Virus record (IMG/VR): IMGVR_UViG_2778261360_000011 | Location: 1 to 5,197 of that record | Length of the DNA stretch: 5,197 nucleotides | Direction: 5' to 3' (one strand) | DNA from: a virus | Taxonomy: Duplodnaviria; Heunggongvirae; Uroviricota; Caudoviricetes | Program-made: the position numbers and the translations under genes | The notes under the pieces: model-generated | What the model was told of the DNA's origin: nothing | The model's input: only the letters and a program-made list of their open reading frames with translations | The model's database searches: none | Shown here: positions 1-5,197 of the stretch, piece by piece | Position numbering within the stretch: position 1 is the first letter of the stretch | How the letters are laid out: each line of letters starts with the position of its first letter

Positions 1-291
1 GAAGCAGAAAAAGCTTATTATGCTTCCATCGGAAACGATGATCTGGCAGCCTGAGTTCACAGATAAAATACTCTCCAGGAAACCCGGGGCGGTTCATCTT
101 TCGTAGCCAACTACTATGATGCGCTTGGAAACTACATCCGCAATCTTCGTGACCCGTCACGCCCACAGGATGCAGCAACAAAGAGTTATGTTGATGGGGT
201 TGCAGAAACAAACCTGAGCAGAACGCTACGAACTCCAGAACCGATATCAACTTTACCAGGCGTTGAGCAACGTAAGAATAAGATTGTTGCA

Positions 292-1815
292 ATGGATGAT
301 TCAGGAGACCCAATCATGGTTCTCCCGGAATCTGGGAGCGCTACTGATGTCATGTTGCAGCTTGCTGCCACCGATGGGTTTAAAAATATCGGTTCCTGCC
401 CTGATGTGGCCACATTAAGAAATACTGAACCTTCGTCAGTAAACCAGCAAATTATTGTCAGAGGTTATTATAGCGATACCCCCGGTCTTGGAGGTGGGGT
501 GTTCATGTCGTTTGGCAGTTCTGAAGCTGACGATGGTGTGAATATTTTTGTTACCCCCGGAGGTAAGCGCTGGAAGCGAACAGGAAGCCACATCGATATT
601 CCGGTAGAGAATGGCGGCATGATGGTGTCTAGGACGGCTGAGCAAAACAGTGAAGCCTTTGAACGTCTGACCGCATGCCTTCCATATGAAGGAGGTACGC
701 TCAGGCTCAATGGATTTTACGATATTAAGTATGGCGCTATCGTGCCTCCACGTGTCACGCTGGAGGGGTGCGGTATGGATTCCTGTGGATTAATTAAAAC
801 AGGTAACGATATTAAAACCGTTCCGGATCGCATGTGGCAGGGTGTACCACACAGCTTCTCCAAAGACTTTATTGTTGCGGTAGATATGGATAGTGACACA
901 TCAGGTGATTTAAGCGGGACACAAACAAGAAGCACCAGAATAATTGGATTGAGTATTCTAAATACTGCGCCAAATCCTTGTGATTACGGGATATATAGCG
1001 CTATCAGTTACAATGTGCGCCTTCAGGACCTGTATATTCATAGGGTGAAAACCGGTTATCGCACTAGTGATAGCTGGTTGCAGACATGGGCAAACATTAC
1101 TATTCAGGATGTCGTTACTGGAGTTAAAATCGAAGCAGGTGGAACCACATATAATTTAAACAATATTTATGTGAAAACATGTTCAGGTGTTGGATTCGAT
1201 CTTAAAAATCCGACATATAGCACAATGACAGGATGCGCTGTGGATTTTGCAAATGGAACCGCATATAAATTTGTGGATTGCACCGGGATTGTGTTAGATG
1301 GTTGTGGGTGCGAAGAAATAACAGGGACACAGATATATGCTCGGGGTTCTAGAATTTGTATTAATGGTTTTAGAGGGGTAAATCCAAAGAAAGGAGATGC
1401 AGAATCTTTTATACTTGATTCATCTGTAATTAATTTAAACTCATCTTATCTTCCTGATTATGTTGGAGGTGGTACAGATAAATACACCAAGATAAATGCG
1501 GCGGTGATAAATTCGAATAACTCTATATTTCCTGACCATGCAAACAATAAAATCACATGGGGCGGTGTTCAATCCATAATTAATATTCATGATGAAAGAG
1601 GTGGATACTCAGTAACAGGAAATTCAACGTATACTGTTCTTGGGAGGGTTGAGGGAGGGGTGATTACAATACTCTCTCTACTGCCACCTACGGGAGATGC
1701 TAATTTTTACCCAATTGGTACAAGGTGGGAGTTACTGTATCCATCGGCTGTAGGTCCGTACAAATGGATTTTGTTAGCGGATAAAATTTGGCGTGTTGCA
1801 GGATCATCATCGTAA
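292..1815 (+). CDS. Phage tailspike / tail-fiber receptor-binding protein, beta-helix type (probable polysaccharide-binding or depolymerase domain); 5' end unresolved
   Basis: ORF track 292-1815 (507 aa), stop TAA 1813-1815. Translation has the repetitive N/G/T/I-rich pattern typical of right-handed parallel beta-helix tailspike domains (e.g. NLNNIYVKTCSGVGFDLKNPTYSTMTGCAVDFANGTAYKFVDCTGIVLDGCGCEEITGTQIYARGSRICINGFRGVN), with an N-proximal GGGVF motif. Context fits: directly upstream of an O-antigen-modifying acyltransferase. ATG 292 has no Shine-Dalgarno sequence, and the same frame is open and protein-like back to position 67 (NYYDALGNYIRNLRDPSRPQDAATKSYVDG...) with no ATG/GTG/TTG, so 292 is probably not the true start. 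Confidence 0.7.
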   Translation: MDDSGDPIMVLPESGSATDVMLQLAATDGFKNIGSCPDVATLRNTEPSSVNQQIIVRGYYSDTPGLGGGVFMSFGSSEADDGVNIFVTPGGKRWKRTGSHIDIPVENGGMMVSRTAEQNSEAFERLTACLPYEGGTLRLNGFYDIKYGAIVPPRVTLEGCGMDSCGLIKTGNDIKTVPDRMWQGVPHSFSKDFIVAVDMDSDTSGDLSGTQTRSTRIIGLSILNTAPNPCDYGIYSAISYNVRLQDLYIHRVKTGYRTSDSWLQTWANITIQDVVTGVKIEAGGTTYNLNNIYVKTCSGVGFDLKNPTYSTMTGCAVDFANGTAYKFVDCTGIVLDGCGCEEITGTQIYARGSRICINGFRGVNPKKGDAESFILDSSVINLNSSYLPDYVGGGTDKYTKINAAVINSNNSIFPDHANNKITWGGVQSIINIHDERGGYSVTGNSTYTVLGRVEGGVITILSLLPPTGDANFYPIGTRWELLYPSAVGPYKWILLADKIWRVAGSSS

Positions 1816-1822
1816 AAATTAA

Positions 1823-1850
1823 TTGCCAAATTTAAATATACAGCTATTAT
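1823..1850 (+). promoter_or_regulatory. Candidate sigma70-type promoter for the acyltransferase gene
   Basis: TTGCCA at 1823-1828, a 16-nt spacer, then TATTAT at 1845-1850, about 30 nt upstream of ATG 1881 in the 65-nt gap after the tailspike stop. The region is very AT-rich, so a chance match is quite possible. Confidence 0.25.
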
Positions 1851-1880
1851 TTTGCACAATACTATGCATAGGTGCAAAAA

Positions 1881-2855
1881 ATGGATGAGAAAGTAATCAA
1901 TATTAGGGCCGTAGCTGCTATTATGGTTGTAGTTCTTCATATTAATTCGCAGTATTTTTATGACATTACGAGCTACTGGCCTGTTTTCGCTTTGATTGGT
2001 TCAGCAATGCGGCCATGCGTGCCTATTTTTATAATGATTTCAGGGTATTTATTGATAGGAAGAGTTATCAGTTCAATTGATTTTATGAAGAGAAGAATAT
2101 CAAGACTTCTTCCTCCAATATTATTTTGGGGGGTGTTTTATGTTTTTTTTGTATCATTTGTTGGAAACGCACAAGTTTCAATAAATTCACTCATGTCAAT
2201 ATTAATTGATCCTCCAATGTTTCATCTATGGTATCTTTATTTGATTGTTGGCGTTTATCTCATGATGCCTATTTTATCATCTTGGTATTTGTCGGCATCA
2301 TTTGGTGATAAGATTTTTTATATTTCGCTTTGGTTTGCATGCCTGCTTGTTGCTCAGTTTGGCCTTGGTGTTGAAATTATAAATAGATATTATCTTGGTC
2401 AATTTTCAACATACTCGTTTTATTTAATAGTGGGTGCTTTTGTTAAGGAAATTTCATTTAAGTACAATGTAAGATGGTCTGTTCCAAGCATGGTTTATAT
2501 TCTAATTACATTACTAATAACAACTCTTACGATTTATGACTGTTATAATAATGGAGCGCCGTCAGAGAAGTATTATGAATACACAAATCCAATGGTTGTT
2601 CTTCAATCAATATTTCTATTTATGGCGTTAATTAAGCTTAACAAATCAAATTGGTTTACAAAAGTTGTTTCAAATTATTCCCTTGGAGTTTATTGTGTTC
2701 ATGTTGCGATAATATTACTAATATTCCCTACAATAAAGACAACAATAGATAATGCATTCCTTTCATACTTTGCATCTATTTCTTTAGTTCTGATCTCATC
2801 AGTTATAATTAGCTCAATTATCAGATTGGTTCCTTTTATAAAAAGTGCATCGTGA
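1881..2855 (+). CDS. Acyltransferase family 3 (AT3) integral-membrane O-acyltransferase, probable phage-encoded O-antigen acetylase (serotype conversion)
   Basis: ORF track 1872-2855. ATG 1881 is preferred over GTG 1872 because AGGTG at 1869-1873 sits 7 nt upstream of it. The protein is strongly hydrophobic with about 10 predicted membrane-spanning segments. It carries an N-terminal R-x10-H motif (NIRAVAAIMVVVLH) and an xSGY/F motif (FIMISGYLLIG), both characteristic of AT3 acyltransferases such as phage O-antigen acetylases. It has no C-terminal SGNH domain. GC is roughly 25-32% in lines I counted by hand, far below the flanking lysis genes (about 53%). Confidence 0.85.
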   Translation: MDEKVINIRAVAAIMVVVLHINSQYFYDITSYWPVFALIGSAMRPCVPIFIMISGYLLIGRVISSIDFMKRRISRLLPPILFWGVFYVFFVSFVGNAQVSINSLMSILIDPPMFHLWYLYLIVGVYLMMPILSSWYLSASFGDKIFYISLWFACLLVAQFGLGVEIINRYYLGQFSTYSFYLIVGAFVKEISFKYNVRWSVPSMVYILITLLITTLTIYDCYNNGAPSEKYYEYTNPMVVLQSIFLFMALIKLNKSNWFTKVVSNYSLGVYCVHVAIILLIFPTIKTTIDNAFLSYFASISLVLISSVIISSIIRLVPFIKSAS

Positions 2856-3109
2856 GTGCTTTAGTTGCATGAGACAAAAGCGGGACACACAAGGCTTTGC
2901 ATTGGTAACTGAATCCTCTGTACCTATCACATTGTCGTGGCACCTTACAAAGTTAGGCATCAAAAGCCACGTCATAGCTATGGAGCCAGAAAACACCTCA
3001 CCTATTCAGAATGTTTTTAGGGATTTCAATTAAACCATATATGTATTAATTGTGTATGATGGACTCACCAACTAAGGTGGGTCTTTATGCACAGTAAACG
3101 GTGGTTTCT

Positions 3110-3514
3110 ATGTCAGTTCAACTAACCAGTGAAACATTAAATCAATGGCTTAGTCTTGGTTCTCTAGCTGCGGTGATAGCAGGAGTACCTCCAGAAGTAG
3201 CGTTGGGGTCTTTGTCAGGAGCGGTAATTTTTGTTACCTCTGCGGTAGAGTACCCAATTAGTCGTCGCGTACTCTTGTCGATGCTTAGCTTTCTCTGTGG
3301 GCTTCTTTTCTACAAACCAGCAGCATCAATTCTTATAGGCGTAGCTAGCCTGATCCCTACTATCACGCAGGACTCTTTCGAGAAAGGGGTTGTTTTCTCT
3401 GCTGGCGCATTCGTGTCAGCAATCGTCGCAGTACGAATTGGCATCTGGCTCTATCACCGTTCCGATAATCCACGTGAGTTAATTCCGGGGAGAAAAGACG
3501 ATGGCAACGTATGA
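3110..3514 (+). CDS. Small multi-pass membrane protein (134 aa), putative holin-like, antiholin or lysis-accessory protein
   Basis: ORF track 3101-3514 (GTG start). ATG 3110 is preferred because GGTGG at 3100-3104 sits 5 nt upstream. Four to five hydrophobic segments (WLSLGSLAAVIAGV, ALGSLSGAVIFVTSAV, VLLSMLSFLCGLLFY, AASILIGVASLIPTI, VVFSAGAFVSAIVAVRIGIWLY) and a charged C-terminus ([19 protein letters not shown]). Its stop (TGA 3512-3514) overlaps the next gene's start by 14 nt. Function is inferred from position and topology only. Confidence 0.5.
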   Translation: MSVQLTSETLNQWLSLGSLAAVIAGVPPEVALGSLSGAVIFVTSAVEYPISRRVLLSMLSFLCGLLFYKPAASILIGVASLIPTITQDSFEKGVVFSAGAFVSAIVAVRIGIWLYHRSDNPRELIPGRKDDGNV

Positions 3515-3809
3515 GCTTTTTTTTCTTATCACCAATGCAGTTATTTGTACTGGCATAGCAATTCGCGTTGTCACATTTCGGCGTAACGGGTCACAACACC
3601 GAAGATGGGGAGGGTGGCTTGCTTATTTCCTGATTGTTGCTGCGGCCAGTATTCCTGTTCGTGTCGCCTATGCAATCTGGTTACGCACGCCAATGGCTGT
3701 GGATTTATCTGAGGTCATTATCAACGCTGTCATGCTCGCTGCGGTTATTAAAACGCGCGGTAACGTCGTTCAAATTTTCAAAGTATCGAGGTCTAAACAT
3801 GGAGATTAA
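3501..3809 (+). CDS. Putative holin (102 aa, 2-3 transmembrane segments, basic C-terminal tail)
   Basis: ATG 3501 is preceded by GGGGAG at 3487-3492 with an 8-nt spacer. Hydrophobic segments [42 protein letters not shown] and [19 protein letters not shown], a basic loop ([11 protein letters not shown]) and a charged C-terminus (KVSRSKHGD). It lies immediately upstream of the endolysin and overlaps its start by 11 nt. Confidence 0.65.
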
Positions 3810-4344
3810 ACAATTCCAGCGAGCTGCTGGTATTAGCGAGGCGCTGGCCGCACGCTGGTTTCTGCATATCACTGCTGCCATGAATGAGTTTGGCATTATC
3901 AAACCAGATGACCAGGCGATGTTTATCGCGCAGGTCGGGCATGAGTCCGGAGGATTTACCCGGTTACAGGAAAACTTCAACTACAGCGTTAATGGACTGT
4001 CCGGGTTTATCCGTGCCGGACGCATCACGCCGGACCAGGCCAGCACGCTGGGACGAAAAGCATATGAGAAGTCTCTGCCTCTGGAGCGCCAGCGTGCGAT
4101 CGCCAATCTGGTGTACAGCAAACGCATGGGGAACAATGCCCCTGGTGATGGCTGGAATTACCGAGGGCGCGGACTTATCCAGATTACCGGTTTGAATAAC
4201 TATCGTGATTGCGGAAACGGCCTGAAGGTTGACCTGCTGGAGAGCCCTGAACTGCTGGCGCAGGACGAATATGCGGCTCGTAGCGCGGCGTGGTTCTTCG
4301 CCAGCAAAGGATGCATGAATATACCGGCGATATTGCACGTGTAA
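3799..4344 (+). CDS. Endolysin, glycoside hydrolase family 19 (class I chitinase-like lysozyme); as encoded the ORF is 3'-truncated by an apparent -1 frameshift
   Basis: ATG 3799 with GAGG at 3788-3791, 7 nt upstream. The 236-aa ORF 3634-4344 in the track is an upstream extension artefact that overlaps the holin out of frame. The protein has GH19 hallmarks: GHESGG with the likely catalytic Glu at residue 49, a second Glu nine residues later (LQENF), [12 protein letters not shown], and AAWFFASKG. There is no signal peptide or signal-anchor-release (SAR) segment. The frame ends at TAA 4342-4344 (181 aa), but the conserved GH19 C-terminal block ([18 protein letters not shown]...KVLAV) is encoded in the next frame from 4323 to TGA 4425-4427. 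Confidence 0.85.
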
Positions 4345-4423
4345 CTCTGATTATCAATGGTGGCCGGAACGGCATCGACGACCGGCGCGCGCGGTACATC
4401 ACTGCCAGTAAGGTGCTGGCGGT

Positions 4424-4906
4424 ATGATCTGGGCATTCGCAAAAGCATACTGGAAACAGTTGGTTATCATGGCGATGCTTGCTGTTCTGGTCATATCAGG
4501 AGTTGTAGCCTGGAATGCACACGGCAGTCGTCAGTACGATGCCGGGTATGCGCAGGCGAAGAAAGACCGCAAAGCTGAAGATGAGATAGTTCGTCAGCAC
4601 TACGAACAGGAGAAATCGATCAATGAACGTGAAGCGCAGCATAGGATCGACCAGGCGCGCAATGATGCTCTTGATGCTGCCGCTCGCGCTGGCCGGTTGC
4701 AGCAACAGCTCGTTGCCATCCGTGAGCAGCTCAGGCACTATAACGCCATTGTCGGCGCTGGGTCGTCAGCCGCAGACACCGGAGTTTTGCTTTCCGACGT
4801 GTTCAGCAAATCTCTCGAGAGAAATAGACAACTGGCAGAGTATGCTGACCGGGCATCCGAAGCCGGAAGAGTCTGCGAAAAACAGTACGACACCCTGACC
4901 AGATAG
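4424..4906 (+). CDS. Rz-like inner-membrane spanin (i-spanin)
   Basis: ATG 4424 is the first start after the in-frame stop at 4409-4411, with AAGGTG at 4410-4415 upstream. N-terminal transmembrane segment (LVIMAMLAVLVISGVVAW) followed by a long charged, coiled-coil-like periplasmic region rich in Q/R/E/A (RIDQARNDALDAAARAGRLQQQLVAIREQLR) and a C-proximal Cys. It sits last in the lysis cassette. Confidence 0.8.
   Translation: MIWAFAKAYWKQLVIMAMLAVLVISGVVAWNAHGSRQYDAGYAQAKKDRKAEDEIVRQHYEQEKSINEREAQHRIDQARNDALDAAARAGRLQQQLVAIREQLRHYNAIVGAGSSAADTGVLLSDVFSKSLERNRQLAEYADRASEAGRVCEKQYDTLTR
4623..4898 (+). CDS. Rz1-like outer-membrane lipoprotein spanin (o-spanin), fully embedded in the +1 frame of Rz
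   Basis: ORF 4623-4898 lies entirely inside the Rz gene in the +1 frame. AGGAG at 4607-4611 precedes ATG 4623. Signal peptide with a lipobox (MMLLMLPLALAG-C, then Ser at +2), and a Ser/Pro/Thr-rich mature part. Alternative starts are the ATGs at 4662 and 4665. Confidence 0.7.
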   Translation: MNVKRSIGSTRRAMMLLMLPLALAGCSNSSLPSVSSSGTITPLSALGRQPQTPEFCFPTCSANLSREIDNWQSMLTGHPKPEESAKNSTTP

Positions 4907-5062
4907 CATGGCATTTTTCACGGTACTGATTTCCGGTGACGGTATATAAAACGGTACGGGAAAAATTGAGATTTGGAAAAATGTTATCACTCAATTGGTT
5001 ATGGTTATCGTAAATAATTGAGTGGGAATGATTTGACCCTGCACTATGAATGAAATAAATAT

Positions 5063-5086
5063 CCTCCGGCATAGCCGGAGGTTTTT
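5063..5086 (+). terminator. Rho-independent (intrinsic) terminator downstream of the lysis cassette
   Basis: Perfect 8-bp GC-rich stem (CCTCCGGC at 5063-5070 pairing with GCCGGAGG at 5074-5081), a 3-nt loop, then TTTTT at 5082-5086. An A-rich tract (AAATAAAT) precedes the stem, so it could also terminate transcripts from the opposite strand. Confidence 0.75.
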
Positions 5087-5197
5087 CAAATGCGCCTATA
5101 AGGCTCTCTTACCAGCCGCGCCCTAACAGGCGCACACGATCTGACATTTGCATCCAACTTCGTTACTTACGGCCCGTAAACGGGCTGCCCGGATAGG

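Follow-up and report, generated by a model that had tools for sequence, protein, structure and literature searches.

The tailspike gene at the left end of the window (the whole stretch of DNA analysed, 5,197 nucleotides) is almost certainly broken by the insertion of IS629/IS1203 into a prophage tailspike gene, in a contig that starts inside the insertion sequence (IS). Four things were observed directly: which IS the end belongs to, where exactly the junction lies, that the sequence is collinear with intact genes, and that a complementary junction shows the target-site duplication. At 100% identity, the window equals the whole of contig NJZW01000081.1 (5197 bp; E. coli assembly GCA_002461335.1), which is reported from two samples, so that its left edge falls 96 bases short of the right end of the IS. 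The features discussed below, all on the plus strand, are the following.

1 to 96, plus strand: right (3') end of IS629/IS1203 (IS3 family), recognised by matches to E. coli IS copies; the contig starts inside the IS
1 to 54, plus strand: last 17 codons of the IS transposase (OrfAB/OrfB) and its stop TGA at 52-54; frame 1, EAEKAYYASIGNDDLAA and stop
72 to 96, plus strand: right terminal inverted repeat of the IS, ending ...GGTTCA and including CCCGGGG at 83-89
97 to 99, plus strand: right-hand copy of the 3-bp target-site duplication, TCT, from the comparison of junctions
97 to 1815, plus strand: 3' fragment of a phiV10/epsilon15-like tailspike gene, codons 129-700 and stop, its own start codon absent
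316 to 1815, plus strand: ORF called on the remnant, from internal Met 202 of the intact protein, with AGGAG at 303-307; 499 aa

Reading frames at the 5' end of the tailspike gene

The original prediction described a tailspike frame broken at its 5' end, and the letters bear out this description. In frame 1, bases 1-66 read EAEKAYYASIGNDDLAA, stop, VHR, stop; the translation confirms both stops (TGA at 52-54 and TAA at 64-66), and beyond them the frame is open up to the stop at 1813-1815. ATG, GTG and TTG are absent from frame 1 between 67 and 291, and the earliest start codon is the ATG at 292, which lacks a Shine-Dalgarno sequence upstream, as had been said. A second start was overlooked at the time, namely the ATG at 316, eight codons 3' of the first and with AGGAG at 303-307. 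The two codons correspond to Met 194 (ATG 292) and Met 202 (ATG 316) of the intact tailspike. The public gene call on NJZW01000081.1 spans 316-1815 (499 aa; WP_425535254.1, hypothetical protein [E. coli]). No exact match was found for the ORF from ATG 292 (507 aa), since ATG 316 is the start that gene callers choose.

Frame 2 has no stop between the window start and the TAG at 104-106, with ATGs at 20 and 38, and the CCCGGGG tract is located at 83-89, all as claimed. The chance of a stop-free run of 34 codons is about 0.2, so the openness of frame 2 is unremarkable and carries no information. Of the earlier account, the broken frame and the start-less remnant stand, while its preferred cause, a -1 shift at CCCGGGG, falls because bases 1-96 are IS sequence.

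Identity of the first 96 bases

Bases 1-600 were compared by megablast with 5,426 complete E. coli genomes, and the query divided in two: bases 1-96 matched IS copies, and bases 95/97-600 matched tail proteins of prophages. Bases 1-96 were found in 5,918-5,920 E. coli records, at about 23,850-23,900 places in the complete genomes, with an identity of 95-100% in some 5,900 records. The matching records annotate the equivalent of 1-96 as 'IS3-like element IS1203 family transposase'. In a spread sample of 60 records, most matches end at base 96 or, by chance, a few bases past it; the best-ranked IS matches extend as far as about 114. Four IS copies aligned with the window, situated in a baseplate gene, an O157:H7 island, a regulator gene and a Stx2 phage, are identical to it through base 96 save at base 69, and their flanks diverge right after. 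The window thus behaves as an IS copy does, almost identical to reference copies as far as the element reaches, with unrelated flanks beyond it.

Window bases 1-54 are identical to positions 3001-3054 of an E. coli MDR_56 locus (L003), in which the annotated IS1203 transposase CDS ends at 3054. Therefore, EAEKAYYASIGNDDLAA is the C-terminus of the transposase and the TGA at 52-54 is its stop. The CDS in MDR_56 is marked 'programmed frameshift', and the window has its last 17 codons, unchanged. The reverse complement of 72-96 agrees at 23 of 25 positions with the left end of the IS on a second contig, NJVI01000100.1 (L020; TGAACCGCCCCGGGAATCCTGGAGA), the first 14 positions of the inverted repeats being identical (TGAACCGCCCCGGG). 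The terminal repeats have the form 5'-TG ... CA-3', with ...GGTTCA at 91-96 on the right and TGAACC... on the left, in L020. The body of the IS is on neither contig.

IS1203 is an isoform of IS629, and IS629/IS1203 is among the most abundant IS elements in pathogenic E. coli; 62% of the IS629 copies in O157:H7 are located in prophages, and the element produces target-site duplications of 3-4 bp and has no sequence-specific target (PMC3271280). The insertion described here resembles IS629/IS1203 in E. coli and Shigella prophages in its terminal sequences (…CCCGGGGCGGTTCA / TGAACCGCCCCGGG…), the last 17 transposase codons, the size of the target duplication (3 bp) and its placement within a gene of a prophage. 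There is no mechanistic difference, and only the insertion site, tailspike codon 129, is specific to this case.

These results bear directly on the frameshift that had been proposed, in which deletion of one base or slippage within 67-103, for example at CCCGGGG (83-89), would join frame 2 to frame 1 in an ORF starting at ATG 20, at ATG 38 or further 5'. Such a shift is consistent with frame 2 being open over 2-103 and frame 1 from 67, and the endolysin gene in the window does have a real 1-bp deletion. However, bases 1-96, which are present as IS629/IS1203 at thousands of unrelated sites, are not tailspike in any frame. The supposed slippage tract belongs to the IS inverted repeat, of which it forms positions 8-14, and frame 2 upstream is non-coding IS sequence. 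A homology check across bases 1-400 had been suggested to see whether matches change frame near 70-100; those of tailspike homologues begin at base 95-97, with none upstream of this point in any frame. Moreover, the intact homologues carry 128 unrelated codons before the point equivalent to base 97. The probability of a frameshift origin is accordingly close to nil. The endolysin lesion had also been cited as a match in sense; that deletion exists, but it is an event unrelated to the break in the tailspike gene.

Collinearity with intact tailspike genes

Sequence to the right of base 96 continues an interrupted gene. Intact loci were found via the acyltransferase gene (1881-2855), which is unchanged on 23 public contigs, and ten loci are shown. 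In five of the ten (L007-L010 and L013) an intact prophage tailspike is called. Window 95-5054 aligns with these five at 93.6-99.5% identity (also given as 97-99.5%), and in each of them the tailspike is 700 aa long and encoded directly upstream of the acyltransferase gene. The intact protein starts MTVSTEVNHNEYTGNG / MTVSTEVNHNEYTGNGVTT... and reads ...SLALRKP / SFVANYYDALGN across the point equivalent to window 96/97. Window base 97 is nucleotide 385 of the intact gene, the first base of codon 129, in frame; therefore, codons 129-700 are in the window and 128 codons are missing. A more distant E. coli allele (L002) and phiV10 gene 25 (L001) show the same collinearity. Relative to the L009 allele, the fragment has 7 differences in 572 residues (98.8% protein identity).

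The conserved N-terminal domain (MTVSTEV.HNEYTGNGVTT...) is present in L007-L010, L013 and L020; the window, whose gene fragment begins only at codon 129, lacks it. Over its first 128 aa, the intact allele is identical to phiV10 gp25 at 115 of 128 positions. Continuity downstream and the beta-helix body mark the gene as a phiV10/epsilon15-like (Uetakevirus-type) tailspike. The precomputed Pfam assignment of the tailspike is PF27114 Phage_tail_beta, and the Beta_helix match on the fragment is below the cutoff.

The likeness to phiV10 gene 25 and to the epsilon15-like phages (Uetakevirus) extends to the DNA (76.8% identity over window 97-432) and to the neighbourhood, with large virion proteins upstream and an O-antigen-type acyltransferase, holins, GH19 endolysin and spanin downstream. 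In contrast, phiV10 has an unrelated receptor-binding C-terminal part (700 aa here versus 875 aa, the DNA match stopping at about 432), the acyltransferase gene is on the same strand as the tailspike gene here and on the opposite strand in phiV10, and the tailspike gene here is split by the IS. Residues 1-229 of the intact allele also match chain residues 1-237 of the Klebsiella phage depolymerase tailspikes Dpo31/Dpo36 (PDB 28lx, 28mg, 8ck1; E = 1.3e-27), whereas the catalytic and receptor-binding bodies have no sequence match. The IS therefore lies inside the conserved N-terminal region, and not at a module boundary.

Two further observations concern the same gene. Of the 26 substitutions that separate the window from its closest intact relative, L009, 17 fall in a 190-bp stretch of the tailspike gene (515-705), a distribution that suggests a small recombinant (mosaic) patch. 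Other draft contigs also start within this gene, at the equivalents of window 730 (L011/L016) and 864 (L012/L015). No IS sequence was found at these contig ends, and the breaks are likely due to the conserved N-terminal part being repeated in other prophages of those genomes.

Left junction and target-site duplication

From the 3-4 bp duplications of IS629 and the 3-bp target duplication (TCC) of the IS1203 copy in MDR_56, the left junction was predicted beforehand as ...AAG CCA TCT / TGA ACC..., with which a fragment of 129 codons would stop at the opening triplet of the IS. When the N-terminal 129 aa were used as a homology query, a protein (P0020) came up that is 100% identical over 88% of the query, ends ...SLALRKPS and is terminated by the TGA at the left end of the IS. 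It is encoded on NJVI01000100.1, a contig of 3829 bp in GCA_002460945.1 that is reported from four samples. The contig ends ...CTGCGCAAGCCATCT / TGAACCGCCCCGGGAATCCTGGAGAC..., with codons 1-128 and TCT followed by 76 bases of the IS left end (TGAACCGCCCCGGG...), and the prophage part of it shares 99.3% identity with the same prophage type. The sequences compared at the insertion point, with a slash at the IS boundary, are as follows.

Intact gene (L009): GCCA TCT TTCGTAG, with a single TCT
Left junction (L020): GCCATCT / TGAACCGCC
Right junction (window): GGTTCA / TCTTTCGTAG

TCT is thus present at both junctions, which come from two different assemblies, and once in the intact gene. Therefore, it is a 3-bp target-site duplication, within the range of 3-4 bp, and the event is a simple insertion. 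The start of orfA follows the IS left end in L020, so that the IS is co-oriented with the tailspike gene.

The original prediction had also offered a recombination junction that left a start-less remnant, and this was the closest of its alternatives, since both the junction and the remnant are real. The replacement of the receptor-binding module that went with it is rejected, because intact homologues have the two IS-flanking sequences side by side and the junctions carry TCT in duplicate.

The left junction is not in the window; it was found in GCA_002460945.1, and the window is from GCA_002461335.1. This would also fit an IS-mediated deletion or rearrangement, in which the IS stands at codon 129 and the 5' 128 codons, perhaps with more of the prophage, have been lost or moved in the genome of the window; IS629 is known to cause deletions next to the element (PMC9943667). 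Against this stands the complementary junction with its perfect TCT duplication, on a contig 99.3% identical to the same prophage type. With the left contig reported from four samples and the window contig from two, the simplest reading is one allele in related isolates, and a deletion is very unlikely.

A chimeric contig, in which the assembly joined an IS end to an intact tailspike gene, might be considered for a short contig with repeats at both ends. It would not, however, give matching junctions with a target-site duplication, and the same contig occurs in two samples and the complementary junction in four, at the same nucleotide and with the 3-bp duplication. Such an artefact can practically be dismissed.

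Several exact searches gave no match. Those for the predicted N-terminal fragments of 128, 129 and 138 aa, in two allele variants, were empty because of a 2-bp deletion in tailspike codons 16-17 of L020 (3412-3420, GGTGTTACG to GGTTACG), which shifts the called start; the fragment is consequently called from an internal ATG, as a protein of 114 aa. This deletion is a second, independent lesion in the same tailspike gene. The exact 29-mer spanning 96/97 was not found among the GTDB representative genomes, as expected for a set with one genome per species. The IS is absent from this site in the 5,426 complete E. coli genomes searched, where only two places cover at least 80% of bases 1-600, both beginning at 95-97 and without the IS.

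A related case may exist in a sister allele. Another E. coli protein (P0045, 114 aa) is a related tailspike N-terminal fragment ending ...FFAEVHEDVNRPGNPGD, in which the tail NRPGNPGD is a read-through of the IS629 left end (AAC CGC CCC GGG AAT CCT GGA GAC TAA). Judged from this sequence, it looks like an independent IS629 insertion near codon 105.

As for target choice, the IS1203 copy of E. coli MDR_56 sits on the opposite strand, in a baseplate gene that is unrelated, and its right flank (L003 3097-3114, TCCTTCATAGCCAACTAC) matches the flank at window 97-114 (TCTTTCGTAGCCAACTAC) at 16 of 18 positions, more than chance suggests. This likeness could indicate a weak target preference of IS629, although none is reported (PMC3271280). 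Apart from the MDR_56 case, a preference drawn from the best-ranked copies with TCTTTCGTAGCCAACTAC-like flanks was rejected as an effect of ranking, because most sampled copies stop at base 96 and no specific target is reported in the same study.

Ends of the contig

From about 5036-5055 to 5197 the contig consists of an IS200C end, which closes it on the right, and homology to the intact prophage loci ceases at 5054. Both ends of the contig are thus multicopy IS elements, which are the usual break points of short-read assemblies. Because IS629 is multicopy, the assembly broke inside it, and because the contig starts inside the IS, the sequence upstream looks like a frame-shifted continuation of the tailspike gene.

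Proposed course of events and consequences

In the proposed course of events, a copy of IS629/IS1203 transposed into the tailspike gene of a phiV10/epsilon15-like E. coli prophage, at the TCT of codon 129, with duplication of this triplet. The 700-codon gene was thereby split into a 5' piece of 129 codons, for which the opening TGA of the IS serves as stop codon, and a 3' piece of codons 129-700 without a start codon. Short-read assembly then broke within the multicopy IS629, leaving 96 IS bases on the contig.

With its N-terminal domain, which binds the virion, cut off from the beta-helix body, the tailspike is probably non-functional. The 5' fragment would yield nothing beyond the N-terminal region, and whatever the 3' fragment might produce would be missing the domain for attachment to the virion. 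A scan of window 1-400 for a sigma-70-like outward promoter found none.

IS629 can be excised in strains with the IS-excision enhancer (IEE). The insertion might on this ground act as a reversible switch, excision restoring the tailspike, or else the 3' fragment might yield a free protein from ATG 316, through read-through transcripts from the co-oriented IS and translation via AGGAG at 303-307. Either is a highly improbable outcome. If the second were true, a free, virion-independent O-antigen-binding or depolymerase protein would be made beside an intact O-antigen acyltransferase.

Other genes of the window were also inspected. In the endolysin gene (3799-4344) a G is missing at 4319/4320 (ATGAAGTATACC in L009 versus ATGAATATACC in the window), and this 1-bp deletion truncates the GH19 endolysin to 181 aa, versus 209 aa in intact prophages. 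Two metagenome contigs (L018 and L019) have the 181-aa allele as well. The genes for the acyltransferase and the two holins and the spanin-like gene are intact in the window. The acyltransferase (Acyl_transf_3, O-antigen type; 1881-2855) adjoins the broken tailspike gene, and its protein is identical on 23 public contigs, whereas phage genes nearby have lesions.

The prophage is probably decaying, and the pattern is that of familiar prophage decay with a conversion gene kept. The splitting of a prophage tail gene by IS629 is a kind of event already known, and only the insertion site appears to be new, among the genomes searched. For annotation, the 499-aa 'hypothetical protein' WP_425535254.1 represents part of a pseudogene, and the start of the contig inside an IS is what produces the apparent frameshift. 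One further IS629 hit in a prophage structural gene is thereby documented.

Follow-up and report, generated by a model that had tools for sequence, protein, structure and literature searches.

The right arms of phages phiV10 and epsilon15 (genus Uetakevirus) and of the yfgI-site prophages of APEC17 and APEC-O117H42 have a common gene order: tailspike, acyltransferase, two holin-like genes, GH19 endolysin, Rz/Rz1 and attachment site. In E. coli O157 and Shigella, insertions of IS1203/IS629 knock out both prophage genes and virulence genes. O-acetylation by the phiV10 acyltransferase, Oac, stops phiV10 infection (PMC11854483). GH19 endolysins of the muramidase type include the SPN1S endolysin (PDB 4OK7) and PaGH19Lys (PDB 9EOI), the active-site residues of the latter being listed in PMC12329726.

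The same gene order is found in the DNA analysed here, the whole of which (5,197 bp) we refer to as the window. It corresponds to the complete E. coli draft contig NJZW01000081.1 (5,197 bp) and is identical to the assembly sequence L004. Overall, we consider it highly probable that the window is a Uetakevirus-type arm beside yfgI that has recently become defective via ordinary mutation, namely an IS insertion in the tailspike gene and loss of a G from the endolysin gene.

Identity and boundaries of the prophage arm

Comparison of the open reading frames and Pfam matches with annotated phiV10 and E. coli prophages revealed the right-arm synteny of the Uetakevirus type, with tailspike, conversion gene, holins, GH19 endolysin, Rz/Rz1 and att in succession. 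phiV10 is 86% identical to the window across 44% of the window's length. The lysis cassette is 84–91% identical at the DNA level to phiV10, epsilon15 and E. coli prophages, the values for epsilon15 being 84–85%. Closer relatives are provided by two Logan contigs, L010 (SRR8350812_250) and L009 (SRR5904127_304), which are 99.5% and 97.1% identical, respectively, to window positions 95–5054 and have the same integration site. These prophages encode an uninterrupted 700-aa tailspike and a 209-aa endolysin, and their host flank is free of IS200C; the upstream structural genes are present on the same sibling contigs. This synteny and homology identify the window as the right-hand portion of a prophage beside yfgI in an IS-rich E. 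coli, the phage being a temperate podophage of the epsilon15/phiV10-like (Uetakevirus) type. Its right-hand boundary is made up as follows.

4907..5033, + strand: prophage right end to the attachment-site junction (homology to free phage phiV10 ends at ~5033, and that to E. coli prophages runs on)
5034..5055, + strand: host chromosome flank, yfgI side of attR (identical in APEC17, APEC-O117, L009 and L010)
5056..5197, − strand: end of IS200C (IS200/IS605 family), inserted in the host flank (identical to E. coli IS200C copies)

The IS200C segment contains the 3' end of tnpA on the minus strand, with its stop codon at 5163–5165, and a hairpin at 5063–5081; in strain 2009C-3133, the IS200C copy next to bcsG has the same sequence as positions 5056–5197. 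A BLAST match starting at 5036 would assign the host flank to IS200C, but we rejected it as a gapped over-extension, since the alignment places the beginning of the element at ~5056. The window is thus bounded by IS repeats at both ends, which is where the assembly broke. An Rfam scan of the entire window at a permissive E-value returned one spurious lncRNA match only (E=0.15), and an RNA element was accordingly discarded as a cause of the frame breaks described below. A literature search on the assembly accessions found no mention of them.

The tailspike gene is interrupted by an insertion sequence

The initial annotation had described two −1 shifts consistent with single-base deletions, one in the tailspike 5' region at 85–95 and the other in the endolysin gene at 4318–4322. 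The first of these proved to be something else: the discontinuity lies at 96/97 and is an IS junction.

1..96, + strand: right end of an IS1203/IS629-like insertion sequence of the IS3 family (thousands of E. coli copies, with the annotation 'IS3-like element IS1203 family transposase', match at 99–100% identity)
97..99, + strand: TCT, right-hand copy of a 3-bp target-site duplication (from the left junction on sister contig L017 and the uninterrupted sequence of L009/L010)
97..1815, + strand: tailspike codons 129–700, neck and beta-helix receptor-binding part (99% identical over its whole extent to P0001/P0002, which are intact 700-aa proteins)

Right ends of IS3-family (IS1203-type) elements that match positions 1–96 with 99–100% identity occur 23,841 times in complete genomes of E. 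coli. Positions 1–54 encode the transposase C-terminus, EAEKAYYASIGNDDLAA, the stop codon occupying 52–54, and ...GGTTCA closes the terminal inverted repeat at 96, in keeping with the 5'-TG...CA-3' termini of IS3-family elements. Alignment with the flanks of other IS copies breaks off after ~96–100, and tailspike homology to relatives begins only at ~95–97. A frame-2 open reading frame ending in a stop codon, MLPSETMIWQPEFTDKILSRKPGAVHLS, was rejected as the 5' end of the tailspike gene because it sits within the IS terminus. The window holds only the last 96 bases of the IS1203-like element.

The matching left junction is found on sister contig L017, the end of which reads ...AAGCCATCT followed by TGAACCGCCCCGGG, the second part being the IS left end, which is preceded by TCT. 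The uninterrupted site in L009 and L010 is AAGCCATCTTTCGTAGCC. The two junctions come from contigs of two assemblies in one accession series, and it is very likely that the genome from which the window derives shares both the L017 left junction and a separate 2-bp deletion that L017 carries further 5', at tailspike codon 16/17. On the sister contig, the prophage also contains the end of an IS66-family element, further upstream. The predicted N-terminal tailspike fragment of 129 aa had no exact match, because in this lineage, owing to the 2-bp deletion, the gene caller had begun at an internal start and output a product of 114 aa, which homology search recovered. The motif TCTT, common to three IS copies after the IS end, was considered as a target preference and rejected, since these matches ranked top through chance likeness of their flanks to the query.

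The tailspike part at 97..1815 has zero internal stops and carries a precomputed Pfam match to PF27114 and a weak match to Beta_helix; intact 700-aa relatives occur in complete prophage arms that also encode a 209-aa endolysin. Judged by these alignments, the tailspike gene is split by the IS at codon 129 of 700 and parted from its N-terminal particle-binding domain. The element resembles known IS1203/IS629 (IS3 family) insertions in its terminus, ...CCCGGGGCGGTTCA, its 3-bp target duplication and the C-terminus of its transposase.

A single-base deletion truncates the endolysin

The second break is a genuine deletion, so that one of the two single-base losses proposed earlier stands and the other is replaced by the IS insertion with its 3-bp target duplication.

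3799..4344, + strand: frameshifted GH19 endolysin open reading frame, 173 native and 8 aberrant residues (NIPAILHV, then stop; residues 1–173 identical to L010)
4319..4320, + strand: site of the 1-bp deletion, G missing, codon 174 AAG to AA (alignments to five intact relatives; L005)
4320..4427, + strand: out-of-frame endolysin remainder, 35 residues if translated, including conserved I186, N187 and R196 (alignment)

Comparison with five intact relatives (APEC17, APEC-O117, phiV10, L009 and L010) shows that the G after 4319 is absent, AAG TAT having become AA TAT. It is the sole indel relative to L010 across 4,960 aligned bases, in which there are 26 SNPs. Programmed frameshifting was considered and rejected, since the gene is a single frame in all relatives and the site is without a slippery run. 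Differently truncated versions of the endolysin occur in Logan assemblies.

Could both breaks nevertheless be systematic deletion errors of the assembly, in a prophage that is really intact, as the initial annotation had allowed? The window is a short draft contig, drafts do contain indel errors, and the other truncated forms in Logan would fit such a picture. However, the first site is an IS junction with no deletion, and its complementary left junction, with the matching TCT duplication, lies on a separate contig. The endolysin deletion is a lone indel in ~5 kb, falls outside any homopolymer run (AAGTAT), and is reproduced base for base in L005, a 1,305-bp scaffold from an unrelated metagenome that is 100% identical across the site. 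Support for the deletion consists of agreement between assemblies, among which those of Logan and NCBI may share reads and the independent one is the ENA metagenome. The recurrence of the same deletion in that independent scaffold makes an assembly error unlikely, and taking the two sites together we regard the artefact explanation as barely credible.

The GH19 endolysin is shortened by the deletion from 209 to 181 residues, the last 36 native residues (174–209) being lost. The catalytic glutamate pair, E49 and E58, aligned to E51 and E60 of 9EOI, is kept in the retained part. The complete GH19 catalytic fold is absent, the helices at the C-terminus having gone together with the conserved active-site residues that they bear, I-N-G-G and Arg; the lost I186, N187 and R196 align to active-site residues I187, N188 and R197 of PaGH19Lys. 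The reconstructed intact protein aligns to the SPN1S endolysin over residues 1–208 (E=2.5e-124), whereas the product encoded in the window stops after residue 173 plus the 8 aberrant residues. The gene is a GH19-family pseudogene, and by homology to these muramidase-type enzymes its product has probably lost activity.

The acyltransferase, holin and spanin genes are intact

The earlier view that the remaining genes are undamaged is borne out by their lengths and identities relative to L009 and L010 and by Pfam.

1823..1850, + strand: sigma-70-like promoter candidate for oac, TTGCCA-16 nt-TATTAT (consensus match only, 10/12 positions)
1881..2855, + strand: oac, acyltransferase-3 family gene, putative O-antigen O-acyltransferase and lysogenic-conversion moron, 324 aa, intact, 31.6% GC (PF01757, E=7e-40)
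3110..3514, + strand: holin-like membrane protein (Phage_holin_8), 134 aa, intact (PF16931, E=1e-10; length as in relatives)
3501..3809, + strand: holin (Phage_holin_3_7), 102 aa, intact (PF05449, E=5e-27; identical to L010)
4424..4906, + strand: Rz-type i-spanin (DUF2514), 160 aa, intact (PF10721, E=1e-41; 1 aa differs from L010)
4662..4898, + strand: Rz1-type o-spanin, inside Rz in another frame (ORF list and translation; phiV10 has an rz1-like gene at the same place)

The acyltransferase-3 membrane domain of Oac is full length, covering PF01757 profile positions 6–325 of 326. The protein is 100% identical to that of L010 and 29% identical to phiV10 Oac; across L009 and L010 it is identical to the window's protein or differs by 1 residue. 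The promoter candidate, 30 nt ahead of the ATG of oac, is the best promoter-like site of the window. By its position adjacent to the tailspike gene and by analogy with phiV10 Oac, the enzyme may acylate the host O-antigen and block adsorption of the cognate phage. Truncated Oac variants occur within its protein cluster.

In the lysis cassette, the signal peptide of Rz1 carries the lipobox LALAGC. In the sequence ATGA, the start codon of Rz and the stop codon of an intact endolysin gene overlap, and the early endolysin stop removes this stop/start overlap.

Is the conversion gene retained by selection?

The initial annotation had read the damage as sparing a surface-modification gene while virion and lysis genes were hit, and had suggested a defective or domesticated prophage. 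The lesions and the intact oac gene are real, and a defective prophage is supported. The pattern itself lies within chance. Only 1 of 5 lysis genes is damaged. If 2–3 lesions fall at random over the 4.9 kb of coding sequence, oac, which makes up 20% of it, is spared with P ~0.64–0.51, so that an untouched oac is the chance expectation.

Selective domestication, in which selection on the host lineage preserves the O-antigen acyltransferase and favours destruction of virion and lysis functions, would account for an intact Oac that matches the protein of an intact relative at 100% and has its own promoter-like site. In another lineage (L011), the same module of tailspike C-terminus plus oac survives next to amiD as a remnant, and phage acyltransferase morons are able to benefit host fitness, as is known for neaT (PMC3573123). 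Against this, divergence from intact prophages is only 0.1–0.5%, with 0–1 substitutions in oac relative to them, too few for a selection test, and a dN/dS test is therefore impossible. Although dispensable to the host, the holins and spanins are just as intact as oac, the protein cluster includes truncated Oac variants, and sparing by chance is well within expectation. We therefore judge domestication by selection to be unlikely, if with a small chance of being right. The lesions being very recent, the intactness of oac is best explained by recency of decay and not by demonstrated selection.

A related idea is that the tailspike receptor-binding domain and oac (~634–2905, with a fixed right boundary at 2905) form a self-contained 'serotype cassette' that is swapped between epsilon15-like and P22-like podophages and preferentially kept by E. 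coli after decay, as in L011 and the window. We think the cassette quite improbable. If true, it would imply selection at the host level for the modified O-antigen, and perhaps also for inactivation of the lysis and virion functions linked to it. Complete genomes of E. coli, searched for the tailspike-oac module to survey its states of decay, gave 4 partial tailspike matches and zero oac.

Discussion

The course of events that we propose includes transposition of an IS1203/IS629-like element into the tailspike gene at codon 129 of 700, which would have duplicated TCT and separated the N-terminal virion-attachment domain from the receptor-binding beta-helix. Loss of a single G at endolysin codon 174 would have given a product without its last 36 residues, three conserved active-site residues among them, and the 2-bp deletion in the tailspike 5' part and the upstream IS66-family element, both seen on the sister contig, would be further lesions. 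Any virions produced would be expected to be without functional tailspikes and, after holin triggering, murein degradation would not ensue. The low-GC acyltransferase-3 moron, with its own promoter-like site, would presumably still be expressed from the lysogen and still modify its O-antigen.

E. coli genomes commonly carry several prophages, and GH19 and other endolysins are widespread; other prophages of this IS-rich genome might thus supply tailspike and endolysin in trans and leave the element mobilisable, which would be compatible with everything in the window. However, a tailspike needs its cognate N-terminal domain for docking on the virion, and the prophage has the IS66-family insertion further upstream. 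We hold such complementation to be very improbable. The sequence data support instead the view that the element is an ordinary decaying, defective prophage.

The main value of the analysis lies in correct annotation, as the mechanism revealed is not new. The tailspike gene should be annotated as interrupted by an IS1203-like element and not as frameshifted, the endolysin gene as a frameshifted pseudogene, and the contig ends as IS repeats. The locus adds to the cases in which transposing IS elements and small deletions have rapidly inactivated a prophage of an IS-rich E. coli. The retained conversion acyltransferase could matter for the O-antigen serology and phage susceptibility of the lineage.

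Comparison with phiV10, epsilon15 and the APEC prophages shows that the tailspike N-terminal region and the chromosomal flank are held in common with the window, whereas the acyltransferase and the receptor-binding tailspike part differ, and oac is oriented opposite to the oac strand of phiV10. The window differs from these elements also in its IS-interrupted tailspike gene and its frameshifted endolysin gene.

Composition of the contig

Draft contig NJZW01000081.1 (assembly GCA_002461335.1) is identical to the window over its complete length, and NCBI names the window proteins as Escherichia coli. The gene order, obtained from an ORF listing, Pfam and annotated relatives, runs from a tailspike fragment through genes for an acyltransferase-3 protein, for two holin-like proteins (Pfam families Phage_holin_8 and Phage_holin_3_7), for a GH19 endolysin and for Rz (DUF2514), within which the gene for the lipoprotein Rz1 (lipobox LALAGC) is nested, up to the end of the prophage. 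These genes belong to the right arm of a podophage resembling epsilon15 and phiV10 (Uetakevirus). In its lysis cassette, identity is 84–91% to phiV10, to epsilon15 and to numerous prophages of E. coli, and its chromosomal flank is the yfgI-adjoining flank of E. coli APEC17 and APEC-O117H42. Homology to phiV10, a free phage, runs out at about 5033, and the E. coli flank carries on up to 5055, where an identical copy of IS200C begins. IS200C is inserted some 22 bp past the prophage/host junction, within the host flank and directly ahead of the yfgI-side terminator hairpin of uninterrupted relatives. The IS repeats at the two contig ends explain the contig size, the assembly having broken at repeats.

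1–96, IS1203-like terminus
1881–2855, plus strand, oac, encoding the acyltransferase-3 protein Oac
2856–3109, non-coding gap of 254 bp separating oac from the first of the holin-like genes
4318–4322, endolysin single-base deletion
4342–4344, premature endolysin stop
5056–5197, minus strand, IS200C with the tnpA 3′ end

Tailspike interruption

The initial annotation ascribed a frame break at 85–95 to a single-base deletion, which proved to be a misdiagnosis. In alignments with three relatives, tailspike homology starts only at about base 95–97, and the upstream bases bear no resemblance to tailspike. Complete genomes of E. coli contain 23,841 matches to bases 1–100 (95–100% identity), carrying the annotation IS3-family or IS1203 transposase; the transposase stop of annotated copies corresponds to window 52–54, and interrupted host genes restart at 94–96. 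The window follows the IS copies through ...CCCGGGGCGGTTCA (96) and tailspike sequence thereafter, which places the frame-2 ORF once taken for the 5′ end of the tailspike inside the terminal repeat of the IS. The likeness of its 'RKP' to tailspike LRKPS is a coincidence.

The intact sequence AAGCCATCTTTCG allowed the left junction to be predicted as ...CCATCT followed by TGAACCGCC, with the N-terminal fragment ending ...LRKPS. The predicted 129-residue fragment was not found by exact protein look-up; a homology search identified P0170, a 114-residue product whose C-terminal end is exactly ...LRKPS. Its contig, L017 (NJVI01000100.1 of GCA_002460945.1), a sister contig from a different assembly, is reported in four samples and ends in ...CTGCGCAAGCCATCT followed by TGAACCGCCCCGGGAATCCTGGAGAC, the latter matching the left end of the IS at 100% identity. 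The left junction in L017 and the right junction in the window together indicate that the element entered the 700-codon tailspike gene at codon 129 by simple transposition, duplicating 3 bp (TCT).

In addition, the 5′ part of the tailspike gene on L017 (3412–3829) has lost 2 bp in a GTGT context at codon 16/17 (GGTGTTACG to GGTTACG), which gives a stop at codon 25; this is a third inactivating lesion beside the IS insertion, outside the window. The other end of L017 (1–88) is an IS66-family terminus, ISEc23/ISEc43-like, from an element whose insertion point in this prophage is upstream of its YafO-toxin/Bro-N moron region.

Endolysin deletion

At 4318–4322, outside any homopolymer run, the window is one G short of APEC17, APEC-O117 and phiV10 (ATGAAGTATACC to ATGAATATACC). 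Near-identical intact prophage arms were found via the tailspike in two Logan contigs, L010 (99.5% identity) and L009 (97.1%), each encoding a 700-residue tailspike, the same 324-residue Oac and a 209-residue endolysin, with yfgI/yfgH flanks. The window differs from L010 by 26 substitutions, and the endolysin G is the sole indel.

Systematic deletion errors in the assembly had been proposed as an alternative source of both breaks. One of the two is an IS junction, however, and the other recurs: in the unrelated metagenome ERZ28645516, a scaffold of 1,305 bp reproduces window 3631–4935 at 100% identity, deletion included, and the exact truncated 181-residue endolysin is present in NCBI, Logan and ENA data. 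We therefore reject assembly error and regard the deletion, upheld by comparison with intact relatives, as a real trait of a circulating lineage. The 90% cluster of the truncated protein (P0121) holds a second 181-residue variant with two substitutions (P0123, ENA) and other frameshifted forms from Logan assemblies (P0122 and P0125, 131 residues; P0126, 89 residues), which may stem either from repeated inactivation or from noise in the assemblies.

Over residues 1–208 the repaired endolysin aligns with structure 4OK7, the SPN1S endolysin (E = 2.5e-124), and it can also be aligned to PaGH19Lys (9EOI), whose active site comprises H50, E51, E60, Y103, Q127, T129, I187, N188 and R197 (PMC12329726). 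In the latter alignment I186, N187 and R196 are the equivalents of I187, N188 and R197, and all three lie beyond codon 174. The frameshifted protein keeps the catalytic glutamates and lacks 36 residues from the large subdomain, these three among them, a strong indication from sequence that activity would be lost. A further effect of the premature stop is to remove the ATGA overlap between the endolysin stop and the Rz start, and translation of Rz may consequently be reduced.

Intact genes and the state of the prophage

The remaining genes were compared with L010; as initially annotated, the acyltransferase, holin-like genes and spanins are intact.

Window proteins compared with L010
Oac, 324 aa, no difference
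Holin-like (Phage_holin_8), 134 aa, 2 aa
Holin (Phage_holin_3_7), 102 aa, no difference
Rz, 160 aa, 1 aa
Rz1, full length, no difference

Tailspike codons 129–700 form an open frame differing from L010 at seven residues and from L009 at only three. Substitutions at 1343, 1541 and 1793 occur in the window but in neither sibling, and all are nonsynonymous in the tailspike (R/A/R in the window, Q/V/H in the siblings), which is compatible with relaxed constraint, three being too few to interpret. Window 515–705 holds 17 of the 26 substitutions relative to L010, and L009 is identical there; tailspike and oac are nearest L009, endolysin and Rz nearest L010, a mosaic that points to probable recent recombination among sibling prophages.

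With its tailspike physically split, and doubly hit in L017, and its endolysin a pseudogene, the prophage is defective. The further proposal, that it has been domesticated with selective keeping of oac, is not established. Divergence from the intact siblings (0.1–0.5%) has left too little time for a selection signal; oac makes up 20% of 4.9 kb of coding sequence, and two to three random hits would spare it with P of about 0.64–0.51; holins and spanins are as intact as oac; and truncated Oac variants occur elsewhere. Thus the initial annotation was right that there are two real lesions in a defective prophage, and wrong about the nature of one of them. Prophage decay through IS insertion and frameshifts, with morons kept, is well known, and the novelty of this finding is low.

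The tailspike–oac module and known systems

Oac spans the whole PF01757 profile. Its gene has a GC content of 31.6% and is preceded by a candidate sigma-70-like site (TTGCCA-16-TATTAT, 1823–1850), the best such site in the window. At megablast sensitivity, oac and the tailspike–oac module are absent from 5,426 complete RefSeq E. coli genomes; 13 contigs from draft assemblies and metagenomes encode the exact protein. The receptor-binding part of the tailspike together with oac (window 634–2905) recurs at about 97.6% identity at other E. coli chromosomal loci, with a fixed right boundary at 2905, inside the gap that follows oac; the gap has no Rfam match.

Tailspike–oac module elsewhere (L011 9908–12131; L012–L016)
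Beside ybhB-bioA
Beside a P4-type integrase
Truncated remnant abutting amiD (L011)

In P0003/P0013 the tailspike C-terminal domain is joined to a P22-type head-binding N-terminus, which suggests that the module has been swapped between podophage lineages. Gene position and the example of phiV10 suggest that Oac, which shares only 29% identity with its phiV10 counterpart, may modify the O antigen. In phiV10, reinfection is reported to be blocked by O-acetylation (PMC11854483), and a phage acyltransferase moron that benefits its host has a precedent in neaT (PMC3573123).

Follow-up and report, generated by a model that had tools for sequence, protein, structure and literature searches.

The window, by which we mean the whole 5,197-nt stretch analysed here, is a decaying epsilon15/phiV10-like (Uetakevirus) prophage of E. 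coli that is now defective. We judge it probable (about 0.7) that its specificity region was built by homologous-recombination cassette exchange, and that the cassette carries a tailspike tip together with a matching O-antigen acetylation and exclusion function. In this cassette of ~2 kb (~875 to ~2880-2905), the tailspike contributes its distal β-helix and C-terminal domain and is followed by a short spacer and an AT3 acyltransferase; Uetakevirus-like and P22-like (Lederbergvirus-like) prophages appear to exchange it whole.

A defective prophage with an intact acyltransferase

The window is an entire draft contig bounded by insertion sequence copies at both ends. Its backbone is collinear from 95 to 5054 with the intact Uetakevirus prophage L015 (97.1% identity overall, ~100% for 95-3600), in which a 700-aa tailspike is followed by the acyltransferase, the lysis genes and then yfgI/yfgH. 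Alignments to L015 and to a second relative, L025, begin only at nt 94-95, and homology to L015 ends at 5054; the left IS629-like end is a 98% match to the 3' end of a two-ORF mobile element in Stx phage PA4. An Rfam search of the whole window gave no match. Between the acyltransferase and the lysis genes, nt 2906-2977 are common only to L015 and L016, and other Uetakevirus homology restarts at 2978-3033.

Table 1. Features of the 5,197-nt window
Feature	Position	Strand	Remarks
IS3-family element (IS629-like), right end	1..96	+	ends ...GGGGCGGTTCA at nt 96; contig left end
Tailspike anchor/neck remainder, Uetakevirus type	97..519	+	codons 129 to ~269 of the 700-aa protein
Tailspike near-invariant proximal receptor-binding part	520..874	+	residues ~270-388
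Tailspike distal specificity-determining part	875..1815	+	residues 389-700; GC 0.395
Tailspike-acyltransferase spacer	1816..1880	+	GC 0.246; sigma-70-like match and AGGTG RBS
AT3-only membrane acyltransferase, 324 aa, intact	1881..2855	+	PF01757, PHROG 3333, motifs
Cassette 3' tail	2856..2905	+	P22-like identity decays from ~2880, stops at 2905
AT-rich Uetakevirus backbone spacer, 5' of lysis genes	2906..3100	+	
Backbone lysis module	3101..4906	+	Pfam matches; 87-93% identity to phiV10, L003, L015
Holin-like gene, holin-family	3101-3514	+	lysis module
Holin	3501-3809	+	lysis module, holin-family
GH19 endolysin	3799-4427	+	frameshifted: 1-nt deletion near 4319-4320
Rz	4424-4906	+	lysis module
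Rz1	4623-4898	+	lysis module
IS1 copy end	5053..5197		contig right end; 100% match to a 768-bp insertion in lambda_ev058

The tailspike ORF of the sequence-only reading, 292-1815, is only part of the gene. The frame is open from nt 97 (SFVANYYDAL...), which corresponds to residue 129 of the phiV10, O117, APEC17 and E7 tailspikes; the insertion sequence interrupts the gene at codon 129, and the first 128 codons are missing from the window. The genus-specific anchor of Uetakeviruses is the first ~205 aa of phiV10 gp25 (PMC10408124); the window holds it only from residue 129 onward. The retained anchor and neck are 96-100% identical to L002 and L025 (~100% to L015 and L025) and 77% identical (DNA) to phiV10, against only ~60% or no match to P22-like tailspikes. 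An intact 700-aa form is found elsewhere (P0075, 99%), and the downstream holin-like, holin, GH19 endolysin and Rz-Rz1 module is syntenic; the window gene is a disrupted member of the Uetakevirus tailspike family. In this copy phage functions are decaying, with an insertion in the tailspike and a frameshifted endolysin, while the acyltransferase is intact.

A sequence search against solved structures returned mostly neck and proximal matches, one weak β-helix match (6eu4, 3e-7) and nothing in the tailspike C-terminal domain, and a fold search was therefore needed for the rest of the protein. The AF2 model of P0075 is confident over residues 227-700: mean pLDDT is 82-98 in most 10-residue blocks, with a dip to 64-70 around residues 391-410. 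Foldseek matched the fold to the tailspike depolymerases 6eu4, 6w4q and 5w6p, with E-values of 5e-17 for 6eu4 and 1e-12 for CBA120 TSP2; model and fold matches together identify a right-handed β-helix receptor-binding/depolymerase domain. Segment 520-874 is predicted to comprise a small β domain, a cap helix and the first β-helix rungs, and the distal part the remainder of the β-helix and a C-terminal β-sandwich.

The acyltransferase scored 137.4 bits against PF01757 (cut-off 31), with residues 10-314 of a 327-aa ORF aligned to positions 6-325 of the 326-position profile, and matched PHROG 3333 'O-acetyltransferase' at E = 5e-24. Relatives match the 324-aa form that starts at ATG 1881; an exact-sequence look-up of the 327-aa GTG-start form gave no match. 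Residues essential in AT3 proteins are R/K-X10-H in TM1 and RXXR in the first cytoplasmic loop (PMC9558356), and the window protein features R9-X10-H20 (R9-AVAAIMVVVL-H20), FIMISG and R72-I-S-R75; the R-X10-H and RXXR motifs align with phiV10 Oac and with Buttiauxella and Xenorhabdus homologs. An AT3-only enzyme would be expected to have about 10 TM helices; a crude hydropathy scan, which gives no reliable helix count, placed hydrophobic segments all along the protein. No second Pfam domain was found in the 324 residues, and NCBIfam returned no match for tailspike or acyltransferase. The spacer upstream contains a promoter candidate by consensus match only (TTGCCA-16-TATTAT at 1823-1850), the count of promoter and terminator matches around the acyltransferase not exceeding shuffle expectation, and an AGGTG ribosome-binding site precedes ATG 1881. 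Tailspike and acyltransferase appear to be under purifying selection (rough dN/dS ~0.2 for both, that of the acyltransferase versus the P22-like copy). These data suggest a putative O-antigen O-acetyltransferase, i.e. a serotype-conversion or superinfection-immunity gene, from a rare and uncharacterized subfamily.

Junctions of the exchanged unit

Window 382-2905 forms a single 2524-nt alignment block with P22-like prophages (95% overall; 95-97% to L005-L009 and L027), and the flanks are unrelated. Within it, ~520 to ~2860-2880 is 96-100% identical to the P22-like tailspike-acyltransferase region. The P22-like loci feature P22-type ejection proteins, Arc/Ant, a tailspike with a PF09008 head-binding domain, and an integrase at argW/yfdC. 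This shared block with unrelated flanks bears out the initial proposal that distal tailspike and acyltransferase constitute one recombination module. P22-like contigs with the cassette number at least 19, and remnants and one IMG/VR contig carry it as well; P22-like copies outnumber the others, which is no proof of the direction of transfer. The same receptor-binding region is found behind three anchor types: the Uetakevirus type (700 aa; P0075/76), the P22 head-binding PF09008 type (605 aa; P0077, 94%) and a PF18668 type (P0094-P0113, 49-60%), e.g. that of Salmonella Kuttervirus pSC20 (55-60%), as expected of receptor-binding domain exchange across genera.

The sequence-only reading suggested a search for a relative with the same proximal tailspike and a different distal domain and neighboring gene, and L025 is such a relative. 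This closest same-genus prophage of other specificity matches the window at 98.9% over 94-894, with divergence setting in at nt 875: identity is 100% up to nt 874 and falls to ~50% within about 30 nt, and its downstream gene is a different, unrelated acyltransferase on the opposite strand. The exchanged unit thus starts at ~875 and, on these alignments, runs to ~2880-2905, comprising distal tailspike, spacer and acyltransferase. Divergence points in L023 and L024 lie at ~860-900 and ~1160-1220. A left edge at the limit of the P22-like match (nt 382, then ~480-520) was considered and has been superseded by the sharper nt 875 junction that L025, L023 and L024 reveal; the boundary at about 480-520 falls just within the first receptor-binding subdomain. 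By the AF2 domain map the left edge lies in the β-helix, and the junction coincides with the GC break. On the right, the unit stops 25-50 nt beyond the acyltransferase stop codon, and the end at 2905 recurs whether integrase, ybhB or holin follows, three different contexts. A conserved sequence motif was not identified at this junction, which may therefore have formed by illegitimate recombination. No second cassette common to both genera was found, L024 and L025 sharing the proximal segment only.

Segment 520-874 shows 94-100% amino acid identity in L015, L005, L017, L010, L016, L024, L023 and L025, and nt 800-874 are identical at the DNA level in all eight. It also occurs in three further complete E. 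coli genomes (94-96%) and in Kutterviruses (75%). Tailspikes with differing distal domains share it in both phage genera, and it is likely to be a homology arm for recombination. The distal part is 97-99% identical (aa) to L005, L015 and L017 and 42-66% to all other relatives; searches of 5426 complete E. coli genomes and 50,697 phage records did not find it.

In the nine loci that carry this tailspike type, a small and phylogenetically non-independent set, distal-domain divergence follows the identity of the downstream conversion gene. Distal domains of 97-99% identity accompany acyltransferases of 97-99.7%; one of 66% accompanies an enzyme of 59% (Buttiauxella); those of 63% accompany an enzyme of ~45% or an unrelated acyltransferase; and those of 42-44% accompany either gtrABC-like genes or an acyltransferase that is unrelated and on the opposite strand. 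There are exceptions to the pairing. In L016, whose distal domain is 63% identical, the downstream acyltransferase is split into two ORFs and reaches only ~40-45%. L024 shares the tailspike to nt ~1160, but the acyltransferase behind it is unrelated and lies on the opposite strand. Over longer divergence, tip and modifier are separable. A candidate pairing of a 77% tailspike (P0078/L016) with a 77% acyltransferase (P0002) was rejected, as the L016 enzyme is ~40-45% identical and P0002 lies on another contig. The APEC-O117H42 host carries two prophage tailspikes that have the arm in common (at 83% and 95% aa identity to that of the window) and differ in tips and modifiers, and a 98% copy of the window tip is recorded from another O117:H42 isolate.

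Base composition and competing explanations

Exact sliding GC and maximum-likelihood segmentation place the low-GC stretch far outside shuffled controls, confirming that the profile is not uniform. Segmentation yields three blocks (1-1091, GC 0.47; 1092-3166, 0.35; 3167-5197, 0.51), and the first split raises the log-likelihood by 36, whereas the highest gain among 200 shuffles was 6.8. With refined coordinates, GC is 0.481 for 97-874, 0.395 for 875-1815 and 0.246 for 1816-1880; the acyltransferase has 0.316 and the lysis genes 0.516. The 2031-nt block 875-2905 has a GC of 0.355 versus 0.404 for the lowest such block in 2000 shuffles. Within the tailspike, GC3 drops from 0.42 to 0.26 (best split nt 1096) and codon position 2 is nearly flat (0.47 to 0.45); the compositional shift sits at synonymous sites. 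Of the extent first given to the trough, 950-2860, the trough itself is real, but its right edge moves to about 3166 because 2856-3100 is likewise AT-rich (GC 0.39-0.41). A break near 950-1100 was correctly placed inside the tailspike reading frame, but the junction at nt 875 is about 75-200 nt upstream; composition by itself resolves the left break only to about 790-1100.

The attribution of this composition to a lower-GC donor is not supported by comparison. Alternative slot occupants in phiV10 and five other prophages, which include unrelated acyltransferases and a gtrC-like gene, have a GC of 0.30-0.34 (phiV10 oac 0.309; acyltransferases of L002, L003 and L024 0.309, 0.299 and 0.324; L023 gtrC-like gene 0.338), and distal tailspikes in seven loci have 0.34-0.42. 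The closest relatives outside E. coli, from Buttiauxella (57%) and Xenorhabdus (45%), are compositional outliers in their own genomes (0.364 versus a host GC of 0.52, and 0.288 versus 0.43), and so no donor can be named from them. The remaining homologs are at most ~32% identical and mostly metagenomic, the few named ones ranging from Aromatoleum and Pusillimonas to Clostridia; no close low-GC homolog is among them. A search of 185,579 representative genomes gave one species match, Xenorhabdus, and a search of IMG/VR one P22-like contig. The deviation from the flanks is thus significant, and no donor lineage of matching composition was found. Low GC is a general property of slot occupants, not a pointer to one identifiable donor.

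We lean slightly towards an intrinsic origin, in which low GC belongs to the gene class, without import from a low-GC donor, and recombination shuffles a cassette long resident in enterobacterial phages. Contributing factors could be the AT-richness of accessory genes, membrane-protein codons, AT-biased mutation under weak expression and selection for H-NS silencing. Every slot occupant is low in GC regardless of sequence family, as are distal tailspikes, and no low-GC taxon holds a close homolog; on the other side, a GC3 of 0.25-0.29 indicates a bias beyond amino acid content, and the cassette may conceivably descend from an ancient low-GC source and have resided in phages for a long time since. 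This question concerns the origin of the composition only and is compatible with cassette exchange. Dispensing with module transfer altogether is very improbable. The boundary would then mark a change of constraint along a gene with a fast-diversifying distal end, next to a vertically inherited acyltransferase, and receptor-binding tips are indeed known to evolve rapidly, with identity to L002 falling gradually between ~450 and ~900; however, a different genus holds these 2.4 kb at 96-100% identity between unrelated flanks, L025 diverges abruptly, and the downstream gene is swapped for an unrelated one on the opposite strand. That short-read assembly joined a chimeric contig through repeats is hardly credible. 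Although the window is a whole draft contig ending in insertion sequence copies, L015, which was assembled independently, has the same order of tailspike, acyltransferase and holin, other contigs (P0076, P0229) hold additional 700-aa tailspikes of this kind, and the cassette recurs in the P22-like contigs, remnants and IMG/VR contig counted above.

A more substantial but still unlikely alternative is that the acyltransferase is an unrelated 'moron' whose target is a different glycan of the envelope (capsule, colanic acid, ECA or peptidoglycan), and that it occupies a permissive site at the late operon's end and hitch-hikes with the tip. AT3 proteins act on a range of substrates (PMC9558356), L016 and L024 depart from the pairing, and the slot also accepts gtrABC-like genes. 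Yet the other genes in the slot are of O-antigen-modifier types (gtrABC-like, or AT3 like the characterized phiV10 and Sf6 Oac), and acyltransferase identity follows that of the distal domain. The enzyme is also kept under purifying selection after phage loss, with no fewer than 20 E. coli contigs retaining only window 634/682-2905; oafA likewise persists on a remnant of a Salmonella phage (PMC7380047).

Proposed role and comparison with known systems

In the cassette-exchange reading, the left crossover would proceed through the near-invariant ~355-nt segment common to both genera. The tailspike tip would bind and cleave a particular O-antigen; in a lysogen the acyltransferase would O-acetylate that same O-antigen, and phages with the same tailspike would then be blocked. 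The outcome would be serotype conversion together with exclusion of superinfecting phages, as has been shown for the Oac enzymes of Sf6 and phiV10, and gene adjacency would allow new host specificity and matching immunity to be gained in one recombination event. Gene position, covariation and the Sf6 and phiV10 precedents make the tailspike's own receptor the candidate substrate. More tentatively, 520-874 may be a maintained homology arm that, with a fixed end past the conversion gene, delimits a portable 'recognise-then-relabel' cassette. Each tip would be matched to its own modifier (an acyltransferase on either strand, or gtrABC) and swapped by co-resident Uetakevirus and P22-like prophages of one serogroup, perhaps creating a network of mutually excluding specificities.

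If this reading is correct, the window provides a base-resolved natural example of how a receptor-binding tip can pass, along with its matching serotype-conversion gene, from one genus of temperate podoviruses to an unrelated one, with the crossover inside the β-helix and not at the textbook linker between anchor and receptor-binding domain. For prediction of O-serogroup from prophage tailspikes, it illustrates a caveat already raised in PMC10408124, that a downstream modifier alters the receptor. For engineering of chimeric tailspikes, nt 875 (residue 388) is a graft point that nature tolerates. The retained copies also bear on why O-antigen acetyltransferases persist in E. coli chromosomes after phage loss.

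The architecture is already known in general terms (PMC10408124; PMC9558356), and the window is a new example of a well-known phage strategy. Modular exchange of receptor-binding domains among Lederberg-, Uetake- and Kutterviruses has been described, as have O-antigen modification genes behind the receptor-binding protein, without downstream synteny in Uetake- and Lederbergviruses; exchange was placed at the linker between anchor and receptor-binding domain, with conserved recombination motifs only in lytic genera and not in Uetake- or Lederbergviruses (PMC10408124). The receptor-binding region of the window, found behind three anchor types, fits such exchange. In contrast, no exchange boundary falls at that linker in the window, where boundaries lie at about 480-520 and nt 875; the unit starts inside the β-helix after the 355-nt segment and includes the conversion gene. 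In Sf6 the gene order is tailspike, oac, int. The P22-like loci L005-L009 resemble this order, with a head-binding tailspike, an AT3 acyltransferase and the argW/yfdC integrase; Sf6 oac maps next to int according to the title of reference 50 in PMC9558356, and Sf6 attP matches the argW site of Kapi1 (PMC8787464). Sf6 Oac is the experimental AT3-only model, and its product blocks the phage's own endorhamnosidase tailspike (PMC9558356). The window copy differs in lying in another genus, between tailspike and lysis genes and not beside int.

The closest parallel is phiV10, which shares the Uetakevirus backbone (77% identity in the anchor, 87% in the lysis module), the order tailspike, acyltransferase, holins, GH19 endolysin and Rz, and an AT3-only acyltransferase (PhiV10p26, GC 0.309) directly behind tail fiber gp25 with the same R-X10-H, FIMISG and RXXR motifs. 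However, its receptor-binding region is unrelated past window nt ~432, and its acyltransferase is 27.6% identical to that of the window and lies on the opposite strand. Acetylation of the O157 antigen by phiV10 Oac prevents infection by phiV10 (record annotation; PMC9558356; PMC11854483). O-antigen modifiers borne on prophages or remnants, some kept after prophage decay, include Salmonella oafA, P22 gtrABC and BTP1 gtrC (PMC7380047; PMC9558356). OafA and OafB carry an extra SGNH domain, whereas the window protein is AT3-only; the E. coli remnants L017-L022 and the defective prophage of the window fit the same pattern of retention.

Prophage identity and the limits of the exchanged unit

Pfam matches and annotated relatives place the window in the late region of a Uetakevirus (epsilon15/phiV10-like), with the gene order tailspike, AT3 acyltransferase, holin-like gene, holin, GH19 endolysin and Rz/Rz1. 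Both ends of the window are insertion-sequence ends, and the window is very probably a complete short-read contig from an E. coli draft genome, broken at such copies. The tailspike ORF at 292-1815, as delimited in the sequence-only reading, is not the whole gene; the open frame extends back to nt 97, where the first residue equals residue 129 of Uetakevirus tailspikes. The N-terminal particle-binding part has been removed or separated by an insertion sequence. Compared with loci L003 and L015, the GH19 endolysin (3799-4427) has lost 1 nt near 4319-4320, and the resulting frameshift puts residues 174-209 in a different frame from residues 1-173. Given the endolysin frameshift and the insertion sequence in the tailspike, this prophage copy is defective. 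Its intact version, L015, adjoins yfgI/yfgH and encodes a 700-aa tailspike (P0075, 99%); window 95-5054 follows it collinearly, with ~100% identity in 95-3600 and patchy identity in the endolysin/Rz region. Within the endolysin and Rz genes (3700-5050) these patches range from 61 to 96% identity, indicating that the lysis module is further mosaic.

Copies of the acyltransferase at 97% identity, comprising one E. coli cluster, sit in P22-like prophages, which feature P22-type ejection proteins, Arc/Ant, a 605-aa tailspike with a PF09008 head-binding domain, the acyltransferase, and an integrase adjoining yfdC. Window 382-2905 aligns to these prophages as a single 2524-nt block; sliding identity is ~60% at 370-490, 96-100% from ~520 to ~2860, and gone by 2905, and the same pattern is seen in one P22-like IMG/VR contig. 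The closest Uetakevirus prophage of other specificity, L025, is 98.9% identical to the window over 94-894 and 100% over 427-820. Past this shared tailspike part its identity falls to ~50%, and homology returns at 2978; in between, L025 contains a 56-aa ORF as well as an acyltransferase of 364 aa that is unrelated and lies on the opposite strand. At the level of single bases, the window, the P22-like L005, and loci L023, L024 and L025 are all identical up to nt 874 (codons ...KDFI); L025 diverges from nt 875, L023 soon afterwards, within about 860-900, and L024 later, at ~1160-1220. The right end at 2880-2905 is constant in three contexts, with integrase, ybhB or holin next. Because L025 diverges at 875 and the right end is shared across contexts, we take the exchanged unit (distal tailspike, spacer and acyltransferase) to span ~875 to 2880-2905. 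The proposal that the tailspike tip and acyltransferase move as a module was right at its core, with shifted coordinates: its boundary of 950-1100 does fall inside the tailspike, and the homology junction lies 75-200 nt away, a distance within the resolution of a composition signal. Between the end of this unit and general Uetakevirus homology lie 72 nt (2906-2977) found only in L015 (100%) and in a further locus, L016 (86%).

Base composition and the question of a donor

Exact counts in 200-nt windows agree with the GC trough previously counted by hand, and the profile is not uniform: GC is 0.47-0.51 across 1-800, 0.43 in 801-1100, 0.28-0.36 through 1300-2900, and 0.46-0.58 past ~3100. Maximum-likelihood segmentation yields three blocks (1-1091, GC 0.47; 1092-3166, 0.35; 3167-5197, 0.51), with the first split gaining 36 log-likelihood units versus at most 6.8 among 200 shuffles. 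This puts the right edge of the trough at ~3166, rather than 2860 as first drawn. The GC3 of the tailspike drops from 0.42 to 0.26 with nt 1096 as the best split, confirming a compositional break inside the frame, and GC at codon position 2 is nearly constant along the gene; the shift sits at synonymous sites. As the segmentation beats the shuffles and GC3 shifts inside the frame, the break is real and lies within the tailspike. The exchanged unit has a GC of 0.355, against a same-length minimum of 0.404 in 2000 shuffles.

The sequence-only reading attributed this trough to a lower-GC donor, a claim that the following comparisons do not support. GC was compared in phiV10 and in five other prophages: it is 0.34-0.42 in the distal tailspike, 0.30-0.34 in the modifier and 0.51-0.54 in the lysis genes, and modifier GC is low despite the modifier sequences being unrelated. 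The Buttiauxella and Xenorhabdus homologs also have GC under that of their hosts, and a scan for the donor lineage with one genome per species matched Xenorhabdus only. Since unrelated occupants and non-E. coli homologs alike are low-GC, and the scan returned Xenorhabdus only, the position behind the tailspike is itself low-GC and a donor cannot be named.

A junction within the tailspike fold

The AlphaFold model of the full-length tailspike is confident over residues 227-700, and a fold search revealed resemblance to the depolymerases 6eu4 (5e-17) and CBA120 TSP2. Within this model, nt 875 equals residue 388, which lies a few rungs along the helix; a low-confidence surface loop (391-407) follows directly. 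Because residue 388 falls inside the beta-helix, the specificity junction lies off any domain boundary.

Features of the window and of the tailspike model
Feature	Position	Location or basis
IS3-family (IS629-like) element end	nt 1-96	left end of window
IS1 end	nt 5053-5197	right end of window
Small beta domain	residues about 246-297	AlphaFold model
Cap helix	residues 309-322	AlphaFold model
Beta-helix	residues about 328-570	AlphaFold model
C-terminal beta-sandwich	after beta-helix	AlphaFold model

The segment immediately before the junction (520-874) has 94-100% aa identity in eight loci, including those with distal domains only 42-66% identical, and 83% in the E. coli locus L002. Three more complete E. 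coli genomes carry this DNA at 94-96% identity, and Kutterviruses at 75%. In Buttiauxella, a 170-nt patch (691-860) matches the E. coli copies at 93-100%, with flanks at 55-75%. We infer that this segment provides homology for crossover.

The tailspike tip and its downstream modifier

Distal-domain identity to the window (aa, nt 901-1812) was recorded with the downstream gene at each locus. The distal tailspike and acyltransferase are linked over short to medium divergence, yet separable. A rough dN/dS near 0.2 between Uetakevirus-borne and P22-like-borne copies indicates purifying selection on both genes.

Distal tailspike identity and downstream gene by locus
Locus	Distal identity	Downstream gene
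L015, L005, L017	97-99%	same acyltransferase, 97-99.7%
L010 (Buttiauxella)	66%	acyltransferase, 59%
L016	63%	acyltransferase, ~45%, as two ORFs
L024	63%	unrelated acyltransferase, opposite strand
L023	44%	gtrABC-like genes
L025, L002	42%	unrelated acyltransferases, opposite strand

Two prophage tailspikes of E. coli APEC-O117H42 (L002 2619-5969; L023 4012-8766) have the proximal segment in common (aa identity to that of the window, 83% and 95%, respectively) and differ in distal domains and modifiers, with an opposite-strand acyltransferase in L002 and gtrABC-like genes in L023. A partial copy of the window tailspike (P0081, 98%) comes from another 'E. coli O117:H42' isolate. The Buttiauxella gaviniae unit (L010 6803-10921) is degraded: the tailspike fragments are split into 105-aa and 216-aa ORFs, and besides the 59% identical acyltransferase there is a second AT3 gene, which is truncated, and at 9172-9826 another tailspike-like fragment.

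The 324-aa acyltransferase matches PF01757 at 137 bits, lacks an SGNH domain, and carries the AT3 signatures R9-X10-H20 and R72-I-S-R75, corresponding to the R-X10-H and RXXR-type motifs defined previously (PMC9558356). It shares the FIMISG segment with phiV10 Oac, at 27.6% overall identity. Its ATG at 1881 is preceded by an AGGTG ribosome-binding site; a sigma-70-like site at 1823-1850 is a consensus match only. The protein is rare, with homologs comprising the E. coli cluster (97%), a singleton (77%), Buttiauxella (57%) and Xenorhabdus (45%), and the rest at or below ~32%. At least 20 E. coli contigs contain only window 634/682-2905 (97.6%), with no further phage genes: the acyltransferase, intact, and a 3' fragment of the tailspike, flanked by amiD/ybjQ on one side and ybhB-bioA on the other. 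That these remnants keep the acyltransferase intact beside a tailspike fragment suggests that it is the retained part, and the arrangement resembles a domesticated conversion gene. In remnant L017 (9908-12131; also L018, L020-L022), ~150 nt downstream still align with the end of a P22-like integrase gene.

Receptor-binding domains have already been described as exchanged among Lederberg-, Uetake- and Kutterviruses, with O-antigen modification genes noted behind the receptor-binding protein and conserved recombination motifs reported in lytic genera only (PMC10408124). The architecture is known, and what is new is this uncharacterised pair of tailspike tip and acyltransferase; the internal junction and cross-genus transfer as a unit are modestly interesting. 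A limited text search, which does not establish absence, found no explicit description of a tip-plus-modifier unit moving between both genera, and none of a junction within the beta-helix. The acyltransferase may O-acetylate the O-antigen that the tailspike tip recognises and thereby block phages with this tip. Experimental precedents are Sf6 Oac and phiV10 Oac, AT3-only enzymes that block their own phage (PMC9558356, PMC11854483), and oafA, carried by a phage remnant in Salmonella, is the earlier example of retention once a prophage has decayed (PMC7380047).

What the first reader, a model, noticed from the sequence alone, without database searches (positions are those of the whole stretch)
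1816..2855. Phage-borne AT3 acyltransferase: candidate serotype-conversion and superinfection-exclusion function
The protein carries the R-x10-H and xSGY/F motifs of AT3 acyltransferases and has no SGNH domain. In this context (a phage, next to the tailspike) that is the arrangement known for O-antigen acetylases of serotype-converting phages. By analogy, acetylating the O-antigen would change host serotype and could block adsorption of the same phage by masking the tailspike's receptor. The substrate and position acetylated cannot be read from sequence. The gene has its own 65-nt upstream gap with a possible promoter, which would suit expression from the prophage state.
Basis: partly seen in the sequence, partly recalled or inferred. 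Interest (0 to 1): 0.6.

Follow-up and report, generated by a model that had tools for sequence, protein, structure and literature searches.

The report
Prophage O-antigen acetyltransferase beside tailspike
This is an intact membrane acetyltransferase gene sitting right behind the tailspike gene of a decayed E. coli prophage, most likely acetylating the cell's O-antigen so that phages with that tailspike can no longer attach – a well-known kind of phage trick, here in a new and rare gene variant.

Summary

New points:
- The window is a contig bounded by IS ends. The prophage is defective (IS in the tailspike, 1-nt deletion in the endolysin), yet the AT3 is intact.
- Tailspike receptor-binding domain plus AT3 (382-2905) is one low-GC cassette, 95% identical in P22-like prophages. 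It probably moved from a P22-like phage into this epsilon15-like one.
- The AT3 is a distinct, rare lineage: 29% identity to phiV10 Oac, 28% to WecH, absent from 5,426 complete E. coli genomes.
- Unlike Sf6, phiV10 and epsilon15, it is co-directional with the tailspike.

Substrate, serogroup and promoter activity remain unknown. Verdict: new member of a known kind, modest interest.

The parts
1..96 (+). 3' end of an IS3-family (IS1203/IS629-like) element. The transposase C-terminus stops at 52-54 and the terminal inverted repeat ends at 96. The element interrupts the tailspike gene at about codon 128/129 of 700.
   Evidence: Megablast hits at 95-99% to thousands of IS1203-annotated copies. All epsilon15-like relatives align only from position 95. 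Stops occur in all three forward frames before 105.
97..1815 (+). Tailspike gene remnant. Positions 97-381 are the epsilon15-type anchor part and 382-1815 the receptor-binding domain. The first remaining in-frame start is ATG 292.
   Evidence: 99.3% aa identity to residues 129-700 of the intact 700-aa tailspike of L002. Tail fibre/tailspike PHROG hits. The anchor is 61-77% identical to phiV10.
382..2905 (+). Mobile cassette made of the tailspike receptor-binding domain, the 65-nt gap, the AT3 gene and 50 nt of P22-like int-proximal spacer.
   Evidence: 95.2% identical over 2524 nt to P22-like prophages L013-L017, and 96.6% to IMG/VR contig L023. Identity falls to about 20% (random level) outside it. 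GC is 42% (RBD) and 32% (AT3) against 48-52% in the backbone.
1816..1880 (+). Intergenic gap holding a sigma-70-like site (TTGCCA 1823-1828, 16-nt spacer, TATTAT 1845-1850) and a Shine-Dalgarno AGGTG at 1870-1874.
   Evidence: 10/12 match; sequence. The gap is 98.5% identical in the P22-like cassette. It is not alignable as a promoter in Buttiauxella. Promoter function is untested.
1881..2855 (+). Stand-alone AT3 (acyltransferase-3) membrane protein of 324 aa and 10 TMH. It is the candidate O-antigen O-acetyltransferase.
2856..2905 (+). 50-nt tail of the cassette, homologous to the spacer next to intS in P22-like prophages at argW.
   Evidence: 86% identity to L013, 85% to VE-T9 (L022) and 78% to the APEC-O117H42 remnant (L021), each lying between the modifier gene and intS.
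3048..3095 (+). Long hairpin just upstream of the lysis genes. It is the counterpart of the site annotated as an RNase III processing site in epsilon15.
   Evidence: RNA fold. The epsilon15 record has protein_bind 'RNaseIII' at L026 4506-4568, which maps to about window 3040-3102. Conserved in phiV10, epsilon15, L018-L020.
3110..4906 (+). Lysis cassette: holin-like membrane protein (3110-3514), holin (3501-3809), GH19 endolysin (3799-4344, truncated by a 1-nt deletion near 4319, normal end about 4428) and Rz (4424-4906) with embedded Rz1 (4623-4898).
   Evidence: Pfam and PHROG hits. The frameshift is shown against L004, L002 and phiV10.
5055..5197 (.). End of an IS200C element, which marks the contig end.
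   Evidence: 97% identity to IS200C-annotated copies in more than 2500 E. coli genomes. All prophage relatives stop aligning at 5054.

Best explanation
The gene encodes a stand-alone AT3 (TmAT-fold) inner-membrane O-acetyltransferase that modifies the host's O-antigen.

Proposed mechanism:
- Acetyl-CoA binds from the cytoplasm in the pore lined by R9/H20 (TMH1), F50/G55 (TMH2), R72/R75 (TMH3), G185 (TMH6) and S267/Y271 (TMH9).
- The acetyl group is passed to a sugar hydroxyl of the O-unit or polymer on the periplasmic face, before ligation to lipid A-core.
- The modified O-antigen is no longer bound or cleaved by the tailspike encoded immediately upstream. A lysogen, or a cell that keeps only this remnant, therefore changes O-antigen subtype and resists phages carrying that receptor-binding domain.

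The gene and the receptor-binding domain form one horizontally mobile cassette.

Shown here: family, fold, motifs, topology, position, cassette linkage, purifying selection and retention in decayed prophages.

Inferred: acetyl-CoA as donor, O-antigen as acceptor, blocking of the cognate tailspike, and expression in the lysogen.
For: Family and fold:
- PF01757 full length, E 7e-40. PHROG O-acetyltransferase.
- All conserved TmAT/AT3 residues are present and conserved across 57 homologues (definitions in PMC9833829 and PMC12423673).
- AF2 pLDDT 93, pTM 0.91, 10 TMH plus the short re-entrant helix between TMH3 and TMH4.
- Positive-inside count is 10 against 3 for an N-in/C-in topology.

Context:
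- It occupies the same slot as phiV10 oac and the epsilon15 conversion genes. Sf6 has tailspike-oac-int.
- phiV10 oac alone acetylates the O157 antigen and abolishes phage binding and plaques (PMC11854483).
- Other E. coli epsilon15-like and P22-like prophages carry other AT3 genes or gtrABC behind related tailspikes. [quoted passage not shown]

Linkage:
- RBD plus AT3 is 95% identical as one block in P22-like and epsilon15-like backbones that are otherwise unrelated.
- In Buttiauxella a frameshifted remnant of the same tailspike type precedes an intact 59%-identical AT3.

Selection:
- dN/dS is 0.21 against the P22-like copy and 0.09 against Buttiauxella (dS saturated).
- The AT3 has no amino-acid changes among four epsilon15-like copies, while this prophage has an IS in the tailspike and a frameshifted endolysin.
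Against: - There is no experimental evidence for this protein.
- It is not an orthologue of any characterised O-antigen acetylase. Identity is 29% to phiV10 Oac, and only 78 N-terminal residues align with Sf6 Oac. It is equally similar (28%) to the chromosomal YiaH/WecH, which acetylates ECA.
- NCBIfam has no model that names it.
- The host O-serogroup could not be determined. The nearest phage tailspikes (55% identity, Salmonella Kuttervirus STML-13-1) have no specificity known to me.
- The promoter is only a consensus match in AT-rich DNA.
- The gene is co-directional with the late operon. No terminator separates it from the tailspike gene or from the lysis genes, so its expression pattern may differ from Sf6 and phiV10.
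- The Xenorhabdus homologue (45-47% identity) sits behind a non-homologous protein, so the RBD-AT3 linkage is not universal.
Confidence: 0.75

Rival explanations
1. The AT3 acylates a different envelope glycan rather than the O-antigen. Candidates are enterobacterial common antigen (as WecH does), a group 1/4 capsule or K antigen, colanic acid or osmoregulated glucans. The tailspike it travels with may then target that glycan.
For: - It is 28% identical over 283 aa to the Salmonella YiaH/WecH orthologue, the same level as to phiV10 Oac.
- AT3-only proteins act on many acceptors (PMC9558356).
- Tailspike-like depolymerases can target capsules. The weak PDB sequence hits to the tailspike's N-terminal part include capsule depolymerases.
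Against: - ECA is invariant, and E. coli already has wecH. That does not explain pairing with a hypervariable receptor-binding domain.
- The slot carries O-antigen modifiers in epsilon15, phiV10, Sf6 and P22-type phages.
- Uetake- and Lederbergvirus RBPs are described as O-antigen specific (PMC10408124).
- The PDB hits cover only the conserved N-terminal linker, not the catalytic beta-helix.
Confidence: 0.12
2. The gene acts mainly in the lytic cycle, not as a lysogenic-conversion gene. It is co-transcribed with the tailspike from the late promoter and modifies the receptor on the dying cell, so that released progeny are not trapped on debris or on already infected cells. The upstream promoter-like site would then be fortuitous.
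For: - The gene is co-directional with the tailspike gene and 65 nt behind it, with no terminator-like structure in the gap. In Sf6, phiV10, epsilon15 and VE-T9 the modifier is convergent, and in Sf6 and epsilon15 it is insulated by annotated terminators.
- Promoter-like sites are not above chance in this region.
- No terminator was found between the AT3 and the lysis genes, which argues against strong constitutive transcription in a lysogen.
Against: - The AT3 stays intact and under purifying selection in prophages that can no longer make virions: this window (IS-cut tailspike, frameshifted endolysin) and the Buttiauxella remnant. That requires expression and benefit outside the lytic cycle.
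- The best promoter match of the 1.6-kb scan lies in the gap, correctly placed ahead of the Shine-Dalgarno sequence.
- The two roles are not mutually exclusive.
Confidence: 0.08
3. In this particular genome the gene is a silent passenger of a decaying prophage and has no phenotype.
For: The prophage is defective. The gene is rare: 23 contigs carry the exact protein, and none of 5,426 complete E. coli genomes carries it.
Against: The ORF is intact, with all catalytic motifs and no amino-acid change from copies in intact prophages. dN/dS is well below 1. Two independent decayed loci keep the AT3 while losing the tailspike.
Confidence: 0.05

Closest known systems
Oac of Escherichia phage phiV10 (Uetakevirus; YP_512280)
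   Same: - It lies in the same phage genus backbone and the same slot between the tailspike and the holin genes.
- It is a stand-alone AT3 of similar size (338 against 324 aa).
- It is the closest characterised phage homologue (29% over 299 aa, E 4e-24).
- Its function is known: it acetylates the O157 antigen and blocks phiV10 adsorption.
   Different: - It is only 29% identical, so it is not an orthologue.
- phiV10 oac is on the opposite strand, convergent with the tail fibre gene. The window gene is co-directional.
- It is paired with a different receptor-binding domain (O157-specific in phiV10).
Oac (OacA) of Shigella phage Sf6 (Lederbergvirus)
   Same: - It has the arrangement tailspike - AT3-only acetylase - integrase. 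The 97%-identical copy of the window's gene has the same arrangement in P22-like prophages.
- It shares the R-x10-H, SG[YF] and RxxR motifs and the 10 TMH.
- Acetylation blocks the phage's own endorhamnosidase tailspike (PMC9558356).
   Different: - Only the first 78 residues align (40%, E 2e-6).
- Sf6 oac is convergent, with its own annotated promoter and terminator.
WecH/YiaH, the chromosomal AT3-only ECA O-acetyltransferase of Enterobacteriaceae
   Same: It belongs to the same AT3 sub-branch. Identity is 28% over 283 aa (E 3e-22), with similar length and topology.
   Different: It is a chromosomal housekeeping locus (glyQS-yiaH-yiaB-xylB), not phage-borne and not linked to a tailspike. Its acceptor is ECA GlcNAc (PMC9558356).
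Serotype-conversion modules of epsilon15 (gp21 O-antigen polymerase, gp22 alpha-polymerase inhibitor) and gtrABC of P22-like phages
   Same: They occupy the same genomic position, directly after the tailspike gene. The logic is the same: the prophage alters the O-antigen its own tailspike recognises.
   Different: The chemistry differs (polymerase linkage change or glucosylation rather than acetylation), and the proteins are unrelated.
OafA/OafB (Salmonella AT3-SGNH O-antigen acetyltransferases; OafB of prophage BTP1)
   Same: They share the AT3 membrane domain with the same conserved residues. OafB acetylation protects against the BTP1 tailspike (PMC9558356; PMC9833829).
   Different: OafA and OafB have an 11th TMH and a periplasmic SGNH domain that performs the final transfer. 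The window protein ends after TMH10 and has no SGNH partner in the cassette.

Membership tests
Acyltransferase-3 (AT3, PF01757) / TmAT superfamily | Significant full-length match to the Pfam Acyl_transf_3 profile above the gathering score | tested here: met
   137.5 bits against a cut-off of 31, E 7e-40. Residues 7-311 match profile positions 6-325 of 326.
Acyltransferase-3 (AT3, PF01757) / TmAT superfamily | R/K-X10-H motif in TMH1, described as absolutely conserved and essential (PMC9833829) | tested here: met
   R9 and H20 both lie in TMH1. H20 is invariant and R9 at least 90% conserved in 57 homologues.
Acyltransferase-3 (AT3, PF01757) / TmAT superfamily | RXXR motif at the cytoplasmic face of TMH3 | tested here: met
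   R72-I-S-R75 lies at the cytoplasmic start of the TMH3 helix 65-95.
Acyltransferase-3 (AT3, PF01757) / TmAT superfamily | Other conserved acyl-CoA-site residues: TMH2 FxxxxG, TMH6 Gly and TMH9 SxxxY (PMC12423673) | tested here: met
   F50-IMIS-G55, G185 (invariant) and S267-LGV-Y271 (Y271 at least 90% conserved) are present.
Acyltransferase-3 (AT3, PF01757) / TmAT superfamily | Asp three residues before the TMH1 Arg (DxxR). This is family-typical but not essential. | tested here: not met
   The sequence is I6-N7-I8-R9. The 57-sequence consensus has DxxR, and phiV10 Oac has E-L-I-R. The window clade (E. coli, Buttiauxella, Xenorhabdus) has N-I-R. I treat this as a clade-specific variation, because the papers report only R and H as essential.
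Acyltransferase-3 (AT3, PF01757) / TmAT superfamily | [quoted passage not shown] | tested here: met
Acyltransferase-3 (AT3, PF01757) / TmAT superfamily | Acyl-CoA-dependent transfer of an acyl group to an extracytoplasmic glycan | not testable with these tools
   This needs biochemistry.
Stand-alone ('AT3-only') architecture | No 11th TMH and no fused SGNH domain | tested here: met
   The protein is 324 aa, the Pfam match reaches residue 311, and there is no second domain. No SGNH hit occurs in any ORF of the window.
Phage-encoded O-antigen O-acetylase / serotype-conversion module (Sf6 Oac, phiV10 Oac type) | Encoded by a temperate phage or prophage directly next to the tailspike/RBP gene, in the genus's conversion slot | tested here: met
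   The order is tailspike - 65 nt - AT3 - lysis genes. The slot is the same as phiV10 oac and epsilon15 gp21/22. P22-like copies have tailspike - AT3 - int, as in Sf6.
Phage-encoded O-antigen O-acetylase / serotype-conversion module (Sf6 Oac, phiV10 Oac type) | Orthology (close sequence relationship) to an experimentally characterised O-antigen acetylase | tested here: not met
   Identity is 29% to phiV10 Oac, 40% over only 78 aa to Sf6 Oac, and 28% to the ECA acetylase WecH. It is the same family but a separate lineage.
Phage-encoded O-antigen O-acetylase / serotype-conversion module (Sf6 Oac, phiV10 Oac type) | Transcription independent of the late operon (own promoter, usually convergent and insulated by terminators), allowing expression in the lysogen | tested here: inconclusive
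   A 10/12 sigma-70-like site lies at 1823-1850, but such sites are not above chance there. The gene is co-directional, and no terminator was found on either side. Retention of the intact gene in defective prophages argues indirectly for expression.
Phage-encoded O-antigen O-acetylase / serotype-conversion module (Sf6 Oac, phiV10 Oac type) | O-antigen becomes O-acetylated and the cognate phage or tailspike no longer adsorbs | not testable with these tools
   This needs LPS NMR/MS and adsorption assays. The only computational support is co-inheritance of RBD and AT3.

The most novel reading that the evidence does not exclude
The tailspike receptor-binding domain and the AT3 form a single 'recognise-and-mask' cassette that moves as a unit between unrelated podovirus lineages. 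Here the move was from a P22-like phage into an epsilon15-like one, and it dragged along 50 nt of P22-type int-proximal spacer. Because the AT3 is co-directional with the tailspike, it could be expressed both from its own promoter in the lysogen and from the late operon during lysis. After the prophage decays, the host keeps the AT3 as a stand-alone anti-phage and serotype gene. The AT3 would then define a so far undescribed O-acetyl variant of an E. coli O-antigen. It would also show that an AT3-only enzyme needs no co-transferred partner protein.
Probability: 0.4. Interest if true: 0.45.

Novelty: new member of a known kind. Interest (0 to 1): 0.3.

Why it matters
If the function is confirmed, three things follow.
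- It adds another phage-borne O-antigen acetylase to the few characterised ones (Sf6, SfII, phiV10). It would reveal a cryptic O-acetyl variant of an E. coli O-antigen, which matters for serotyping, glycoconjugate vaccines, and phage or tailspike-based typing and therapy, because lysogens would escape phages with that tailspike.
- The tight co-transfer of receptor-binding domain and acetylase gives a simple computational handle for pairing tailspikes with the modification that defeats them.
- The minimal cassette has no partner gene. That bears on the open question of how AT3-only enzymes work without an SGNH domain (raised in PMC9558356).

None of this overturns current understanding.

Tried and rejected
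- NCBIfam gave no hit, so no curated subfamily name is available.
- A sequence search of the PDB returned only noise, namely GABA-receptor TM helices at E > 0.05. No AT3 membrane domain appears to be solved, so I relied on fold comparison instead.
- Foldseek against BFVD viral models was uninformative, with one unnamed hit.
- The afdb50 library was unavailable.
- The genome-contig scan found only the Xenorhabdus copy. The viral-contig scan found only one P22-like copy.
- I could not infer the host O-serogroup.
  - The AT3 is absent from all 5,426 complete E. coli genomes even with distant blastn.
  - The draft assemblies that carry it are held only as 10-21 kb loci.
  - The closest phage tailspikes (55% identity, Salmonella Kuttervirus STML-13-1) have no stated specificity.
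  - APEC-O117H42 carries two prophages with related RBDs (56-68% aa), but paired with other modifiers. That is too distant to transfer a serogroup.
- Promoter conservation could not be tested. Close copies are nearly identical, and the Buttiauxella and Xenorhabdus gaps do not align.
- A Dam/OxyR-type phase-variation switch, as in gtr/oafB, is rejected. There is only one GATC upstream, at about 1802.
- GTG 1872 is rejected as the start, because the N-terminus is conserved from ATG 1881 and the Shine-Dalgarno spacing fits.
- The terminator-like hits at 2111-2133 and 2250-2269 lie inside the T-rich ORF, and I regard them as chance.
- ORF 2845-3033 (62 aa) has no family hit and is not conserved outside the epsilon15-like copies. 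I do not consider it a gene.
Full report
**What the window is.** The 5,197-base window is the tail and lysis end of an epsilon15/phiV10-type (Uetakevirus-like) prophage of E. coli.
- Megablast against phage records matches phiV10 and epsilon15, but only over the tailspike 5' part and the lysis genes.
- Draft E. coli assemblies carry the same region at 97-99.5% identity over window 95-5054. In them the prophage ends next to yfgI/yfgF/ppx/ppk.
- The window's two edges are not phage DNA. Positions 1-96 are the 3' end of an IS3-family IS1203/IS629-like element, and positions 5055-5197 are an IS200C end.
- The window is therefore a short assembly contig broken at repeats. In this genome the IS cuts the tailspike gene at about codon 128 of 700.
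- The GH19 endolysin also carries a 1-nt deletion near 4319 relative to L004, L002 and phiV10. This truncates it from 209 to 181 aa.
- The prophage is thus defective. The AT3 protein is nevertheless identical in sequence to the copies in intact relatives.

**Check of the observation.** ORF 1881-2855 (+) encodes 324 aa.
- The start at ATG 1881 is supported by AGGTG 6 nt upstream, by the conserved MDEK.. N-terminus in homologues down to 45-47% identity, and by gene calls in 23 contigs.
- The Pfam Acyl_transf_3 match is full length (137.5 bits against a cut-off of 31). PHROG 3333 'O-acetyltransferase' also matches.
- There is no SGNH domain in the protein or in any neighbouring ORF.
- The gap to the tailspike stop is exactly 65 nt. 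It contains TTGCCA-16-TATTAT at 1823-1850, the best match (10/12) of the 1.6-kb scan. Such matches are not more frequent than in shuffled sequence, so the promoter remains a possibility only.

**Family membership.** The literature defines AT3 proteins by four things: an essential R/K-X10-H in TMH1, RXXR at the cytoplasmic face of TMH3, a 10-TMH core, and further acyl-CoA-site residues (TMH2 FxxxxG, TMH6 Gly, TMH9 SxxxY) (PMC9833829; PMC9558356; PMC12423673).
- All are present: R9/H20, F50..G55, R72/R75, G185 and S267..Y271. In an alignment of 57 homologues H20, G55 and G185 are invariant, and R9, F50 and Y271 are at least 90% conserved.
- An AlphaFold2 model built on that alignment is confident (pLDDT 93, pTM 0.91). 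It shows ten membrane helices plus the short re-entrant helix between TMH3 and TMH4 described for OafB.
- Lys/Arg counts are 10 on the predicted cytoplasmic side and 3 on the periplasmic side, which fits the N-in/C-in topology found experimentally for Sf6 Oac.
- The only departure is the lack of the Asp of the family-typical DxxR. This clade has N-I-R instead.

**Genomic context.** The position between the tailspike and the first lysis gene is the serotype-conversion slot of this phage genus.
- epsilon15 carries an O-antigen polymerase and the alpha-polymerase inhibitor there.
- phiV10 carries oac there. Expression of phiV10 oac alone modifies the O157 antigen and prevents phiV10 binding and plaque formation (PMC11854483; PMC9558356).
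- Other E. coli prophages of the same type carry a 367-aa AT3 (APEC17), a 322-aa AT3 on the other strand (APEC-O117H42), or nothing (E7). Each comes with a different tailspike C-terminal domain, while the N-terminal about 290-320 residues stay 65-73% identical.
- In P22-like prophages, related receptor-binding domains are followed by yet another AT3 (VE-T9) or by a gtrABC-type operon (APEC-O117H42 remnant).
[quoted passage not shown] The kind of system is therefore known.

**The cassette.** The 97%-identical protein P0001 lies in P22-like prophages at argW. The order there is P22 head-binding tailspike, then the AT3, then intS, with the same 65-nt gap.
- DNA identity between these prophages and the window is 95.2% over 382-2905 and drops to about 20% (random level) outside it. 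Within the block it is 94% for the RBD, 98.5% for the gap and 97% for the AT3.
- The block is low in GC: 42% for the RBD, 25% for the gap and 32% for the AT3, against 48-52% for the phage backbone.
- Its last 50 nt (2856-2905) also match the spacer next to intS in other P22-like prophages that carry different modifiers (L022, L021). The cassette therefore most likely entered the epsilon15-like backbone from a P22-like phage.
- On the left, the window is 98% identical to the APEC-O117H42 epsilon15-like tailspike up to about 497. This overlaps the start of the P22-like homology at 382 and marks a conserved linker where the crossover probably occurred.
- In Buttiauxella gaviniae a frameshifted remnant of the same tailspike type (66-78% aa) precedes an intact 59%-identical AT3. 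A second tailspike-like remnant and an AT3 fragment follow it.
- In Xenorhabdus the 45-47%-identical AT3 again ends a P22-like prophage, but behind a non-homologous protein.

**Selection.** dN/dS for the AT3 is 0.21 against the P22-like copy (16 synonymous and 12 non-synonymous differences) and 0.09 against Buttiauxella (dS saturated). For the RBD it is 0.23. The ORF is kept intact in two independently decayed loci, this window and Buttiauxella. Together these argue that the gene is functional and useful to the host outside virion production.

**Most likely mechanism (inferred).** Acetyl-CoA enters the TmAT pore from the cytoplasm. The acetyl group is transferred on the periplasmic face to a sugar of the O-antigen. 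The acetylated O-antigen is no longer a substrate or ligand for the linked tailspike. The carrier cell then changes O-antigen subtype and resists superinfection by phages with that receptor-binding domain. The steps shown here are family, fold, motifs, topology, position, linkage and selection. The donor, the acceptor, the blocking effect and expression in the lysogen are inferred from Sf6, phiV10 and OafB.

**Differences from the known examples.**
- The protein is a separate lineage: 29% identity to phiV10 Oac, 28% to the ECA acetylase WecH/YiaH, and only 78 alignable residues with Sf6 Oac. Sequence alone cannot name the acceptor.
- It is rare. The exact protein was found in 23 contigs and the 97% variant in 19. 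It is absent from 5,426 complete E. coli genomes even by distant blastn.
- It is co-directional with the tailspike gene, whereas Sf6, phiV10, epsilon15 and VE-T9 have convergent modifier genes.
- No terminator-like structure separates it from the tailspike gene or from the lysis genes. The only strong structure downstream is the hairpin at 3048-3095, which corresponds to the site annotated as an RNase III site in epsilon15. How transcription from a constitutive AT3 promoter would be kept out of the holin genes is unexplained.

**Rivals.**
- A different glycan acceptor (ECA, capsule) is possible given the WecH similarity. It fits poorly with pairing to a hypervariable receptor-binding domain and with the content of this slot in related phages.
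- A mainly lytic-cycle role is suggested by the orientation. It does not explain retention in defective prophages.
- A silent passenger gene is unlikely given the conservation.

**Verdict.** This is a new, rare member of a known kind, namely phage-borne stand-alone AT3 O-antigen acetylases placed behind the tailspike. It has an unusual orientation and a clear case of joint transfer of tailspike domain and acetylase between two podovirus lineages. Interest is modest at 0.3.

Noticed in passing
window 1-96: The left edge is the 3' end of an IS3-family IS1203/IS629-like element (transposase stop at 52-54, terminal repeat ending at 96). It is inserted in the tailspike gene at about codon 128 of 700. 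That is why all three forward frames hit stops before 105 and why the tailspike ORF in the window starts only at ATG 292.
   Followed up: yes
window 5055-5197: The right edge is an IS200C end (97% identical to annotated copies in more than 2500 E. coli genomes). Homology to all prophage relatives stops at 5054. The true prophage/host junction therefore cannot be read from this contig.
   Followed up: partly
window about 4319 (endolysin 3799-4344): There is a single-base deletion (ATGAA-TATACC against ATGAAGTATACC in L004, L002 and phiV10). It frameshifts the GH19 endolysin, truncating it from 209 to 181 aa. It is not in a homopolymer run, so it is probably real rather than a sequencing error. 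This is a second inactivating lesion in the prophage.
   Followed up: yes
window 3048-3095: A hairpin with a stem of about 20 bp lies just upstream of the first lysis gene and is conserved in epsilon15-like phages. It corresponds to the feature annotated 'RNaseIII, mRNA processing' in the epsilon15 record. It has no U-tract, so it is not an intrinsic terminator.
   Followed up: partly
window 2856-2905: The 50 nt after the AT3 stop match the spacer next to intS of several P22-like prophages at argW (L013, L022, L021). This is a footprint suggesting the cassette came from a P22-like phage.
   Followed up: yes
L010 (Buttiauxella gaviniae) 8802-12921: Two tailspike-remnant/AT3 units lie side by side in the chromosome near sbcB/dacD. 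The first is a frameshifted tailspike remnant plus an intact AT3 (59% to the window). The second is a tailspike-like remnant (36-52% aa) plus a truncated AT3 on the other strand.
   Followed up: partly
L018 (APEC17) against L020 (E7): Two E. coli epsilon15-like prophages at the same site have 81%-identical 765-aa tailspikes. One has a 367-aa AT3 behind the tailspike and the other has none. This is a natural presence/absence pair that could be used to test the effect of such AT3 genes.
   Followed up: no
L019 and L021 (E. coli APEC-O117H42): One strain carries two prophage tailspikes whose receptor-binding domains are related to the window's (56% and about 68% aa). One is in an epsilon15-like prophage with a minus-strand AT3. 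The other is in a P22-like remnant with a gtrABC-type operon.
   Followed up: partly
window 4623-4898: An embedded Rz1-like lipoprotein ORF lies in the +1 frame inside Rz (…LALAGCSN… lipobox-like), matching the annotated Rz1 of phiV10 and epsilon15.
   Followed up: no

Follow-up and report, generated by a model that had tools for sequence, protein, structure and literature searches.

A known two-gene holin pair heads the lysis cassette of an epsilon15-like prophage

In this study we analysed a stretch of viral DNA of 5,197 nucleotides (IMG/VR record IMGVR_UViG_2778261360_000011, positions 1 to 5,197; hereafter the window) and find that the two membrane-protein genes ahead of its endolysin, here called A and B, are the known two-gene holin pair of an epsilon15-like prophage. 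As such the finding is largely ordinary. Orthologues of gene A are already named 'putative holin' in NCBI PGAP, both genes are annotated as putative holins in the record of phage Tyrion, and the epsilon15 counterpart gp23 has been labelled variously 'hypothetical', 'membrane protein' and 'putative holin'. The window itself is of little import, its lysis genes being the usual ones of a common enterobacterial prophage, with identical proteins in hundreds of public assemblies. What emerges from the comparison is that the two proteins are a strictly linked unit that moves between phage and endolysin types. Judged by sequence comparison, A and B are one conserved mobile two-gene holin unit, since they are adjacent in 239 loci and stand ahead of many unrelated endolysins.

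RESULTS

Organisation of the lysis cassette

The lysis cassette runs in the order holin pair, GH19 endolysin and Rz with embedded Rz1 (Table 1). Gene A overlaps gene B by 14 nt, and gene B overlaps the endolysin gene by 11 nt (3799-3809), as read from the sequence. A preliminary description of this DNA had given proteins of 134 and 102 aa with these same overlaps and had taken both genes for membrane proteins ahead of the endolysin; the reading of the ORFs bears out all of this, including the position at the head of the cassette. Coupled translation had been proposed as well. This is plausible with an overlap geometry that is kept in 239 loci, although each gene also has a Shine-Dalgarno sequence of its own: GGTGG at 3100-3104, with correct spacing to the start, for A; GGGGAG at 3487-3492, sitting in the 3' end of gene A, for B; and GAGG at 3788-3791 for the endolysin. 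A GTG at 3101, in frame with gene A, is unlikely as a start because it falls within the Shine-Dalgarno sequence. For the same reason, and because no charge would be added, a lambda-like S107/S105 dual start (GTG 3101 and ATG 3110, M-V-S-M) was rejected.

The 405-nt gene A and the identical 14-nt A/B overlap recur in 83 of 83 close sources (80 IMG/VR loci, epsilon15, Tyrion and the window), and the 11-nt B/endolysin overlap is identical in every close source with a GH19 endolysin. Such constancy of gene length and overlap is more than chance.

Table 1. Coordinates of the features in the window
Feature	Position	Strand	Description
Long RNA hairpin	3032..3107	+	directly 5' of gene A; conserved core ~3041-3102
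Gene A	3110..3514	+	ATG 3110, TGA 3512-3514, 134 aa; first gene of the two-gene holin unit
14-nt A/B overlap	3501..3514	+	ATGGCAACGTATGA; sequence read
Gene B	3501..3809	+	ATG 3501, TAA 3807-3809, 102 aa
GH19 endolysin	3799..4344	+	ATG 3799; PF00182, PHROG 181; homologue of SPN1S endolysin PDB 4OK7
Rz-like i-spanin (DUF2514)	4424..4906	+	PF10721, E 1e-41; PHROG 312 and PHROG 11621, both 'Rz-like spanin'
Rz1-like o-spanin, embedded in Rz	4623-4898	+	lipobox-like LALAGC
IS200/IS605-family element end (IS200C-like)	5055..5197		adjoins the lysis cassette, outside the holin unit

Gene A belongs to a holin family

In the preliminary description gene A fitted no recognised family by eye. This view is not supported by the profile searches, which led to a holin family and not to an unrelated non-lysis family: gene A matches Pfam PF16931 (Phage_holin_8) with 42 bits (E 1.2e-10, residues 17-120 on profile positions 17-109 of 121), above the gathering cut-off of 26.4 bits, and PHROG 198 'holin' at 4e-39. 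All 120 of the 120 listed gene A homologues carry a precomputed PF16931 match. The exact gene A protein was found with PF16931 in six genomes, whose precomputed Pfam order is PF16931, PF05449, PF00182 and DUF2514, and it occurs in 692 blocks of a public collection. NCBIfam gave no match above cut-off for A, B or the endolysin, and a sequence search of the gene A family against the PDB returned nothing below E 0.1. The best Foldseek matches of the gene A model in BFVD are named 'phage holin' (E 3e-3, TM 0.57, below significance), a result that is consistent with a holin role of A and no proof of it.

It is hardly conceivable that 3110-3514 is not a real translated gene. Gene A has a median dN/dS of 0.042 (B 0.064, endolysin 0.067), the variable columns among 52 distinct alleles are distributed 23/13/103 over the three codon positions, the length of 405 nt is fixed in the 83 sources, homologues reach down to 23% identity and a Shine-Dalgarno sequence is present. 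Hence gene A is real and, as read from these substitution patterns, translated and strongly constrained. Purifying selection is strong on gene B as well. Its relatives (17 proteins of 115-134 aa with 23-43% identity) align end to end with G37 and G64 invariant, and among 158 family members G33, G37, A38, R53, S60, G64 and G127 are conserved to at least 97%.

Hydropathy and an AlphaFold2 model (mean pLDDT 80) place helices of gene A at 7-24, 28-44, 50-66, 68-79 and 92-119, in agreement with the four to five hydrophobic helices described before, and the helix pattern is conserved among homologues as distant as 23% identity. From hydropathy, the positive-inside rule and the model we infer a four-span N-in/C-in topology for A. 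A layout with three TMDs and the N-terminus outside may be conceivable as well, since the N-terminus and the H1-H2 turn are without basic residues.

Gene B is a class-I-like holin by prediction

Gene B had been called holin-like, and it matches Pfam PF05449 (Phage_holin_3_7) with 94.2 bits (E 5e-27, residues 12-94 on profile positions 2-80 of 80), exceeding the gathering cut-off of 25.4 bits and covering the profile over its full length; it also matches PHROG 217 at 6e-35. Its hydrophobic stretches at 3-26, 36-61 and 64-85 correspond to three TMDs. In the family (158 members) the net charges are -0.5 for the N-terminus, +3.75 for loop 1 (25-37), -0.1 for loop 2 and +3.3 for the C-tail, and the predicted topology is N-out/C-in with three TMDs, class-I-like. 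Holins are described as small proteins (<150 aa) that have one or more TMDs and end in a hydrophilic C-terminus of high charge (PMC6116005). Both proteins answer to this description, A with 134 aa, four to five hydrophobic helices and a charged C-tail, B with 102 aa, three TMDs and a charged C-tail.

A and B are strictly linked across phages

An A-like gene lies directly 5' of a B-like gene in 239 loci, including phiCTX, Hafnia phage yong2, Pseudomonas, Achromobacter and Xanthomonas. The two genes overlap or abut in nearly all of these loci, with an overlap of 14 nt in 161 of the 239 and of 4-11 nt, or an abutment, in most others. In the co-occurrence profile of the pair both genes were present in 110 of 113 viral loci and in 46 of 48 genome loci retrieved via distant B homologues, the retrieval being based on one conserved C-terminal motif that very divergent A-less PF05449 members could escape. 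Where one of the two genes is missing, the locus lies at a contig edge (three cases), is disrupted (one case) or is the P2 control; wherever both positions are readable, A and B co-occur. PF16931 followed by PF05449 was found in five of five distant pairs tested by Pfam, among them phiCTX orf9/orf10 and the pair of Hafnia phage yong2, and the pairwise identities of A correlate with those of B (r = 0.95). Paralogy between A and B was not detected (hhalign probability 1.4%). A programmed frameshift leading to an A-B fusion was considered and rejected: the fusion P0101 is present on only 2 contigs (read-assembly data) and is more likely an indel or an error.

Soluble endolysins of at least six unrelated types follow the pair, which stands before GH19, PG_binding_1+Muramidase, GH108+PG_binding_3, Peptidase_M15_4, CHAP and two unassigned types. 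A hydrophobic N-terminal segment is absent from all six endolysin types examined, so that a large-hole holin is needed. The linkage of A and B is strict across podovirus, P2-like myovirus and other prophage backgrounds. Upstream neighbours of A differ between loci, whereas the order A, B, endolysin and Rz/Rz1 is kept in the window and in the 239 loci.

These data bear on the idea that A might have an unrelated membrane function, as a moron beside the lysis genes involved in superinfection exclusion or envelope modification. An acyltransferase moron of low GC does lie just upstream (1872-2855), and A is only a 'membrane protein' in older records. However, the GC content of A is that of the lysis genes (0.42-0.49) and unlike that of the acyltransferase region (0.29-0.33), A overlaps B and stays linked to it in podovirus, P2-like myovirus and other prophages with different neighbours, and B, endolysin and spanins come after A even though the upstream neighbours vary. 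A search with PADLOC gave no family at E <= 0.1 for A or B. We therefore regard such a function as very improbable, and the superinfection exclusion suggested in the preliminary description is without support, with no PADLOC match and A never seen apart from B and the lysis cassette.

Regions flanking the holin pair

The hairpin upstream of gene A has a minimum free energy of -31.8 kcal/mol and a z-score of -4.5, and none of 200 shuffles folds as well. In the window its stem base pairs with the Shine-Dalgarno sequence of gene A. A consensus hairpin from 45 epsilon15-like upstream regions shows compensatory changes at 5 pairs, and at the matching site the RefSeq record of epsilon15 bears the annotation 'RNaseIII, mRNA processing'. 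Rfam returned nothing at the gathering threshold, and no tRNA was found. Further upstream of the cassette lies the low-GC acyltransferase moron.

The endolysin matches 4ok7_A at E 2.7e-106, and the match stops at residue 175. An apparent 1-nt deletion near 4320 (ATGAA-TAT in the window versus ATGAAGTAT in the loci L003, L004 and L006) leaves 181 aa instead of 208-209 aa, and the lost C-terminus runs on in another frame to 4427. The 546-nt endolysin gene is found in the window only (1 of 76 sources), the others having 627 or 630 nt. This frameshift had been missed in the preliminary description. With its endolysin frameshifted, the lysis cassette of the window is probably not functional and appears decayed.

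Downstream of Rz the similarity of the window to L003 and L004 ends at 5054. Positions 5040-5197 match ~9,500 places in E. coli genomes that are annotated as IS200C transposase elements, and an IS200 terminal hairpin is present at 5063-5081. The IS200 end marks the edge of the prophage remnant.

DISCUSSION

A possible heteromeric holin

The preliminary description had named an antiholin, a holin partner or a second holin as options for gene A. This set of options was well chosen, as A is lysis-associated, and that it is a lysis protein acting with B we consider very probable. More specifically, A might be an obligate co-subunit of a heteromeric holin and not a dispensable regulator; on the sequence evidence this is our tentative preference, and its probability comes close to even. 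In such a system A and B would be made late from one transcript and would accumulate in the inner membrane. B would take up its N-out/C-in, three-TMD, class-I-like topology and A a four-span N-in/C-in topology, with an H1-H2 hairpin, a short acidic turn, a kinked H3/H4 and then H5. A would bear a charged tail on the cytoplasmic side, and its H2 holds the invariant motif GxxxGA. The two proteins might associate via their transmembrane helices and open large holes at a programmed time; the holes would free the cytoplasmic endolysin, and Rz/Rz1 would then disrupt the outer membrane.

In its general form this hypothesis states that PF16931 and PF05449 make up an obligate heteromeric canonical holin in which neither subunit works alone, with the Gly/Ala/Ser-rich H1-H2 hairpin and its GxxxGA motif as the timing switch. 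It is a possible reading, to which we would give somewhat less than an even chance. Equally tentative is its taxonomic reach: the two-subunit holin might be spread over Gamma- and Betaproteobacteria, in Uetakevirus, phiCTX-like P2 relatives and prophages of Pseudomonas, Achromobacter, Xanthomonas and Halomonas. We found no experiments on the A-B pair, PF16931 or PF05449 in the searchable literature, and both Pfam names say 'putative'. For the holins of epsilon15, SPN1S and Uetakevirus the literature holds annotation-level statements only.

Strict co-occurrence of A and B is also compatible with a holin and a dedicated antiholin, and an antiholin reading ranks close to that of a co-holin. Here B would be a class-I-like three-TMD holin and A a membrane antiholin or timing regulator that might bind B and delay triggering, by analogy with the action of P2 LysA on Y. 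We take this to be a serious possibility, if one that we would sooner doubt than accept. B follows the textbook, with three TMDs in predicted N-out/C-in orientation and a basic C-tail, and Gly, Ala, Ser and Thr make up 41% of H1 and 53% of H2 in A, a composition typical of TMDs that are able to leave the membrane. A is like P2 LysA in size (134 versus 141 aa), each having about four hydrophobic spans, and P2 lysA is annotated 'nonessential; affects timing of lysis'. Separate holin and antiholin genes exist in P2 and T4 (PMC6116005). Moreover, the P2-like phage phiCTX has the A-B pair in place of Y and is without a lysA-like gene between endolysin and lysB. However, A and LysA have no sequence relationship (hhalign probability 0.2%), A stands 5' of B and not after the endolysin, and a lower yield of A than of B is unlikely, given that A is the upstream gene of an overlapping pair. 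Antiholins with a gene of their own can typically be dispensed with, yet A is constrained at least as much as B (dN/dS 0.042 versus 0.064) and is kept in all 239 loci, which span roughly 20% identity.

Roles could also be the reverse of what is usually annotated, where the name 'holin' goes to the 102-aa protein alone: A would then form the hole and B would be the regulator or antiholin. A has holin-family labels of its own (PF16931, PHROG 198), is the more conserved of the two proteins and combines a charged C-terminal tail with the invariant GxxxGA helix-packing motif. The anatomy of B is more canonical, though, and its Pfam name puts it in holin superfamily III. Sequence data do not tell this arrangement from the co-holin model, and we think it improbable.

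Many annotations reserve the name 'holin' for the 102-aa protein, while the 134-aa protein stays 'hypothetical' or a 'membrane protein'. If both proteins were required, the pair would be a Gram-negative counterpart of the two-component holins of Bacillus phages and mycobacteriophages, and epsilon15, phiV10 or SPN1S in Salmonella or E. coli would offer a tractable system for lysis timing by a heteromeric holin. For the re-use of such genes in programmed lysis, a 'holin' cloned alone might fail to give the native behaviour.

Comparison with known systems

The closest known system is that of the Salmonella phage epsilon15 (Uetakevirus), whose gp23 and gp24 are orthologues of A (92.5% identical) and B (81%); the same epsilon15-type pair is present in phiV10, SPN1S, Tyrion, HEMP4 and others. 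Epsilon15 and the window have in common the gene order, the 14-nt and 11-nt overlaps, the GH19 endolysin, Rz/Rz1 and the upstream hairpin. The window differs from epsilon15 in its tailspike and acyltransferase region, its frameshifted endolysin and the IS200 end after Rz.

More distant counterparts are found in phiCTX (orf9/orf10), Burkholderia phage Mana and Hafnia phage yong2, where PF16931 is again followed by PF05449 immediately ahead of the endolysin and spanins. These are P2-like myoviruses with other endolysins, for example PG_binding_1+Muramidase in phiCTX. The announcement of Mana mentions "two predicted holin genes" resembling those of epsilon15 (PMC8188340). In the mixed-taxon panels that we aligned, identity to the window proteins is 23-43% for A and 21-47% for B. 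A homology of A to the Pseudomonas aeruginosa pyocin holin Hol (PA0614) via phiCTX orf9 was considered and dropped, as the closest cluster of orf9 (99% identical) is on 37 contigs only. Nothing in the orf9 search pointed to the ubiquitous pyocin gene, and the literature on Hol therefore has no bearing on A.

Y and LysA of P2 are like A and B in outline, with a class-I three-TMD holin and a separate four-span membrane protein of ~140 aa that affects lysis timing. Homology was not detectable between A and LysA, A and Y or B and Y (hhalign probability <=0.3%). P2 lysA follows the endolysin and is non-essential, whereas A comes first and is never absent.

In the two-component holins of Gram-positive and mycobacterial phages, SPP1 (gp24.1/gp26), PBSX (XhlA/XhlB) and Ms6 (gp4/gp5), a pair of neighbouring holin-like genes has been proposed to work as a single functional unit with two holin effectors, and in all three the paired holin-like proteins are both needed for efficient lysis (PMC6116005). 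These phages come from unrelated hosts, and their co-requirement is known by experiment, whereas for A and B we infer it from co-occurrence alone.

Finally, B shares with S105/S107 of lambda, as described in PMC6116005, the predicted N-out/C-in three-TMD layout and the basic C-tail, and the two have no detectable sequence similarity (hhalign probability 0.1%). Unlike lambda S, B has no charged dual-start motif, and the second function would instead be provided by a separate gene, A.

Organization of the prophage end

As seen from six-frame ORFs and profile searches, the window is the late end of an epsilon15-like (Uetakevirus) prophage. For the 134-aa membrane-protein gene (gene A) and the 102-aa gene behind it (gene B), the coordinates, lengths and both overlaps of the preliminary description were reproduced by ORF calls and sequence reading. 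With 82-90% DNA identity, the lysis cassette matches Escherichia phages HEMP4, phiv142-3 and phiV10 as well as Salmonella phages epsilon15 and SPN1S and Enterobacter phage Tyrion, and two IMG/VR contigs, L003 and L004, share 99.2-99.4% identity with the window across 2864-5054. A public assembly collection has 692 blocks listing the exact gene A protein, which there belongs to chromosomal prophages with the order PF16931, PF05449, GH19, DUF2514.

Features of the prophage end (SD, Shine-Dalgarno sequence)
Feature	Position	Strand	Remarks
Beta-helix tailspike ORF	292-1815		six-frame ORFs, profile searches
Low-GC acyltransferase	1872-2855		PF01757
RNA hairpin	3032-3107		directly 5' of gene A; conserved core about 3041-3102
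Palindrome	about 3037-3050		columns about 20-33 of the upstream alignment
SD of gene A, GGTGG	3100-3104		plausible spacing; inside end of hairpin
Gene A	3110-3514	+	first gene of lysis cassette
SD of gene B, GGGGAG	3487-3492		plausible spacing; inside 3' end of gene A
Gene B	3501-3809	+	lysis cassette, after gene A
SD of endolysin, GAGG	3788-3791		plausible spacing; inside 3' end of gene B
GH19 endolysin	starts 3799	+	lysis cassette
Rz-like spanin	4424-4906	+	DUF2514
Rz1	4623-4898	+	embedded in Rz-like spanin gene
IS200C-type element	5055-5197		starts about 150 nt past Rz
Terminal IS hairpin	5063-5081		G+C-rich

The acyltransferase region (1223-2863, GC 29-33%) looks like a mosaic serotype-conversion moron. 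L003 and L004, the closest relatives, lack this region and match the window only at 802-1222 and 2864-5054, and related genomes L244-L249 have an acyltransferase gene on the other strand. The first ~100 residues of the tailspike-like ORF align to ~114-320 of tail-fibre PHROG profiles (window 1-420), so the N-terminal part should lie upstream, in another frame or outside the window; a split gene is possible.

Near 4320 the endolysin gene carries a 1-nt deletion (ATGAA-TAT, versus ATGAAGTAT in L003, L004 and the related locus L006). Its ORF ends at 4344, the conserved C-terminus runs on in another frame to 4427, and the match to the SPN1S endolysin (4OK7) ends at residue 175; among 76 sources the window is the only one with a 546-nt endolysin gene. 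This frameshift reflects either a pseudogene in a decaying prophage or a sequencing error at 4320, and genes A and B are intact either way. Similarity to related prophages stops at 5054, and the remainder matches IS200C elements (IS200/IS605 family), of which E. coli genomes contain thousands of copies.

Translation and constraint

The hairpin preceding gene A (-31.8 kcal/mol, z -4.5) is conserved across 45 epsilon15-like sequences with some compensatory pairs, and epsilon15 has an RNase III processing site annotated at the equivalent position. The base of the stem pairs, in the window, with the gene A Shine-Dalgarno sequence, and this pairing may regulate how the lysis genes are translated. 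Immediately 5' of the hairpin, most of the 45 sequences have an almost perfect palindrome, AACCATATATGGTT or variants such as AACCATAAATGGTT, which may be a regulator binding site; its right half is changed in the window (ACCATATATGTATT).

Gene A measures 405 nt and overlaps gene B by 14 nt in 83/83 close sources, and the overlap between gene B and the endolysin is 11 nt wherever a GH19 endolysin comes next; such constancy argues that the ORF pattern is not due to chance. Median dN/dS (Nei-Gojobori, 50-odd distinct alleles) was 0.042 for gene A, 0.064 for gene B and 0.067 for the endolysin, and the variable columns of gene A were distributed 23/13/103 over the codon positions. Hence 3110-3514 is translated and tightly constrained, and the reservation that it might not be translated is effectively excluded.

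Families and predicted anatomy

The preliminary description had found nothing that placed the 134-aa protein in a recognised family, but it belongs to Pfam PF16931 "Phage_holin_8" (42 bits, cut-off 26.4) and PHROG 198 "holin" (4e-39). NCBI names its orthologues "putative holin", epsilon15 RefSeq lists gp23 (gene A) as "membrane protein, three transmembrane domains" and gp24 (gene B) as "holin", and in Tyrion both genes are annotated as putative holins. Run exhaustively over 1.84 billion representatives, HMMER returned 52 gene A matches at E <= 1e-3, about fifteen of them full-length relatives aligning end to end at 23-43% identity, which points to a small but real family. No relationship of gene A to gene B or to LysA and Y of P2 could be detected, and neither PADLOC nor NCBIfam nor PDB contained a relative. 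Superinfection exclusion, proposed earlier as one possible function, is effectively excluded, there being no PADLOC relative.

Four to five hydrophobic helices had been proposed for gene A; the AlphaFold2 model (pLDDT 80, pTM 0.66) gives five, at 7-24, 28-44, 50-66, 68-79 and 92-119. In charge maps drawn for both genes across 158 family members, the gene A N-terminus (without Lys/Arg) and the H1-H2 turn (25-29) each carry a net -1.1, loop 45-53 carries +1.5 (R53 98% conserved) and loop 81-93 carries -0.6; the C-tail averages 3.5 basic and 2.8 acidic residues. In the simplest model gene A would cross the membrane four times, N-in/C-in: an H1-H2 hairpin whose short periplasmic turn is acidic, then a kinked H3/H4, then H5. 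A three-span N-out arrangement is a possible alternative. G33, G37, A38 and G64 show no or almost no variation, the first three forming a GxxxGA motif in H2 of the kind typical of transmembrane helix packing, and Gly/Ala/Ser/Thr make up 41% of H1 and 53% of H2.

The holin-like topology ascribed to the 102-aa protein is borne out by prediction: three hydrophobic stretches are seen in gene B, whose N-terminus is acidic, whose first loop is strongly basic (+3.75) and whose C-tail is also basic (+3.3). Little or no variation occurs at R22, at A41 and in an R-G-N-V motif where TMD3 ends.

Linkage of genes A and B

The co-occurrence of the two genes shows that they are one unit. Both are present in 110/113 viral loci searched with HMMs of both families, the other three being the P2 control, one locus that is disrupted and one at a contig edge. 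Each locus reached via distant gene A relatives has a B-like gene immediately after the A-like gene, and Pfam finds PF16931 then PF05449 in 5/5 pairs tested, phiCTX orf9/orf10 and Hafnia phage yong2 among them. Conversely, starting from distant gene B homologues in a species-representative genome set (Pseudomonas, Halopseudomonas, Achromobacter, Xanthomonas, Kushneria, Halomonas), gene A lies directly upstream in 46/48 loci, and both exceptions sit at contig ends. At 239 junctions the overlap is 14 nt in 161 and 4-11 nt in 38, most others abutting, and the pairwise identities of A track those of B (correlation r = 0.95). One protein from read assemblies (P0101, 232 aa; 2 contigs, 21 member sequences) is a natural A-B fusion in which both domains were joined through an indel within the overlap (…RELIPGEKTMVTHEFF…). 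Although this fusion is probably an error or a rare variant, it could be used as a tethered heterodimer.

Behind the pair we found GH19 (145 loci), PG_binding_1+Muramidase or GH108+PG_binding_3 (38), Peptidase_M15_4 (16), CHAP (5), two types without Pfam match (L088-type, 13; L075-type, 5) and non-lysin genes (remaining 14). Endolysin type differs even among close epsilon15-like relatives. In six loci whose gene A protein is at least 92% identical to that of the window (L050, L063, L071, L075, L077, L078) a CHAP or L075-type enzyme replaces GH19 while A and B are kept, indicating a recombination breakpoint at the B/endolysin junction. No hydrophobic N-terminal segment was found in the endolysin types downstream of the pair, so all would need a large-hole holin.

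Comparison with known holin systems

Family membership, constraint, strict linkage, independence of endolysin type and holin-like anatomy are established properties of A and B. We favour a heteromeric two-subunit holin, since neither gene is found alone (apart from contig ends and the disrupted locus) and gene A is at least as constrained as gene B, is the upstream member of the overlapping pair and has an invariant helix-packing motif. Expressed from one late transcript, both proteins would build up in the inner membrane and jointly open it for the cytoplasmic endolysin. A close rival is that gene B is the holin and gene A a membrane antiholin like LysA of P2, which it resembles in size and span number; besides this precedent, lysA is absent where gene A is present.

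The two-gene holin finding itself is already known and no surprise as regards the window. In the literature searched we found no experiments on the pair, nor a quantitative account elsewhere of the strict two-way A-B linkage among distant hosts and types of endolysin, which poses a moderately interesting question for phage-lysis specialists.

At the sequence level gene B shows no detectable similarity to either lambda S or the P2 holin, although its charge and TMD pattern is predicted to be the class-I layout, N-out/C-in, of lambda S105 (PMC6116005). The pair occurs in backgrounds from podoviruses to P2-like myoviruses; in the latter it takes the position of the P2 holin Y and, unlike in P2, no lysA follows the endolysin. 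Among paired holin-like genes some are holin and antiholin, and others, as in PBSX, Ms6 and SPP1, form two-effector complexes (PMC6116005).

Follow-up and report, generated by a model that had tools for sequence, protein, structure and literature searches.

The endolysins of the phages SPN1S (structure 4OK7), epsilon15 and phiV10 are full-length proteins of 209 amino acids, whose genes overlap the preceding holin gene and meet the following Rz gene in an ATGA junction. The GH19 endolysin gene analyzed here occupies the same position in the lysis cassette and has the holin-endolysin overlap and, at the DNA level, the ATGA junction in common with these phages, but its product is only 181 amino acids long and lacks residues 174 to 209. 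A second described system is PaGH19Lys (structure 9EOI) of a P. aeruginosa cryptic prophage, which resembles the present GH19 gene in fold family, in its nine-residue active site and in its prophage origin. PaGH19Lys is full length, is a highly active muramidase and is used by its host for explosive lysis. The protein studied here, unlike PaGH19Lys, is truncated before I186, N187 and R196, and there is no hint of a use by the host. Our analysis makes it very probable that the deletion is a genuine and recent loss of one nucleotide, which makes the GH19 endolysin gene of a Uetakevirus-like prophage a pseudogene.

The window, i.e. the whole stretch of 5197 bp that was analyzed, is the entire short contig NJZW01000081.1 of the NCBI assembly GCA_002461335.1. 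It covers the right-hand end of a relative of phiV10, epsilon15 and SPN1S (genus Uetakevirus), a prophage located at the Escherichia yfgI site. DNA identity to phiV10/epsilon15 reaches 84–88% across approximately positions 3030 to 5033, and the order of the genes (tail fibre, conversion gene, holin-like, holin, GH19 endolysin, Rz/Rz1, attachment site) is that of phiV10/epsilon15. Gene order, gene lengths and DNA similarity to the type phages all identify a Uetakevirus-like lysis cassette. The features of the window are the following, with the supporting evidence in brackets.

1–96, plus strand: 3′ end of an IS3-family element, IS1203/IS629-like (terminal inverted repeat CTCCAGGAAACCCGGGGCGGTTCA at 73–96)
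97–1815, plus strand: tail-fibre/tailspike gene, 3′ part only, codons 129–700 (98% identity to the L018 protein; Pfam Phage_tail_beta)
1881–2855, plus strand: acyltransferase (Acyl_transf_3), low G+C, intact (PF01757, E = 7.4e-40)
3110–3514, plus strand: holin-like membrane protein (Phage_holin_8), intact, 134 aa (405 nt, as in phiV10 and epsilon15)
3501–3809, plus strand: holin (Phage_holin_3_7), intact (E = 5.1e-27; overlaps the endolysin start)
3799–4344, plus strand: truncated GH19 endolysin ORF, 181 aa (PF00182; native residues 1–173 followed by NIPAILHV)
4319–4320, plus strand: site of the single-base deletion, the missing G of the Lys174 codon AAG (alignments)
4320–4427, plus strand: out-of-frame endolysin remnant, native residues 175–209 (tblastn, frame 3; original stop TGA 4425–4427)
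4409–4415, plus strand: Shine-Dalgarno-like TAAGGTG (read from the sequence; ends 8 nt before the Rz ATG)
4424–4906, plus strand: Rz-like i-spanin (DUF2514), intact (E = 1.1e-41; length as in phiV10)
4623–4898, plus strand: Rz1-like o-spanin inside Rz, lipobox LALAGC, intact (translation; position and length as phiV10 p30a)
5034–5054, no strand assigned: host flank past the right end of the prophage, attR side, yfgI locus (homology breakpoints)
5055–5197, minus strand: end of an IS200C element with tnpA (100% identity to annotated IS200C copies)

The holin of 102 amino acids is a widespread protein, the identical sequence being listed in 685 blocks of the collection.

The endolysin frame, which opens at ATG 3799, lacks one G between positions 4319 and 4320, so that ATGAAGTAT has become ATGAATAT. 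In a multiple alignment with phiV10, epsilon15 and an E. coli prophage, the motif ATGAAGTATACC of the relatives corresponds to ATGAA-TATACC in the window, and the missing G belongs to the codon AAG of Lys174. The junction sequence that marks the deletion is GCATGAATATACCGG. The native frame is left after Met173, with the loss of the 36 residues 174 to 209 and the gain of eight aberrant residues (NIPAILHV), and translation stops at TAA 4342–4344, giving a product of 181 instead of 209 amino acids. A second ORF in frame 3 (4290–4427) ends with TGA 4425–4427, which overlaps the Rz start codon ATG 4424–4426. The endolysin locus measures 629 nt in the window as compared to 630 nt in 32 of the 32 phage records listed, and likewise 630 nt in E. 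coli among the matches listed (60 of 558). When the phiV10 and epsilon15 endolysins were aligned to the window by tblastn, residues 1 to 173 were found in frame 1 (3799–4317) and residues 174 to 209 in frame 3 (4317–4424); the frame-3 piece is 97% identical to the phiV10 endolysin (E = 1.9e-18).

These data agree closely with the sequence-only reading, which had proposed that a GH19 endolysin is interrupted by the deletion of one base near 4318–4322 and had named epsilon15-like phages for comparison. The phage GH19 assignment is borne out by the PF00182 profile, by the match to the SPN1S structure and by the DNA identity to the two type phages; the alignments place the gap inside the proposed interval, and its coordinates for the start and stop codons of the endolysin, of the frame-3 segment and of Rz are all correct. 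Restoring the G yields the protein of about 209 residues that had been anticipated (exactly 209). The frame-aware alignment suggested as a check gave, with tblastn, a frame switch at residue 173/174, and the match to phiV10 identifies the frame-3 segment as the C-terminus of the GH19 enzyme, as claimed. The ATGA junction between endolysin and Rz had been described as lost, which is the case since the endolysin now stops at 4342–4344. The loss of C-terminal residues also stands, but their number, given as about 35, is 36.

Intact alleles exist in very close relatives of this prophage. L009 (E. coli chromosome CP061272.1) and L018 (GCA_054887275.1) each have an endolysin gene that is identical to that of the window at 629/629 shared bases, plus the G. 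L067 (Logan SRR8350812) is 99.5% identical to the window across the whole prophage part; over 4958 nt it differs by 26 SNPs, and this G is the only indel. All three are integrated at yfgI as is the window lineage, and L018 and L067 also carry the same acyltransferase as the window. Unlike the window, however, L018 and L067 have an uninterrupted tail-fibre gene of 700 codons, and L009, L018 and L067 are devoid of IS200C at the junction.

Several other frameshifted versions of the same endolysin allele were encountered in run-level Logan assemblies, namely P0002, P0005 and P0006 of the 181-aa protein cluster, together with P0111, a frameshifted version of a closely related endolysin allele from a Logan run-level assembly. 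Inspection by eye of P0002 indicates the loss of one C in a CCCC run near 4139–4142, a typical error context. These four sequences could be read errors or independent inactivations.

The endolysin gene is not the only damaged gene of this prophage. Positions 1 to 96 are 93–97% identical to annotated IS1203/IS3-family transposase ends, which are found at thousands of E. coli genome locations. The translation from position 97 aligns with residues 129 to 700 of the 700-aa tail-fibre protein of L018 (98% identity), and in L018 and L067 the tail-fibre sequence continues upstream of the equivalent of position 97. Since the tail-fibre frame begins directly at 97 and is uninterrupted in the relatives, the gene has been split by the IS at codon 129 of 700. 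This insertion is a second, independent inactivating lesion of the prophage; with a split tail-fibre gene, infectious particles would not be made regardless of the state of the endolysin. At the opposite end of the contig, the free phage phiV10 can be aligned up to 5033 and the integrated prophages L009 and L018 up to 5054, and the sequence from 5055 onward is 100% identical to IS200C copies annotated in 2641 of 5426 genomes. This IS200C copy lies 21 bp outside the right end of the prophage and just before the host terminator hairpin, which precedes yfgI in L009 and L018. The contig therefore starts and ends inside multicopy IS elements, which explains why it is so short.

The acyltransferase gene has a GC content of 29–33%, and the identical 324-aa protein was found in 23 contigs. 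Its probable role is lysogenic conversion by O-antigen modification. At this position phiV10 has the oac gene, which runs in the opposite direction and shows no alignment to the plus-strand acyltransferase of the window; the locus looks like an exchangeable lysogenic-conversion cassette. One relative carrying the acyltransferase of the window, L065 (Logan SRR10917782, positions 10542–11016), shows an altered cassette, in which Rz was called as a 36-aa fragment and a separate Rz1-like ORF and where the gene that follows is an integrase and not yfgI.

The holins, Rz, Rz1 and the acyltransferase are intact, with lengths as in the relatives. Taken together, the evidence is that of ordinary prophage decay, and nothing indicates selection for a host function. 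One could nevertheless imagine that the lysis-defective state is maintained, the knock-outs of endolysin and tail fibre being favoured because they block host lysis on induction; an E. coli clone circulating in human guts may keep in this way the O-antigen acyltransferase, with its serotype conversion and phage exclusion. We consider such a maintained state unlikely; that the acyltransferase, holins and spanins are intact would be seen just as well if the lesion were very recent. If it were true, the window would capture an early, datable step of prophage domestication, and P0002, P0005, P0006 and P0111 might represent recurrent inactivation and not read errors.

The consequences of the frameshift for the protein were then evaluated against GH19 enzymes of solved structure. 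The PF00182 profile gives 35.9 bits for the truncated and the repaired proteins alike (cut-off 25.5), and for the repaired protein, E values of 2.6e-124 and 9.5e-32 were obtained with the structures 4OK7 (SPN1S endolysin) and 9EOI, respectively; both the Pfam profile and the solved endolysins thus place the gene in the GH19 family. Substrate binding and the positioning of the catalytic acid involve the asparagine of the GH19 I-N-G-G motif and the arginine downstream of it. In PaGH19Lys (9EOI), the active site is composed of H50, E51, E60, Y103, Q127, T129, I187, N188 and R197, and the large subdomain is formed by Met1-Leu55 and Pro155-Ser209 (PMC12329726). According to a HMMER alignment, the register of which was checked against Q127 and T129, the corresponding residues here are H48, E49, E58, Y106, Q128, T130, I186, N187 and R196. 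The 181-aa product keeps the first six of these nine residues (H48, E49, E58, Y106, Q128 and T130), including the two catalytic glutamates E49 and E58, which are equivalent to E51 and E60 of PaGH19Lys. I186, N187 and R196 are encoded solely in frame 3 past the deletion and are hence missing, so that the product is devoid of the C-terminal I-N-G-G and arginine. With the lost segment, the large subdomain is deprived of approximately two thirds of its C-terminal half. At the DNA level this is a GH19 gene, but the product is an incomplete GH19 domain. From the loss of I186, N187 and R196 and of a part of the large subdomain, we infer that the truncated endolysin would most likely be inactive and probably also misfolded or unstable.

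The persistence of both catalytic glutamates and of six of the nine active-site residues might suggest that the deletion is real but leaves a 181-aa protein with useful muralytic activity, lysis being weakened and not lost. This protein would act either alone or with a C-terminal peptide of 38 amino acids translated separately from ATG 4311 in frame 3, a codon which sits in the C-terminal frame immediately 3′ of AAAGG. We regard residual activity as very unlikely. The AAAGG sequence abuts ATG 4311 without any spacer, which makes a poor initiation site, and the part that is lost belongs to the large subdomain which builds the cleft. Furthermore, the C-terminal I-N-G-G...R segment is present in all solved GH19 relatives and in the best 120 homologues, with the exception of obvious frameshift variants. 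Likewise, no homologue ending at the equivalent of residue 173 was found among the solved structures and the best 120 database hits, barring this protein itself and an obvious frameshift variant.

The sequence-only reading had left the choice between an assembly error and a genuine inactivation in a domesticated prophage; of the second option, the word 'domesticated' finds no support in the tests made, since they show decay. An error of sequencing or assembly in the draft genome would mean that the true gene is intact, and several properties of the window would fit: it is a draft contig of 5197 bp bounded by repeats, its gene differs from intact alleles by nothing but the G, and the downstream frame is perfectly kept. 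The pseudogene shows zero secondary changes relative to the intact alleles. This absence of secondary change indicates that the deletion is recent; the lack of secondary decay fits a very recent event, yet it is equally the appearance of a sequencing error. Against an error, the assemblies of two further BioSamples carry the identical deletion. It was found in the ENA assembly ERZ28645516 (SAMN26286954), where 1305 nt match the window at 100% identity, and in ERZ28577367 (SAMEA7566582; L008), with six differences over 3198 nt; both are short metagenome contigs (1.3 and 3.2 kb), probably of low coverage. The recurrence was established by exact-protein look-ups. The exact Rz protein of the window occurs in five contigs, and 5/5 have the 181-aa endolysin. 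Of 74 loci retrieved, 69 have the intact gene and three the deletion, each of the three carriers having its own sample accession (an NCBI assembly in one case, a BioSample in the other two). Orthologues without a frame change and a lesion that recurs in independent samples are what characterizes a frameshift pseudogene, and both are seen here.

The local context of the deletion also argues against an artefact. The sequence GAAGTAT contains a single G between AA and T and is not a homopolymer; no run of at least four identical bases is present in the region 4200–4430. The G is present in the same context in L009, L018, L067 and 45 IMG/VR contigs, and the fact that near-identical E. coli prophages assemble with it shows that this context is not systematically error-prone. 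These 45 contigs carry the intact junction, and no IMG/VR contig carries the deleted one. More generally, exact searches for the deleted junction gave zero matches in the GTDB representative genomes, IMG/VR and the JGI metagenomes, indicating that the lineage with the deletion is rare. The call of a deletion rests, at the level of the sequences compared, on its recurrence across assemblies. With the two other BioSamples and the IS in the tail-fibre gene, genuine inactivation is favoured, and an error in the draft genome appears highly improbable.

The six differences between L008 and the window are located at the equivalents of positions 3041, 3397, 3947, 3987, 4850 and 4873, and four of the six are C-to-A changes. 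This suggests that the C-to-A changes are artefacts of oxidative damage or low coverage and not true divergence. Two non-synonymous changes in the L008 endolysin, S50C and S63R, had been considered as a sign of relaxed selection, and this was rejected on the grounds that four of the six differences are C-to-A.

We give almost no credence to a bypass of the lesion by programmed −1 ribosomal frameshifting or transcriptional slippage that would produce some full-length endolysin: the two frames overlap at 4284–4344 and a −1 shift near 4319 would give a near-native protein, but the region 4200–4430 contains neither an X XXY YYZ slippery heptamer nor a homopolymer of at least four bases, a Rfam scan of the window returned no element, and every relative examined is single-frame. 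The absence of the two-frame layout from the relatives points to a fresh lesion and not to a conserved recoding site, and a programmed −1 site was rejected for lack of both the heptamer and a conserved layout.

The genuine deletion may have an effect on the expression of the downstream spanin genes. Ribosomes translating the shifted endolysin would stop 79 nt upstream of the Rz start, the ATGA overlap would no longer operate, and Rz and Rz1 would depend on their own Shine-Dalgarno sequence. The Shine-Dalgarno-like TAAGGTG at 4409–4415 is conserved in phiV10, epsilon15 and one E. coli prophage. The claim that coupling to Rz is lost is thus correct as far as the ATGA overlap is concerned, but its impact is softened by this ribosome binding site of Rz itself. 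Folding of the RNA from 4345 to 4460 places the Shine-Dalgarno sequence and the ATG of Rz in a predicted hairpin (z = −1.29). The predicted hairpin, CUGCCAG...CUGGCGG, spans 4395–4426 and is not distinct from shuffled sequence. In this model, ribosomes completing the endolysin would normally open the Rz hairpin. As the z value is only −1.29, a polar effect on Rz is to be taken as a possibility, and reduced spanin expression would be possible but unsupported.

In conclusion, the finding is an ordinary one: in a prophage that is degrading, a gene of a well-known endolysin family has become a frameshift pseudogene. Annotations should label it accordingly and leave it without 'repair', and in prophage-prediction and induction studies the prophage is to be scored as defective. 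The importance of the finding beyond annotation is small, and it opens no new question. It does provide a clean case of very early prophage decay, in which an indel and an IS insertion are found without secondary mutations and can be compared with intact sisters.

Follow-up and report, generated by a model that had tools for sequence, protein, structure and literature searches.

The closest described relatives of the locus analysed here are the attachment sites of phages phiV10, epsilon15 and vB_EcoP_ZX5, whose integration target is the 3' end of host guaA and whose attP/attB core has been published as ATTGAGTGGGAATGATT (PMC9782041). For ZX5 the attB, attL and attR junctions were PCR-amplified and Sanger-sequenced (PMC9782041). 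The gene order in the free phages epsilon15, phiV10, SPN1S and BUCT554 is Rz-att-int, while the lysogen E. coli EC0026B reads guaA-attL-int ... Rz-attR-yfgI, with guaB-guaA about 40 kb upstream and the prophage int immediately after them. The GenBank record of epsilon15 also annotates GTGACGGTAT as an integrase binding site, a prediction of its depositors, and carries two predicted IHF features, at 26700-26722 and 26720-26742. Among the more distant systems, the attP of phage lambda has the layout P1-H1-P2-X1X2F-H2-COC'-H'-P'1P'2P'3, with the arm-type and accessory-protein sites placed on either side of a short core.

The window, that is, the whole stretch of 5,197 nt that was analysed, ends in a repeat-rich segment downstream of Rz. 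We are highly confident that positions 4907-5033 of this segment are the attR of an epsilon15/phiV10-like (Uetakevirus) prophage, generated by tyrosine-integrase recombination into guaA at its 3' end. A sequence-only reading had taken everything between Rz and the next hairpin for a single 3' untranslated region ending in a terminator. The distance it gave was right, there being 156 nt between the Rz stop codon (TAG, 4904-4906) and the hairpin and T-run at 5063-5081, but the interpretation was wrong: the region after Rz is a composite of three origins, in which phage DNA, 20 nt of host DNA and the end of an IS200 element are joined. The same reading had offered a module junction as one possibility, and there are in fact two junctions, from prophage to host at the att core and from host to IS200 at 5053/5054; the right boundary of the prophage is 5033. 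The attachment site itself is already-known biology, since its core has been published and a public record already carries predictions of the arm and IHF sites, and what is new here is only the placement of an IS200C element about 20 bp from the att core, which is a minor point.

The phage records matched by megablast with 4400-5197 belong to the epsilon15/phiV10 group, genus Uetakevirus; across Rz and the P arm, the phiV10-type phages are 94-96% and epsilon15 is 87% identical to the window, and the similarity to free phages always ends at about 5033. In the E. coli lysogen EC0026B and in the TL-2011b record it runs on to 5054, with host yfgI as the next gene. A search of complete E. coli genomes with 4907-5053 found the complete attR in 536 of 5426, while non-lysogens (e.g. 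DH1 and XL1-Blue) matched only 5017-5053, beginning at query base 111, which is window position 5017, under the 3' end of guaA. Comparison of four att sites (attB of K-12, attL of EC0026B, attP of phiV10 and attR of the window) leaves ATTGAGTGGGAATGATT, at 5017-5033, as the sole block common to all four, and the flanks switch as expected, with the phage P arm to the left of the core and E. coli DNA (5034-5053) to the right. This comparison, together with the split between lysogens and non-lysogens in the E. coli search, is the basis for assigning 4907-5016 to the phage P arm, 5017-5033 to the core and 5034-5053 to the host.

The last phage coding base before the att region is that of the Rz stop codon. 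Rz (orf 4424-4906, plus strand) is a DUF2514 i-spanin (Pfam E=1e-41) with Rz1 embedded in it at 4623-4898. The P arm that follows is the half of attR that comes from the phage; it can be aligned, with no indels, to the interval between Rz and int in phiV10, epsilon15, SPN1S and Enterobacter and Klebsiella phages, and is absent from non-lysogenic E. coli. The 17-bp core comprises the last four codons of guaA, the stop codon and 2 nt, and reads ATT GAG TGG GAA TGA, the IEWE-stop end of the gene; beyond it, the 20 nt at 5034-5053 are the B' flank, from the guaA-yfgI intergenic region. The whole of 5017-5053 is 100% identical to non-lysogenic E. coli, and the same flank is found in the lysogens EC0026B and TL-2011b. 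As compared with the att sites of epsilon15, phiV10 and ZX5, the one described here has the identical 17-bp core, in the same position directly after Rz/Rz1 and, in the free phage, before int; like them, it has the invariant arm block and the predicted IHF-like sites described below. It differs from them in the IS200C element in the host flank and in a few point differences, such as CACGGTAC vs. CATGGTAC.

Within the core region, the layout is probably a C site AATAATT (5013-5019), an overlap GAGTGGG (5020-5026) and a C' site AATGATT (5027-5033), as suggested by the dyad symmetry and by the shorter (11-bp) identity seen at a Klebsiella attR. In that case, the prophage ST512-KPC3phi13.3 (locus L009, approximately 1310-1330), the identity between phage arm and host ends after ATTGAGTGGGA and the host continues with GTAATCC, probably a guaA with GAG TAA at its end; the crossover is thereby confined to the leftmost 11 bp of the core as it stands in E. 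coli. To the right of the core, the P' arm of phiV10 carries a phage terminator (AACCCTCTGTTTTTACAGAGGGTTTTT, locus L002, 3179-3211) whose 8-bp stem is shared with AAAACCCTCTGTTACTACAGAGGGTTTTTT, the guaA terminator of the host, in the guaA/yfgI intergenic region of K-12 (locus L007, 3405-3433). The phage seems to carry a copy of the host gene end together with its terminator, such that guaA would keep both its stop codon and a terminator after integration.

Conservation was followed in an alignment of the att regions of seven phages with hosts in four genera (E. coli, Salmonella, Enterobacter and Klebsiella), as mean pairwise identity by segment, and proved to be block-like, with not a single indel from the arm block to the core. 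The 3' end of Rz (4895-4906) shows 66% identity; the arm block CCGGTGACGGTATATAAAACGGTA (4933-4956, plus strand) shows 100%, with 24 of 24 columns invariant. The A/T-rich spacer at 4957-4984 drops to 56% (8 of 28 columns invariant) at constant length. Identity rises to 83% in 4985-5003, which includes the left arm of a dyad and where the invariant positions spell TCAA-N4-TTA, falls to 35% in the dyad loop (5004-5009), which takes in the second GGTTAT, and returns to 100% in the core-proximal block (5010-5016) and 93% in the core.

The repeats that had first drawn attention to this region all lie where they had been reported: CGGTAC at 4921-4926 and 4952-4957, CGGTGA at 4934-4939, CGGTAT at 4940-4945, a direct repeat GGAAAAAT at 4959-4966 and 4975-4982, and an inverted repeat, CACTCAATT (4988-4996) and AATTGAGTG (5016-5024), that encloses GGTTATGGTTAT (4997-5008). 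In a repeat search the arms of the inverted repeat grow to 14 nt (4988-5001 and 5011-5024), with 86% complementarity. Whether their density is unusual depends on the repeat, as judged from 2000 mononucleotide shuffles of 4907-5054. Four CGGTR motifs on one strand were reached in none of the 2000 (mean 0.2), so that the CGGT cluster is beyond chance. A perfect inverted repeat of at least 9 bp appeared in 3.5% of shuffles, which is marginal, and a direct repeat of at least 8 nt in 17%, which is not significant. Free variation in related phages, which the sequence-only reading had named as its refutation, holds for some of the repeats and not for others. The inverted repeat, though marginal statistically, is yet conserved in relatives, as are CGGT motifs 2-4; neither GGAAAAAT nor GGTTAT is repeated more than chance would give, and in the relatives the former and the second GGTTAT vary freely. 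The two GGAAAAAT copies are best read as part of an unconserved A/T-rich spacer of fixed length. A further direct repeat, 4903-4920 against 5071-5088 (72%), was rejected as a chance resemblance between phage and IS sequence.

We read the CGGT repeats as predicted arm-type integrase sites. Candidate site 1 is ACGGTAC at 4920-4926, candidate site 2 is GGTGACGGTAT at 4935-4945, inside the invariant block, and candidate site 3 is ACGGTA at 4951-4956, all on the plus strand; the C that follows site 3 at 4957 is C or T in relatives. At the homologous positions the epsilon15 record has its predicted integrase-binding feature, GTGACGGTAT. The 11-mer GGTGACGGTAT has exactly two copies in the 39-kb phiV10 genome, one in each arm of attP. 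Of the eight genomic copies of GACGGTAT in phiV10, three fall in the 317-bp att interval, where 0.06 would be expected, and for ACGGTAY the count is 4 of 15 vs. 0.12 expected, an enrichment of about 30-fold. The phiV10 integrase has the Pfam arm-binding domain PF13356 (Arm-DNA-bind_3, E=4e-20) in addition to its catalytic domain; the int of the prophage in the window lies outside the window. The first CGGTAC counts against the arm-site reading, since CGGT is not conserved there: the other phages have TGGTAC or GGGTAC, only GGTAC being kept, and one Klebsiella phage lacks this stretch.

The sequence-only reading had also proposed a protein-binding site, and this stands in so far as the predicted binders are integrase and IHF at a site for site-specific recombination. 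In the whole window there are six one-mismatch matches to the IHF consensus WATCAANNNNTTR, and three of them, consensus matches only, lie here, at 4985-4997 (plus strand), 4989-5001 (plus) and 5011-5023 (minus). The first two are overlapping registers, TATCACTCAATTG and ACTCAATTGGTTA, of a putative site at 4985-5001 that forms the left arm of the dyad and corresponds to the epsilon15 IHF feature at 26700-26722; the third, ACTCAATTATTTA, forms the right arm, overlaps the core and corresponds to the feature at 26720-26742. The IHF-like matches thus coincide both with the two predicted features of the epsilon15 record and with both arms of the inverted repeat; a predicted IHF-like site sequence within 4975-5035 is TCAATTGGTTA. 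On the evidence of these matches, the inverted repeat appears to reflect two inverted IHF-like or core-proximal sites, one of them overlapping the core, and GGTTAT would be explained as part of a predicted IHF-like site. The second site overlaps the presumed crossover region, which would be unusual for an IHF site, and its invariance may equally be explained by its being core and core-type site.

These elements can be put together in a recombination scheme of the familiar kind. The N-terminal arm-binding domain of the integrase would bind the ACGGTAY and GGTGACGGTAT motifs in 4920-4957 as well as the P'-arm copies of the motif, which in the lysogen would lie at attL beside int, and IHF would bend the DNA at the TCAA-N4-TTA site or sites in 4985-5023, allowing the arm-bound integrase to reach the core. 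The catalytic domains would then exchange strands at AATAATT-GAGTGGG-AATGATT, in which inverted core-type sites would flank an overlap of 7 bp. In excision, attR would pair with attL to rebuild attP and the intact end of guaA. The logic of such a scheme is that of lambda attP, with repeated arm-type sites far from the core and on both sides of it, IHF-consensus sites between arms and core, a short core in common with the host, and an integrase with an N-terminal arm-binding domain. The motifs, in contrast, are unrelated in sequence to those of lambda, and the arm sites are different in number and spacing. The integrase, with its Arm-DNA-bind_3 domain, is P4-like, and integration takes place at the 3' end of a protein-coding gene, an end that the phage core reconstitutes. 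The invariant 24-bp arm block and the fixed spacing offer targets for studies of arm recognition by P4-type integrases that target protein-coding genes.

The third component of the region is the right end of IS200C, which begins at 5054 and runs off the window at 5197. This segment matches thousands of E. coli IS200C copies, both chromosomal and plasmid-borne, at 96-100% identity, over window positions 5036/5054-5197, and is 100% identical to an annotated copy (H56). Six IS copies with unrelated flanks diverge immediately to the left of AATAAAT, placing the boundary at window position 5054, with an ambiguity of 1 nt as the host also has A there. The orientation follows from the annotated tnpA: the window holds 144 nt of the element, including the last 11 codons and stop codon of the gene (5163-5197, minus strand; stop codon 5163-5165). 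On its match to these copies, the hairpin at 5063-5081, CCTCCGGC-ATA-GCCGGAGG with a T-run on both strands, is the right-end subterminal hairpin of IS200C and not a phage terminator. An intrinsic terminator of the phage's late (lysis) operon was rejected on the same ground, although a hairpin and T-run do follow Rz. The TnpA of the IS200/IS605 family is described as recognising subterminal secondary structures (PMC6006769), and the segment agrees with IS200C, a member of that family with a Y1 TnpA, in having both a subterminal hairpin and the 3' end of tnpA. The well-studied bidirectional terminator of IS200 is at the left end of the element, at nt 12-34 (PMC4513863), whereas the one in the window lies downstream of tnpA, at the right end; complete IS200 copies have the left-end hairpin, CCCCCAGC-TA-GCTGGGGG, at their other end. 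A second inverted repeat lies inside the right end of IS200C at 5091-5134, with arms TGCGCCTATAAGG and CCTAACAGGCGCA separated by 18 nt, and is conserved in all six aligned copies of IS200 and IS1541.

In lysogens that are free of the IS, the host guaA/yfgI bidirectional terminator occupies the equivalent place after the core, and the free phage has its own terminator in the P' arm (phiV10 26781-26813), outside the window. Late transcripts leaving Rz in this lysogen would meet the IS200 hairpin rather than the host terminator. The exact 31-mer across the host/IS200 junction was absent from viral contigs, from GTDB species-representative genomes and from JGI metagenome contigs, no complete E. 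coli genome covered at least 80% of 4900-5197, and the expected far junction, in which the IS200 left end ...TGTGCACAAAAA would be followed by the host terminator (A)CAAAACCCTCTGTTAC, was absent from genome contigs. What had looked like a suspicious repeat-rich 3' UTR is thus the attachment site of a common prophage family, with about 10% of complete E. coli genomes carrying the attR, and its apparent terminator belongs to an insertion sequence; beyond correct annotation, the importance of this is small.

Of the further readings, the one that survives best concerns the 39-bp dyad (4987-5003 and 5009-5025), which is kept across the genus and pairs the IHF-like P-arm site with the left half of the att core; we know of no description of such a dyad at P4-type att sites. 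The dyad might, for example, provide the integrase with a second, inverted site of core type, or extrude as a hairpin that governs in which direction recombination runs or what becomes of the lysis transcript. Independently of the dyad, excision or transcript termination in the lysogen might be altered by the IS200 end, which lies about 20 bp from the core. We regard these suggestions as speculative and improbable.

Even less probable is a structured RNA in the 3' UTR of the lysis transcript, with 4987-5025 as a stability or processing hairpin and 5063-5081 as the phage's own terminator. Late transcripts do physically cross the att DNA, the predicted folding is stronger than expected (z is -3.6 over 4907-5090 and -2.3 over 4907-5053) and includes a hairpin of 16 bp at 4987-5025, and the 4987-5025 helix is pairable in 94.6% of cells of the seven-phage alignment. 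However, much of the z-score comes from the IS200 hairpin rather than from phage DNA, and the 3' arm of the helix is invariant because it is att core and guaA end. There are zero compensatory changes among the seven phages in this, the only conserved helix, and the commonest change in the 5' arm (C to G, in four of the seven) breaks a pair. No Rfam 15 family matches 4907-5197 even at E<=1, and a scan of the whole window at that threshold gave only a spurious lncRNA match at 1357-1469. The free phage, moreover, differs to the right of 5033, and therefore no single RNA element spans the region; the RNA stability element that had been proposed from the letters is not borne out.

A terminase recognition site (pac or cos) or the operator of a transcriptional regulator, both also suggested earlier, would fit the non-random CGGT cluster and the resemblance of clustered short direct repeats to some pac sites and operator arrays, but is extremely unlikely, the phiV10 terminase genes being at 41-2187, some 24 kb from the homologous interval between Rz and int (26.6-26.9 kb), the same 11-mer GGTGACGGTAT recurring across the att core beside int in the pattern of integrase arm sites, and a promoter scan of 4300-5197 finding no promoter-like site on the plus strand, which also leaves an int or other P-arm promoter unsupported. 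Two minus-strand orfs (4803-5072 and 4766-4990) were likewise rejected as genes, as both are antisense to Rz and the longer one crosses the junctions between phage, host and IS.

The attR described here belongs to a prophage that is probably decaying, with an IS in the tail-fibre gene, a frameshifted endolysin and the IS200 beside attR. The endolysin gene (3799-4427) has a 1-nt deletion at 4319/4320, ATGAA-TATAC vs. ATGAAGTATAC in EC0026B and phiV10, that shifts the frame of the GH19 endolysin, with an early stop at 4344 and roughly the last 36 codons out of frame; the deletion may be genuine, inactivating the gene in a decaying prophage, or may be an error of sequencing. At the left end, positions 1-103 are 98% identical to the end of a two-orf (327 and 891 bp) mobile element found in many Stx phages, which we take to be IS629-like (IS3 family), with a terminal inverted repeat ending at about 96. 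In the tail-fibre gene that it cuts, the match to phiV10 starts only some 412 nt into the gene, which is thus 5'-truncated. With an IS element at either end, the window is suggestive of a short repeat-bounded contig.

Between the two ends, 405-3100 looks like a swapped module for receptor binding and O-antigen modification. The tailspike orf at 292-1815 has no Pfam match, and its distal part is without a megablast match in the phage collection. The same is true of an acyltransferase (Acyl_transf_3, 1872-2855), which is encoded on the plus strand, whereas those of phiV10 (oac) and EC0026B are minus-strand genes.
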